A DNA stretch of 64,000 nt from Thermotogota bacterium (GCA_030550515.1 JAUQPE010000018.1:3927-67926), one strand, 5' to 3'. Shown: positions 1 through 64,000, counted from the first letter of the stretch. Numbers and translations: made by a program. The notes: generated by a model not told the origin, from the sequence alone.

Positions 1-203
1 TCGTGCTCAGCTATCACGCACACGGGTTTGAACAACCTGCTGTGTCTCAAAAGACCGTAGGTAGTCTTCGCGTGAGAGGTTCCCAGTTGACCCCACGCAA
101 CGATCGCAGCGGGTGTCCCCAACTTGTAGAGATCCATCAGCTTCACGCTCTTTCCCCCCGTTTCGGATTTTGGTAGATTTTAACATGGGGAGGTGAACTC
201 GTC

Positions 204-992
204 TTGAAGATTGCGATAATTGGAGGAACTTTTTGGGACATCTTCATCTACGGTGAGGAGGCACACAGGGTGGAAATCCTGCAGTCCCCAGGAGGATCGG
301 GTTTGAACGTGGCCTTTGGATTGTACAGGTTGGGTTTCGAAGTGGCGTTCTTCTCCAACTTGGGTAGAGACCTTTACGCAAGCGAGATCGTTCGGATTTT
401 GCAGGGTTTTGGTTTCGAAACGTGTGGTATGAGGGTGAAAGAAGGCGAAACGGGCCTTCACATTGCCCTGAACGAAAAGCCAGTGGGTGTGAACCGTGGT
501 GTGAACAGGCTACAGGTCGAGTTTGACGCGCTCTCGGAGTACGATTTGGTCTTCGTGAACTGCGAGGTCCCTCCAGAAACGATCAGGAGGGTGTGCAGGG
601 AGGCCAAGGAAGTGTTTCTCGACCTTGGGCCCCTCTCCAGCGTGGACCCAGCCGATATGGACGGGAAAATCTTCGTCATCGGAAACGAGAGGGAGTGTTC
701 CAAGAAGAGATGCGACGTGATCAAGTTGGGACCGAAAGGGGCAAGATGGGGTGAGGTGTTCGTGAGAGGAAACGGCGTGGAGTCTCCGTACAGGATAGGC
801 AGCGGAGACGTCTTCGATGTCGTCTTTTTGGCGCTCCTTTTGAAGGGAAAGGAAAAGAGGGAAATAATGGAGTGGGCCGTTTCTGTATCTCAAGACCTCT
901 CGGGTAGGGTGAAAGGGGCTTTCAACAAGATGCTCTCACTCGAACAATTCGATCCTTTTCACAAGGTGCTTTTTGAGGGCACGCACGATTAA
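204..992 (+). CDS. PfkB-family carbohydrate (ribokinase-like) kinase
   Basis: TTG start preceded by GGGGAGGTGA RBS; N-terminal IAIIGG...SPGGSGLNVA motif typical of ribokinase/PfkB fold. Confidence 0.6.
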   Translation: MKIAIIGGTFWDIFIYGEEAHRVEILQSPGGSGLNVAFGLYRLGFEVAFFSNLGRDLYASEIVRILQGFGFETCGMRVKEGETGLHIALNEKPVGVNRGVNRLQVEFDALSEYDLVFVNCEVPPETIRRVCREAKEVFLDLGPLSSVDPADMDGKIFVIGNERECSKKRCDVIKLGPKGARWGEVFVRGNGVESPYRIGSGDVFDVVFLALLLKGKEKREIMEWAVSVSQDLSGRVKGAFNKMLSLEQFDPFHKVLFEGTHD

Positions 993-2366
993 CGAGAAGG
1001 TTATCGGCACGCCGAAAAGACCTACGATCGAAACGATGGGCATTTCCCTGATCAACTTCAAAGAAAAGAAGAGCACGATCGCAAATCCCATGGAAACGGC
1101 TTCTACGAGCAAAATCTGTTGCAACGAGAATATCCTCGCCGGGTTAGATGGATTCTTGGCCGCCTCGTCCACCTTCAAAAAGGTCACGCCGAGGATGGCC
1201 GAAAGGACGTACACCACGAAGACGAACGGGTTCAACAGGAGGTACAGGGGGTCACCCGTGTAGAGCGTCAGAAAGACGGTGAAAGCCAAGAAAACCGCAC
1301 CGTTCAGAAGTGAAGGAAGGAGGATCTTCGGCTTCAACAGGTTCCACGCGTCCGCGGGGAAGGTCCTGAAGATGGGCCACGTGAGGAGTTCGTACCTCCA
1401 CAACAAGGCCGCCATCGTGGAGTTGTAAAGGATGGAGATCGCTAGGACTATCATGATGCTTCCGAGCATGTCGTCCTTTCCTCCAAACAACGCCAAGATG
1501 ATCCCAAAACCTACCGGGTAGAAGACCAAGTATATCATCCTCTCCTCTCGGAGTAAGACCTTCATGTCCTTGGCGTAGAAACCTTTCAAAAAGCCAAATC
1601 TTGGTTTCTTTTTTTCCGCCTTCCCCGTCACAGGTTCGAACAACACCCTCTCACCTACGAAGAAACTCGCCAACACGGTGAAAACAACAAAGGTTAGACT
1701 TGTGAGCAGATGGAAAGGTTTCTTGTAAGAAAGAGCTGGGAGGGCGAACAAGTTCCAGTCAGAGAGGATGAACCTCAAAGAGATGGAGGCAGATCTCACG
1801 AGGTCGATGTTGAGAAAGAGGAGGAACGTGAAAACGGAGAGCAATTGGATCACAACGAAAACAATTCGCGCAGTACTTTTCGTGAGAGTTCTGCTGAAGA
1901 GGAACGAAAGGACGTTTCCAACACTCATCAAGAACACGATTTGAAGGATTCCCGTGAAGAACACCACCCAATCCCTCAGCAGGTAAGACGAGAAAGATAC
2001 GTTGAAGAGAAGGATGGAGAACTGGAGGAACTGGAAGTAGGCGGACTGTATCGACTGAAAGAGTGCGATCGTTCCCCTCCTCAGAGGTAACGTGAGCAGG
2101 AATTCGATCTCTTCGCTGTTCAAAAGGGAGTAAGAGAGGTTGAAGACGTAACCGAAGAGGAAGAGGATGGAGAAAACAGTCAAGCCGAGGGAAAAGAAGG
2201 CCAAGAACACCTCGTAACCGAACTGGTTGATCACGCTTCTGTAGAGGGGAGACCACAAAACGAACAGAAAAATCATGGTAAGCCCAAAACCGATCAGAAA
2301 ACCAGGAAGACCCGACAACTTCCTCCTTGGAAGCGCATACCTTATGAGAACGAGAAGCTCCCTCAT
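936..2366 (-). CDS. ABC-2 type exporter permease (multi-pass membrane protein)
   Basis: 476-aa highly hydrophobic ORF; ATG at 2364-2366 lies 4 nt after the stop of the upstream ABC ATPase, so the two are operonic. Confidence 0.5.
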   Translation of the reverse strand: MRELLVLIRYALPRRKLSGLPGFLIGFGLTMIFLFVLWSPLYRSVINQFGYEVFLAFFSLGLTVFSILFLFGYVFNLSYSLLNSEEIEFLLTLPLRRGTIALFQSIQSAYFQFLQFSILLFNVSFSSYLLRDWVVFFTGILQIVFLMSVGNVLSFLFSRTLTKSTARIVFVVIQLLSVFTFLLFLNIDLVRSASISLRFILSDWNLFALPALSYKKPFHLLTSLTFVVFTVLASFFVGERVLFEPVTGKAEKKKPRFGFLKGFYAKDMKVLLREERMIYLVFYPVGFGIILALFGGKDDMLGSIMIVLAISILYNSTMAALLWRYELLTWPIFRTFPADAWNLLKPKILLPSLLNGAVFLAFTVFLTLYTGDPLYLLLNPFVFVVYVLSAILGVTFLKVDEAAKNPSNPARIFSLQQILLVEAVSMGFAIVLFFSLKLIREMPIVSIVGLFGVPITFSLIVRALKKHLVKRIELFE

Positions 2367-2370
2367 CTTC

Positions 2371-3138
2371 TCACAGCTCCTTTATGATCTCTTCTATGTC
2401 CTCACCTTCGGCCGTGAGCTGAAGGAAAAGGTCTTCGAGGGTGGCCCTTTCATCTTTCGCGAGGGTTCTGAGTTCGTCCATGGTCCCCTCCGCGATCAAC
2501 CTTCCCTTGTTTATGATCCCGATCCGGTCGCACATCTTTTCCGCGATCTCGAGGATGTGCGTGGTCATGAAGATGATGGTGCCTTCGCTCGCGTATTTTC
2601 TCAGAAGCAGCTTCAAGATCTTCGCGCTCTTCGCGTCGAGTCCCACGGTGGGTTCGTCGAGAAAGATCACTTCCGGTTTCCTCATGAACACGCTCACAAG
2701 GATGAGCTTTTGCTTCATGCCGTGAGAAAACTCTCCTATCCTCTTTCCAAGAAAATCCACCTTGAAGGCCTCGCAGAGCTCCACAACTCTTTTCGTCGCC
2801 TCGTGCCTGTCGAGATCGTACAAGTCGATGATGAATTCCAAGAACTCCTGACCGGTGAGGTGGGGGTAGAGTCTGGGCTCTTCCGGAACCACACCTATCC
2901 TCCTCTTTATCTCCAGCTCGTGCGTCCTCAAGTCCATACCAAGTATCTCCACACTACCCTCGGTGGGTTTCAAAACACCCGTCAGCATCTTTATCGTCGT
3001 TGTCTTCCCCGCACCGTTTGGACCGAGGAAACCGTAGATCTCACCTTTCCTCACCGCAAGATTCAAGTGATCTACCGCAAGAAACTCTCCGAACTTTTTT
3101 GTGAGGTTCTTCGCAACTATCAAGCCCTCTCCCTCCAC
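2371..3138 (-). CDS. ABC transporter ATP-binding protein
   Basis: Walker A GPNGAGKTT, ABC signature and Walker B (ILFLDEPTVGLD) present; GTG start. Confidence 0.85.
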   Translation of the reverse strand: MEGEGLIVAKNLTKKFGEFLAVDHLNLAVRKGEIYGFLGPNGAGKTTTIKMLTGVLKPTEGSVEILGMDLRTHELEIKRRIGVVPEEPRLYPHLTGQEFLEFIIDLYDLDRHEATKRVVELCEAFKVDFLGKRIGEFSHGMKQKLILVSVFMRKPEVIFLDEPTVGLDAKSAKILKLLLRKYASEGTIIFMTTHILEIAEKMCDRIGIINKGRLIAEGTMDELRTLAKDERATLEDLFLQLTAEGEDIEEIIKEL

Positions 3139-3234
3139 GCGTTGATTTCTTGCTTTTCCGTAATTCTACATCCAAAACCCTTTCGGAGCAAGTTTCGTGC
3201 GTTGGATCGGTCACTTTTTTGTCCTTCGGGTTTG

Positions 3235-3271
3235 GCCAAAACAAACAAGGCCGGGATCGAATCCCGGCCTT
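3235..3271 (-). terminator. intrinsic terminator (minus strand) downstream of the mini-array
   Basis: 11-bp GC-rich stem AAGGCCGGGAT/ATCCCGGCCTT (3247-3271) followed on the minus strand by UUGUUUGUUUU (3246-3235). Confidence 0.5.
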
Positions 3272-3279
3272 CGCGTTTC

Positions 3280-3386
3280 GTTCCACTACCTCTAAGGTTC
3301 GATTGAAAAAGGAGAGCCTACGTCTAAAAATACGTGAAGTTGAAACTAAAAGTTATATCTCCATACCTTGTAGGTTCGATTGAGAT
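3280..3386. CRISPR. degenerate two-repeat mini-array (repeat-spacer-repeat) of the same repeat family as the main array
   Basis: 3280-3309 matches GTTTCCATACCTCTAAGGTTCGATTGAAAC at 26/30 and 3357-3386 at 23/30 (core TCTAAGGTTCGATTGA conserved); 47-bp unique segment between them. Confidence 0.6.
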
Positions 3387-3398
3387 CTTGTTGATCCA

Positions 3399-3428
3399 AT
3401 CATAACATTTGAAAACGAGACTTGTCAA
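3399..3428 (-). promoter_or_regulatory. sigma70-like promoter reading leftwards into the mini-array
   Basis: minus-strand TTGACA (3428-3423), 18-nt spacer, TATGAT (3404-3399); predicted TSS ~3392, 6 nt before the first repeat. Confidence 0.45.
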
Positions 3429-3457
3429 GAGGGTTTGGCAAGGTGAATTCATCTTTT

Positions 3458-4009
3458 TCAAAACGTGATACGGTTCTTACCGTGCGTCGCCATCCTGTAT
3501 TCCCAATCCACCAAGGAAAAGAACCATTCGTCGAGAGAATTCGAATAGAACTCGAGCCAGAACTTTCCCCAAACGTCTTCTTCGTGCCCCTTCAGGAGGA
3601 TCCTTCCCAAAAACGTTAGCTCGACGGTTCCTCTCCTCTCTCGGGCGACCTTTTCTATCTCTTCCTTTGAGAGTTTTTCGTACACCCTTTCCACCACGAT
3701 CAACGTCCTTTTCCCATCGCGGATACCCGCGTTTTTGATCTCTTCGATGGCTTTCGCGAGGTTCACCATAAACTTTGGAATCGAGCGATCTTCGCCGATT
3801 TCTAAGACGGCTTCGGGGAACTTCTCCGCGATCTTTTGTGCCGTTTTGGCACCGACTGGATCTCCTTTCGATATTCGAGCGATAACGGAAGGGCTTACTC
3901 CCAAAACCTCAGCCAATTTCACCCTGCTGGGATGGCAGGAGTACCTGTGAAAGGGCTGAAGGAGCCTCCTGTAATCGACATAGTACTTTGCTTTTCCCAT
4001 TTGGCGCAC
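3458..4009 (-). CDS. HTH-domain protein (putative transcriptional regulator)
   Basis: 183-aa ORF with helix-turn-helix-like segment LAEVLGVSPSVIARISKG; no terminator between its stop and the mini-array. Confidence 0.4.
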   Translation of the reverse strand: MRQMGKAKYYVDYRRLLQPFHRYSCHPSRVKLAEVLGVSPSVIARISKGDPVGAKTAQKIAEKFPEAVLEIGEDRSIPKFMVNLAKAIEEIKNAGIRDGKRTLIVVERVYEKLSKEEIEKVARERRGTVELTFLGRILLKGHEEDVWGKFWLEFYSNSLDEWFFSLVDWEYRMATHGKNRITF

Positions 4010-4037
4010 ATCCTTCCTCAGGGTGGTTTATTCAATC

Positions 4038-4955
4038 TTACCACAGATAAGGATGGCGGGAAAAACCTCCCTCGTAAAACAGTTCTAGACTGGGAAGAGA
4101 ACTTGTGGAAAGGACGTATTCCTCCGTGAGGTTTGGGGCTGGTTCACCGTCGTACGAATAAACACAGAATTTCTCTATCGTGAGTTTTCCGAAAGAGAAG
4201 ATCCCAAAACACATCCCTTGATGCGCGCGAGTGGTGTTCAACCCTGGACCTATGAAAAGCGCCACGAGTTTCCCTTCGGAAAAGACGCGCACGACACCGT
4301 CGAACACTTCTACCAACAGGGAAAATTTCTGCCCCGCACGAAACCCCTTACCAGTCTTCCCCCTTCCCGCCATCTGCGTCCCCAGGAGCGACACAACTCC
4401 ATCCGCAACGTTGAATTCCACCATTGCGTAAGAATAATCGCTGAAACCATCTTGCCTCAGCAACACCCCTGGGCCACCCTGGGTAGCGTAGAAGATTCCC
4501 ATCGTGTCCGAAAAGGAAGTGAAAACGACTTCTATCCCCGTTAGTTCGTTTCCGTTCTGAGAGTCAAGCCAAGCGGCACAAAAAGGTTTCGCATCAGGTT
4601 CCAGCGTGAGTTTTCCCTCAGAGATCTGCGCTTTTCCGACGACTTTGAAAGGGTTTGCTTGAAAATAAGGGTAAAGTTGGAGCACGGAGGAGACTGGAGC
4701 AGGTTTCCCGAGGTATACGTAACCCTTATCTTCCTCTTTCACGATAACCGCGCCGAAACATGGCAAATGCGAGATGCGACGTGTCACGACAAATGGTCCA
4801 GAAACCACTCTCCCTTGCTCATCGAGCAGGTACTGGGTTAGCTTCAAATGAAACGACTTCTGGCTCGAGCTCGCGTCGTTTATCGAAGGCCCGCACGAGA
4901 AAAGTAAGATTGAGACCACAAAAACGAACGCAATTAGACAGCGCGTCCCCAACAC
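4038..4955 (-). CDS. lipoprotein of unknown function
   Basis: GTG start at 4955 preceded by GAGGGA RBS gives n-region/h-region/lipobox (LGTRCLIAFVFVVSILLFSC); ORF-track N-terminus upstream is probably not translated. Confidence 0.45.
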   Translation of the reverse strand: MLGTRCLIAFVFVVSILLFSCGPSINDASSSQKSFHLKLTQYLLDEQGRVVSGPFVVTRRISHLPCFGAVIVKEEDKGYVYLGKPAPVSSVLQLYPYFQANPFKVVGKAQISEGKLTLEPDAKPFCAAWLDSQNGNELTGIEVVFTSFSDTMGIFYATQGGPGVLLRQDGFSDYSYAMVEFNVADGVVSLLGTQMAGRGKTGKGFRAGQKFSLLVEVFDGVVRVFSEGKLVALFIGPGLNTTRAHQGMCFGIFSFGKLTIEKFCVYSYDGEPAPNLTEEYVLSTSSLPSLELFYEGGFSRHPYLW

Positions 4956-4990
4956 GGCTCGATCCCTCGAGATCGGAATAGAATAAACAG

Positions 4991-5010
4991 AAAAGGGGCG
5001 TTGAGCCCCG
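4991..5010 (-). terminator. intrinsic terminator of the tRNA-Val/tRNA-Phe transcript
   Basis: minus-strand hairpin GGGGCtcaacGCCCC (5009-4995) followed by UUUUCUGUUUAUU. Confidence 0.45.
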
Positions 5011-5051
5011 TCTCGTTGTGGTGAAAAACTGACGTACCGAGGATCGACCTC

Positions 5052-5127
5052 TGGTGGCCAGGGGCGGAATCGAACCGCCGACACCTGGATTTTCAGTCCA
5101 GTGCTCTACCAACTGAGCTACCTGGCC
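5052..5127 (-). tRNA. tRNA-Phe (anticodon GAA)
   Basis: cloverleaf folds by hand: acceptor GGCCAGG/CCTGGCC, anticodon stem CTGGA/TCCAG with loop CTGAAAA, T-loop TTCGATT, CCA encoded. Confidence 0.85.
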
Positions 5128-5140
5128 ACTCCTTTCGATC

Positions 5141-5215
5141 TGGTGGGAGCGGCAGGACTTGAACCTACGACCTCCTGCTTGTAAGGCAGGCGCTCTTCCC
5201 CTGAGCTACGCTCCC
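5141..5215 (-). tRNA. tRNA-Val (anticodon TAC)
   Basis: acceptor GGGAGCG/CGCTCCC, anticodon stem CCTGC/GCAGG with loop CTTACAA, T-loop TTCAAGT, CCA encoded. Confidence 0.8.
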
Positions 5216-5227
5216 ACCGCTTTAGAT

Positions 5228-5257
5228 ATATTACCACGGAAAGGAAAGATTAGTCAA
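5228..5257 (-). promoter_or_regulatory. promoter of the tRNA operon
   Basis: minus-strand TTGACT (5257-5252), 18 nt, TAATAT (5233-5228), about 12 nt upstream of the tRNA-Val 5' end. Confidence 0.5.
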
Positions 5258-5636
5258 TACAAAGGGATCTCTTGATTTTCCAGGAAAACCTTGGAACCTT
5301 TCGGAACGATCAAGAGATGGTCCCCGATCGCGAAATAGAACCCCTTCCTCGTCGGTTGGAGAAAGAAAGTGTGAACTGATTCTCCGGTCTCAACTTTTAA
5401 CGTGAATCGATCCAAGGATTGAATGTGTGGGGCGAAAAAGGACCCGTTGAAGACGATTCCCAATTCTTTTTCGTCGCCGAAGAGTACGAAGAACCTTACG
5501 ACGAAGGTCTTCGTCCCAACAAATTTGTACATCTCCTCTGGAAAACTCACGTTCAACTCCTTCAAAAAGACGAATCCACCTAGACAAGCACTCGCAAAAA
5601 GCATCAAAGCGACACCCAAAAACATCCTCTTCATGC
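5254..5636 (-). CDS. small secreted/lipoprotein of unknown function
   Basis: start MKRMFLGVALMLFASACLGG (signal peptide with Cys); ATG at 5634-5636 overlaps the stop of the upstream comFC-like gene. Confidence 0.45.
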
Positions 5637-5638
5637 TC

Positions 5639-6124
5639 TCACCCTTTCGCCAAAACGTAAACTTCCACGTACTCCGCACCACCCGCCAAAAGCGTTTTGA
5701 CACAGTCCTTGACGCTCGTACCCGTCGTCAAGACGTCATCGAGCAACACCACCCTCCTTGCAGGCGGGAGAGAAAGTCGAAACCTGCCCATCTCTTTCCT
5801 GTCTTTTCCATCCCTCTCCACCTGACGTCCGTTCGACACGTTGATCAAGACTTTCTTGTAAGGGATTCCCGTCTCTTTGGAGAGAGTTCTGGCGAGCCTC
5901 GCCATGTGGTCGTATCCTCGCCTTTCCAAAGAATCTCGCGAAGAGGGAACCCAAGTCAGGATCTCACCGTTTGGTGGAAAATACTCGAACAGCTTCAAAT
6001 AAACGTCTACCAGCAAACCGGAGATCTTCAGGTCCTCTCGGTATTTGTACAGCTTTATGGCTTCCGAGAGCTTTCCTTCGTAGCTCGAAAAGATGTGAAC
6101 TCGGTATCTGCGTTGTTCTTCCAC
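5639..6124 (-). CDS. ComFC-like phosphoribosyltransferase-domain protein (competence protein F family); the open frame extends further upstream, see findings
   Basis: PRTase motif VVLLDDVLTTGTSV and ComF-type SSRDSLERRGYDHMARLA segment; first usable start is GTG at 6122-6124, but an in-frame CxxC...CxxC zinc ribbon is encoded at 6150-6215. Confidence 0.6.
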   Translation of the reverse strand: MEEQRRYRVHIFSSYEGKLSEAIKLYKYREDLKISGLLVDVYLKLFEYFPPNGEILTWVPSSRDSLERRGYDHMARLARTLSKETGIPYKKVLINVSNGRQVERDGKDRKEMGRFRLSLPPARRVVLLDDVLTTGTSVKDCVKTLLAGGAEYVEVYVLAKG

Positions 6125-6234
6125 CCGAAAAGAAGGTCCCTTACCCAGGATCTCCTTTCGGCACTCCTCGCAAACCGGCTCGAAGAAGTCGATCCTTTCA
6201 CCACAAAGAGGGCAAAAGTTTGGGAAGAGAAAGT

Positions 6235-7347
6235 TCAGCGTCTTCTCCAGATACCCCTTGAGTCCAAAAAGATCACCCGTCTTGCTCCCCTCTCTTTCAG
6301 CGTTGCCACGAAACCTTCGTCGAGTTCGAAGTTGAACGCGACTTCCACCCCATCGAAGCCTCCCATTCTTTCCAGGAGATCGGTTTTCACGCGCTCTTCA
6401 TCGAAGTGTGTGAAAGAGCTTATCAACCTTCCTTCCCTCACCAAAACGGCCGAGTTGAAGACCGGGTGACACGCCAAAGCGGCTGCAAAATCATTTTCTT
6501 GGACAACTTCTCTCAGAAGGAGAAAGTGGCCGAAGGCCAGCATTCCCCGCTCCAGAGCTTTAAAATTCCGAATCTCAAGGCCTTGGACCCCTTCAGGGAT
6601 CTTCCTGGCTACCACGAACTTGTATCCCTCATCTTTTCTGTATTCCCCTTTTAATCCTAGAACTCCATCCTTGTCTTCTGGAAGGGATCCGTCAACTGCT
6701 GCATGGATTGGCGCCCACTCCCTGACGAACACGGAAGATCCTTCGGGTAGAAGCGAGAGGTAGTGAACGGTGAGAGCCACGTCGATCGAAAATTCCGGTG
6801 GTACGTTCCAACCTTCTTCTTCGGAGAACAAAGAGTAGTTTCCGAGGTTTCCAAGCTTTTTCAAAGCCAAACTTTCCCAATCTTTGATGAAGAAAACATC
6901 CGAAAGTCCCCTCTCAATCGAGGAGAGAAGTTGAATCACCCTGTGAAGGGCCTTCAAAGCGAATCTCCTTCTAAGCTGCAGGGGTACGTCTCCAGATTTT
7001 TTCACTTCTTCGAGGACGATTTCGAGATCTTTCAACTCAACCACCGGAACGACTTCTCTGTGGTTTTTGATCGCCCACAACAACAACATAACTTGGTCGG
7101 GTTCCAAAGCGACCAATTGCTCGTATTCGTTTCCTTCAGGCGAGGGGCGCTCTAGTTCGATAACCACGACGTTCGGTTTCTCCGAGAGACATCCCCTTGC
7201 GTCCACCTTCTTGAAGGAAAAGGCGTCAGTCGTCATTTGGGCTTTCTCGTCGAGGAGTGGTTCCAGTCTATGATCGAGAAGAAAAGAGAGGAGCTCATCG
7301 CTCAACCGTTTGACGCCGAGAAAGATCTTCAGGCTCAAACTCATCAC
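6235..7347 (-). CDS. hypothetical protein (370 aa, unrecognised family)
   Basis: long ORF in the same operon, codon usage consistent with neighbours, no motif I can name. Confidence 0.35.
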   Translation of the reverse strand: MMSLSLKIFLGVKRLSDELLSFLLDHRLEPLLDEKAQMTTDAFSFKKVDARGCLSEKPNVVVIELERPSPEGNEYEQLVALEPDQVMLLLWAIKNHREVVPVVELKDLEIVLEEVKKSGDVPLQLRRRFALKALHRVIQLLSSIERGLSDVFFIKDWESLALKKLGNLGNYSLFSEEEGWNVPPEFSIDVALTVHYLSLLPEGSSVFVREWAPIHAAVDGSLPEDKDGVLGLKGEYRKDEGYKFVVARKIPEGVQGLEIRNFKALERGMLAFGHFLLLREVVQENDFAAALACHPVFNSAVLVREGRLISSFTHFDEERVKTDLLERMGGFDGVEVAFNFELDEGFVATLKERGARRVIFLDSRGIWRRR

Positions 7348-7350
7348 TCC

Positions 7351-7770
7351 TCACTTGGTGTGTTTGTGCGCAATTTTGCTTGCGGCGAAAGAGAAAGGCT
7401 TTATCTGATACCGGTAACCCATTCCCCTCACGTAGCCCACGATGGCGGAAACGAGCTCTCTCGAGAGACCGTCGTAACCAATGTCAAGGTGAATTACCGG
7501 TTTTCCAAGCTTCAGCTTCTCCTCAACGAATTGAGCTACTTCAAGACTCATCTCCACTTCTTTGAAGAGTCTCGTGTACATGTCCCCTTTCTTTCCGTCC
7601 CTTCTTACGGTGTAGAAGTAGGTGGCACCGTTGCCCAACCTGTAAACCACGATCGCTGTGGCGTAGATCACAGTTCCATCTCTCACGTCGCTGTCGCTTC
7701 CTATGAACACAAAGAAAGGATAACCCCTAACGAAATTATCGATCAAATCCTTCATCCTGTCCTCGTCCAC
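7351..7770 (-). CDS. hypothetical protein, possibly YkuK/DUF458-like (RNase H-like fold)
   Basis: 139-aa ORF 4 nt upstream of the next gene; family assignment from general resemblance only. Confidence 0.3.
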   Translation of the reverse strand: MDEDRMKDLIDNFVRGYPFFVFIGSDSDVRDGTVIYATAIVVYRLGNGATYFYTVRRDGKKGDMYTRLFKEVEMSLEVAQFVEEKLKLGKPVIHLDIGYDGLSRELVSAIVGYVRGMGYRYQIKPFSFAASKIAHKHTK

Positions 7771-7804
7771 AGATCCAAGTTCTGGATTCCTGAATTGGAA
7801 TTTA

Positions 7805-8971
7805 TCACCTCCTGTACACCGCGAGGGGAACGAGCAACTCGTCCTTCGTCAGGCTTCCGTGTCTACCTTTCAAGCTCTCTTCTTTACCCGTGTATCTGTA
7901 GTTAAAAGAGTAGTTCCCTCTCGCTATCAAGACGACATCCCCTACCCTTTCGAAAAAGTCCCAGTGACGCCTCCCCTTTCCAAAGAGCCACACGTGTTCT
8001 TTCGGATCGAGAAAGAGTGCGAGATCTTTGTACTTCTCCACGAGATATTCTACCAAAGTTCTCTTTCTGCGTGTGTGAAGGTACATCATCCTCTGTTCAC
8101 CCGACGGGGGTTTCTCCAGAAATTTCATCACCTCTGAGGAGTTGTCCCACCAGATCTCGTTTTCTTGGGGCGTCTCGATAACACCGTGGTCGCTCAACAG
8201 GAAAAAGGTTGTGTCTGGCCTCAACTTCCTGAGAAGTTCCTTTTTTAAGATCTCCACAAACCACCGCAGTTCCACCTCGTAAGCTTTTCCCACACCACTT
8301 CTGTGTGCGACGCTATCGCAAGAGGGCCAGTAGGAGAATATCAGCTTTTTTCCCTCTCCATCCGAGATGTCCAAGATGGCTTGGATCATGTCACCGAACC
8401 CCGAGAACGGTACTTGTTCTGCCCCCACACTCATGATTTTCGAAAAACCGGAGCCAGCGATGTGCCTTGGGACCAAGAAGAAGCTCTTCACACCTTTTTC
8501 GGAAAGCACCTGAAAGATCGTCCTGAAAGACGTGTTGAGGTTTCTCAGGACGGTGTCCCGTGGGTAACCGGGAGGAGACATGTCTATCACGTTAACGAGA
8601 CACCCCGTTTCCTTCAAGTATAACAAGTAACCGAGAAAACCGTGTTCCAACGGTGTCAATCCAGAGTAGATACTCGGCAAGGCCGTAGCGGTGGTCGTTG
8701 GGAAAACGGAGGTACACTGGTAAACCTTCAGGGTGGGATCTTCTGGGAGGTTTTTGACGAACTTTTCGTATCCAACACCGTCCAGAACCATGACGACCAC
8801 TTTCTCCGCACCGGAAAGATATGACCTTTCCAAAGGAAAGGGTTCGTGGAAGGTTACCGAGCCGAAATGTTCCAATATGAGGTTAGAGAAGTTCACGATC
8901 GAATAACCGTCGTACGATGGGACGAAGAGGTCATCGGTTAACTTCCTGAGCTTCAAAGCCTCACCTCCCAC
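7805..8971 (-). CDS. alkaline-phosphatase-superfamily metalloenzyme (ApgM/phosphopentomutase/PglZ-like), specific function unassigned
   Basis: N-terminal VVVMVLDGVGYE metal-site-like segment and C-terminal LLSDHGV motif typical of the AP superfamily. Confidence 0.5.
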   Translation of the reverse strand: MGGEALKLRKLTDDLFVPSYDGYSIVNFSNLILEHFGSVTFHEPFPLERSYLSGAEKVVVMVLDGVGYEKFVKNLPEDPTLKVYQCTSVFPTTTATALPSIYSGLTPLEHGFLGYLLYLKETGCLVNVIDMSPPGYPRDTVLRNLNTSFRTIFQVLSEKGVKSFFLVPRHIAGSGFSKIMSVGAEQVPFSGFGDMIQAILDISDGEGKKLIFSYWPSCDSVAHRSGVGKAYEVELRWFVEILKKELLRKLRPDTTFFLLSDHGVIETPQENEIWWDNSSEVMKFLEKPPSGEQRMMYLHTRRKRTLVEYLVEKYKDLALFLDPKEHVWLFGKGRRHWDFFERVGDVVLIARGNYSFNYRYTGKEESLKGRHGSLTKDELLVPLAVYRR

Positions 8972-9010
8972 CTATGTCTGGTATAATTCTAACAGCACGG
9001 AGTTGATAGC

Positions 9011-9991
9011 ATGGTGAGGGTGCTGGTGAGAAGGGACTTCGTCGAAAAAATGAAAGAACTGCTCAAAGAGGTTCAAGAAGAGGTTGAATGGGACTTCTAT
9101 GAAGGGGAAGGATACAAAGAAAAGCTGCTCTCGGAGAAGTGGGATGTGGTGTTGGGGGAAAAGATATTGGATTTGGAGGACACGATCTTCGTAGATGATT
9201 TCAAAACCCTCCTGCTTGGTGTCCAGCTTGCCGTCAAAAAGAAAGAGTGCGATCGGCTCAGAAGCAAGTACGCGCTGTTGTTCTACACTCCCGAGCTTCA
9301 GGGATCGGTGATAAAGAGGACGCTCTTTCAGGTGCAAAAGTATTACAACTCCTACAACGTCTTTGCGTTGGTGGCGGAGAAGGGAGTCCACAAGCATGCG
9401 TACGTTGAGTTCGTCACGAACGGGGAGTACGTTCAGTTGACTTATCACGACAAGATCTCTTTCAGCAAAAATTCCGCCACGCTCTTCATAGACGACGTTC
9501 CTTCCGATTTCCGCGTACCGGAGATCTCGGGCAGAAAGATCGTCTTGGGGATGGAGACCGTTCCCCGTGATCTTCCATACGTCTTCGTCCCGCCCCTTAG
9601 AGAGCGAAAGGCTGACATTCCCTACATGTTGGATGGTGTGTTGAAATCCCTGCAGCTGAAAGGTAAGGTCGTCAAGGTAGATGAAGACCTGTTGGACCTC
9701 TTGATGAACTATCACTGGCCCGGAAACACGCAAGAATTTTTGGAGAAGGTTCACCTTATACTCCTGGAGGGAGACCCATTCGAACAGGTGAAGATCTTGT
9801 TGGAAAACGTCGAGAAGATTTCTACGTTGAACTTCAAAGAGTTCATGGACGCCGCCGTGTCCTACATAGAGAAGAGAGTGATAGAGAAAGCCCTCGAGGA
9901 AAGTGGGGGAAGCAGAAGGAAAGCGTGCGAGATGCTGGGCATGAACTACAAGACGTTGTCCTACAAGGTGAAGAAGTACGGTCTCGATTAG
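9011..9991 (+). CDS. degenerate NtrC-like enhancer-binding-protein homolog (Fis-type HTH retained; Walker A and GAFTGA absent)
   Basis: retains the Walker-B-like TLFIDDV, the VPPLRERKADIPYML arginine-finger region, NYHWPGNTQEF (YxWPGNxREL) and C-terminal HTH RRKACEMLGMNYKTLSYKVKKYGL; lacks GxxGxGK and GAFTGA; upstream extended -10 TGgTATAAT at 8980-8988. Confidence 0.6.
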   Translation: MVRVLVRRDFVEKMKELLKEVQEEVEWDFYEGEGYKEKLLSEKWDVVLGEKILDLEDTIFVDDFKTLLLGVQLAVKKKECDRLRSKYALLFYTPELQGSVIKRTLFQVQKYYNSYNVFALVAEKGVHKHAYVEFVTNGEYVQLTYHDKISFSKNSATLFIDDVPSDFRVPEISGRKIVLGMETVPRDLPYVFVPPLRERKADIPYMLDGVLKSLQLKGKVVKVDEDLLDLLMNYHWPGNTQEFLEKVHLILLEGDPFEQVKILLENVEKISTLNFKEFMDAAVSYIEKRVIEKALEESGGSRRKACEMLGMNYKTLSYKVKKYGLD

Positions 9992-11109
9992 GTTAGGGCT
10001 TTCTCTCTCTTCGCGAAGTACACAAGTTCCGCCTCAATGAAGATGTCCAGCTCCCCGTCCAATACGGCTTCCACGTTCCCCGTTTCCACACCGGTCCTGT
10101 GGTCTTTCACGAGCGTGTAAGGTTGAAAGACATAAGATCTGATCTGGTTTCCCCACGCGATTTCCTTTAGTTCTCCCTGCAATTCTTGAATTTCCCTCCT
10201 TCTCTTCTCCATCTCCAACTGGTAGAGCCTTGCTTTCAAGATCTTCAGGGCGGTCTGTTTGTTTTGGTGCTGTGACCTTTCGTTTTGACAGGAGACCACG
10301 ATCCCTGTAGGGATGTGGGTGATACGAACGGCGGATTCCGTCTTGTTGACGTACTGTCCTCCATGCCCGGACGCGCGGAAGGTTTCTATCTTGAGATCTT
10401 CCGGTCTTATCTCTATATCCACATCGTCATCTATCTCCGGTATCACGTTCACCGACGCGAAAGACGTGTGCCTCCTTCTTTGAGCGTCGAAGGGCGAAAT
10501 CCTAACCAAGCGGTGCACACCGGATTCGTGTTTGAGGTAGCCGTAGGCGTAGTCTCCTTTGATGAGGATCATCGCGCTCTTGACACCTGCTTCCTCACCC
10601 GGTTGGTATTCGACGATCTCCACTTCGTATCCTTTCCTCTCGGCCCACCTCATGTACATACGGAGCAACATTTGAGCCCAATCCTGCGACTCCGTACCGC
10701 CCGCACCTGGATGGACGGACAGGTAGGCGTTGTTGGGATCGTACTTTCCGTTCAGAATCATTTCCAACTCGAGACTCTTCACCGCTTCTTCCAGTTCCTT
10801 CACGATACCCTCCACGTGTTGGACCATTTCCAGGTCCTCTTCCGAAAGCTCGATCGCGACCTCCAGGTCTTCGAACAGCTTTCGCACTCTTTCTATATCC
10901 TCTACGAGTCTCTTGTGCCTTTTGAGTTTCTGCGTTTTCTCTTTGGCAACTTTTTGATCGCTCCAAACGGTCGGGTCCGCAAGTTCCACTTCGAGCTCTT
11001 TGAGTTCTTCCTTCATCTTTTCCTCGTCCACGACCGAGAGGATATCTTTGAACTTTTTTTCGAGCTCTTCGATCTTGGTTTTCGTTTCATAGCTTATCAT
11101 TCCCATCAC
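9988..11109 (-). CDS. prfB: peptide chain release factor 2
   Basis: SPF tripeptide ([18 protein letters not shown]) and GGQ motif; single uninterrupted 373-codon ORF. Confidence 0.9.
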
Positions 11110-13724
11110 CTCTTCACTCTTATTTTACCAAGTCCGGATGGGCCGTCTCTCTTCTTGTCTTTCTTCTCCAAAGCCCTCCTCATGGCTCGGTTCACGAGGT
11201 TGAACTCCTCGTGGACCAGCCGGACCTTCTCGATCTCCCTCTGGGCCTCCCGCCTCTCCTCGTCGGAGACCTTCACCACCCTTAACACGTAACTTGCGAT
11301 CGTGTCGTTAATCCTTCTCATCATCTCGTCGAACATCAAGAAGGTCTCCCTCTTGAACTCGAGTATGGGGTCTTTCTGGCCGTACGATCGCAGCTGCACC
11401 GACTCTCTCACTTGCTCCACTTCTTCCAGGTATCTTCTCCAGTGCTCGTCTATTATCCTGAGCATCAAAAACCTCACGACCTTCTCGTACTCTTCTCCTA
11501 TCTCCGCTTTCTTCTTTTGATACTCCTCCCAAAGTCTGTCCATCAGATACTGTGCGACTTCCTCGTCTGAATAGAAGTTTTTGCCATCGAGCTCGAAAAG
11601 ACCTTTGGGGAGGAAAGAGAGTGAATTCTTCAAACCTTCGATATCCCAGTTCTTCCCACTGCAGAAACGTTCGACGCGTTCCATCACAACGTCCTCGAAG
11701 ATCTCCCTTAGGAAATCGTCGTAGTCCTCCTTCAGTAGGATCTGGTCTCTCAACGAATAGATCGTGTTCCTCTGTTTGTCCAAAATTTCGTCCATCTGCA
11801 TCAAGGTCTTCCTTATCGAGAAGTTTATCCCCTCAACTTTCTTTTGGATGTTCTCTATCAACTTGGATAACATGGGGTGTTGGATGGGCTGACCTTCTTC
11901 TATCTTCAACAGGTTCATGATCTTCCCTATTTTTTCTCCACCGAAGATCCTGAGTAGGTCGTCCTCTAGAGATAAGAAGAAGATCGACTCGCCGGGATCA
12001 CCCTGTCTTCCCGCTCTTCCCCTGAGTTGGTTGTCTATCCTTCTGCTCTCGTGCCTTTCCGTACCTATCACGCAGAGTCCACCAAGTTCCGCAACGCCTG
12101 GGCCGAGCTTTATGTCCGTTCCCCTTCCGGCCATGTTCGTCGCGATGGTGACCGCTCCCTTTTGACCCGCCTTGGCTATGATCTCGGCTTCTTTCTCGTG
12201 GTACTTCGCGTTCAAGACCTGATGGGGGATACCTTTCTTCTTGAGCATCTCGCTCAGAAGTTCGCTTTTCTCTATGGAAGTCGTCCCAACCAAAACGGGT
12301 TGCCCTTTCCTGTGTCTCTTCTCTATCTCTTCGATGATCTTTTCGTACTTTTCCTTCTGCGTTCTGAAGATCAAGTCGTCGTGGTCTATCCTTATCATCG
12401 GTTTGTGAGTTGGGATCACCACGACTTCCATGCCGTACACCTGGATGAACTCGTTCTCCTCCGTTTTGGCCGTTCCCGTCATACCGGCGAGTTTCTCGTA
12501 CATCCTGAAGTAGTTCTGAAACGTGATCATCGCGTAAGTGACAGTCTCTTCCCTGATGGGGACTCCCTCTTTGGCTTCGATCGCCTGATGGAGCCCCCCG
12601 CTGTAGCGTCTGCCCGGCAGGAGCCTTCCCGTGAACTCGTCGACGATGATCACCTCGCCGTTCATCACCACGTAGTCGACGTCCTTTCTGAAAAGGTGGA
12701 GGGCCTTGAGGGCGTTTATCAAGTGGTACAGTTGGGACACGTTGCTTGGATCGTAGAGGTTGTCCACCCCTATGATCTTTTCGGCTTTCTCTATTCCTTC
12801 CTCCGTGAGGATGACCGTCCTGGCCTTTTCGTCGACGACGAAGTCTTTGTCTTTCACGAACTTTCGTGCGATTTGGGCGAACTTTTTGTAAGTGGAAGGG
12901 CTCTCTTTTGAGGGACCGGAGATTATGAGGGGTGTCCTCGCCTCGTCTATCAGAATGCTGTCTGCTTCGTCGACGATCGCGTAAAAGTGTCCTCTTTGGA
13001 CTTTTTCGTCGTAATCGAGTACGAGGTTATCCTTGAGGTAATCGAACCCGAACTCGTTGTTCGTGCCGTACGTGACGTCGCAAAGATACGCTTCCTTTCT
13101 GGAGACCTCCTTGAGTTCCACAGAGAAGGCTTCCAAGGCTTCCCCGTTCATGCTTTCCTCTCTCAGCACCTCGTCTTCGTAACCGTCAGGCCAGACACTC
13201 AGGTTCTCTTTCAGGGCTCTCTCGAAGAGGTCTTGGTTCTTCCAAACCACCTCGTAAGACTTCCCAAGCGGATTTATCACCCCAACTCTCAGTCCCAAGA
13301 AGAGGTATATGGGACCCATCCAGAGTGCGTCTCTCCTCGCCAAGTAATCGTTCACCGTCACAAGATGTACGCCCTTACCGAGTAGGGCGTTCAAGTAGAT
13401 GGGCATGGTAGCCGCGAGTGTCTTCCCCTCGCCGGTTTTCATCTCTGCGACTTTTCCTTCGTGTAGGGCGATTCCTCCCATCACCTGTTCGTCGAAGGGC
13501 CTCATACCCAGTGTTCTTCTCGCCACCTCACGTACCAAAGCAAAGGCTTCCTCCAGGTGTTCATCCAGATCTTCCAACTTGGAAATCGAAGCCTTCAAAC
13601 TTTTCGAGAATTCTACAAGTTCCAAGTTGGTCATCGATCTAAACCTCGGTTTGAGTTGGTTTATCCTGTCCACGATCTTCCTGTACCTTCTCAGTGTCCA
13701 CTTGTCCTTGTCGAAGAAGAACAT
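11106..13724 (-). CDS. secA: preprotein translocase ATPase SecA
   Basis: 872 aa, Walker [10 protein letters not shown] and SecA DEAD-like motor motifs; overlaps prfB by 4 nt. Confidence 0.95.
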
Positions 13725-13725
13725 C

Positions 13726-15051
13726 TCACATTACCCCCATCCGATAAGTTATCTTACCCGCTCCAAGATACTGAAGGAGAAAGAAACTAGCGTTCACTCT
13801 CAATCCCACCAGCTTGCCAACGATTCTTCCGAGATCGACGAACATGCAGATCCCGCCACCAATCAAAGGAAACCTCCTGAGAAAGAACTGATAGCTTGGG
13901 TGATCGCCCAATACTTTCCTTTCGAAAGTCCTGGTCAAAACGGTTTTTTCCAGCGATGAGAAGATCAAGAAATCCCTGTACTCGTAGATTTTGAACTGGG
14001 TTTCTCCTAGGTGTAATTCCATCTCACCTTCCCTTTTTCTGATCGCCCCGTACTTCACCAAGTCACTCTCCAATTCCTTTAGCCCCGCCCCTTTAAAGAA
14101 CACCGAAAAAGACGGTGGATCCCAGAGGTTACCCACGACGAACACGTTCTCTTGCGCTCGAGCGCCAACCAAATTGAATATGTCCCTGAGTTTGGTGACT
14201 TCCTCCCGATTTCCCGCGAACCACGATAAGAGAAACGTCTCGAAACCTTTCGTGTCACCTTTGGGAACGCGAACGTAGAGATCGCCAAGAAATGGAAGAA
14301 AAGCCATGTTGTCACCAACCGTTGTTTGGGATTCACACACCACCTTGTGTTCCAGAACGATCTCGAAGAACAGGTCCTTCACTTCTCCTTTCAAAAAGGC
14401 CTCTCCACTGTAACCCATGAACTCCAACTCTCTGAAGTAACCAAACACCTTCCCCTTTTCATCCAGCTCGATTTCGTCCAACGCCTTCTCCAACCTTTGC
14501 GCTCCAAATTCCAGCGCGTTAACATCCACACCGGACATAACCAGATATCTCCCAAACCTTTTGAGGTACAAAGAGGTCTTCTTGTCTCGGAAAAAGAACG
14601 TGTCACCTTTACCTTGAGGGGATATTCCCAGAAATCTAGAGAACTCTTCCAAGAATTTGACAAAGTCTCCCTCAAATTCTACCACCAACACTTTCTCGTT
14701 CAAATTCCTCGGGAAATTGATATAGTGCTCAATGTCGAACTTCAAAAGATCTGTCAAAGCGAACCGTCCCTTCCCCGCTACCAAGATACGTTTGGAGAAC
14801 GCCAACAAGATTGGAGTGGGATCCGAAACCTTTTGAGCCAAGGTCCTGTTGACGGTTCCCTCAAATCCCAAACCTTTCTCCCCGAACAGTAACTCAAAGA
14901 AAGGAAGCCCCCTCAAACCATCGTAGAGCGTTTTGGTTCCGTCTATCAGGACAAAGTAGTCGTGGCTGGAAGGAAAGAAATCGAGGATCGAACTCAAAAG
15001 CGCCGTTCCATAGAGTGCGATCAGTGAAAAAAACAAAATCGCTTTCCTCAT
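13726..15051 (-). CDS. large exported protein of unknown function (DUF3352-like)
   Basis: start [15 protein letters not shown] (signal/TM); ATG overlaps the tlyA stop (ATGA). Confidence 0.4.
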
Positions 15052-15860
15052 TCTTCCAGCTCCCCGAAGAAATCTTTTGCGCCCTTTACGATCCTTTCGA
15101 AATCTATCTCTTCTGATGGTCCTTTCCCCTTTTTCACCCAGAAGAAGTACTCGACGTTTCCACTGGTTCCCTTTAGTTTCGAAAACACACATCCCTTCAC
15201 GGTAAAACCGCTGTCTATCAATGCTCTATGGATGTCCTCCAACACCCCCACGTGGGTTGCAAAATCCCTAACCACACCTTTCTTTGCGGAACCTCTAGGA
15301 GCTTCAAACTGTGGCTTTACGAGTACGAGAGCCTCTCCATCGTCTTTGAGGATGTCGTAGATGCTCGGCAGGATCTTCTTGACGGATATGAAAGACACGT
15401 CGCACGTTACAAAATCAACCTTTTCTCCCAAGTCTTGCCATCTCAGATAGCGGGCGTTCACGCCTTCCAACAAGACAACTCTTTCGTCCCTTCTCAGTTT
15501 CCAGTGAAGCTGTCCATGTCCAACGTCCACGGCGTACACTCTTTTTGCCCCTCTTTGGAGCAAGAAGTCCGTGAAACCACCCGTCGACGCCCCTATGTCA
15601 CAGGCCACTTTCCCCTCCACGCTTACAGGCAATTGTTCGAAAGCGGATTCTATCTTGTAACCTCCTCTGCTGACGTATCTTTCTCCTTCTTCAATCGTGA
15701 CGACGGCGTCACATGAGAAGGTCTTGCTCGCTTTCGTGACCTTCTCGCCGTTCACAAAAACCTTTCCAGCCATGATCAAAGCTTTCGCCTTCTCACGACT
15801 CTCCACGATGCCTCTCTCCACCATCAATTGATCGAGTCTTATTCTCTTCTCACGAGCCAT
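15048..15860 (-). CDS. tlyA: TlyA-family rRNA 2'-O-methyltransferase (S4 + FtsJ domains)
   Basis: S4-like N-terminus (RLDQLMVERGIVESREKAKALIMAGKVFVNG) and FtsJ motif CDIGASTGGFTD. Confidence 0.8.
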   Translation of the reverse strand: MAREKRIRLDQLMVERGIVESREKAKALIMAGKVFVNGEKVTKASKTFSCDAVVTIEEGERYVSRGGYKIESAFEQLPVSVEGKVACDIGASTGGFTDFLLQRGAKRVYAVDVGHGQLHWKLRRDERVVLLEGVNARYLRWQDLGEKVDFVTCDVSFISVKKILPSIYDILKDDGEALVLVKPQFEAPRGSAKKGVVRDFATHVGVLEDIHRALIDSGFTVKGCVFSKLKGTSGNVEYFFWVKKGKGPSEEIDFERIVKGAKDFFGELEE

Positions 15861-17167
15861 ACACCATCCCTCGTCTTCACCACGATACCCCACTGGAACA
15901 GTCTAACGCTTTGCACACTTTCGAAGATCCTCTTTTCTTTCGCGAAGACGATCGATCGTTCTTTCCCCAAGAAGACCGGCCATCCCCTATTTCTGAGGAA
16001 TCGTCCTTTCCCCAAACTCTCTCCATCGACCGAGCCGTTCTTGAAAAGCAAGAGACTCCCCTCCCACACCGCGAAATCTTCTGCTTCATGTGTACCAACT
16101 ATTTCCCCATCCTTTTCGTTCAAAACGAGGACGTTGCGCCCAACCCCGATGTAAACTTTGTCGTTCCAAACGTCCAATCCCCACGCCCCCTCAAAACCCC
16201 TTTCCCAAATCAGCCTTCTCCTCGAAAGATCGTACACCCTGACAAACCCGCAAACGTCGAGCACGTAAAACTTCCCCTTGGAAAACACAAACTCTACAGG
16301 ACTGTTCGAAACTTCCCAAGCCCACCCGCTCACAAAGTTCAAGAGTCTGCCGGACGCTGTGAGTACCAGATCTTCCCATCTGAAGAGGAAAGGCTCACCG
16401 AAACTGATCTTTCTGTCCCTCAAGACCTCCCCTCTTTTTGTGAGCACGATACCCTTGTAGACGTCCAGTGGATCTTCGACGCTGACAGTCCTGTTCCCGT
16501 TGGTGAGGGAGCCACCTTTGTGAATGTAAACGTCTTCGCCGTCCAAGAAAACCATCTCGACGTTTTCAAAGAAATCCGGAAAGGTTTGGAAAAACATATC
16601 CCTTCCCACGTAAACAATCCTTCCTCCAACTTGTCGAAACCCCTCCTCTACAACTTCCACTCTCTCTCCGACCTGAAGCGTGTGCTTTTCGGGCCAACGT
16701 GGAACCACCAGCACGGGTTTAACCACGACGTTCTTCTCCAGATAACTCCTTGCGTCTTCGATCTTTTTCCTGTACTCTCCCCCTTCGTATACTATGAGTA
16801 AAAAGCGTTCGGGAAGCTTCACATCAGGAAAGAGTTCTTTTAACGCTCTCGAGAGATCATCCGCAAACTTCTCCTTCGGGGAAGGAGCTTCGAAGTTATC
16901 GACGACCTTCTCGCCGTAGACCAGCTGGAACGCGACTAAACCTTCCCGCGCCCTCACTTTCACAAAAATCGGCGCCCCGATGCCTACCAAGATCCCATTC
17001 TTCCAGAAGGCGTCCTCCACCGTGGATCTCATCTCCGATGGTCCATCGTAGACAAGCAAAACTACGGGAAGGTTCTTCCACTCCTCGATGATTTTTTGCT
17101 CTTCCCCCGTTGGTTCACTTTCGCCGAGAAAGTACAAGATCCCGTTTTCTTCGATCTTGAAGTTCAA
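15839..17167 (-). CDS. hypothetical protein with C-terminal beta-propeller-like repeats
   Basis: 442-aa ORF, unrecognised N-terminal domain, C-terminal PQQ-like repeat pattern. Confidence 0.35.
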   Translation of the reverse strand: MNFKIEENGILYFLGESEPTGEEQKIIEEWKNLPVVLLVYDGPSEMRSTVEDAFWKNGILVGIGAPIFVKVRAREGLVAFQLVYGEKVVDNFEAPSPKEKFADDLSRALKELFPDVKLPERFLLIVYEGGEYRKKIEDARSYLEKNVVVKPVLVVPRWPEKHTLQVGERVEVVEEGFRQVGGRIVYVGRDMFFQTFPDFFENVEMVFLDGEDVYIHKGGSLTNGNRTVSVEDPLDVYKGIVLTKRGEVLRDRKISFGEPFLFRWEDLVLTASGRLLNFVSGWAWEVSNSPVEFVFSKGKFYVLDVCGFVRVYDLSRRRLIWERGFEGAWGLDVWNDKVYIGVGRNVLVLNEKDGEIVGTHEAEDFAVWEGSLLLFKNGSVDGESLGKGRFLRNRGWPVFLGKERSIVFAKEKRIFESVQSVRLFQWGIVVKTRDGVWLVRRE

Positions 17168-17187
17168 GGTCCCAAAAACTAGGACAC

Positions 17188-17934
17188 TCAGAACAAGGCT
17201 TTGTAGAAGTACAGACCATGGGCAGGCGCGGTACCAGCAGCGGCGCTTCTGTCGCGTGCTTCGAGCACCTCCTTTACCTTTTGTGGTGGCCAGTCCCCAA
17301 GTCCCACCTTCACGAGGACCGCCACTATGTTTCTCACCATTCTCCTTAAAAAAGACCTTCCTTCAACCCTCACGAGCACCAAATCTTTCTTGAGTTTCAA
17401 GATCCTGATCCTGTATATGGTGCGTACGGGATCCCTTTCGTCTTCACCCGTCTTGAAGGAGCTGAAATCATGCTCTCCTTCAAGGTATCTCGCCGCTTCT
17501 CTCATTCGATCGACGTCCAAATCGTAAGGGAACCACCAAACGTATTTTCTCAAAAACACGTTTTTCTCCTTTGAAGTGTGTATGAAGTAGTGATAGATAC
17601 GCTTCTTCACGTCGTAACGGGGATGAAAGTTTTCGGGTACTTCGTACACTTCCCTCACATAGACGTCATCTGGAAGGTTGGCGTTCAAGGCGTTTTTCAC
17701 GTCCAACAAGGTCATGTTGTCGTTGGGACAGTTGAAGACTACAAGTTGGCCTTCTGCGTGAACACCTGCGTCAGTCCTCCCGGCAGCTTGTGTGTAGATT
17801 CTTTGTTTGAAGATTCTCTCCAAAGCGTCTTCTATCACTCCTTGAATCGTCCTCACGTCCGGTTGTCCTTGGTAGCCGAAGAAATCGCTTCCGTCGTAAG
17901 CCACCACAACAGCTAATCTTCTCACTTCGATCAC
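17188..17934 (-). CDS. truA: tRNA pseudouridine(38-40) synthase
   Basis: conserved TruA catalytic region [11 protein letters not shown]. Confidence 0.9.
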
Positions 17935-17988
17935 CCCATGGTAATATTTTAAAAGACGAATTTCAGAGCGGTTTTGAGGTGAAAAGAG

Positions 17989-19887
17989 ATGAAAAAAAAG
18001 TATTTGGCGATCTTTCTAGTTTTTCTCTTCCCTCTGAGCTTGGTGTTCGGTTTTCGTTTTGCGGCTATTTCTGGGAACAGACTCACGATAGTTGAGTTGT
18101 CTTCTGGGAAGTTGAGAACTCTCGCTAGCGTGACTTTACCCTTCAACGTGAAAGACGGGGTTATCGTCTCAGACAAAGTTTACCTTGTATCCGACAAGGT
18201 GTACGAGTACAACTTAGACGGTAACTTTCTGGCTAGGACGGTCAACGTGGCTGGGGAGGGAATCCTCTGGGATGGCGAGGTGTTGATTACGTGGGGTGGG
18301 AGGACGGTCTTCCTCATCGATCCAAGCACGCTGAACCTTGAGAGGTTGTCCTTTTCAGCGGTTGTGAACGACGTAATCCTCATCGGAGAACAACTTCTCG
18401 TCTCGTACGGTAGGTTCGTCGAGCTCTTCAGCAAGAAAGACAAGACGACCGTGTGGAAGATAGAGGCGCGAAACGAAATTTTTTCGATAACCTACAATCC
18501 TGTCAAAAAGGCTTTCGCAGCCATCACTGAAAACAGAAACTTCTTCATCGTCAGCCTTGAAAGGGAAAGAGTCCCCCGAGTGGTCTACTCGATAGATTTG
18601 GGAGAGAGAGGAAAACTGTGCTGGTACGGGGATATCTTGATCCTTTATTCGGAAAGGGACGTGAGTTTTTACAACACCGAAAATGTGAGGGCACCGAGAA
18701 GGGTATCCAGAAGGAGTTTCCCGTCACCGATCACATCTGCCGTGTTCGCCGAAGGGAACTTCTTCCTTGGTTCGAGCAACAGGCTTTACGTTGTGTCTCC
18801 CAGTTTGAAAGTTGACGAGTACAGCCTGACCGCCCAACGGATAGTGATGATGTATGCGCCCAAAGAAGAGAGGGTACTTTCGCCTGGAACGATCGTGTGG
18901 TCTACGAGTTTGGGATCGGAAGTCAGGGGAGTTCCTGCCTTCACTGGTAGCGACGTGTTGGTGGTGGACACGGATGGGAACGTCCACAGCGTATCCCTCG
19001 CGGGCAAGAAGAACTGGGTCTTCAAGACTGGGTTCATCGTGACTTCTCCCCCAGTCTTTCACAACGGCGTTGTGTACGTGGCGGGGTGGGACGACTTCGT
19101 CTACGCGATATCGGTGGATGGAAAGTTGATGTGGAAGACCAGGTTGGATTCCGACCTTTCGAGACCTTTCTCCGTGAGTCCGTACGGGATTCACGTCGCT
19201 TCAGACAACGGTTATCTGCACTTGCTCGATTTTTCCGGTAAGATCCTTTGGAGTTACAAAAACGATGAGTGGATCTCCACGAAGGTGGTGACGGACAGCC
19301 TTGGGAACACCTACTTTGGAACGTCGCAGAATTCCGTTTATTCGATCTTCGCCAGGGGAACGCTGAGATGGAAGGCTACCTTAGATAGCTGGCCCGTGGT
19401 GGGTCCCGTGTTGACGAGAGATTCCTTGTTCGTGGGAACGCTCTCTGGGAAGGTCTACAGGATCAACAGGAACACCGGTGAAGTGGTGTGGAGGAAAGAC
19501 CTCCCTGCAACGAAGGACAGTAGTCTTTTGATTTACAGGGACTTCTTGGTGGTTGGCTGCGTGGATGGAATATACATCGTGGTTGTGGGAACTGGTGACA
19601 GCCGGAGAATATTTTCCGCTCCAAATCCTTCGTCTGTGGCAGTTTCAGAAGAGGGACACGTCTACTTCGTTTCTGGAAACGAGTTGTACTCCATAGATCT
19701 ACTCGGAAACTTGAGGTGGAAGGTAACCGTGGGTGAAAGTCTCGCACCGATCCTCATAGTTGAAAATGGAGTCGTGGTTGTGAACAGAAGAGGTGAGTTG
19801 TTCCTCGTGTACGACAGGACCAGCGGACCTGCAAAGGAATGGGGAATGATTCAAAGAGACGCTCAGAACACTGGCAACTTGAGGTGA
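17989..19887 (+). CDS. secreted PQQ-repeat beta-propeller protein
   Basis: signal peptide [21 protein letters not shown], multiple PQQ-like repeats (G.VY....G.L.A.D..TG..LW). Confidence 0.6.
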
Positions 19888-20794
19888 TCCAGGGGGCCAA
19901 ACCTGTTGAGTGGCCACACCCTCAAAATGGGCCAGCCGATCACGTGGTCCTCTGGTACGAAACCGAAAAACCTACTGTCCAGGCTCTCTTTTGTGTTGTC
20001 ACCCATGAAGAAGAAAAATCCATCTGGAACGATCAAGACGATCTTTCCTTCTTCCTTGGTTATGTATTTGCTGAGGTCTAAACCCGAATAGTACTTTTCA
20101 TAAAAATCGTGGTAGACCATTCCGGGGATGAAATAACTGCCTTTCTTTTTGTCGTAGTAAACAAAGCTTGGATCGAAGTAATTCAACAAACCGGGGAGGA
20201 AAGGTTCACCGTACTGAAGATCCTCCTCCCCGACCAAGGAGAAGATCAGTATGGCCACGGATCTCCCGTGCTTTTGGGCGAGTTCCAAGAGGAACTTCCT
20301 GTACTCTGCTTTGTTGCTCCTGAGCTTGCTGGCGGTGTAGAGCCACTCGTAGAATTTCTCGTACTTGAATATCCCTTCCGGTTCGTACACGATGTTCTTC
20401 AGAGCATCCGGTACCACGCCGTTCACGCGGACTCTCCCATCTTCTCCAATGGATATGACGTCCCCACCCTTTCCGATCAAGCGCTTCACGTACTTCACGT
20501 GTCCTCTGAATTCCCTGGGTGCGAAGAGATCCATGAATTTGTCGAAAAGACCGAGCATCCTGCTCGCCCTTTCGTCCAAGAACGGCGACCAGAAGACGAC
20601 GATCTCGCCCGGCATCGGTTTGCGCACGGTGTAGGTGATCTTCTCCACGAACAAACGATCCCCCACCTGGATGGTGGGGATCATGGATCCAGTTGGCACC
20701 AACATGGTCTCGAAGATGTAGAGTCTCACGATGGTGGCGGCGACCAAAGCGTAGAGGAACGCCTTCAACCACTCCAGGGCTTCTTTTTTAAGGT

Positions 20795-20798
<4 letters not shown>
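19863..20798 (-). CDS. lepB: signal peptidase I
   Basis: box [10 protein letters not shown] (catalytic Ser) and box [15 protein letters not shown]. Confidence 0.85.
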
Positions 20799-22468
<1,670 letters not shown>

Positions 22469-22478
<10 letters not shown>

Positions 22479-22999
22479 TCCACGTTCTTCACGATTATCT
22501 TTTTACCTTTCTTGTCGATCTTTAAAACGTGATCTTTCGTCATCGGGATGAGTGTTTCCCTCTTTCCTTTCTTTATCACCAAGACGTCGTTGGCCCCTGT
22601 CTCCAGTATGTCCACGACTTTTCCCACAACCTCTCCAGATTCGTACGAAACCTCACAATCGAGTATTTCAAAAAAGTAGTACTCGTCTTCCTTCAAAGAA
22701 GGTAGCTCCTCGTACTTTATGTAGACTTCACAACCTTTTATCTTTTCGGCTTCTTCTATGGTGTTCACCGTTCGGAACTTGATCAGAAAGAATTTGTTCG
22801 CTTTCCTTACCGATTCAACGTCCAGGTTGTAGAAAAGCTTCTTCTCTACGTTGAACAGAACGACATTCGTGAGGTTCCTCACGACGTGCTCTAGGTTCGT
22901 GTAGGGGTAAAACTTTACCTCTCCCTTGAGGCCGTGGGTGTTGACGATCTTACCTACGGCAATCCTGTCATTCAGGAGGTCTTTCAACGTCCTTATCAT
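22469..22999 (-). CDS. rimM: 16S rRNA processing protein RimM
   Basis: RimM N-terminal GKIV..HGLKGEVK motif; context. Confidence 0.85.
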
Positions 23000-23003
23000 C
23001 CTA

Positions 23004-23234
23004 TCACCGGACCACTCTCAAAGTGATCTCCTTGGTGTCCTCGAAGAGGGCGCTCAGGAGTATCTTGAGAGATTTGATGGTGCGGCCATCCTTTCCTATG
23101 ACCTGTCCCACGTCCTCTTCGTTGACGACGATCTCCAGCACTTTCTTCCCGTCTTCGTCGAACTCCATGACGACGACCTCTTCAGGGTGCTTCACTATAC
23201 CCTTGAGTATCTTCTCGAGGACCTCCTTCATCAT
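23004..23234 (-). CDS. KH-domain RNA-binding protein (UPF0109/YlqC-like)
   Basis: KH motif VIGKDGRTI; ATG overlaps the rpsP stop (ATGA). Confidence 0.8.
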
Positions 23235-23515
23235 TCGGATGGTGCCTCCTCCTTCTTGTACTTGATCTCGTGGACCTTCTTCATCACGCCAAACTTCCTG
23301 AAGATGTCCCTCACCGTATCGCTTGGCTGCGCACCTTTCAAGACCCATTCCACAGCCCTTTCCACGTTCAACTTTATGCCGTCTTCCTTGAGTGGATCGT
23401 AGTAACCGAGAGACTCGATGTAAGCACCGTCTCTCTTTTTCCTGCTGTCCACGACCACTATCCTATAGAATGGCCTGTTCCTCTTTCCCATCCTCGTCAA
23501 CCTGATCCTTACCAC
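23231..23515 (-). CDS. rpsP: 30S ribosomal protein S16
   Basis: [26 protein letters not shown]-terminus. Confidence 0.95.
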
Positions 23516-23529
23516 GGATCACACACCTC

Positions 23530-24828
23530 CTAGAACGCAAATGGTATCCTGAATTTCCCTTTCTTCATCCTCTTCATGAGTGTTTTCATCTCCTCGTAAG
23601 TTTTGAGGAGCTTGTTCACGTCTTGGACGGTTGTACCGCTTCCCTTCGCGATCCTTCTCTTTCGACTTGCGTCTATGATCTCGGGGTTTCTCCTCTCCTC
23701 TGGGGTCATGGAGTTTATAATGGCCTCGATCTTCTTCAGCTCTTTCTCGCTCATCTCCACATCGATCTTGGGGGCACCGGGTAACATCTCAAGAACCGAC
23801 GTTAAGCCAAGTTTTTTCAACTCTTGGAGTTGTTCTTTGAAGTCTTCCAAGGTGAACTCGGCCTTCAGGAACTTCTCCGCTTGTCTCTTCATCTTTTCTT
23901 GATCGAGCTCGCGCTCCACCTTTTCTATGAGGGAGAGTACGTCTCCCATCCCAAGGATTCTGCTGGCGATCCTGTCAGGGTGAAACGGTTCCAAGCCATC
24001 GAGCTTTTCGCTCGTTCCAATGAACTTTACGGGTTTTCCCGTGACGTACTTTATCGAGAGGATCACACCACCTCGCGCGTCGCCGTCCATCTTCGTCACT
24101 ATGAAACCAGTGAGGTTCAACCTCTCATCGAAAGTCTTCGCCATGTTCACGGCGTCTTGACCCATCATTGCGTCAACCACGAGCAGTATCTCGTCGGGGT
24201 TCAGGATTTCCTTTATCCTGTCCAACTCCTCCATCATCTCTTCGTCTACGTGAAGTCTTCCCGCCGTATCCACGATCATGACGTCTTTACCGCTGTCTTT
24301 CACCCTTTCGACAGCGTACCTCACCACTTCAACGGGAGTTTTGTTGTTATCGTGTATCACTTCGACCCCAATTTGACTTCCGAGTTTTACGAGCTGCTCC
24401 ACCGCCGCCGGTCTGTAAAGGTCGGCGGCCACCAAGACGGGATTTCTACCCTCTTTTCGAAGGTATTTTGCAAGTTTGGCACAAGTGGTTGTCTTCCCGC
24501 TTCCCTGAAGCCCCACGAGCATGATGGGGGAAGGCCTGTGTACGAGTTTGAGTGGTACGTTCCTCTCCCCCATGATCCTTATAAGTTCGTCTCTGACGAT
24601 CTTTATGAATTGTTGATCGGGTGTGAAACTCTTGAGCACTTCCTCTCCCAAAGCCCTCTGGAGAACACCATCCACAAACTCTTTGACGACTTTGTAGTTC
24701 ACGTCAGCTTCAAGGAGGGAGAGTTTCACCTCTCTCACCGCGTCTTGAACGTTCTTTTCCGTGATTCTTCCCTTCCCAGCGAGATTTCTGAACACCCTAG
24801 ACAATTTTTCCTGAAGACTCTCGAACAT
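23530..24828 (-). CDS. ffh: signal recognition particle protein Ffh (SRP54)
   Basis: NG-domain GTPase motifs (GLQGSGKTTT, DTAGR, TKMD), M-domain; start MFESLQ preceded by GGAGGTG. Confidence 0.95.
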   Translation of the reverse strand: MFESLQEKLSRVFRNLAGKGRITEKNVQDAVREVKLSLLEADVNYKVVKEFVDGVLQRALGEEVLKSFTPDQQFIKIVRDELIRIMGERNVPLKLVHRPSPIMLVGLQGSGKTTTCAKLAKYLRKEGRNPVLVAADLYRPAAVEQLVKLGSQIGVEVIHDNNKTPVEVVRYAVERVKDSGKDVMIVDTAGRLHVDEEMMEELDRIKEILNPDEILLVVDAMMGQDAVNMAKTFDERLNLTGFIVTKMDGDARGGVILSIKYVTGKPVKFIGTSEKLDGLEPFHPDRIASRILGMGDVLSLIEKVERELDQEKMKRQAEKFLKAEFTLEDFKEQLQELKKLGLTSVLEMLPGAPKIDVEMSEKELKKIEAIINSMTPEERRNPEIIDASRKRRIAKGSGTTVQDVNKLLKTYEEMKTLMKRMKKGKFRIPFAF

Positions 24829-24978
24829 CTCCACACCTCCGGGCGCACTCCTTGATATTAGACGCCTTCCTTTACTCGAGGGTTGCCGTATCACTAAGCG
24901 GATGGGGACAGAACGTAACAGAATGGTTAAGCAAGGTGGGTGGTTTAACTTAATCCACACAATTTCGGCAAATTCGTT

Positions 24979-25248
24979 TTAACGTTTTATCGCGAAGTCT
25001 CGAAAGTTCTGCGGAGGCACCTCTTTCACGTGGATGTCTGTAACCACCGCAGCCGAAGGTCCCCTCGAGACCTCCGCGAGGAACTTTTTGAGGTTTTCTT
25101 CCTCTCCCTCGGCGTGTATGAAAACGGAACCATCTTCTTCGTTCCTCACAAAGCCCTTTATCCCGTACCTTTCGGCAACCCTCTTGGTGAAGTACCTGAA
25201 CCCTACCCCCTGCACGATCCCCTCGATCCTTATCTCAAACGCCTTCAC
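24979..25248 (-). CDS. acyP: acylphosphatase
   Basis: VQGVGFR and GFVRN motifs, 89 aa. Confidence 0.85.
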   Translation of the reverse strand: MKAFEIRIEGIVQGVGFRYFTKRVAERYGIKGFVRNEEDGSVFIHAEGEEENLKKFLAEVSRGPSAAVVTDIHVKEVPPQNFRDFAIKR

Positions 25249-25249
25249 G

Positions 25250-26032
25250 TTACCTCCACCTTTTCACAAACTCTTCGCTGAGGTGCACCTCCAGCTGAGG
25301 ATAAGGGATCCTCATCCCTTCCTTTTCCAGGTAATCCTTTATCCTCATCGCCAAGTTGGTCACACCCAAGAAGAAGTTTTCCCTGTTGACCCAAAACCTC
25401 ACTATCACGTTCACGGAAGATGGACCAAAATCGCCGAAGACGATGTTCGGTGACGGTTCCCTCTCAACGGTTTGTTCGTCGCTCAGCGCCTTCTGTATCG
25501 CCTCGAAGGCCTTCTTCATGTCAGCTGTGTAGGGTATGCTCACCCTCAGTTCCTGCCTCCTCACGCCATCGGGCCAGAAGTGAACGATGGCCTGCCCCCA
25601 GACCATCTTGTTCGGAATCAAAACCCTTCTACCATCCCAGGTTCTGATCACCGTGTGGTTCAGGTTCACCAATTCCACAGTTCCTTGGACTCCGCCGACT
25701 TCCACGGCCTCCCCCTCTTTGACGGCCCTCGTGGTGATCAAAAACAAGCCGGAGAAAAGGTTTGCGAGAGGCTCCTGGAGGGCAAGACCCACCACGAGAC
25801 CGCCTATACCGACACCGGTGAGTAGTGGCAGTATGCTGATGTTCCAGATCCTGAGCACGACCATTATCGTCACTATGAAGGTGAGAAAACCCAGGAAGAA
25901 CCTGATGGTGTTCCTCATCTGGATCTCTTTACCCAGTTTTTCGATGCTGCGAACGATCAAGAGCAGAAACCACCTGTAGAGAGAGTAGGCTACAGCCACT
26001 GCGATCACGGAGAAGATGACCTTCAGGAACAT
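25250..26032 (-). CDS. mechanosensitive ion channel, MscS family
   Basis: TM3 pore-helix-like GVGIGGLVVGLALQEPLANLFSG followed by beta domain. Confidence 0.8.
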   Translation of the reverse strand: MFLKVIFSVIAVAVAYSLYRWFLLLIVRSIEKLGKEIQMRNTIRFFLGFLTFIVTIMVVLRIWNISILPLLTGVGIGGLVVGLALQEPLANLFSGLFLITTRAVKEGEAVEVGGVQGTVELVNLNHTVIRTWDGRRVLIPNKMVWGQAIVHFWPDGVRRQELRVSIPYTADMKKAFEAIQKALSDEQTVEREPSPNIVFGDFGPSSVNVIVRFWVNRENFFLGVTNLAMRIKDYLEKEGMRIPYPQLEVHLSEEFVKRWR

Positions 26033-26033
26033 C

Positions 26034-26831
26034 TCACCACCTCACAGAAAAGCTCACTCCTGTACCACTCTTGTAGTAGTTCTTGTTGAACCTGTTGCTG
26101 CTCACGCCTTCAGTGAGGATGTGCGTATCGAAACCGACGGCCACGTTCTCCACGTTTCCATAGAAGCCGAGCGCCAGTTTGAACGCCTTCTTTCCGTTCT
26201 CCAAATTGTTCAAAAAGAAGGCACCGATACCAGCCCTCTGCCTTTGACCGATGACAAACTGAAAACCCGTTTCGAGTATCTCCTGATCGAAAGAGAGCGA
26301 CCACAACACCTTGTTGCCTTCCCCCGATTCGTAGAAGAGTTCGGCGACGTACTCCCCACCCAAGTACTCTCCCCTGGAAGACCAAATCCGAAAGTCCCTC
26401 ACGTAGAGCGAGTAACCAAAATCCTTCATCAAGTTGCCGTACAGCCCTCCTGAAAGGGTGAGTTCGGTGGAGGAACTGCTCTGAACGAGGCTGACCCCCA
26501 CCCCCACCTTCACGTGTTTTTCGGGCTCCATGGCGATAGAGTACCCGAGAGTAGTCTTGTAAAGAGATGTCTCAGTACCACTCCTCTGCAGGTACAGGAC
26601 ACCAGCTATCTTCGCCTCGGGTGATTGGAAGAGCCCCACGGAGAAAGTCCCCAGACTCTTCCCGTCCCCTGAGAACACTTTGTAAGAGCCCATTACTCCT
26701 TTTTTCTCCGTGAAGTAGAGTTTGGCGGGGTTGCTCAAAAATCCCCATTCCCCGATCGAGAAGATCTCCATCTCGACGGCAACCGCCCACACGGACAGAG
26801 AGATCAACAAGAAAACCGCAAGTTTCTTCAT
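26034..26831 (-). CDS. putative outer-envelope beta-barrel protein
   Basis: signal peptide MKKLAVFLLISLSVWA, alternating beta-strand pattern, C-terminal aromatic residue (…SFSVRW). Confidence 0.4.
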   Translation of the reverse strand: MKKLAVFLLISLSVWAVAVEMEIFSIGEWGFLSNPAKLYFTEKKGVMGSYKVFSGDGKSLGTFSVGLFQSPEAKIAGVLYLQRSGTETSLYKTTLGYSIAMEPEKHVKVGVGVSLVQSSSSTELTLSGGLYGNLMKDFGYSLYVRDFRIWSSRGEYLGGEYVAELFYESGEGNKVLWSLSFDQEILETGFQFVIGQRQRAGIGAFFLNNLENGKKAFKLALGFYGNVENVAVGFDTHILTEGVSSNRFNKNYYKSGTGVSFSVRW

Positions 26832-26837
26832 GCTCGA

Positions 26838-27965
26838 TCACCCCTCCTCAGTCGAGAAGATTTGGGTGGTTTGATCGGAATAGAACTCCAACATCCTGGA
26901 CTTGAACTCTTGGAACTTGTCGTTCAATATCGCCTTCCTCAGCTCCTTCATGAAGGAAACCATGAAACTGACGTTGTGGATGGTCAGGAGTACCTGCCCC
27001 AAGAACTCTCCCCTGTTGAACAAGTGATGGATGTACGACCTCGTGAAGGTCTTGCACGCGTAGCACTCACACCTCTCGTCGATAGGTTCGAGGGACCTTT
27101 TGTTGTATGAGGCCTTCACGTTCAGCCGGCCGTTCCACGTGAGCGCCGTCCCATGCCTTGCCAAGCGTGTGGGGAAGACGCTGTCGAACATGTCCACGCC
27201 TCTCTCGACGAGCTCCAGAATGAGATCGGGTGAACCTCCCCCCATGAAGTACCTGGGTTTGTCTTCTGGTAAGTGTTCGACGACGAGTTCCGTCATGTCG
27301 TACGTGATCTCCCTCTCCTCCCCTAAACTCAACCCTCCGATTGCGTAACCGTCGAATCCGATGGAAACGATTTCTGTTGCACTCTTTTTTCTGAGGTCTG
27401 GAAACAATCCCCCCTGAACGATCCCAAAGAGCGCTTGACCTTCTCCGTGGAAGGCCTTCTTTGACCTCAACGCCCACTTGTACGTTCTCTCGGTGGCCTC
27501 TCTTGTCTCTTCGTGACTCGCGTTTACAGGTGGACAGTGATCGAAAGCCATACAGATGTCGGATCCCAAGACCATCTGAACTTCCATGGACAATTCCGGT
27601 GTCATGAAGACCGAGGATCCATCCAGCGGAGACTTGAAGACCACACCTTCGTCATCTATCCTGATCTTCGGCAAGCTGAACACCTGAAAACCCCCGCTGT
27701 CCGTGAGGATGGGTCTGTTCCACCTCATGAAGCCGTGGAGTCCACCGTGCAACTTCACAATTTCAACACCTGGCTTCAGCATGAGGTGGAAGGTGTTCGC
27801 GAGGACAATCTCCACTCCGATTTCTTCAAGGTCTCTTGGTGTCAACAACTTGACGTTGGCGTTGGTCCCAACGGGCATGAACACAGGTGTTTCCACTTCT
27901 CCGTGAGGTGTTCTCAGTTTTCCTAACCTTGCCTTCCCAACCGTCTTGATCACTTCGAATTCCAC
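26838..27965 (-). CDS. tgt: queuine tRNA-ribosyltransferase
   Basis: TGT motifs incl. zinc site CECYACK and catalytic-region conservation. Confidence 0.9.
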   Translation of the reverse strand: MEFEVIKTVGKARLGKLRTPHGEVETPVFMPVGTNANVKLLTPRDLEEIGVEIVLANTFHLMLKPGVEIVKLHGGLHGFMRWNRPILTDSGGFQVFSLPKIRIDDEGVVFKSPLDGSSVFMTPELSMEVQMVLGSDICMAFDHCPPVNASHEETREATERTYKWALRSKKAFHGEGQALFGIVQGGLFPDLRKKSATEIVSIGFDGYAIGGLSLGEEREITYDMTELVVEHLPEDKPRYFMGGGSPDLILELVERGVDMFDSVFPTRLARHGTALTWNGRLNVKASYNKRSLEPIDERCECYACKTFTRSYIHHLFNRGEFLGQVLLTIHNVSFMVSFMKELRKAILNDKFQEFKSRMLEFYSDQTTQIFSTEEG

Positions 27966-28588
27966 AGTCTTACCTCCAACATCTCCCTGATCCTTCTGCA
28001 GCTACCCTCTATCTGCGATCCGAGTTCTTCGAGTTCTTCTAGAAACTCTTTCCTCGTCTTTTCGTTTTCCATCTCTTTCACGTTGATGAGCACGTTCACC
28101 TTTGCGACGCGATACACGGCTTCGCACAAGTCCACCGCGTTGAGTGTGTCTGAGAACAGGTTTCTGTTGCCAAACTCTGCGAGGATTTCCAGCTCGCGCG
28201 CAAGCTGATTCATGGCGCGTATCACGTCGAGAGGAACAGAGGCAGCCTCCAAGATTGCCTCCTCGACTTTCTTCCTCTTCAACATCCTTTCCTCTTCTGA
28301 ATCCTCGGGAAGCCTACGCGCGTTCATCAATTCTTCGAACGCCTTCATATCCCTGCCCGCAAGGATGAAGAGCCTCTCTCTGAGTTCCTCCATGTCTTCA
28401 ACGATCCTTTCCATCTCCGCTTCAACGTCTTCGTAGCCCCTTTTCTTTCTGGTGAAGTTGGCCACCATCTCAGCCAAGGCACAGGCCATCGCTCCGACGA
28501 CTGCCCCCACTGCTCCCCCACCAGGTGTTGGAGTCTTTTCAGCGACTTTTCCACAGAATTCCTCAAGGCTCATCTTCTCAACTTCCAT
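27950..28588 (-). CDS. formiminotransferase-cyclodeaminase-like (FTCD C-terminal domain) protein
   Basis: PTPGGGAVGAVVGAMACALAEMV segment characteristic of cyclodeaminase/cyclohydrolase domain. Confidence 0.6.
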   Translation of the reverse strand: MEVEKMSLEEFCGKVAEKTPTPGGGAVGAVVGAMACALAEMVANFTRKKRGYEDVEAEMERIVEDMEELRERLFILAGRDMKAFEELMNARRLPEDSEEERMLKRKKVEEAILEAASVPLDVIRAMNQLARELEILAEFGNRNLFSDTLNAVDLCEAVYRVAKVNVLINVKEMENEKTRKEFLEELEELGSQIEGSCRRIREMLEVRLWNSK

Positions 28589-29330
28589 GTTTTTCCTCCC
28601 CCTCTTTGACGATCTTGTGACCAGAACTGGTCCCGATCCTCGTCGCGCCGTATCTGATCATCTCGACCGCGTCCTCGTAGGTTCTTATCCCCCCAGACGC
28701 CTTCACCCCCATCTCCTCTCCCACGATCCACTTCATGAGGTGCACGTCCCTCACGGTGGCTCCGTGTGGTCCAAAACCGGTGGAAGTCTTCACAAAGTGA
28801 GCTCCGGCGAGCTTTGATATCACGCACGCCGCTATCTTCTCCTCATCGGTGAGGTAGCACGTCTCTAAGATCACCTTCACGACTTTACCCGGGGAAGCCT
28901 CCACCACTCCCCTGATCTCCTCGTACACGTACTCCCATTCTTTGGCCTTCAGCATACCTATGTTGAGAACCATATCGATTTCATCCGCTCCAGCATCGAT
29001 CGCAAACCTGGCTTCGTGTATCTTCGCCCTCGTATCGCTCGCCCCGAGAGGAAAACCGATGACGGTCACCACCCTGATGTTCGTGTTCTCCAGCTCGCGT
29101 CTGACCAGTGGGACGTAACAGGGATTGACGCAAACCCCGTACACCCTGTTCTCTTTCGCCTCGAGGCACAATCTCACTATGTCATCCGGTGTGGCCGTCG
29201 GTTTCAGGTTCGTGTGTTCGATGGCCTTTCTCACGCGCTCCAAAGAAACGTCTTCGTGGTAGGGAGAAAAGGTGTAATTTTTTCTGTACTCATCTATCGC
29301 TTCTTCTATCTTGTACTCGATCATAAACAT
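28578..29330 (-). CDS. deoC: deoxyribose-phosphate aldolase
   Basis: DeoC class I aldolase motifs (VCVNP.YV, Schiff-base Lys region FVKTSTGF). Confidence 0.85.
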   Translation of the reverse strand: MFMIEYKIEEAIDEYRKNYTFSPYHEDVSLERVRKAIEHTNLKPTATPDDIVRLCLEAKENRVYGVCVNPCYVPLVRRELENTNIRVVTVIGFPLGASDTRAKIHEARFAIDAGADEIDMVLNIGMLKAKEWEYVYEEIRGVVEASPGKVVKVILETCYLTDEEKIAACVISKLAGAHFVKTSTGFGPHGATVRDVHLMKWIVGEEMGVKASGGIRTYEDAVEMIRYGATRIGTSSGHKIVKEGEEKHGS

Positions 29331-29334
29331 CACC

Positions 29335-29883
29335 TCACAAACCAATCTCCGAAGCCGCACCTTTCATGGCTTCAAGTGCTATTTGGAAGAACTCCTCAAG
29401 AGACAGTCCCATCTGCTCACAGTACCTGATCTGATCTCTGTTGGCGCCCTTGGCGAAAGCCTTCTCCTTGAACCTCCTCATGAGAAATTCTACATCCAAG
29501 ACCGCCAGTTTCTTCTCGGGTCTTATCAGGGCAGCCGCCACGATGAAACCTGTGGTTGGATCCACCGCGAAGAGTGCCTTTTCCATCAACGTGACGGGTT
29601 CTTTCTTTCCGCAGTGGGCTAGTATGGCATCGAGAACCGATGTGGGGACGTCCTCTCCTTTCAACAGTTCCACCGTCTTGAGTCCATGTTCTTCGGGTTT
29701 GTCTTTCGTCTCATCGTAATCCAGATCGTGGAGAAGTCCAGCAAGGCCCCACAGCGCCTCATCTTCTCCAAACCTCACGGCTAAAGCCCTCATGACAGCC
29801 TCTGCGGCAACACAGTGTTTCAGAAGGTTTTCGTTCTTCAGGTGCCCGTTCAAAAGTTCCAAAGCTCTTTCTCTGCTGATCAA
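29335..29883 (-). CDS. HD-domain phosphohydrolase
   Basis: HD motif (H...LLHDLDY); TTG start at 29881-29883 preceded by GGAGGGG, immediately after the radC stop. Confidence 0.6.
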
Positions 29884-30527
29884 ATTCTCCCCTCCCTCTT
29901 GAAGCTGTAGTATCCTCTCTTCGACACGATCACGTGGTCGACCAAGTTGATACCTAATATCTCTCCCGCCTCTCTCAAAACCTTGGTCACCTTCACGTCT
30001 TCTCCGCTTGGTTCTGGGTCCCCAGAAGTGTGGTTGTGGACAACGATCACGCCCGAAGCGTTCGAGCGAACGGCGACCCTGTAGACGTCTCGTGGGTGTA
30101 TGAGGCTCATGTTCACGGTTCCAACGGAGATTTCCTCCTCCACTATCACGTTGAGTTTGTTGTCCAGACATATCACCCTCACCGTTTCTCTCTCCAGAAA
30201 GATCATGTCTCGGCACCTCAAGAAGACCTTCTCCGGGGAATCGAGCCTCTCCGGTATCCTCTCGTACTCTTCGTGGAGTCTTTTCCCTAGCTCGAGGGCG
30301 GCTTTCACGGTGATCGCCTTTACAAGTCCCACCCCTTCGATCGATGCGATCTCCTCGATACTGGCGTTGAAGAGCCTCACCAGAGAGTGATCGAACTTCT
30401 CCAAGATTTCCTCCGAGAGCTCAAGAACACCTTTCCCACTGATCCCCGTCCTCAGGATCACCGCCAAAAGTTCAGCGTTCGAAAGCGCTCCCGCACCCGC
30501 CTTCAACATCCTCTCCCTTGGAAGCAA
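29880..30527 (-). CDS. radC: RadC-family JAB-domain protein
   Basis: HhH N-terminus and JAMM motif [11 protein letters not shown]. Confidence 0.85.
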
Positions 30528-31089
30528 CCTTCCACCATCCCTTCTCGTAGAGGTACTGCCACACGGCGCCGATGGGAAGACCCACGACTGTGAAGAAGTC
30601 TCCTTCGATCTCCTCGACGAACACAGCCGCGAAATCCTGTATCCCGTACGCGCCAGCCTTGTCGAAGGGTTGATGTTCGTTCACGTAATAGTCTATGACC
30701 TCTTCCGGTACGTCTCGAAATTTCACCCTGGTCACGGATACGAAGACTTTCTCCTCCGAATCGGACACGAAGGCCACGGAAGTGTAAACTCTGTGCCAGC
30801 GTCCAGAGAGTCTCCTCAGGTACTCCTTTGCTTGATCTTTAGAGGAAGGCTTGCCCAAAATCTCTCCATCGATCTCAACAACCGTGTCAGAGCCTATGAC
30901 GAGCACGCCTTCGTCTTTTCGCCTTTCGAAGACAGCCTTCGCTTTCTTCAAAGCCAGAGAAAGCACAACCTCTTCTGGCCTTCCGATTTCTTCCTCTTCG
31001 ACACTCGGAGGATCGACCTCAAATGGCACTCCCAGGATCCTCATCAGCTCTCTCCTTCTCGGCGAAGAAGAAGCTAAGATGATTTTCAA
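30472..31089 (-). CDS. maf: Maf-like nucleoside triphosphate pyrophosphatase
   Basis: [14 protein letters not shown]-terminal motif and Maf fold conservation. Confidence 0.85.
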
Positions 31090-31558
31090 GAATCACACCT
31101 CCCAACCTGCTGGCAAGAAAGGCGTTCGCCACGGCCGAGACACTTCCAAGAGCGACGATCATCGGGAAAAGGGAAAAGACCACGTGGGTCCCCACGAGGT
31201 ATGAGACTATCATCAACTGGACGAAGTTGTTGACGAAGGATCCCGCCACACTCAAACCGACGTAACCGAAGCCAAAAGTGGCCAGCAACGATTCCACCAA
31301 GGCGGCGGAAACCGATCCCGGAAACCCCACGAAAAACGAAACCGAGAGAAAGCTACCCGTAAGGACCGATCCCAACATACTCTTCAGCGCGGCTACCGTC
31401 ACGGCGTCCCACAAACCCGTTTCAGAGGCGAGCCATAGCACCACGAAATTCGAAAACCCCCACCTTCCGAAGGGAACGGGAAAGGGAATCAGGGAGTCCA
31501 GAACGTACACAACAGAGGAGACAGCGGTCATGAGGGAGAGAAAGGAGATCTTTCTCAC
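31019..31558 (-). CDS. Gx-transporter-family membrane protein
   Basis: multi-TM ORF; probable GTG start at 31558 overlapping upstream stop; 3' end overlaps maf start by ~70 nt. Confidence 0.4.
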
Positions 31559-31914
31559 CAAGTTTCTGTATCGTAATCTCTCTTTCCTTCGAAATGGATG
31601 ACGATGGCGTTTGGCACGCAAATTATGGTCCCTCCAGGTTTCACCCAACCCGTCTTCACGCAAACTTTCAACGGACAGACCGAATCTATCACCCTCACCC
31701 TCTCCCCGTCGAACTCCACCTTCATCACAACCTTTCCTTCTTTATCGATGTCGTAGACGCCCGGTTTGGAAATGATCTTTTTGAAATTCGTTCCTTCCAC
31801 GATCAACACGTTGCCTTTGGCTTCGTAGTACCTCAAGATGAAAAATCCAACAAGCAAAAGCGAAACGGCCAGCAAGATCCAAAGATCTCTTCTGGAGAAA
31901 AGTTTTCTCTTCAC
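31555..31914 (-). CDS. NusG-domain-II-like membrane-anchored protein
   Basis: N-terminal TM helix then small beta domain (…GGTIICVPNAIVIHFEG…), usual partner of Gx transporters. Confidence 0.4.
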   Translation of the reverse strand: MKRKLFSRRDLWILLAVSLLLVGFFILRYYEAKGNVLIVEGTNFKKIISKPGVYDIDKEGKVVMKVEFDGERVRVIDSVCPLKVCVKTGWVKPGGTIICVPNAIVIHFEGKRDYDTETW

Positions 31915-31915
31915 C

Positions 31916-32974
31916 TCACTGTTTCTCGAAGAGTTCGAACGTGTCAGACTTCTTGACCTCCCCGCTGCTCAGAATCAACATCACATGCCCTCCCATCCTC
32001 GGAAAGTCCAAGACCACCTTTTTCCAATCTCGACCAGCTTCCACAAATCCCGCCGTCGCGAGGACATCGGCGGTCACGGCGTCTTCCGAGATCACGGTGA
32101 TGCTCCACACACCTTGGGCGGGGTACCCACTTTTTGGGTCGAGGATGTGGTGGTATCTGACCCCATCCACCTCAAAGTACCTTTCGTAGTCTCCGGAAGT
32201 GGCGACTGCCCCACTCTTCAGGTAGATGTAACCCACTATCCCCTCTCCTCGCGGGTTCTTCACACCGATCACCCACGGGTATTTACCAAATTTCGGGCCC
32301 ACCACAACTATGTCTCCACCCGCTTCGACAAACCCTGTTGCTTGGGGATCGAAAGACAAGGCAATCTTTTTTGCCCTTTCGAGCGCGTAACCTTTTGCGA
32401 TACCGCCGAGATCCAACTTCACGCCGTTCTTCAACATCACCCTCATCCTCTTCTCGTCGAAATGAACGTTCGTGTACCCTACGCGCTCAAGCGTTTTCGA
32501 GATCTCTTCTTTAGAAGGGACACGGAGGTTTTCGTAGTTTCCTTGGAATCCCCACAACTCCAAGAGGCTTCCGATGGTGGGATCGAAGGCCCCTTCCGTG
32601 AGTTCAGCGAAGGCGTAGGCCGCCTTCAAGAGCGCGAAGGTTTCCTCGTCGACGTCTACCCATTCGTCTGGCCTCTCGTTCAACATCTTCAACACGCTTC
32701 TGGGATCCGTGGTGGAGAACTTGTAAGTTATCCTCTGCATGTCGTCCAGAATGGCCTCGGCTATGATCTTGGGATTCATCCTCTTCGAGCTCACCACGAT
32801 CCTGACGTACGTTCCCAAAGCGAAACCCTTGAGTTCGTAGTATTCGGCGGGCTTTCTCAACAAAATCATGGTGAGGAAGAACCCTAGGACAGCCAGGAGA
32901 AGGAAGGAGAAGAGGAAAACTCTCTGTCTCGTCACTCGAATATTCTTGCTATCTGTCGGCCACATTTGAGGCAC
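31916..32974 (-). CDS. apbE: FAD:protein FMN transferase (ApbE family)
   Basis: ApbE family signature regions (LGGIAKGYA…, …EAGGDIVVVG). Confidence 0.8.
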   Translation of the reverse strand: MPQMWPTDSKNIRVTRQRVFLFSFLLLAVLGFFLTMILLRKPAEYYELKGFALGTYVRIVVSSKRMNPKIIAEAILDDMQRITYKFSTTDPRSVLKMLNERPDEWVDVDEETFALLKAAYAFAELTEGAFDPTIGSLLELWGFQGNYENLRVPSKEEISKTLERVGYTNVHFDEKRMRVMLKNGVKLDLGGIAKGYALERAKKIALSFDPQATGFVEAGGDIVVVGPKFGKYPWVIGVKNPRGEGIVGYIYLKSGAVATSGDYERYFEVDGVRYHHILDPKSGYPAQGVWSITVISEDAVTADVLATAGFVEAGRDWKKVVLDFPRMGGHVMLILSSGEVKKSDTFELFEKQ

Positions 32975-33927
32975 TTCCCTTCTCCGTCGAGTCCCACTTT
33001 CTCCACTTCGTATCCCAACCTTCTGATCACCAAACTACCACAATCGGGGCAATGGGTACTCTCGTACCTCTCGTCCCAGACGTTTCCGAGATAGACGAAG
33101 TTCAAGTATTCTCTCGCCACTTCGTAGATCTCGACGAGCTTTTCCACGGGAGTTGGGGGTATCCGATATTTGTAGTTCGGGAAATACCTGCTGATGTGCA
33201 GAGGGATATCTTTACTCAAACTCGCGATCCATTCGAACTCTCTTCCCAGTTCTTCTATGTCGTCGTTCTCGCCAGGGATGATGAGCGTCGTGAGTTCCAC
33301 GTGTACACCTGCCTTGTGCGCTTTCTCTATGTTCCTCAAAACCACGTCCAAATCTCCTCCTATCTTTCTGTAGAACTCCCTGTTGAAACCTTTTAGGTCG
33401 ATGTTCATGGCGTGTACGGATTGGAACAAGAGCTCAAAGGGTCCTTCTTCTACGAACCCGTTTGTCACGAGTACGCAGTACATTCCCTCTTTGACGGCTA
33501 CCCTTGACGTGTCCAAAACGAACTCGAACCAGATGAGGGGTTCGTTGTAGGTGAAGGCGATACCTTTTGAGCCTCTACCAAGCTTTGCGATCTTGACGAG
33601 TTGCTCCGGCATCACTTTCTTGGTTTCTGGTTGCATCTGGGATATAGTCCAATTCTGACAGAAACCGCACTTGAAATTGCACCCGAAGGTTCCAACGGAA
33701 AAGATTTGATCGCCAGGATTGAAATGGAAAAGTGGCTTCTTCTCTATCGGGTCCATCGCTATCGCCGTGACCTCACCGTAATTCAAGCTGACCAAGGCAC
33801 CGTCAACGTTCTTCCTGGCTCCACAGAAACCGATTTGTCCCTCGCTCAGAACACAACGATGGGGACACAAAAGACACCTGACTCTCCCATTCTCAAGGTT
33901 CTCAAAGTGAATGGCCACTCTATCCAT
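32932..33927 (-). CDS. AmmeMemoRadiSam-system radical SAM enzyme (AmrS-like)
   Basis: CxxxCxxC-type cluster motif (CNFKCGFCQN) plus N-terminal Cys cluster; adjacent AMMECR1 gene. Confidence 0.65.
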   Translation of the reverse strand: MDRVAIHFENLENGRVRCLLCPHRCVLSEGQIGFCGARKNVDGALVSLNYGEVTAIAMDPIEKKPLFHFNPGDQIFSVGTFGCNFKCGFCQNWTISQMQPETKKVMPEQLVKIAKLGRGSKGIAFTYNEPLIWFEFVLDTSRVAVKEGMYCVLVTNGFVEEGPFELLFQSVHAMNIDLKGFNREFYRKIGGDLDVVLRNIEKAHKAGVHVELTTLIIPGENDDIEELGREFEWIASLSKDIPLHISRYFPNYKYRIPPTPVEKLVEIYEVAREYLNFVYLGNVWDERYESTHCPDCGSLVIRRLGYEVEKVGLDGEGKCLKCGRQIARIFE

Positions 33928-33942
33928 CCTTCGTCCTCCTGC

Positions 33943-34479
33943 TCACTTGTACCTTTCAACGGTGAACCTGTAGATCTCGAAGTCTTTGTCCCAGTCTGGA
34001 ATGCCGGCCTTCAACTTTGCAATCCTGATCTGCTCTTCGACGGTGTCCACTCCCTCTATGTCGGGAAGGAGTAGACCCCTCCTCCACCCCTTCGCCACGA
34101 TGATACCGTACCTCTTTGGGTCGAGCTCGGATACGTTCTTCACGGGTTCGGGTTTGCTCAGGATGTCCACATGCACGACGATGTCGTCCAACTCTTCGGG
34201 GCTGACGGGTGGGAAACGGGGATCTTCCGTTGCGGCCGCGATGGCGTTGTCTCTTATCTCCAACGCGAGGTTCGGTTTGGTGGGAAGGAAGGTCCCAATA
34301 CAACCCCTCAACGAACCGTCTTTCCTGTGTAAAGTGACGAAGGCGCCCGCTTTCCTCTCGAAGAGCTCTTTGGGTACACTCTCGTCTGGCTCTATCACCC
34401 TACCGTATCGAACGTAGTTTTCTATCACCCTGATGGCCCACCTTACGTAAGGATGTTCTCCTTCCATGCTGATCACCAT
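33943..34479 (-). CDS. AMMECR1-domain protein (AmmeMemoRadiSam system protein A)
   Basis: AMMECR1 motif [18 protein letters not shown]. Confidence 0.7.
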
Positions 34480-34534
34480 AGATTGATTATATCACTCGAT
34501 CAATGTATCATTGGTTTTGGAGAGGAGTGAAAGA

Positions 34535-35407
34535 ATGCGCGTGGGAGGACAAGCGGTCATAGAGGGAGTTCTGATGATAGGAAAGTACGTATCGCTTGCG
34601 GTTCGAAACAAGGAAGGAAAGATTGTAGTGAAGAGACTTGGCGAGATCAAACCCTCCCCTCTTTCAAAGATACCTTTTTTGAGGGGTTTCTACGCCCTCT
34701 TCGTCTCCCTGTATTACGGAGTGAAGGGTTTGAACGAATCGGCGGAGATCTCCTCCGGCGAGGAGATGAAAAACAGCGAAAAGTACCTATCTTTGGTGCT
34801 CGCGCTGGGACTCGCCGTTGGTCTCTTCATCTTGCTTCCCATCTTGATCACGAACTTGCTTGACTTGAAGAAGAACGAGTTCGTGTATTCCTTGGTGGAG
34901 GGTTTCATAAGGCTCGGTTTGTTCCTGCTGTACGTTTGGTTTGTGTCGCTTTTTCCAGATGTCAAGAGAGTCTTCCAGTACCACGGTGCCGAGCACATGG
35001 TTGTGAACGCTTTCGAGAGTGGAGAAGCGCTCTCATCTGACAAGGTGAAGAATTATTCAACGATCCACCCTCGTTGTGGCACCAACTTCGCCATGATCTT
35101 TCTGATGTTGGCGATCGTCCTTCTCAGCGCGGTTGGTGCCTTCGTACCCATGAACTTCTGGGCTCGCCTGCTTTCCAGGTTGTTGCTACTGCCCATCGTC
35201 GCCGGGCTCTCCTACGAAGTCTTGAAGTTGATCGCGCTCTTCAGGGATAACAAGATCTTGAAGGCGCTTTACCTGCCGGGTTATCTCCTCCAGTACCTCA
35301 CAACTTCGAAACCCGACGACTCCCAAATAGAGGTAGCCATACTGGCCTTGGAAGACGCCATTGGAAGGGTGGGTTCTTTGGGAGAAGAGCTTGAAGTCTT
35401 GGGGTGA
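34535..35407 (+). CDS. DUF1385 (YqhQ-like) membrane protein
   Basis: family-typical GGQAVIEGVLM N-terminus; RBS GGAGGAG 6 nt upstream of ATG 34535. Confidence 0.55.
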   Translation: MRVGGQAVIEGVLMIGKYVSLAVRNKEGKIVVKRLGEIKPSPLSKIPFLRGFYALFVSLYYGVKGLNESAEISSGEEMKNSEKYLSLVLALGLAVGLFILLPILITNLLDLKKNEFVYSLVEGFIRLGLFLLYVWFVSLFPDVKRVFQYHGAEHMVVNAFESGEALSSDKVKNYSTIHPRCGTNFAMIFLMLAIVLLSAVGAFVPMNFWARLLSRLLLLPIVAGLSYEVLKLIALFRDNKILKALYLPGYLLQYLTTSKPDDSQIEVAILALEDAIGRVGSLGEELEVLG

Positions 35408-35420
35408 TCAGCGCACACTT

Positions 35421-36821
35421 TCATGGGATCGCACGGTACCTGTACAACAGCTCTCTTATGTCTTCGGTCACGTACACTCGGACGATTTGAAGTATGTTGT
35501 TTGAAAAAGCTTGGTACGTTGGGTTTTTCCTCACGTAGTCTTCGAAACTGAGTGTGTCGTCCGAGGTGGGATCGTAGAGGAAGACGTTACTTTGGACGAA
35601 CTCCTCTGGGTGAAGGATCGTGAGTCTGTAGGGAGTGTCGATCTTGAAGTATCTCTCTTTGTGGCTACAGATGTCTCTGATCTTTTCGAGGTCTTCGTCT
35701 CTCACGTTCCCAGATCTGAGCGCTTCTTCAAGGTTTTCCACTATGGCGTCCACGAGACGACGACCGTAAAGCTCGCTCACGGTGGAGAGATCCTTTCCTG
35801 GCATGGTGAGAGGTCTCTCTAAGACCATTTTCCAAAGATCTCTCGCCTTGAACCGTTCGACGAGTTTCTTGGCTTCTCGACCTTCCCAGGAGTCGTCCGT
35901 ACACCTTTCCAGTTCGACGAGGATGGAGTGGTCCGTGAGCTTCAGGAATTCGTCCAGATTGTTCAAGCGTTCTTTTAAATCAAGAACATCGCAGGCGTAC
36001 CTCAATATCTCTTGTATCATGAGATCTGCTGCCCTTGCCGTCTTGTGGAAGTAGACGTTCTTGTACATCATGAACCTGCTGAAAAGTACGGAGTATATGT
36101 TGTCGACGACCTTCACGTGGTAACAAAGGATAGGTTTCCCATCCTTTTGCTTCACCAGAGAGTACCTCAGGATCCTGTCCACGTTCATGGGGGCAAAATG
36201 CCCCACTCCGCTGTGGTAGGAGTCCCTCAAGAGGAAATCGAGTCTGTCCGCACCAAGCGGGCCTTGTATCACGTTGAACTCGACGGATCCCGTCTTCTCC
36301 CCTTCGAACACTTCGACGATCTTTTCGGCCAAAATCTTGAAACCCTCTTCTAAGGAGATCTCCCGCCCCAGGGTGAGTTCCAGATCCTCTTCGATCGCGC
36401 TCTTCATCCTCTCGTTGTAACACTCGTAGACCCTCAACATCTCTTCCGGGAGCTTCTCAAGAACCAGCCTCTTCCTGAACTCGTCGTGTCCGTCTTTGTA
36501 ACCATACCTTTTGTAGACTGCATCGTCGAATTGATGGCTGAAAGGACCATGCCCGGCGTCGTGCAAGAGAGAAGCCAGTCTCACTATCCTGATCTTCCCT
36601 GGCTCCGAAAACAAGTTTTTGGCGTATACACCAGCCAAGTGCATGGTCCCTAAAGAATGGGCGAACCTCGTGTGCGTGGCGCCTGGGTAGACCACCGTCG
36701 CTCCTGCAAGTTGCGAGAGGAACCTGAGCCTCTGCATGATCCTGGTGTCGGTAACCAAGATCTCCAGAGGGTACAGGTGGATCTCGAAGTGAATGGGGTC
36801 TCTCGAAACCTTTCTGAACAT
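35421..36821 (-). CDS. dGTPase-like HD-domain dNTP triphosphohydrolase
   Basis: HD motifs (TRFAHSLG…, SLLHDAGHGPFSH). Confidence 0.75.
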   Translation of the reverse strand: MFRKVSRDPIHFEIHLYPLEILVTDTRIMQRLRFLSQLAGATVVYPGATHTRFAHSLGTMHLAGVYAKNLFSEPGKIRIVRLASLLHDAGHGPFSHQFDDAVYKRYGYKDGHDEFRKRLVLEKLPEEMLRVYECYNERMKSAIEEDLELTLGREISLEEGFKILAEKIVEVFEGEKTGSVEFNVIQGPLGADRLDFLLRDSYHSGVGHFAPMNVDRILRYSLVKQKDGKPILCYHVKVVDNIYSVLFSRFMMYKNVYFHKTARAADLMIQEILRYACDVLDLKERLNNLDEFLKLTDHSILVELERCTDDSWEGREAKKLVERFKARDLWKMVLERPLTMPGKDLSTVSELYGRRLVDAIVENLEEALRSGNVRDEDLEKIRDICSHKERYFKIDTPYRLTILHPEEFVQSNVFLYDPTSDDTLSFEDYVRKNPTYQAFSNNILQIVRVYVTEDIRELLYRYRAIP

Positions 36822-36900
36822 ACGAAACATCACCTCTTGCTCGATTTTAACACTCTTCATGGTAAAATTATCGTAAACGTGAAAGAGGAGACCACGGAGG

Positions 36901-39771
36901 ATGAAAAGGTGGGAGATGTCCAACCCTGACGAGGAGAGCGTTGAATCGCTTTCAAAAACGTTCGGTTTGAGCGAGATCGCTTCCAGGATTTTGGTCAACA
37001 GGGGTTTAAAAGAAGAAGCGGAAGTTAGGCGCTTTCTCTTTGTTGATGAAAGCGCAGTTCATGATCCGTTCCTGTTCAGGGACATGGAAAAGGCGGTGGA
37101 GTTGCTCTTGAGGGCTCGTCGGGAGGGAGCCCTTGTCCTTGTCCACGGGGATTACGACGTGGATGGCATCACGGCGGCCGCCATACTCAAAGAATTCCTC
37201 GAAAAGAACGGGTGGAACGTGAGGGTCTACATCCCACACAGAATGGAAGAGGGTTACGGGATACAACCAGAAAATATCTCATCCTTCGTTAGAGAAGGTG
37301 TGTCGTACCTCGTCACGGTCGATTGTGGTGTAACCGCAAACGAAGCGATCGAGCTCGCCAAAATCAATGGGATAAGGGTCATCGTCACGGATCATCACGA
37401 AGTGAAGAATTCCTCCCTTCCGCCTGCCGATGCCCTCATAAACCCCAAGGTGCCAGGTGAAGCCTATCCCTTCCGCGAACTGGCGGGTGTTGGGGTGACG
37501 TACAAGTTGATACAGGCCTTGTCCAGGTATTTGAACGAATCGGACCCTCGGGAATTCCTCGAGCTCGTCGCTTTGGGAACTGTCGCCGACATGGTCCCAC
37601 TTCTGGACGAGAACAGGTTCTTCGTCAAGGAAGGTCTGAAGCAGATGCAAAGCACCAAGAGAGTTGGCATCCGTAAACTCCTTGAAAGGCTCGAACTCAA
37701 GAGACCCACTTCCCACGACGTGAGTTACAAGGTCGCCCCGAAGTTGAACGCGGCCGGTAGGATGGGAAGCGCGGAGGAAGCCTTTGAACTCCTCACGACG
37801 GCTGATCCCTTCAAAGCCGAAAGACTCGTGGACGATCTCATGCTCTTGAACGACAAGAGAAGGAAGATAGAGAGGGAGATATACAGGGAAGCGGTGAAGA
37901 TGATAGAGGAAGCTGAGCTTTGGAGAAATCCAGTCATAGTCGTTGCGAAGGAGAATTGGCATCTTGGAGTCATAGGCATCGTCGCAGCAAAACTCGCCAA
38001 CCGCTACGAAAAGCCCGTTGTCGTCGTCTCCCTCTTGGAGAAAGTTGCCAAGGGTTCCATCAGGAGTTCAAACGGCTTCAACGTCATGGACATATTCCCA
38101 ATCGATTCTTATGAAATTTTCGACGAAATTGGTGGGCATTCGTCCGCCATGGGATTCACGATGAGACGCGACAGGCTGGATAGTCTGTTCGAGCTGGTGA
38201 GGAACGTGGCCGTGGAATCTAAGGAAGAAAAGATCCTGGTAGACGCTGAACTGAGGCTTTCCGATCTTAACGAAGATCTGAAAAGAGAACTGGAGCTACT
38301 CATGCCCTTTGGGCAGGGAAACCCCGAACCTGTCTTCCTCTTCAGGGACCTTTCGTTGGAGAAGATCAGCTTCTTTGGAGAAGACGAATCCAACGTGTTC
38401 GTCGTGTTCGGGGATGGGAGCAAGAGGGTTGAGGCGTTCGGGTTCAACTTCAGAAAGCTCGTGGAAACTTTCTCCACCGTGTCCTTAGATTTCTACCGCG
38501 GGGATGCTGTTATGAGTTTTCGTTTGCTCGAAAGCGGTTTTTCTCCTCAGCTTCTGGCGATCGATATAAAACCCGTGGGGACCACCAAATGGGAATCGAA
38601 GCGGTTGGAAAAATCCCAAGAGAACTTGACTAAAGGAAGGGTATCCTTGGAGCTTCCCTACCACTTCAAAGCTAGGTTCTTGCTGATGTTGGAGGGTAAG
38701 GTGAAGGGAAGGCTTGGAATCGTTTCGCTCACAAACGCCACGTCTCAAAACGTGTTGGGGTGTCTCATGAGGTATCACACTTCGACCAGAAAGATAGGAT
38801 ACGTGAATTCCTTGTTCGATCGAGACGAAGATCAAGGGGTTGTGCTCTTCACGTTGGCTGGTTTTCTAAGAAAGCTTCCCATTGATGAGTTCGAGTTGTT
38901 CGTTGTGAACGAGTTTCAGGAGTTTCTCGAACACTCGAACAACGACTTGGTGAGCGATTTCTTGAACTTGATCGATCGATACCCAGACAAGTTCCTGATA
39001 CTCTCGTCGACCAGTTTCGATAGAACCTTGCTGGAAAACCTTGGCTTCAGACACCATCATATCAGTCCTCCGGAGAAGGAAGAGTTCTTCATGTCCGACC
39101 AGAGGGGAAGATTCCACTTGGAACAACTCAAAGCGTTGGAAAGGTTTGCGCTGGTCGTTTCGGAGAAGAGGTTTGTTCCCAAAATCTATGGAGAGCTGAA
39201 GGATCTGGGTGTTCTCATATACCACGGAACCATCGAAACGGAGAAGAAGATAAAGTTGATAGATAAGATAGAGAGTGGAGCGGCTCAGAGAGTGATCTTC
39301 ACCAGCAACAACGATGGTCTTCCAACGCACGTGAAAGGAGACATCTTTTTCTACGATTTTCCTCTCTCGCTTTTTGAAATAGAAGATCTCCTCAGAAGAA
39401 AAGCCGTGATCAACCTCTGCTATTCCGAGGAGAACTACCTACAGAGAAAGAGGGAATTGGAGCTCCTCTTCCCGAGTGAGGAGACCGTCGAGGAAATCCT
39501 GAGCATCGCATTGACCAGCGTGGATGCGGACGAGTTGAAAAGGAAGCTGTCCGAGTTTTTGGAAACGGACAACCAAGGTGTCCTGTCGACCTACTTGAAA
39601 CTCATCGAAGTCTCCTTGGACGTTGAAAACGCTCAAACTAAGATGCAAAATTACATGTGGAGGGTTTGGGAAGGAGAACTGGAAAGAGATGGATTTGAGA
39701 GGTGTGGGCGGATATTGATGGGAGAAGTGAGGGAAATATACGCTTTCTTTCAAAGCAGGGTGAAAGGTTGA
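36901..39771 (+). CDS. recJ: single-stranded-DNA-specific exonuclease RecJ with ~380-aa C-terminal extension
   Basis: DHH motifs (HGDYDVDGITA, VTDHHE) and DHHA1 domain within the first ~570 aa; 956 aa total. Confidence 0.85.
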   Translation: MKRWEMSNPDEESVESLSKTFGLSEIASRILVNRGLKEEAEVRRFLFVDESAVHDPFLFRDMEKAVELLLRARREGALVLVHGDYDVDGITAAAILKEFLEKNGWNVRVYIPHRMEEGYGIQPENISSFVREGVSYLVTVDCGVTANEAIELAKINGIRVIVTDHHEVKNSSLPPADALINPKVPGEAYPFRELAGVGVTYKLIQALSRYLNESDPREFLELVALGTVADMVPLLDENRFFVKEGLKQMQSTKRVGIRKLLERLELKRPTSHDVSYKVAPKLNAAGRMGSAEEAFELLTTADPFKAERLVDDLMLLNDKRRKIEREIYREAVKMIEEAELWRNPVIVVAKENWHLGVIGIVAAKLANRYEKPVVVVSLLEKVAKGSIRSSNGFNVMDIFPIDSYEIFDEIGGHSSAMGFTMRRDRLDSLFELVRNVAVESKEEKILVDAELRLSDLNEDLKRELELLMPFGQGNPEPVFLFRDLSLEKISFFGEDESNVFVVFGDGSKRVEAFGFNFRKLVETFSTVSLDFYRGDAVMSFRLLESGFSPQLLAIDIKPVGTTKWESKRLEKSQENLTKGRVSLELPYHFKARFLLMLEGKVKGRLGIVSLTNATSQNVLGCLMRYHTSTRKIGYVNSLFDRDEDQGVVLFTLAGFLRKLPIDEFELFVVNEFQEFLEHSNNDLVSDFLNLIDRYPDKFLILSSTSFDRTLLENLGFRHHHISPPEKEEFFMSDQRGRFHLEQLKALERFALVVSEKRFVPKIYGELKDLGVLIYHGTIETEKKIKLIDKIESGAAQRVIFTSNNDGLPTHVKGDIFFYDFPLSLFEIEDLLRRKAVINLCYSEENYLQRKRELELLFPSEETVEEILSIALTSVDADELKRKLSEFLETDNQGVLSTYLKLIEVSLDVENAQTKMQNYMWRVWEGELERDGFERCGRILMGEVREIYAFFQSRVKG

Positions 39772-40382
39772 TAGTGGCTGTGGATTATGGCGAGAAAAAA
39801 TGTGGCGTGAGTTACGGAGAGGTGCTCCCAAGGAAAACGATCGTGGTTCCAACTTCCAAGTTGAAAGAAGTGATCGCCGATTTGAAACCGACCATCGTCG
39901 TATTTGGGTTACCCATCTCCATGAGTGGCAGGTATTCCACGCAGACGTTTAAAGTCGTGAGGAGCGCTTTGAGTTTCTCCAGAAAGTACAAGGTGTACCT
40001 CTGCGACGAGAGGATGACCACGAAGATAGCCAAAAGGATATCCAAAGAAGACGACAAGGTGAGCGCTTCGCTCATATTCCAGACCTTCGTTCAGAACCAA
40101 AGGGGTTGTTGGGAGGTTTGCGATCCGAGGGAGAGGAAATCCGTCAAGGAAAAGGGAAACAAGGTGCTTGTATACGAGTTCCCAGATCCGGACGTCGAAA
40201 TAGAGGCATCCGAAGTTTTGGTCGTCACGAGAAATCCCGTTCTTGCTTACTTCTACCACGAGAGAGGATACTTTGTGGAGCGAGAATTGAGGGAAGAAAA
40301 GTACGATCTCATCCTGGCAGGGAAGGATTGCGATAGGTTGAGAGAGTTTTTGATCGATGGTGGTAGACTGGTGTGCCTGTAG
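39768..40382 (+). CDS. ruvX: YqgF/RuvX-like Holliday-junction-resolvase-family nuclease with extra C-terminal domain
   Basis: RuvX motifs (LIVAVDYGEKKCGVS…, …SASLIFQTF); TTG start overlaps recJ stop; 3' end overlaps tRNA-Arg by 10 nt. Confidence 0.6.
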   Translation: MIVAVDYGEKKCGVSYGEVLPRKTIVVPTSKLKEVIADLKPTIVVFGLPISMSGRYSTQTFKVVRSALSFSRKYKVYLCDERMTTKIAKRISKEDDKVSASLIFQTFVQNQRGCWEVCDPRERKSVKEKGNKVLVYEFPDPDVEIEASEVLVVTRNPVLAYFYHERGYFVERELREEKYDLILAGKDCDRLREFLIDGGRLVCL

Positions 40383-40448
40383 CTCAACGGATAGAGCGCT
40401 GGACTCCGGATCCAGAGGTTGCGGGTTCGAATCCCGCCAGGCACACCA
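40373..40448 (+). tRNA. tRNA-Arg (anticodon CCG)
   Basis: acceptor GTGCCTG/CAGGCAC, anticodon stem CTGGA/TCCAG loop CTCCGGA, T-loop TTCGAAT, CCA encoded. Confidence 0.85.
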
Positions 40449-40481
40449 GATTTTTTTGTCGGAGAAAGGGAGGTTAGAAAG

Positions 40482-41492
40482 ATGCTGAGAGCGGACATAG
40501 GGATAGACCTGGGAACGGCCTCCATCATCGTCTACAAGAGGGGCGAAGGTATTGTCCTTCACGAGCCCTCCGTGGTGGCCGTCTCGGAAAAGACGGGAGA
40601 AATAGTCGCGATAGGGGAAGAGGCCAAAAAGATGCTTGGGAAAACTCCCGAGGGGTTGAAGGCCGTTCGGCCCATGAAGGACGGTGTTATAGCCGACTAC
40701 AAGACTATAGAGGCTATTTTAAAAGAGTTTTTGAGGAGAATCGTGGGAAAGTTTTCCATAGTGAAGCCCTCGCTCGTGATAGGGGTGCCCACCAAGATCA
40801 CCGAGGTGGAGAAGAGGGCCGTCTTCGAAGCAGGCTTGAGTGCGGGTGCTAGAAAAGTCTACATCGTTTCGGAGCCCATCGCCGCGGCCATAGGTGCCGG
40901 CATAGATATCACGCGATCGGAGGGTAACATGATCGTGGACATCGGTGGTGGCACAACGGACATAGCGGTGATAAGCCTTGGAGGCATCGTCGTTGGGGAA
41001 GCGATAAGAATCGCAGGAGACGCGATGGACGAGGCGATCGTCAGGTACACGCGCAGAAAGTTCGGCTTGATCGTGGGAGAATCCTCCGCCGAGGAGGTGA
41101 AGAAAAGGATAGGAAAGGCCCACCCATCCGTAGAAGATTATGAAATGGAGGTACGCGGCAGGGACATGGTGACGGGACTTCCAAGGGTGGAACGGTTGAC
41201 CTCGACCAACATCCTGGAAGCGATCGAACCAATCCTGTCCATGATACTCACCAAGATCAAGAACATTCTGGAGAAGACGCCCCCAGAGCTCTCCGCCGAC
41301 ATCATATCCAACGGTGTTCACCTCACGGGCGGAGGGGCACTCTTGAGGGGGATAGACAAGTTGATCTCCGAAGAGATACGCGTTCAAACGATCGTTGCCG
41401 ACGACCCCATAACCTGCGTCGCCAGAGGAACGGGTGTTCTGCTCGAGGACGAGAAACTTCTGAAAACCGTCTGCGAGACTTACTCGAGGTGA
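40482..41492 (+). CDS. mreB: rod-shape-determining actin homolog MreB
   Basis: actin-fold phosphate motifs (DLGTA…, DIGGGTTD); RBS GGGAGG. Confidence 0.95.
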   Translation: MLRADIGIDLGTASIIVYKRGEGIVLHEPSVVAVSEKTGEIVAIGEEAKKMLGKTPEGLKAVRPMKDGVIADYKTIEAILKEFLRRIVGKFSIVKPSLVIGVPTKITEVEKRAVFEAGLSAGARKVYIVSEPIAAAIGAGIDITRSEGNMIVDIGGGTTDIAVISLGGIVVGEAIRIAGDAMDEAIVRYTRRKFGLIVGESSAEEVKKRIGKAHPSVEDYEMEVRGRDMVTGLPRVERLTSTNILEAIEPILSMILTKIKNILEKTPPELSADIISNGVHLTGGGALLRGIDKLISEEIRVQTIVADDPITCVARGTGVLLEDEKLLKTVCETYSR

Positions 41493-41496
41493 GAGC

Positions 41497-42246
41497 GTGA
41501 CCAGGGGAATCTACAACGCGGCGATGGGTATGCTCATCGACATGGCCAAGGTCGACAGGATCGCAAACGACTTGGCCAACGTCGACACGGTCGGCTACAA
41601 GAGGGACACGCAGGCCTTTCGAGCGTACCTTAGAAGGGAGATATACAGGTTGGAGGCGCGTCCGGAAGGGAAAAGGGTGGAGAGGATCCCGATCGGTCCG
41701 CTGGAGTACGCCGTCGTTCTGGACGAGGTCAGACCCGATTTGACGCAGGGTGTGCTCGAAGAGACGAAAGTTCCGTACCACCTGGCCATCGATGGTGAAG
41801 GCTTTTTCGCGGTTGAGTTCAACGGGACGGTCTACTACACCAGAAACGGGGAGTTCGAGGTGAACGAAGAGGGATACATCGTCACCAACTACGGTGGTTA
41901 CCTCTTGGACGAGAACGGTGAAAGAATAAGCTTTTTCGACGGTTTCGTTGTGGATCAACATGGTTTTGTGAGGGACGCTCAGGGAAATTTCGTGACGAGG
42001 ATAGGGGTCTATTCCATAGAAAACCCTTCCAAGTTTGCCAACACCCTTTTCACCGGTGAGAACCCATCCCCCTCCCAGAACTTCAGGATTTTGCAAGGTT
42101 ACGTAGAAAAATCAAATGTGGACGCCCTGAAGGCCATGGTCGAGTTGATCGCGGCCCACAGACACTTCGAGATAGCCCAGAAGGCCTTGCTCACTCACGA
42201 CGAGGTGAACAACAAGCTGATCAACTCTCTCGCGACTCTGAAGTGA
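41497..42246 (+). CDS. flgF: flagellar basal-body rod protein FlgF
   Basis: rod-protein N-terminal motif (ANDLANVDTVGYKR) and C-terminal rod heptads. Confidence 0.8.
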   Translation: MTRGIYNAAMGMLIDMAKVDRIANDLANVDTVGYKRDTQAFRAYLRREIYRLEARPEGKRVERIPIGPLEYAVVLDEVRPDLTQGVLEETKVPYHLAIDGEGFFAVEFNGTVYYTRNGEFEVNEEGYIVTNYGGYLLDENGERISFFDGFVVDQHGFVRDAQGNFVTRIGVYSIENPSKFANTLFTGENPSPSQNFRILQGYVEKSNVDALKAMVELIAAHRHFEIAQKALLTHDEVNNKLINSLATLK

Positions 42247-42262
42247 TCTGGAGGTGTGTAGC

Positions 42263-43048
42263 ATGATGATCTCTCTCTACTCGGCGGCGACGGGTATGTC
42301 CGCGCAACAGTTGAAGCTCGACACGATCGCGAACAACCTCGCCAACGTCGACACGACCGGTTACAAGAGGATGAGGGTGGAATTCCAAGACCTACTCTAC
42401 CAGTACGCGAAAAATCCAGGAACGCCAACGGCTGCCCTCTCTTCGACGCCGACGGGTCTGTACGTCGGTCACGGCGTGAAGACGGCTGCCACCACCAGGA
42501 TCTTCACCTTGGGAAATTTCGAGCAAACCGGTAATGCCTTGGACCTGGCCATAGCGGGAGACGGTTTCTTCCAGATCCAACTCCAGGACGGTAGGATCGC
42601 TTACACGAGGGACGGTAGTTTCAAGGTGGACAGCGAGGGTAGAATCGTGACGGCGAACGGTTTGCTCCTGATACCGAACATCGAGATACCCGAAAACGCC
42701 GTCTCGATCAGCGTGTCACCGGACGGCGTCGTTTCGGTGGAACTTCAGGATGGGAGCGTTCAAGAACTTGGCACGATCACGTTGGTTAGGTTCGTCAACC
42801 CCGCGGGCTTGAAGGCCATAGGCGACAACCTCTACGTGGCCACACCTTCGTCCGGAGAGCCCATAGAGGGAACGCCTGGTCAAGATGGTTTCGGATCCAT
42901 AAAGCAAGGTTTCCTGGAAAAGTCCAACGTCGACGTCGTGAGAGAAATGGTGGACATGATCACCGCCCAGAGGGCCTACGAGTTCAACTCCAAGGTCATC
43001 CAAACCGCCGACGACATGCTGAGGACTATCTCCAACCTCAAGAGATGA
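42263..43048 (+). CDS. flgG: flagellar basal-body distal rod protein FlgG
   Basis: ANNLANVDTTGYKR motif, FlgG-length, GGAGGTG RBS 6 nt upstream. Confidence 0.85.
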   Translation: MMISLYSAATGMSAQQLKLDTIANNLANVDTTGYKRMRVEFQDLLYQYAKNPGTPTAALSSTPTGLYVGHGVKTAATTRIFTLGNFEQTGNALDLAIAGDGFFQIQLQDGRIAYTRDGSFKVDSEGRIVTANGLLLIPNIEIPENAVSISVSPDGVVSVELQDGSVQELGTITLVRFVNPAGLKAIGDNLYVATPSSGEPIEGTPGQDGFGSIKQGFLEKSNVDVVREMVDMITAQRAYEFNSKVIQTADDMLRTISNLKR

Positions 43049-43054
43049 TGAAAG

Positions 43055-43918
43055 ATGCGGTTCTTTCTGGTTTTAATGCTTCTCTCTTGCTCGCTCTTGG
43101 CTGAGAACGTTTTGATCCTGAAAGAAACCGTCCACGCCCAACCTGGGCATTTGGTGTTGGACGACTTACTCTCCACACCCGTTGGGGACAAGAGGACAGT
43201 TTCCGTACTGCTTCCTGGCCTTGTCTACTCGATAGGAAAGAGACAACTGGAAAGGTCTTTCCCCAGCTACAAGTTCGAAGGGCCAGACGAAGTGGTCGTG
43301 TGGGTTTTGGGTGAGGAAGGTTTAGCCGAGGCTATTCGAAGGGAACTGGAGAGGGCCTACGGGTTGGAGACGGACTTCACGATGAAAGTTTTGAAGAGCT
43401 TTGGAAGGTACCCGTCCGACTTGAAAGTGGAGCAGATCCGCGTCACCAGGATATCGAGGACTCTCGCGAGCGTGTTCTTGAGGTTCGCCGACAGGACCTC
43501 CGTGACGTTGAACGTGGAGTTGTCCTGTGAGAGGAGCGTGGTGGTGGCAAAGAGAAATATAAGGAAGGGAGAGGTTGTGAGGGAAGAAGACGTGGTATTG
43601 GAGAGGAAGAACATTTTGGGGATAGGAGAGCCAGTTTTGGAAATCGCAGAAGTTGTTGGAAAGATCGCGAAGAGGTACATCGCGTCGGGGACGCCCATCG
43701 AACGCGGACACTTGGAGCGACCACCCGATGCGTTCAAAGACCAGATCGTTCCGGCGTTTCTCGACACGGGTGCGTTGAAGGTGTCGACGTTTGTGAAACT
43801 CTTGGAGAACGCGAGGATTGGTGAGAGAGTAAAGGCGATGAACACGGAAACTGGAAGGACCGTGACGGGTGTTTTGCTCGAAGGTCCTACCCTCAAGATC
43901 ACAGGGGTGATACAGTGA
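43055..43918 (+). CDS. flgA: flagellar P-ring assembly chaperone FlgA
   Basis: signal peptide + C-terminal SAF domain (VVAKRNIRKGEVV). Confidence 0.6.
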   Translation: MRFFLVLMLLSCSLLAENVLILKETVHAQPGHLVLDDLLSTPVGDKRTVSVLLPGLVYSIGKRQLERSFPSYKFEGPDEVVVWVLGEEGLAEAIRRELERAYGLETDFTMKVLKSFGRYPSDLKVEQIRVTRISRTLASVFLRFADRTSVTLNVELSCERSVVVAKRNIRKGEVVREEDVVLERKNILGIGEPVLEIAEVVGKIAKRYIASGTPIERGHLERPPDAFKDQIVPAFLDTGALKVSTFVKLLENARIGERVKAMNTETGRTVTGVLLEGPTLKITGVIQ

Positions 43919-44511
43919 AAAAGCACATTTTTTTGTTGCTCTGTCTGGTTGCGACGGTGAGCTTTCCTTTCTCGATCTGGGCCTCTTCAGAAAACGAAGA
44001 GTTCAAGAGCCTGCTGACCGTGAAGAGGGCCAGCAAGGTGGGAGACATAGTGACGATAGTCATAAGGGAGAGCGCTAGGATGTCTTCCGAAAGGGACAGC
44101 CTTGAGCTTCAAAAGATCTTGATGGGAATCGTGGGGGGAGTCGTGGAGGCGACGACCAACGTCTCCCTGAGAAACTTCATCCCGATCAACAACAACCCCG
44201 CTCAGAGGAGAGAAAGCGAGATCCGTTCTGTCGCGGTGGCGGAGATCTCCGCAGTTGTGGTGGACATCGACAAATACGGCAACTTGGTGATCGAGGGAAA
44301 GAAGAGAATAAAGGTCGACAAGAACCTGCAGGAGATCATAATAAAGGGGAAAGTGAGGCCAGAGGACGTTCAACTGGGGAACAAAGTCGACTCTTCCAAA
44401 GTCGCGGACGCGGAGATCTGGGTGAACGGCAGGCTGGTGTTCAGCAGCGAACCGGGTAAGGAGAGTTGGTTCGATAAGGTCCTGGCCTTCCTGGCGAGCC
44501 TCTTCACGTGA
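43915..44511 (+). CDS. flgH: flagellar L-ring protein FlgH
   Basis: signal peptide with Cys (LLLCLVAT), FlgH motif VGDIVTIVIRES. Confidence 0.7.
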   Translation: MKKHIFLLLCLVATVSFPFSIWASSENEEFKSLLTVKRASKVGDIVTIVIRESARMSSERDSLELQKILMGIVGGVVEATTNVSLRNFIPINNNPAQRRESEIRSVAVAEISAVVVDIDKYGNLVIEGKKRIKVDKNLQEIIIKGKVRPEDVQLGNKVDSSKVADAEIWVNGRLVFSSEPGKESWFDKVLAFLASLFT

Positions 44512-44520
44512 GGTGAGACT

Positions 44521-45510
44521 GTGAAGAAAGTGTTCCTCTTGGTGCTGATCTCAGCCTCTCTGATGTTGTTCCCATCTGTCGTGAGACTGAAAGACATCGC
44601 ATTCTTCAGCGGGGCGAGGGACAACCAGCTCTTCGGAGTGGGGTTGGTCGTGGGTCTCAACGGCACGGGAGACTCGGGAAACGTGAACACGCCTCTTTTG
44701 GCTGAGATGGTGAAGAAGTTCGGCGTGCAGATACCAGCCGACTCCGTGAAATCCAGAAACACTGCCATCGTCATGGTTCTCGCGGACATCCCGCCTTTTG
44801 CGAAAAACGGGATGAGGATAAACTGTGTGGTGGCCTCGCTGGCCGACGCCAAGTCCCTGGAAGGAGGATTTCTGGTACAGACACCTCTTTACGGAGCGGA
44901 CGGAAGGGTGTACGCCGTGGCGCAAGGTCCCGTGAGTGTAGGAGGGTTGGATGCGAGGGAGTCCGCAAACCTCCAGAAGAGGTACAAGGTCGTGGGCTAC
45001 ATCCCTGGTGGCGCCATCGTGGAGAGGGACATACCCTCGAGTCTTGCGGAGAGCGACAGCGTGACGATCTTCCTCAGAGAACCGAACGTGACCATGGCGG
45101 CCAGGGTCGCCAGCGCCATAAATAAGAAGTTCGAGATGATCTTGGCTAAAGCGGTGGACCCCTCAACGGTGAAGGTTGTCATCCCCACCGTTTTCCGCGA
45201 CGACGTCATCACTTTCTTGGCGATCTTGGAGGACGTTGAGGTACAGCTCGACAGTCCCGCTCGAATCGTCGTGAACGAAAGGACGGGAACCGTGGTGATA
45301 GGTGGGAACGTGAAACTGACCGATTTCGTCGTTTCGTACGGGAACTTCACGATCAGCGTTGGCAGTGGAAAGATAGGCGATAAGGAAGCGACGGTGGCGA
45401 ATCTTGTGAGCGCGTTGAGGGCAGCTGGGGCGACACCACAAGACATCATAGCGATCCTACAAGTGCTCCACAAGGCGGGTTACATCGCGGCGGAACTGGT
45501 GATCATGTGA
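44521..45510 (+). CDS. flgI: flagellar P-ring protein FlgI
   Basis: RLKDIA…GVGLVVGLNGTGDS N-terminal signature. Confidence 0.85.
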   Translation: MKKVFLLVLISASLMLFPSVVRLKDIAFFSGARDNQLFGVGLVVGLNGTGDSGNVNTPLLAEMVKKFGVQIPADSVKSRNTAIVMVLADIPPFAKNGMRINCVVASLADAKSLEGGFLVQTPLYGADGRVYAVAQGPVSVGGLDARESANLQKRYKVVGYIPGGAIVERDIPSSLAESDSVTIFLREPNVTMAARVASAINKKFEMILAKAVDPSTVKVVIPTVFRDDVITFLAILEDVEVQLDSPARIVVNERTGTVVIGGNVKLTDFVVSYGNFTISVGSGKIGDKEATVANLVSALRAAGATPQDIIAILQVLHKAGYIAAELVIM

Positions 45511-45511
45511 G

Positions 45512-45787
45512 GTGTTCGGTGTGGTGGTTTCGCCTGTGTCCTCCGCCATCCGTGATTTGAGAAGCGCAAGCGTGGAGTTCGCCTCTGAGCTCTTCTACGT
45601 GGTCTTCAAGAGGATGTACGAGGCCATTCCCAGGTACGATCTGATACCGGAAACGCAAGCCGAGAAGTGGTTCAAAGAGATGCTCATACGCGAGTACTCG
45701 AGGAAAGCCGCGGCACAAAGCGCCCTCGCCGAAACTGTGGCGAGGGCACTGGGTGAGCGCTATTGGAAGGAGCAACGGACAAGGTGA
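45512..45787 (+). CDS. FlgJ-N-like rod-binding protein
   Basis: 91 aa, EFASELFYVVFKRMYEA resembles FlgJ N-terminal rod-binding domain. Confidence 0.45.
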   Translation: MFGVVVSPVSSAIRDLRSASVEFASELFYVVFKRMYEAIPRYDLIPETQAEKWFKEMLIREYSRKAAAQSALAETVARALGERYWKEQRTR

Positions 45788-45790
45788 ACA

Positions 45791-46630
45791 TCATTTCACG
45801 AGTATGGAGAATTCCCTGATCTCCCAACCGAACCTCGACTCCTTGGTGCGCGGATCCCCAAACTCGGTGCCGACTTCCACGTTCTCGAAGTACATCTCGT
45901 CGAAGTTCGACACCCTCTTCATCCTGGAAAATTCCCTTATCACTTCTTTGGTTTTCTCCACGAACGGCTTCACCGGCAGGACCACCTTGCCCTCTCTGAG
46001 AGGGGTGGTGAGTCTGAAGGCCAAGTAGTCCCATTCCCACTCCGCGTAGTAAACCTCCCAAATGGTCTCGACGACTTCTCCGTTCACCTCCATCTCTACC
46101 TGAAGCGTACCCACCCTGTCACCGCCGGGGGTCAGGATGCTGTTGTACAGCCAGATCATCATCTCCACGTCCCCCGCCGTGACGATCCTGGGGCGCTCTT
46201 CCCTCGTGATCCAACTCTCGACCGCCAAGTTGAACGGTAACCTCTCTTCGTGCCAGAGAGAATACTCCAAAACTACATGGAAATCCGGCAGGTCGCTCAC
46301 CTTTCTTGGAAGCTTCAACACATCCGAGGAGACGCCTTTCCCCGACCAAGGCTTGTAACCGTAGTAAATCTCCGGATAGCCGTGGACCCATCTGTTTGGA
46401 TCTACTTGGACTATGTCGTACAAGTCCGCTTCGAACAGGACCCTTTCCCCATCGAACTTCAGGAGGGCGTTTCCGTTATAGCTTCTGACGTTCCAAAAGT
46501 TGAACTCCAACACTATCGGGAGACCCCGGAACTCGACCTCCGCAAGGCCGGGGCTCGTGAGCGAAACCACGCTTCCCAGCGCCACAGAAACGAGCAAGGC
46601 GAGAATCCAAATGACCGACGACTTCCTCAT
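45791..46630 (-). CDS. GH12 endo-1,4-beta-glucanase, secreted paralog (CelB-like)
   Basis: signal peptide MRKSSVIWILALLVSVALG; paralog of upstream gene sharing YPEIYYGYKPW, W.TRE, VEMM.WLY, EWEWDYLAF blocks; sizes and order as celA/celB of T. maritima. Confidence 0.6.
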   Translation of the reverse strand: MRKSSVIWILALLVSVALGSVVSLTSPGLAEVEFRGLPIVLEFNFWNVRSYNGNALLKFDGERVLFEADLYDIVQVDPNRWVHGYPEIYYGYKPWSGKGVSSDVLKLPRKVSDLPDFHVVLEYSLWHEERLPFNLAVESWITREERPRIVTAGDVEMMIWLYNSILTPGGDRVGTLQVEMEVNGEVVETIWEVYYAEWEWDYLAFRLTTPLREGKVVLPVKPFVEKTKEVIREFSRMKRVSNFDEMYFENVEVGTEFGDPRTKESRFGWEIREFSILVK

Positions 46631-47397
46631 GCGCCGATCACCTCCAGAGAAAGGTCTCTCACGCTCCATTCGAAATGTGCCCTTTTGGTTTCCGGACTTC
46701 CAAACTCCGTTCCGATCTCCCAAACCGTGAAGAAGAGCTCACCTACGTCCCTCACCCTGGAAGAGCTCTTCAGGTAGTCTTGAACTATCTCGAGGAAGTC
46801 CAGAACGTTCAGCTTCACCCTCCCGGAAGGGATCGGTTCCTTGATGCAGAAAGCCAAATAGTCCCAACCCCACTCCGCGTGCCACAGTTCCCACGTTTCT
46901 CCACCCTCTTCGCCGTTCAGCTCCATGGGTACCACGTACTCCCCCACCTTCCTTCCACCCGGTTTGAGCCCGTGGTGGTAGAGCCAAACCATCACCTCCA
47001 CGTCACCCAGCGACGCTTCCGCTTGGTACCTTCCTCGCGTGAGCCAGGTTTCCATGGCGAAATTCAACGGCAAACCTTTCTCGTGGTTCACCTCGAATTT
47101 CAGGCACACGTCGAACACCCTCAAATCCTTCAACGCGGTCGGCAACTTGGTTCCTCTCGCCGAGTGTCTCTCCCAAGGTTTGTAACCGTAGTAGAACTCC
47201 GGATAACCTAGAACGTACCGCTCTGGAGATTTTATCTCCACCTTACTCAAACCCGCGGAAAACTCCACCTTTTCCCCATCGAACCTGAGTAGGACTTTTC
47301 CTTCGTATTCCTTCACGTTCCAGAGGTTGAGTTCCATCGAAAGTGGCGTTCCTTTCCACACGAAATCTTCCGTACCTGGACTTTCAAGTGTCACCAT
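46627..47397 (-). CDS. GH12 endo-1,4-beta-glucanase, cytoplasmic paralog (CelA-like)
   Basis: no signal peptide; same conserved blocks; stop overlaps downstream ATG (ATGA). Confidence 0.6.
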   Translation of the reverse strand: MVTLESPGTEDFVWKGTPLSMELNLWNVKEYEGKVLLRFDGEKVEFSAGLSKVEIKSPERYVLGYPEFYYGYKPWERHSARGTKLPTALKDLRVFDVCLKFEVNHEKGLPLNFAMETWLTRGRYQAEASLGDVEVMVWLYHHGLKPGGRKVGEYVVPMELNGEEGGETWELWHAEWGWDYLAFCIKEPIPSGRVKLNVLDFLEIVQDYLKSSSRVRDVGELFFTVWEIGTEFGSPETKRAHFEWSVRDLSLEVIGA

Positions 47398-47519
47398 CGA
47401 TGTTCACCCCTCTCAGATCTTCGCATGAAAATGCTTACATCTCAACAGATCGAACAACTTTTGGAAACACTGAATCCAGCTGGATTAACAGAAATTTAAA
47501 AACAGATGTGGTATATTCC

Positions 47520-47697
47520 TCAACGAGGGGATGCGCGTGCTAGATTTCAGGTTTTCCTTCCACGAAGAAGGCATCTTGAGTAACATGATAATGCGCACTA
47601 CGATCAGGGGCCGGCCCCAGAGGGACCGGGATGTTCTCTTGCGCTGAGAAGTCTCGATCCCGAGGGGCCGGCCGAAGAGGTCGGCCCCATTTTTTTG
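47520..47697 (+). promoter_or_regulatory. structured 5' leader ending in an intrinsic terminator (candidate riboswitch/attenuator)
   Basis: extended -10 TGgTATATT at ~47506-47514; leader contains self-complementary GGGGCCGGCCCC and terminator GGGGCCG-loop-CGGCCCC + U8 (47664-47697) ending 4 nt before the GGAGGTG RBS. Confidence 0.4.
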
Positions 47698-47712
47698 ATG
47701 GGAGGTGGGATC

Positions 47713-48237
47713 ATGAGGATCACAAACGTTATCCAAGTTTCCGCGAACGGAAGGTTCAAAAAGTTTGACATCGACGGCGTGATCGTGTCGGTTGAACGCT
47801 CCGTGGTTCTGGACCGCGAAAAGATCAGAGCGTTGATCAGGGAAGACTTATCCCTCGAGGAGCTTGGCGAAAGGCTACTCGCTTCGCTTCAAATGGACGA
47901 GATGGTTGTGGAAAGAAACGAAGAGGTGTTCATGAGTTTGAAAAAGCCGATCAACTTGTTCGTCGACGGGCAACTCACCGTGAAAGTCCCGGAGAAGATC
48001 ACACCCTGCGTGGTCCTCTCCGCCTCCCCGAGCGAGGAAAAGAAGGTCTTGGTGTTCTCGAAAAGAACGGAACCCGCAAGGAAGGTCGTGGAACTTTTCG
48101 AAGATATGGTCGAGAAACCCCATCACCTTCCGGCCTTCATCCAGGAAGCGAAGAACGCGCCGGAGATCCTGGGCGTCGTCGGCGTGGTGGGGAAGGTCGT
48201 CGGGACTTGGGGGAAATTTCAGTTGGAGCTGGTTTGA
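47713..48237 (+). CDS. hypothetical cytoplasmic protein
   Basis: ATG 47713 with GGAGGTG at optimal spacing; no recognisable motif. Confidence 0.45.
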   Translation: MRITNVIQVSANGRFKKFDIDGVIVSVERSVVLDREKIRALIREDLSLEELGERLLASLQMDEMVVERNEEVFMSLKKPINLFVDGQLTVKVPEKITPCVVLSASPSEEKKVLVFSKRTEPARKVVELFEDMVEKPHHLPAFIQEAKNAPEILGVVGVVGKVVGTWGKFQLELV

Positions 48238-49565
48238 TCCCTCATCCAAAGTTCGTCCCAATTCAAGCGAGAACCGGGGAACAACTTCTTCGCGGCGTAA
48301 AGGAACTTGGAAAAGGTCACGGAGAAGTGGTAAAGGAAGGCGACGACGGGATCGTTCATTTTGTAACGAAAGTCGAACACGTCGCCCTCGTATTTTCCCT
48401 TTTCCTTGAGTTTTCTCTCGTATTCCGTGCCGGCGAGGGGCAACATCTTGTTGGTTATGTCTATGGGTCTGATCTTGGCGCTCATGATACGTTTCGCCAA
48501 CCTCACGAAGCGAAGGTTTTCGATGACCTCGTCCAACGTGGTCTCGTCGTCGAACATGATGAAGCCAGGTGAAACGTAAAGGTCCAGCTTCGCCATCGTC
48601 TCCAACGCCTTCAGGTTCTGCTGAACCGTGACACCCTTCCTGAACCTGTCCAACATGGTCTGGGAGCCAGATTCCAAACCCAGAAACACCCTCCGAAGTC
48701 CCGATTCCTTCAAGAGCTTGAACAGCTCTTCGTCGACTTCCGTCACCCTACTCTCTATCGCGTAACGCACCTTTATCTTCCTCCTCAGTATCTCTTCGGC
48801 GATCCTTGCGGCCCTCTCCTTCGATATGGTGAAGTTCGCGTCGCAGAAGACCACGTTCTCCACTTTGTACCCCTTCACCAATTCCTCCAGCTCGTCCACC
48901 ACGTTCTCCGGACTGCGTAGCCTCACCTTGGGACCGAACTGGGAGTAAAACGGCACCACGCTGCAGAAGGTGCAGCTCGCGTAGCATCCTCTGGAAGTGA
49001 TCATGGAGGAAAGATTGGTCTTTTCGTATATCCTGGGCAGGTGGTCTCTGGCGGGAAAGGGAAGGGAGTCCAGGTTCCTTATGGACGATCTTGTCTGCGT
49101 GACGCGGACCTGACCGTCCTCAACGTAGGCGATACCCTTGACGTCGCGCCAATCCTTACCTTCGAGGATGGCCTTGGAGAGCTCGTAAAGGGTCTCCTCG
49201 CCTTCCCCTATCACCACCGTGTCGACCGCCGGGAAGCTTTCCAGGATTTCCCTGTAGGCGAAGGAAGGGAAGATCCCCCCGATGACGAGATGTGCGCCCG
49301 TGCTTCGCTTCAAGGTGGTGATGAAGTTCAAAACTTCCAAGGCGTACTCTTGGAAGGGAACGGTCACCCCGATGATCCTTGCCGGTATCTTGGAGATCTC
49401 TTCAGCCGCCCTTTTTGGCTTCCACCCTTCCAGCTGAGCGTCTACGATCTGCACGCTCAAACCTTTGCTTCTCAAGAAGGAAGCCAAGTACGGTATACCG
49501 AGATGCTCGAAGTGGTCCACACCCCTCATCGGGGGATACACCAAGACGACGTCCGGCATCGTCAC
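48219..49565 (-). CDS. B12-binding-domain radical SAM protein
   Basis: N-terminal B12-binding-like domain then CxxxCxxC-type SRGCYASCTFCSV; GTG start 1 nt after encapsulin stop. Confidence 0.75.
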   Translation of the reverse strand: MTMPDVVLVYPPMRGVDHFEHLGIPYLASFLRSKGLSVQIVDAQLEGWKPKRAAEEISKIPARIIGVTVPFQEYALEVLNFITTLKRSTGAHLVIGGIFPSFAYREILESFPAVDTVVIGEGEETLYELSKAILEGKDWRDVKGIAYVEDGQVRVTQTRSSIRNLDSLPFPARDHLPRIYEKTNLSSMITSRGCYASCTFCSVVPFYSQFGPKVRLRSPENVVDELEELVKGYKVENVVFCDANFTISKERAARIAEEILRRKIKVRYAIESRVTEVDEELFKLLKESGLRRVFLGLESGSQTMLDRFRKGVTVQQNLKALETMAKLDLYVSPGFIMFDDETTLDEVIENLRFVRLAKRIMSAKIRPIDITNKMLPLAGTEYERKLKEKGKYEGDVFDFRYKMNDPVVAFLYHFSVTFSKFLYAAKKLFPGSRLNWDELWMRDQTSSN

Positions 49566-49566
49566 C

Positions 49567-50361
49567 TCACAGTTCCAGGCACACCAAGGCTTCGGGCGTC
49601 ACGACGTGGAAAGTGAAGGTCTCGGTTATGAACAACCTCACATGGTCTTTCTCTCTGTCCTCGTAGCCTATCGACAGGTCCTGACCGAGGATCAGCTCGA
49701 AGTCCCCTCCCCTTCCGGACACGACGAGGGCACCCTCGATCCTGGGACAAACGATCAACTCTCCTCCAAGTAAGTCTTCGACCCTCTCCTCTATCGGATA
49801 CGCGCACTTCCCAACGAGTTTCGCCCACTTGTCCGTGTTGATGACGAGATGGTACGGTCCCCCGATCCCGTCTCTTGCGAACATCTCGAGCGCCTTCACG
49901 AGGCTTCCCAGGAACGTTCCAACGTCTTCGGTGGACGAAGCCACCTTTCTCGCACTCGCGTACTCCAGCAGTCCCTTGATCTTGGATTTTTCGCATCCTT
50001 CGAAGATCGTCTCGTCCTCGAACTCGGCGACCTTCCTTGCGACTTCCTCTAGGGGGGAAAGGTCTGGTACTTTCTTTCCCCTTTCCACGTTGTCGAGCTC
50101 CCAAAGGTTCAACCTGAAAGTCGCCCTGACCTCGACGAGTGGCAGGGACTTCCTGAGCCCCCACTTCACCACTTCGTCTTCGCTGGAGAGCACCTCCACC
50201 TCACCCAGCGGGTGAGAAGAGTATTCCCAACCGAAAGGTCCCAACACGTCCACGATCCTTCGACCGAAGAGCTGGCTTTGGAAGATCTCCCTTGCCCTCT
50301 TGTCTATCTCTTCCCATTGCCTTTCCGTGAGAGGCGCGAACGACCTCTTCAGAAATTCCAT
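49567..50361 (-). CDS. encapsulin nanocompartment shell protein (family 1, linocin M18-like)
   Basis: 264 aa, near-collinear with T. maritima encapsulin ([13 protein letters not shown]…[12 protein letters not shown]…[17 protein letters not shown]…[10 protein letters not shown]). Confidence 0.85.
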
Positions 50362-50367
50362 TGTCCT

Positions 50368-50715
50368 TCACCTCCTGGGAGGCTTCCTTATGCCGAGATC
50401 GCCCGAGGTACTTTCCTTCGAACCGCCCGCCTCTATCTCCGTCAAGGGCTTGTCGGTGAACAGGTAAGTCCTGAGGGCTTCGTCCCAACCGGGCATGTTC
50501 CTCCTCAGCCACTCCAAGAGCATGGCCGCGTGCTCCATCTCCTCATTCCTGTTGTGTTCCAGGACTTTCTTGATCGTCTCGTCCTTGGTCGCGACCACCC
50601 TTTGGTGGTACCAAGCCACGGCCTCGATCTCTTCCTTCAAACTGTTGAGCGCCCTGATGAAATCCCTATCCCTTCCGCTGAGTTCCTCGATGGGTTCGTG
50701 GTACTGTTCCGCCAT
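50368..50715 (-). CDS. encapsulated ferritin-like protein (Flp cargo) with C-terminal targeting peptide
   Basis: ferritin-like helices with EExH-type iron ligands and C-terminal SGDLGIRK encapsulin-targeting motif; ATG with GGAGGTG RBS. Confidence 0.8.
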   Translation of the reverse strand: MAEQYHEPIEELSGRDRDFIRALNSLKEEIEAVAWYHQRVVATKDETIKKVLEHNRNEEMEHAAMLLEWLRRNMPGWDEALRTYLFTDKPLTEIEAGGSKESTSGDLGIRKPPRR

Positions 50716-50824
50716 ATTTCCACCTCCACTCGTGAGATCTTTCCTCATTCAAAATTTTAACAGATCGGCGTGATAAAATCTAACGAAAACGACTAACCTT
50801 CAGTCGAATCAGGTCGGTGACGGT

Positions 50825-51832
50825 ATGGGCGTGGAAAAGAAGGTGTTGGTCATCGTCGCCATGATAGCCTTCGTTTTGCTGTTTGGCACCCTCTCCTTTC
50901 ACAGAACGGAAGGGTGGTCTTACTTTGAATCCTTCTTCTTCACGATCATCACCGTGTCGACGGTGGGATACTCGCTTCCGGAAAAGGTTTCGCTCGCTGG
51001 AAAGGTGACGGCTGTGATACTCGTCGGCGCGGGCATCTCGATCGTGCTTTACGGTTTCACCACGTTGACCTCCTTCATCGTGGAAGGGCACATGAGAGAC
51101 TACATGAGAAGGAGGCGGATCGCGAAGATGATGGAGAAGATGAGAGACCATTTCATAGTCGTGGGGGCAGGTAGGACCGGCAGACACACCGTTGCCGAGA
51201 TAAGGAAGGCCAAAAAGCCTGTCGTGGTGATAGACGTGTCCCAAAGGGCCATCGATCTGCTCAGAACCGTGTTGGACGAGGACGTGCCGTACATCGTGGG
51301 GGACGCCACGGAAGAGGAGGTTCTGCTGAAAGCGGGCGTTGACAGGGCGAAGACCTTGATCATCACGCTTCCAGACGACACCAAGAACACCTTCGTGGTG
51401 CTCACCGCGAGGTCCTTGAATCCAAACCTCGAGATCATAGCGAGGGTGTCGGACAGAAAATCCTACAACAAACTCCTCTACGCCGGCGCAAGCAAGGTGA
51501 TCGTGACGTCACAGGTCACAGGTCAAAGGCTCGCCCAGATGGCCTTGAACCCATCGATGGTGAACTTCCTGGACGTTCTCTCCTTCGGTGGAATCCCGAT
51601 CAGGGTCGAGGAGATCCGCGTTCCAGAGGGGTGTCCCATCACGGGAAAGACTCTCGGGGAGTTGAACCTGTCGAGGAAAATCGGAGTGTTCGTCATCGCG
51701 GTGATGAGGGAAGGAGAGACCATCTTCAACCCCACCGGTGAGATGGTCATACTAGCTGGAGACAGGCTCTTGGTGATAGGGAAAGAGGAGAACTTTCAAA
51801 AATTGCACGAGTTGATGGGGACCGTGTTATAA
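50825..51832 (+). CDS. two-TM potassium channel with RCK (TrkA-N/TrkA-C) domains, MthK-like
   Basis: selectivity-filter-like TVSTVGYS, Rossmann GxGxxG (VVGAGRTG) RCK domain. Confidence 0.75.
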   Translation: MGVEKKVLVIVAMIAFVLLFGTLSFHRTEGWSYFESFFFTIITVSTVGYSLPEKVSLAGKVTAVILVGAGISIVLYGFTTLTSFIVEGHMRDYMRRRRIAKMMEKMRDHFIVVGAGRTGRHTVAEIRKAKKPVVVIDVSQRAIDLLRTVLDEDVPYIVGDATEEEVLLKAGVDRAKTLIITLPDDTKNTFVVLTARSLNPNLEIIARVSDRKSYNKLLYAGASKVIVTSQVTGQRLAQMALNPSMVNFLDVLSFGGIPIRVEEIRVPEGCPITGKTLGELNLSRKIGVFVIAVMREGETIFNPTGEMVILAGDRLLVIGKEENFQKLHELMGTVL

Positions 51833-51859
51833 TAGTTTAGGAAAAACTATGGTGTTCTC

Positions 51860-52004
51860 TCCCCAGGGGGAGCTCCTGACACCGGGGCTGAGAGGAGGGC
51901 GGAAGCCCTCGACCCCTCGAACCTGATCCGGGTAATACCGGCGGAGGGAATGGGGAGAGAAAAGAAGAGATCCCTCCGCCTGAAGCGGAGGGAAATTTTT
52001 TTGT
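51860..52004 (+). promoter_or_regulatory. TPP (THI-box) riboswitch with terminator expression platform
   Basis: GGGGCTGAGA…GAACCTGATCCGGGTAATACCGGCGGAGGGAA aptamer consensus; terminator CCCTCCGC-ctgaa-GCGGAGGG + AAATTTTTTT (51971-52004) competes with aptamer 3' strand. Confidence 0.85.
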
Positions 52005-52019
52005 GAGGAGGTCTCGCTG

Positions 52020-52775
52020 ATGAGAGACGTCACCATATCCAAGTTGATCTTGGACAGCTTTTACGGGAAGTTGAGGTCGTGCTTGGAACTGGACGTGGCC
52101 GTGGTCGGCGCTGGGCCGAGTGGCCTTGTGGCCTCTTACGAACTCGCAAAGAAAGGTTTGAAAGTGGCGGTCTTCGAAGAGAGGAATGTTCCTGGCGGTG
52201 GCATCTGGGGTGGCGGGATGATGTTCAACGAGATCGTGCTGGAGAAGGAAATCGAGGACTTTTTGAGAGAGCTTGGGGTGAGGTACTCGGAACGAGATGG
52301 GCACTTGATCGTGGACTCGGTCCACTTCGCTTCCGCCCTGCTTTACCGCGCGACGGAAAAAGGGGTGGTGGTGTTCAACAACGTCTCGGTCGAGGACGTC
52401 GCGATGAGGGATGGTCGGGTCTGCGGCGTCGTTGTCAACTGGGGCCCAACGAAGAGACTGGGTCTGCATGTCGACCCTATCACCGTGAAGGCGGAGTGCG
52501 TGGTGGATGGAACGGGACATCCGGCGAGCGTTGTAACGCTCTTGGCGAAAAGGGGATTGCTCCAGATGAAAACGGAGTTTCCGATGAACGCGGAAGAGGC
52601 GGAACCTTTCGTCGTGGAGCACACGGGAGAGGTGTTCCCTGGTCTTTTCGTCACGGGCATGGCGGTCTGCGCGGTCCACGGCGGTCCCAGGATGGGACCC
52701 ATATTCGGTGGGATGGTGCTCTCGGGCGTGAAGGTTGCCAGGATGATTAGCGAGAGATTGAAGGTGAAAGCATGA
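52020..52775 (+). CDS. thi4: thiazole synthase Thi4 (archaeal/sulfide-dependent type, His in place of the suicide Cys)
   Basis: FAD-binding [11 protein letters not shown] and [12 protein letters not shown] active-site segment. Confidence 0.8.
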
Positions 52776-54100
52776 CCCAGATGGAGATGGCCAGGCTGGG
52801 CATCGTCTCCGAGGAGATGGAGAAGGTGGCGAAGGTGGAAGGAGTCGACGTGGAGACGGTCCGCCAGAAGGTGGCGCAAGGTAAGGCAGTGATACCGAAG
52901 AACAAACTCCACAAGTTGGAGAAACCCATGATCGTCGGAGAGGGCTTTTCCGTGAAAGTGAACGCCAACATAGGAACCTCGGTGGGCTTTTCCTCACTCG
53001 AAGAGGAGTTGGAAAAGGCAAAGGTTGCGGTGGAGTACGGGGCGGACTCCATCATGGTGCTCTCCACCTGGGGCGACCTCAGGGCGATGAGGCGTGCCAT
53101 AGTGGAGATGTCACCCGTTCCCGTCGGGTCCGTCCCCATCTACGACTCGGCCGTGAGGAGCTACCAGCTCGGAAAGAGCGTGGTGGACTTCTCCGAGAGG
53201 GACTTCTTCGACATGGTGATCGCCCACGCCGAAGACGGCATCGACTTCATGACGGTACACGTTGGGGTGACCAGACGAGTCCTCGAATATCTGAGAAAGT
53301 CCAAACGTGTCCTGAAGATCGTCAGCCGTGGCGGATCGATAATAGCGGGTTGGATGATAAAGAACAACAAGGAAAATCCATTCTACGAACACTTCGACGA
53401 ACTGCTCGACATCGCAAGAGAGTACGACATCACCTTGAGCTTGGGAGACGGTATGAGGCCGGGCGCCGTGGTGGACGCGGGCGATCCTCAGCAGTTCGAG
53501 GAGCTCTTCGTGATAGGAGAGCTGGTGGAAGAGGCCAGAAAGAAAGGCGTACAGGTGATGGTGGAGGGCCCTGGGCACGTGCCGCTCAACGAGATCGAGG
53601 TGCACGTGAAGTTGATGAAAAAAGCCGCGCGCGGCGCACCCATATTCCTTCTCGGTCCACTGCCAACGGACCGCGCCATGGGTTACGACCACATCGCCTG
53701 CGCGATCGGCGGGGCGTTGGCAGGATACTTCGGTGCGGACTTTTTGTGTTACGTCACACCTTCCGAGCACATCTCCTTACCCACGGTGGAAGACGTGAGG
53801 GAAGGCGTGATCGCCTCCAAGATCGCCGCCATGGTGGCCGACGTGGCTCGCGGAAACGAGAGAGCGTTGGAACTCGAGAGGGAGATGGCGCTCGCTAGAA
53901 GGAATTTCGATTGGGAGAAGATGTTCAAGTTGTGCGTTGGAAAGGACATCGCAAGGAAGAAGAGGGAGGAAAGGCCGTACCCGGACAGGGGATGCTCCAT
54001 GTGTGGTCCATTCTGCGCCATAAGGATAGCGGAGGAGTTCGCGCTTGAAACGGAAAGGGATCTCGACCAGTCTCATCAAAAGCAAAGCGTCATTGATTGA
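52772..54100 (+). CDS. thiC: phosphomethylpyrimidine synthase ThiC
   Basis: ThiC conserved core and C-terminal CSMCGPFC cluster. Confidence 0.9.
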
Positions 54101-54794
54101 CCAGCTTCCCGAAGCGGAAGTCTACGAACTGGGCTTCTTCAGACGAGAAGAGCTGGAAAAAGTCATCGGATCTTTCTCGGGAAAGAGGTTTGGAGTTCAC
54201 GCGCCCTTCGTGTTCAGGTACAAAAACCACCATCCCGCTCCGACGTCTTTGGACGAGAAAGAAAGAAGGGACACGTACTCCGTGAACTGGGAATGCGCGC
54301 TCTTGGCGAGGCGGATCGGCGCGGAATACGTCGTCGTTCACTTTCCGAGCGCCATCCAGAGGGAGAATTGGCTCTCGGTGTACGGGGAAGCCGTGAAACA
54401 TTTTGGAACCTTGAACGAGATCCTTCCCGTGCGCGTGGAGAACGTCTACGGGAACGACCACTTCCACACCGCGCGCGATTACGCTTCTTTCCTGAGAGAC
54501 ACCGGTTGCACGATGTGTCTCGACGTCGGCCACCTCCTCATCGATTCGAAGGTGTACGGTTTCTCCGCTAGAAAATTTGTGGAGGAACTTGCCGATCTCA
54601 TCAGCGAGGTTCACCTGTACTACGCGGACCTTCAGACGTACAAGCGGTGTCACCACGCGCCTTGGGGCGACTCCGAGGAATTCCTCGATCTTCTGGAATT
54701 TTTAAAGGGGTTCGACGTCGACTTCGTGATCGAAGCGACGCCGGAATGCGCGGACGGCCTTGAAAAACTCTTCTCCTACTGGAGGGATCTGTGA
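54045..54794 (+). CDS. xylose-isomerase-like TIM-barrel (sugar-phosphate isomerase/epimerase family) protein; start ambiguous (possible TTG at 54093)
   Basis: AP-endonuclease-2/XI-like metal-binding pattern (H…D…H…E); embedded in thi operon; ORF-track start overlaps thiC by 56 nt. Confidence 0.45.
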
Positions 54795-55990
54795 TGGTGC
54801 TCGTCGTGTCCGGGTTCGACCCGTCCGGCGGTGCGGGTGTCTTGCAGGACGTGAAGGTCCTCTCCCTCCTCGGGGTGAAATCGAACGCGGTGATCTCCGC
54901 TCTGACCGTTCAGAACACGCAAGCGGTTTTCTCCGTCAAGTTCAGGGAGTGGGAGGAGATGAGGGAAGAGATCGCCGTCTTGGAACCCCCAAAGGTCGTC
55001 AAGGTGGGCTTGGCGAGGCCGGAGGTCGTTAGAAGGCTCAAGGAGACCTTTCCAAATGCGATTCTAGTCTGGAACGTTGTGTTGAAGTCCTCCTCGGGGT
55101 TTTCGTTCCTCGATCCGAGGGAAGTGGACGGGTACACCGACTGGGCGGACTACGTGATCTTGAACTCCGAGGAAGCCAAGAGTTTGACCGTGAAGGAAAA
55201 CTTCGTGATCACCGGCGGTCATGAGGAAGGTGAGAAGGTAAGGGTGAGGTACAAAGGTTTCATATTCGAGGAGGAACGCGTGACGGGAGAATTCCACGGT
55301 ACCGGTTGCGCGTTCTCCAGCATGGTGGCGGGTTTTTTGGACTACGGCTATCCCGTGGAAGAAGCGATTAGGTCGTCCATGAAGCTTATGAAGAAGATCC
55401 TGGAGAGGTCTTCAGGGGAAGTGGAAACGGAGAAACTTGCCAGGGACTGGTTCAAACACGACGTGTTGGAAACGCTCAACGAAACTCTTCCCGAATACTT
55501 GGAGATCAGCCACCTCACGGTCCCAGAAGTCGGCCAGAACGTCTCCTACGCCCTGCCCTGGGCGAAGACCGAAGAAGAGGTGGGGAAGTTCCCCGGCAGG
55601 ATCAGGCTGAAGGAAGGCAAAGGCGTGGTGGTCTCCTGCGCGTCCTTCAAGGACAGGTCGCACACCGCGAGGATGACGCTCGAGGTGATGAAGCGCTTCC
55701 CGCACATGAGGTGCACCGTCAACGTGAGGTACCAACCAGAGTACGTGGAGAGGGCGAAGGCGAGGGGGTTGAAGGTGTACCGCCACGACAGGTCCCAAGA
55801 GCCGAAAGAGGTAAGCGAGACGGAGGGAGAGTCCCTCAAGTGGATGGTGAGAAAGGCTGTCGAGGTGCTTGGAACCGCGCCGGATATAATATACGATGAA
55901 GGTTGGTGGGGAAAGGAAGCCATGATCAGGGTGTTCGGTAGGGATCCGAAGGACGTGTTGAAAAAGATAAAACTCATGTTGGAGGGATGA
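54794..55990 (+). CDS. thiD: bifunctional ThiD (HMP/HMP-P kinase)-ThiN (thiamine-phosphate synthase, archaeal type) fusion
   Basis: N-terminal ribokinase-like ThiD motifs ([10 protein letters not shown]…[12 protein letters not shown]) followed by ~160-aa ThiN-like domain; GGAGGG RBS. Confidence 0.65.
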
Positions 55991-55993
55991 GAC

Positions 55994-56407
55994 ATGCCAC
56001 AGGCGGAGGGTAGGATATTCGATTTCAAAGGGCACGACGCCATCAGGACGGACTTTCTGGAGGCGATAGATTTCGACGGAAAAGACGAGTACATAAGGAT
56101 AGAGACGGAAGAGTTCTCGGCGGTCTGTCCCTTCTCGGGCCTTCCAGACATTGGAAGGGTGATCATCGAGTACTACCCGGACGGTGGAAAGATCGTGGAG
56201 CTCAAGTCCCTAAAGTACTACTTCGTCAGCTTCAGAAACGTGGGGATCTACCAAGAGGAAGCGACCAAGAGGATCTACGAAGACTTGAAAAGACTCCTCA
56301 ACACGAACCGTTTGAGGGTCACGGTGATCTACAACATCAGGGGCGGTATAAAGACGACCACGCAGATCGGAAGCTTGGGAGGGGAAAGAGATGGAAAGGA
56401 TGAATGA
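55994..56407 (+). CDS. queF: NADPH-dependent 7-cyano-7-deazaguanine reductase QueF (unimodular type)
   Basis: CPFSG nitrile-binding Cys and QueF motif [13 protein letters not shown]. Confidence 0.85.
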
Positions 56408-57029
56408 GAAACTCGTCCTGCTCACGAGCGTGTTCATCGCTTCGCTCACGATTTCCAACGTGATCGCCGGAAAGTTGGTGAACTTGGGCCCGTTCATCGT
56501 TCCGATCGCGGTTCTTTGCTATCCGATCACCTTTGCGATCACGGACATCGTCTCGGAGGTTTACGGGAAAAAGATGGCCCAGACAGTCGTTTGGGCAGGT
56601 TTCGTCGTTTCCATAATGCTTGTGGTCTACTCCGTCTTGACCGTTCGCTACCCGGCCGTTTCTTTCTTCAAGGACAACGAGGCGTACGTGAAGGTCTTCG
56701 GTTCGACCCCGAGGATAGTCTTTGCGAGCATCCTCGCCTACCTTCTCTCGCAAACCCACGACGTGTTGGCGTTCCACCTTTGGAAGCGCGTCACGAAGGG
56801 AAGTCACCTGTGGGTGAGAAACAACCTCTCCACGATGGTCTCGCAACTGATAGATACGTTTGTCTTCATAACGGTCGCGTTCGTTGGGACCGTTCCAACG
56901 GACACGTTGGTGCGCATGATCTTTTCTCAATACACCGTCAAGTTCTTCTTGGCCTTGTTGGACACCCCGTTCGTATACCTCGGCGTGAAACTCGTGAGCG
57001 GAAAGTGGGAAGTGAAGGAAATCATCTAG
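56391..57029 (+). CDS. queuosine-precursor transporter (YhhQ/DUF165 family)
   Basis: YhhQ-family multi-TM pattern; adjacent to queF. Confidence 0.7.
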
Positions 57030-57958
57030 TCTTGAACCGAATAGGAATCGGTTCGCCTCGCCCGACCCTCAACCTGGAACCTCCTGAGGTCTTGAGATGG
57101 GAGCACCCCGAAGAAACTCTTGTAGTCCTTGCTGAAGTGGGAAAGGCTTTCATATCCCACTTGATAGGCCACGCTCGTCACGTCGAAACCTTCCAGGATT
57201 AGCTTCCTCGCCTCGCATAAACGCAGTTTCTTCAGGTACTGCAAGGGAGTCATACCCATCATCCTTTGGAAGTGTCGGTAGAAACTTGCGACGCTCATCC
57301 CCACAGAATTGGCGAGTTCCCTCACGTCCAAGTCTTTCGCGAAGTTCTTCTTCAGGTGCTCCACGGCCCTCATCAGTTGGTATCCCCTCGTACCCGCGAC
57401 CGCGATCTGGAGGAGCCTGTTCCTCTGCTCGCGCATCAGTAAGCGGTAGAGGATCTCCCGATGGACCATTGGAGCGAGAGTTGGTATGTGGTGTGGCTCT
57501 TCGAGCAGTTCCACCATCCTCCTGAAGGCGTCCAGCAGTTTCCCGTCGACTTCACCGACGGCTATGCCTTTGTAGGTCCGCATGTCTTCCCCGTCAAGTC
57601 CAAGATCGACGATCAACTCCGAAAGAACGGACACGTCTATCTCCAGCCTCAAACCGATGTAGGGCTTCTCCTTCGAGGCGTCTATCACCTGCGCCGTGAC
57701 CGGAAGGTCTACCGATGTTATCAGGAAGTGGTTGGCGTCGTAGACGTAGACCTCCTTCCCAAGGAAGACACGTTTTGCCCCTTGAAGGACCAAACACAAA
57801 CTCGCCGGGAGGATGTAACTCGTCGGTGCGGTGGCGTTATCGGATCGGCTCAAGAAAAGACCAGGAACTTGCGTTTTCACGAGCTCGCGATCCTCCAAGA
57901 GATTCAAGATCTTGTGAACCAAATAATTTCTGATCTCCTCGACGCGCCTTTTTGACAT
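57026..57958 (-). CDS. AraC-family transcriptional regulator
   Basis: C-terminal double HTH (…SFYRHFQRMMGMTPLQYLKKLRLCEARKLIL…SHFSKDYKSFFGVLPS). Confidence 0.8.
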   Translation of the reverse strand: MSKRRVEEIRNYLVHKILNLLEDRELVKTQVPGLFLSRSDNATAPTSYILPASLCLVLQGAKRVFLGKEVYVYDANHFLITSVDLPVTAQVIDASKEKPYIGLRLEIDVSVLSELIVDLGLDGEDMRTYKGIAVGEVDGKLLDAFRRMVELLEEPHHIPTLAPMVHREILYRLLMREQRNRLLQIAVAGTRGYQLMRAVEHLKKNFAKDLDVRELANSVGMSVASFYRHFQRMMGMTPLQYLKKLRLCEARKLILEGFDVTSVAYQVGYESLSHFSKDYKSFFGVLPSQDLRRFQVEGRARRTDSYSVQD

Positions 57959-58059
57959 TCCCTCTCACCCCACACTTAATTCTAAAACGGGATGAGAAAA
58001 TTGGGCAAACATTTGATAAAGCTTCTCTACCTTTCGGTTTCGATGGAGTGGTATATTGA

Positions 58060-59973
<1,914 letters not shown>

Positions 59974-59992
59974 GAGAAGGTGGGGGATCCAT

Positions 59993-60472
59993 ATGAAAGT
60001 TTTGATAGTCTATTACAGCTGGTCGGGGAACACGAGGAGGGTGGCCGAAACGATTCGAGAAGTTGTGGGAGGAGACCTCGTCGAACTCGTGCCGGAGGAC
60101 GCTTATCCGAAGTCTTACAAGGAGACCGTGGAACAGGCCAAAAGGGAGATAAAGGCGGGCTTCAAACCTCCGCTGAAGGCGAAGATAGAACGCATCGAAG
60201 ATTACGATGTGGTGTTCGTTGGCTCGCCGAATTGGTGGGGAACCATCGCTCCTCCCGTCGCGACCTTTCTCTCGCAACACGACCTTTCTGGAAAGATCGT
60301 GGTGCCGTTCTGCACTCACGGTGGGGGAGGAAAGCAGAGAGTGATAGAGACGATAAAGAACATGTGCCCGAAATCCAAGATTTTACTGGAACTCGCGGTG
60401 AGCGGGGATGGGGGAAAGGATCTCAAAGAGAAGGTCGAGCGGTGGTGGCAAACCCTGAAAACCCACATCTGA
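59993..60472 (+). CDS. flavodoxin-family protein
   Basis: FMN-binding loop YYSWSGNT and overall flavodoxin length/pattern. Confidence 0.7.
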   Translation: MKVLIVYYSWSGNTRRVAETIREVVGGDLVELVPEDAYPKSYKETVEQAKREIKAGFKPPLKAKIERIEDYDVVFVGSPNWWGTIAPPVATFLSQHDLSGKIVVPFCTHGGGGKQRVIETIKNMCPKSKILLELAVSGDGGKDLKEKVERWWQTLKTHI

Positions 60473-60498
60473 GCGCGCATCGTATTCCAAAACCGAAA

Positions 60499-60528
60499 GA
60501 GCCGGGACATCCCCGGCTCTTTTGTTTT
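60499..60528 (+). terminator. intrinsic terminator after the flavodoxin gene
   Basis: GAGCCGGG-acatc-CCCGGCTC followed by TTTTGTTTT; ends 13 nt before the first CRISPR repeat. Confidence 0.7.
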
Positions 60529-60541
60529 CACACCTCTTCTC

Positions 60542-63500
60542 GTTTCCATACCTCTAAGGTTCGATTGAAACGATCGAGCGAACACTTGAAATAACCAAAA
60601 AAGCTGGCATTTCCATACCTCTAAGGTTCGATTGAAACTGATGAAACTGAGCGATGTCGCAGAAGAGTTCGCAAAGATCGCGGGTTTCCATACCTCTAAG
60701 GTTCGATTGAAACTCGTTTCGACCGAAGAATTTCTTTCCATTCTCAATGCTTTCCATACCTCTAAGGTTCGATTGAAACCCAGCTTGAAGCGCTCGTCAG
60801 AAGAAGGCTGCTCCGCTTTCCATACCTCTAAGGTTCGATTGAAACTAGGGGTTATTGCGGCGGCGCATAAAAGTCAAATCACTTTCCATACCTCTAAGGT
60901 TCGATTGAAACCGTTGCCAGTTACCTCTTTTTATATGGAAAACCTTAGTTTCCATACCTCTAAGGTTCGATTGAAACTACGAATTGGAAAACGGAATCAT
61001 AATCTCAATACACGTTTCCATACCTCTAAGGTTCGATTGAAACTAAGAATGGACCAAACTTCTCAAAAAAAGATTATTGTTTCCATACCTCTAAGGTTCG
61101 ATTGAAACCCTCAGTCCTTCGAAAGCATCGCCCATGTGTCCTTGTTTCCATACCTCTAAGGTTCGATTGAAACCATTTTTCGGGGCCTCTGGTACCCCCC
61201 GGAAGACCCGTTTCCATACCTCTAAGGTTCGATTGAAACCGCGTGGTGGTGTCAAGAGAGCCTTCAGGAAATTCGCGTTTCCATACCTCTAAGGTTCGAT
61301 TGAAACTTGGAATAGACGCGTTTGTGCTTGTGCTGGTGTTTCAGTTTCCATACCTCTAAGGTTCGATTGAAACGAAATTGAGTGACTTGTTCATAAGAGA
61401 GATCGAGCTGTTTCCATACCTCTAAGGTTCGATTGAAACGCAAAACGAATCATCCTGTTGACTTGTCGTACATAAGTTTCCATACCTCTAAGGTTCGATT
61501 GAAACATAAAAAAAAGAAAAAATAATATCTTTTTTCTAAGCGCGCGTTTCCATACCTCTAAGGTTCGATTGAAACTGGGGCATTTTTGGGCGCGTTTTTG
61601 ACACAAAAAAGAGGTTTCCATACCTCTAAGGTTCGATTGAAACCCTTCCGCGGGCGCGGGGGGAGTACTACTACTTCATGTTTCCATACCTCTAAGGTTC
61701 GATTGAAACGCTATGATGGGAGGCGAAAGGGGGTGAAGAGAATGAGTTTCCATACCTCTAAGGTTCGATTGAAACTACTTAGTTGGGCACGAAGAGTTGC
61801 TATGTCTTCTTTGTTTCCATACCTCTAAGGTTCGATTGAAACGGTTAGACCCAGCATATCAGAAAAGAGTAATATTCGAGTTTCCATACCTCTAAGGTTC
61901 GATTGAAACGAGACGTTCGATACGATATGCCCCTCGCTTCTCGGCGGTTTCCATACCTCTAAGGTTCGATTGAAACTAGGCTTTACAACAACGCCCCCGT
62001 GCTCATAGATGGTTTCCATACCTCTAAGGTTCGATTGAAACTTCCGCGGACCCCCTCTTGCGCTCCTACCATTTTAGGTTTCCATACCTCTAAGGTTCGA
62101 TTGAAACCGCGCTTTCACACGCGCTTTCGCGCGCTTTCTCGCAGTTTCCATACCTCTAAGGTTCGATTGAAACCACGCGAGCGCGCGCGAACGCTGATGA
62201 GACGCGAAGTTTCCATACCTCTAAGGTTCGATTGAAACCAAGTTGGATCCGAGCTTTCAAAAAAAAGTGATATTGTTTCCATACCTCTAAGGTTCGATTG
62301 AAACTTTCCTTAACGTATTCTTTAAATAAATCCTCTTCCGTGTTTCCATACCTCTAAGGTTCGATTGAAACTCTACGTTTGCTTCTAACCTCGTTGCTTA
62401 TCTTCAGTTTCCATACCTCTAAGGTTCGATTGAAACCGCCATCTCGCGAAAGAAAAGGCCCGCATACGACATGGTTTCCATACCTCTAAGGTTCGATTGA
62501 AACTGACGCCTCCGATCCTCGTCAGTCCCAAGCGGGCGCGTTTCCATACCTCTAAGGTTCGATTGAAACCGATCATCATGTCTGGCAGGCCGCCGTAGCT
62601 TTCTCGTTTCCATACCTCTAAGGTTCGATTGAAACCACAAAGCGCGAGATTGTGAAAAAGGGAACAAAGTGGTTTCCATACCTCTAAGGTTCGATTGAAA
62701 CTCGTTTGGACGTCGAGGAACTCTTGCACGGAAAAGCGTTTCCATACCTCTAAGGTTCGATTGAAACGGTGAGGTCGTGGTGAGATTCTGCGCGTTCTGA
62801 AACACGTTTCCATACCTCTAAGGTTCGATTGAAACTCTCTCTCCACCACCCGCAGTAGGGGAACTTCACTCGTTTCCATACCTCTAAGGTTCGATTGAAA
62901 CGCTGAATCTAACATTTTTCGAACACGCTACCACCTCACGTTTCCATACCTCTAAGGTTCGATTGAAACGAAAAAAGGAACGAAGTGCGCGCGAAAGATT
63001 GTGAAGTTTCCATACCTCTAAGGTTCGATTGAAACAGAGATTCAAAAACATATACTCTTCGGAAACGAACCAAGTTTCCATACCTCTAAGGTTCGATTGA
63101 AACACAAAAATTCAGGGCGGCAAAATTAGCGGTGGGGTTGTTTCCATACCTCTAAGGTTCGATTGAAACCTTCTTCTTCTTCGTCGATTTCGAAATCATT
63201 TATTAGTTTCCATACCTCTAAGGTTCGATTGAAACAGAAGAAGGAACAATCAAAATCGTAGACTTCGAAATGTTTCCATACCTCTAAGGTTCGATTGAAA
63301 CTCAAAGCTCACCACCACATTTTCCAGCGTTTCTGCGTTTCCATACCTCTAAGGTTCGATTGAAACGCGGGCTGGGTTAAAGGCAGGACCTCAGGGCGGG
63401 ATACCTCGTTTCCATACCTCTAAGGTTCGATTGAAACAGATGAAGGAGGAAGACTCATGCACCAAGCGGTGCGAGTTTCCATACCTCTAAGGTTCGATTG

Positions 63501-64000
63501 AAACAACGCATGTGCAAGTTCGATCAGTTCGATGTCTTCTGTTTCCATACCTCTAAGGTTCGATTGAAACCCGCGTCGCATCTGCGTTCGCGTGCGCTCA
63601 TACGCGGTTTCCATACCTCTAAGGTTCGATTGAAACTCGCTATATACGTTCTGAAGTGATGCGAAAAGCAAAGTTTCCATACCTCTAAGGTTCGATTGAA
63701 ACCCTTTCACGTTGTAGAAATACACAGCGGACTTATAAGGTTTCCATACCTCTAAGGTTCGATTGAAACAAATCATTTTCGCACTTTGTGAAAATGTGAA
63801 AAAGCGTTTCCATACCTCTAAGGTTCGATTGAAACCTTGGAAAGAAGCTTCCAGATGTTTTCTCTTGTGATGCGTTTCCATACCTCTAAGGTTCGATTGA
63901 AACCGGCAAAAGGGAGCGACCGCGCCGTCGCTCCCGGAGTTGAGTTTCCATACCTCTAAGGTTCGATTGAAACTTGTTTTTGAGGCAAGGGCAACTCGGA
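60542..64000. CRISPR. CRISPR array, at least 52 x 30-bp repeats (GTTTCCATACCTCTAAGGTTCGATTGAAAC on + strand), truncated by the window end; transcribed strand uncertain
   Basis: 52 repeats counted by hand, spacers 34-45 bp and all different; repeat is near-identical to the reverse complement of the T. maritima repeat family; no cas genes in the window. Confidence 0.97.

Follow-up and report, generated by a model that had tools for sequence, protein, structure and literature searches.

A degenerate repeat-spacer-repeat unit with a CRISPR leader promoter, distant from cas genes, in a member of the Thermotogota

The window analyzed here is a stretch of 64,000 nucleotides from a Thermotogota bacterium (GCA_030550515.1, JAUQPE010000018.1:3927-67926). 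A short unit of promoter, repeat, spacer, repeat, and terminator lies on its minus strand, with an ABC exporter, an orphan helix-turn-helix (HTH) gene, and tRNA genes as neighbors. It is 57 kb from the main CRISPR array and csm locus, and no cas gene is nearby. The features are as follows.

3237-3271, minus strand: intrinsic terminator, an 11-bp stem (3271-3247) and then GUUUGUUUUG, from terminator scan and centroid fold
3280-3309, minus strand: psiR2, the terminal degenerate repeat, TTTTCAATCGAACCTTAGAGGTAGTGGAAC, 26/30 matches
3310-3356, minus strand: psiS, the single 47-nt spacer, ATAACTTTTAGTTTCAACTTCACGTATTTTTAGACGTAGGCTCTCCT, unique in the window
3357-3386, minus strand: psiR1, the leader-proximal degenerate repeat, ATCTCAATCGAACCTACAAGGTATGGAGAT, 23/30 matches, same predicted fold as the consensus
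3387-3450, minus strand: truncated CRISPR leader with promoter, from promoter scan and alignment to canonical leaders
3458-4000, minus strand: gene for an orphan HTH_3 protein of 180 aa (Pfam HTH_3, 9.3e-05), reading into the unit
60542-64000, minus strand: canonical array whose repeat and leader the unit copies, with its trailer end at 60542

The end of the HTH gene, at 3458, and the -35 element are separated by 30 nt. As the sequence-only reading of this DNA had stated, no terminator intervenes. The gene is a neighbor, not a demonstrated part of the unit. Its protein occurs in only two clusters among 5.8 billion proteins, and in its AlphaFold model (mean pLDDT 53.5) only the N-terminal HTH region is moderately confident. 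The link that had been drawn between this gene and the unit is not conserved, as the only diverged homologue (L003, 76% amino acid identity) loses homology at the stop codon. A candidate remnant of the unit 3' of that homologue was rejected, because it consists of only a 10-mer and a 9/11 match, which is chance level. Upstream of the HTH gene (4038-5084 and 5052-5215, both minus strand) are an ORFan without family match and, directly upstream of it, tRNA-Phe and tRNA-Val. The length of the ORFan varies by strain (348, 305, 242, or 169 aa), and the longest reading overlaps tRNA-Phe. An ABC operon lies 108 nt downstream of the unit, and the neighbors identified by Pfam are ordinary metabolic and transport genes. 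Elsewhere, the window holds a TPP riboswitch (51856-51967, plus strand; Rfam RF00059, 79 bits).

Within the Thermotogota, this lineage is poorly sampled. The unit is present in 7/7 strain-level contigs from several metagenomes, at 97-100% identity; hot-spring samples containing the strain include those of the studies behind SRR17794512, SRR21619488, and SRR27730012. One contig that is 99% identical to the window region belongs to a metagenome-assembled genome labeled Sulfolobales archaeon (L004; GCA_038887455.1, JAWAKN010000012.1); the Thermotoga-like synteny and sigma-70-type promoter of the region suggest that this label is a binning error. Databases hold no relatives at intermediate distance, and contig searches of reference genomes with the HTH and 12TM_1 proteins returned no synteny. 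The closest 12TM_1 homologue, 36% identical, is from Thermotoga sp. KOL6, in which the ABC_tran, 12TM_1, PfkB, and DUF1611 genes are syntenic. The unit is absent from the KOL6 site, where QueF and Vut_1 abut the ABC gene across a 6-nt gap, which makes the block around the unit lineage-specific.

The main array, with 52 repeats, extends from 60542 past the right end of the window. Its 30-nt repeat reads GTTTCCATACCTCTAAGGTTCGATTGAAAC on the plus strand. Two degenerate copies of this repeat had been described in the unit, and rechecked coordinates and counts agree: plus-strand positions 3280-3309 (GTTCCACTACCTCTAAGGTTCGATTGAAAA) match it at 26/30 positions and 3357-3386 (ATCTCCATACCTTGTAGGTTCGATTGAGAT) at 23/30. 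Because the best ungapped match in 56 kb of non-array window sequence, both strands included, reaches only 20/30, two such copies 77 nt apart are far beyond chance. The 16-nt core TCTAAGGTTCGATTGA, described as preserved in both, is kept in the 3280-3309 copy; in the 3357-3386 copy it is not, with 13/16 positions matching and GGTTCGATTGA intact. The repeats are spaced 77 nt start to start versus 65-70 nt in canonical arrays. The 47-nt segment between them has no second copy in the window, again as first read, and exceeds in length every one of the 954 collected canonical spacers, which measure 30-45 nt (mode 36). A hidden third repeat within this spacer (GTTTCAAC…TTAGACGTAGG) was considered and rejected, as 6.7% of shuffles and 35/957 real spacers score equally.

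Scans also recover the promoter and terminator that had been noted on the minus strand, an 11/12 sigma-70-type promoter and an 11-bp intrinsic terminator. The unit is thus self-contained in the order first described, with every part on the minus strand. The terminator stem (3271-3247) has 11 pairs, 7 of them G-C, and is followed by GTTTGTTTTG. It dominates the centroid fold of the unit transcript and makes up most of the z score of -2.1 for the whole predicted transcript, in which no convincing structure was found beyond the terminator. A search of Rfam with the unit returned no family, only sub-threshold matches driven by the terminator. Strains differ in the terminator loop (window 3255-3263; L002 and L005), which reads TTCGA or its reverse complement TCGAA above an unchanged stem, a hairpin-loop inversion polymorphism. 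Furthermore, an imperfect 18-nt direct repeat (14/18 matches; TTGTCCTTCGGGTTTGGC at 3219-3236 and TTGTCAAGAGGGTTTGGC at 3422-3439) flanks the whole unit from the -35 element to just beyond the terminator. It could mark the recombination that put the unit here or be due to chance, and it is within chance expectation for a 9-nt seed.

The direction in which crRNAs are read from this repeat had to be settled empirically, because both orientations of the repeat end in a plausible 8-nt tag. The leftmost repeats of the main array are mutated at plus-strand position 1, as had been observed. In contig L008, from a second strain, the 36 spacers at the left end of the main array are the same as in the window but those further right are not, indicating that the left end is the old, or trailer, end. 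A metagenome scan with the repeat core yielded about 60 array contigs, and all those that reach an array end carry a conserved leader with a sigma-70-type promoter 5' of the first repeat, in the orientation GTTTCAATCGAACCTTAGAGGTATGGAAAC; leaders with promoters lie on the right-hand side of more than 20 arrays. Shared trailer spacers, leader position, and csm and cas6 genes upstream in the same direction all bear out the earlier suggestion that crRNA sense is the minus strand, which is also the sense of the transcript predicted for the unit.

The canonical arrays are associated with two types of cas locus. The window's own array is found in another strain (L012), with a leader flank 99.6% identical to a region of L024 that follows a cas6-like gene (L024:12963-13553) and a type III-A operon. 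Its genes are cas10/csm1, whose product has HD and palm domains, csm2, three RAMP genes, and CARF genes. The csm1-5, cas6-like, and CARF genes are upstream of the leader, termed leader A, and in other strains the main array is directly 3' of the type III-A csm operon and cas6. In a contig from the same sample series (L074), cas4, cas1, cas8b (TM1802 family), cas7, cas5, and cas3 lie directly upstream of an identical leader and repeat. These loci show that one repeat and leader serve both type I-B and type III-A (csm) loci, and sharing of a repeat between I-B and III-A systems is common in Thermotogota.

Two further features were seen in the fetched contigs. A 1241-aa ORF with Rpb2_6, Rpb1_2, and Rpb1_5 RNA polymerase domains (L024:697-4422 and L044:42-1880, both plus strand) resembles a fused beta/beta' two-barrel polymerase. 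It is followed by a sigma54-type AAA+ protein and CARF proteins immediately 5' of the type III-A csm operon, and in a second lineage the same pair of polymerase-like and AAA+ proteins is also encoded next to an array. A solitary repeat, ATCTCAATCGAACCTTAGAGGTATCAATAA (GTTTC… in L080), occurs at L059:4513-4542, at L009:14277-14306, and in L080. It lies ∼130 nt 3' of a stand-alone cas6 that is itself located between an efflux ABC system and unrelated genes, and ∼10 nt before the Shine-Dalgarno sequence and start codon of a 112-aa ORF. It has the ATCTC 5' variant in common with psiR1.

The promoter of the unit consists of TTGACA at 3428-3423, an 18-nt spacer, and TATGAT at 3404-3399 with an upstream TG, giving the extended -10 element TGTTATGAT at 3407-3399. 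It matches 11/12 consensus positions, is the top-scoring site between 2000 and 6000, and has a predicted start site near 3392. This promoter is that of the CRISPR leader. Alignment shows that CTTGACA and the 12-mer AATGTTATGATT are identical between the unit and leader A of L024, L012, L069, L077, and others. Read across the leader-repeat junction, the canonical leader is …CCCCCAC TTGACA CACCCCCCTTTCCGAA TGTTATGAT TAATCCAGCAACTTATGG/GTTTCAATCG, and the unit is …AACCCTC TTGACA AGTCTCGTTTTCAAA TGTTATGAT TGGATCAACAAG/ATCTCAATCG. The 12-mer was found in 30/109 fetched loci, comprising 6 copies of the unit and 24 array contigs; in the latter it is at the leader end, 5' of the first repeat wherever the junction was read. 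About 65 nt of leader are left in the unit versus ∼188 nt in the canonical leader, and a 6-nt deletion has removed CTTATGG, the leader-repeat junction conserved across the two leader types.

The layout of the canonical arrays matches that of the unit, with a promoter close to the first repeat and a terminator after the last. Their last repeat is followed by a terminator hairpin or by a degenerate terminal repeat, and psiR2 is likewise degenerate in its 3' part. Given the shared leader promoter and the terminators that end canonical arrays, the anatomy of the unit is the normal anatomy of an array with a single spacer. The earlier picture of a stand-alone RNA gene therefore does not hold, as the promoter is homologous to the canonical leader promoter and canonical arrays are also terminator-ended; what had seemed an unusual RNA gene reduces to ordinary array architecture with one spacer. 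The unit has lost features tied to spacer uptake, as its repeats carry 7 and 4 mismatches and the CTTATGG junction is deleted. No spacer was gained in any strain contig compared. With the junction deleted, the first repeat mutated, and no gain in any strain, the unit can probably no longer acquire spacers.

Is such a unit maintained, or is it simply decaying? The -35 hexamer and extended -10 element are identical to the canonical leader at 15/15 positions. The other leader positions are identical at 29/48 without gaps or 29/58 with gaps counted as differences, or about 50-60%. The difference between promoter and remaining leader gives a Fisher p of 0.002 to 0.0002, in a test that is partly circular because the identical blocks anchor the alignment. 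The terminator stem is intact even in the strains with an inverted loop.

A second line of evidence comes from the fold of psiR1. By RNAfold, psiR1 and the consensus repeat share one predicted structure, in which a terminal stem of 5 bp surrounds an inner hairpin of 4 bp, ACCU-NNN-AGGU. Cas6 generally cuts 8 nt from the end of the repeat, and this expected position falls at the 3' base of the hairpin. Of the seven substitutions in psiR1, three are loop bases of the inner hairpin and the other four, G1A with C30U and U3C with A28G, convert G1-C30 to A-U and U3-A28 to C-G, such that every predicted pair is kept. In simulations of random seven-substitution sets, ∼1.2% keep all nine pairs and ∼0.15% do so with at least two compensated pairs, in a test that is post hoc and concerns a weak structure (-4.4 kcal/mol, z -0.67). 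The G-U intermediates of both compensated pairs are present among canonical repeats (…GGAAAT in 75 copies and …GGAGAC in 7), and C30G, which breaks pair 1-30, is also common there (46 copies). The only strain polymorphism within psiR1 (A16C) is at a loop base, and the strain variants, at 97-100% identity, are too close to show purifying selection on the unit versus its flanks. Taken together, these comparisons are suggestive of a unit that is maintained and not simply decaying. The compensated pairs also lead to a testable prediction, that the Cas6 of this lineage recognizes the terminal 5-bp stem and the inner 4-bp hairpin.

Both the repeats and the leader promoter of the unit have homologues in the canonical arrays. 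On balance, the unit is probably a minimal, degenerate CRISPR array, a paralogue of the canonical arrays with leader promoter, repeat, 47-nt spacer, repeat, and terminator, that would be transcribed and cut by Cas6 to give a frozen guide. Continued transcription and Cas6 processing to a single frozen guide are the most likely outcome. The leader promoter would drive synthesis of an RNA of ∼155 nt, and read-through from the HTH gene may contribute. Cas6 would cut each repeat at the 3' base of the ACCU-NNN-AGGU hairpin, at 3365/3364 in psiR1 and at 3288/3287 in psiR2. The predicted product is one 77-nt crRNA intermediate with the variant 5' tag AUGGAGAU, which could be loaded by Csm or by Cascade. 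Since such an array would be unable to take up spacers, its one guide would be frozen. Several points weigh against this minimal-array reading: 2/8 positions of the 5' tag differ from the canonical tag, which could impair loading; the 47-nt spacer is outside the canonical range of 30-45 nt; the spacer has no target in the sequence searched; and surveys judge mini-arrays near type III loci to be degraded and non-functional (PMC10120712). Moreover, something else could account for the persistence of the promoter, for example leaky read-through to the ABC operon.

A serious, if unlikely, alternative is that the unit is inert, a stump that remained when deletion or rearrangement removed an array, and that it decays neutrally, with any transcription being fortuitous and of no consequence. 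Degeneracy of both repeats, deletion of the leader-repeat junction, the aberrant spacer length, and the absence of a detected target all fit this explanation, as do the ordinary metabolic and transport neighbors without a cas gene among them. The length variants of the adjacent ORFan (348, 305, 242, and 169 aa) suggest a decaying region, nothing is present at the syntenic site of Thermotoga sp. KOL6, and Shmakov et al. reached the same conclusion for mini-arrays flanking type III loci (PMC10120712). Against neutral decay stand promoter hexamers and an extended -10 element retained without change within a leader that has diverged to about 50-60% identity, substitutions in psiR1 that all preserve structure, and a terminator stem that remains intact in strains with and without loop inversion.

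The function of any guide depends on its target. The sequence-only reading had proposed that the spacer could direct a Cas complex to a fixed site, as a regulatory RNA. This proposal gains no support, as psiS has no target above chance in anything searched. Within the window, its best match is an exact 12-mer (E = 0.12). Among 110 fetched loci (566 kb, both cas loci included), the best match, 23/35, equals that of shuffled queries. Seed scans of the III-A locus L024 and the I-B locus L074 found none above chance; the best case in the cas loci is a 12/15 match inside csm3, with 0.26 such matches expected per locus, and it extends only to 21/35. Likewise, seed-plus-PAM complementarity to a cas or toxin promoter does not exceed chance in the window, L024, or L074. 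Phage and plasmid collections gave only chance matches (E near 1), and IMG/VR, queried with three 20-24-mers, gave no target. The phage and plasmid negatives carry little weight, because the 52 canonical spacers of the main array, used as a control, also have 0 matches there; the mobile elements of this lineage are unsampled in these collections. In the fetched contigs, two canonical spacers, from the L082 and L090 arrays, match L018:63-98 and L092:831-864 at 35/36 and 34/34 positions. The matched sites are non-array DNA a few hundred bases past the trailers of further arrays, and are either self-targets or integrated elements beside arrays.

Two readings assign the guide a fixed role. The first, quite unlikely, is that of a maintained, cas-distal single-guide locus, in which a frozen, over-length guide with the variant tag AUGGAGAU, still expressed and open to Cas6 processing, would program the shared I-B or III-A machinery against one fixed target. 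That target could be a transcript or promoter of the host itself, or a persistent mobile element. If true, the unit would be a crRNA-like regulator located away from all cas loci, and it could be the first mini-array with a function to be linked to type III systems. The second, slightly more doubtful still, is that the unit encodes a regulatory crRNA-like RNA of the CreR/CreA type, whose guide brings I-B Cascade or Csm to a partially complementary host site and thereby represses a gene. The architecture of degenerate repeat, spacer, and degenerate repeat with its own promoter is the same (10.1101/2023.03.10.532045; PMC10120712), a type I-B system with the same repeat exists, and the unit shows signs of maintenance and is fixed in the population while canonical arrays turn over. 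Against a CreR/CreA-type role, the unit lies 57 kb from the nearest array, neither in nor beside a cas locus; seed-plus-extension matches in the window, L024, and L074 do not exceed chance; the cas genes follow one another closely, and at cas8b no gap bears a promoter; and no small toxin-like gene is adjacent.

It is very improbable that the unit is a decoy or RNA anti-CRISPR resembling Racrs, or a mini-array of a mobile element, with the HTH gene, ORFan, and unit as remains of an integrated element beside tRNA-Phe and tRNA-Val. Its RNA would then titrate Cas6 or effector subunits or target competing elements. This possibility draws on the orphan status of the HTH and 305/348-aa proteins, the flanking tRNA genes, the lack of the block in KOL6, the strong promoter, the 18-nt direct repeat that brackets the unit, and the precedent of Racrs and viral mini-arrays (PMC10651486; PMC10120712). 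However, the block has no integrase or other mobile-element hallmark and no anomaly in GC content or skew. PHROGs and PADLOC detect no phage or defense family in it apart from a weak HTH match, IMG/VR lacks the repeat core, and the direct repeat is no more than chance would give. Racrs are, in addition, solitary repeats, whereas the unit is repeat-spacer-repeat, driven by the host's own leader promoter. Finally, an anti-repeat, tracrRNA-like RNA pairing with every pre-crRNA repeat, the other option raised earlier, has nothing in its favor beyond near-palindromic repeat ends and a negligible probability, as crRNA sense is minus and the promoter and terminator of the unit are on that same strand, making its RNA the same sense as crRNAs and not complementary to the repeats.

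The closest comparison for the minimal-array reading is with the leader A arrays of the same organism, which share with the unit their repeat family, leader promoter, sense, and a terminator after the last repeat. The unit differs from them in having one spacer, of 47 rather than 30-45 nt, degenerate repeats (23/30 and 26/30), a leader of ∼65 nt with CTTATGG deleted, and no cas genes nearby. Listeria RliB is an orphan array expressed as a small RNA from a fixed, cas-distant chromosomal site; it differs in its several repeats and is found whether or not a strain has cas genes, whereas the unit has one spacer and coexists with complete I-B and III-A systems.

Degenerate-repeat mini-arrays are an already described class (PMC10120712; 10.1101/2023.03.10.532045). 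They are defined as two repeat-like sequences 15-60 bp apart (PMC10120712), as are found in the unit. Like CreR/CreA and the mini-arrays of Shmakov et al. (types I-B, I-E, I-F, and V-A), the unit has two divergent repeats, one spacer, and a dedicated promoter. The functional examples (CreA, CreR, and the I-F1 mini-array) lie within cas loci or adjacent to them, and carry spacers with partial matches, next to a PAM, to cas or toxin promoters (PMC10120712; 10.1101/2023.03.10.532045). The unit, in contrast, is 57 kb from the array, and psiS has no such target in the loci searched. Mini-arrays near type III loci, judged degraded and non-functional by Shmakov et al. (PMC10120712), resemble the unit in having a repeat used by type III systems and no detectable target. 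Those lie close to arrays, whereas the unit is distant and has an intact leader promoter, a terminator, and structure-preserving substitutions. Racrs, which are solitary repeats on mobile elements (PMC10651486), resemble it as repeat-like RNAs with their own strong promoter away from cas genes. Racrs are single-repeat RNAs of viruses, plasmids, or prophages, and the unit is a chromosomal repeat-spacer-repeat with a host leader promoter and no mobile hallmarks.

If the unit is a stump, it is an ordinary by-product of array turnover, and its value is for annotation, as CRISPR finders apply thresholds that arrays of two repeats do not reach. A maintained unit, at which the intact leader promoter and the structure-preserving substitutions hint, would extend crRNA-like guides to a locus remote from cas genes and to a repeat common to I-B and III-A systems, a setting in which surveys so far have dismissed mini-arrays as degraded. 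Among known systems, CRISPR arrays are the most suitable class for the unit, which would be a minimal, degenerate, cas-distal member that works like an array rather than as a demonstrated regulator of the CreR type.
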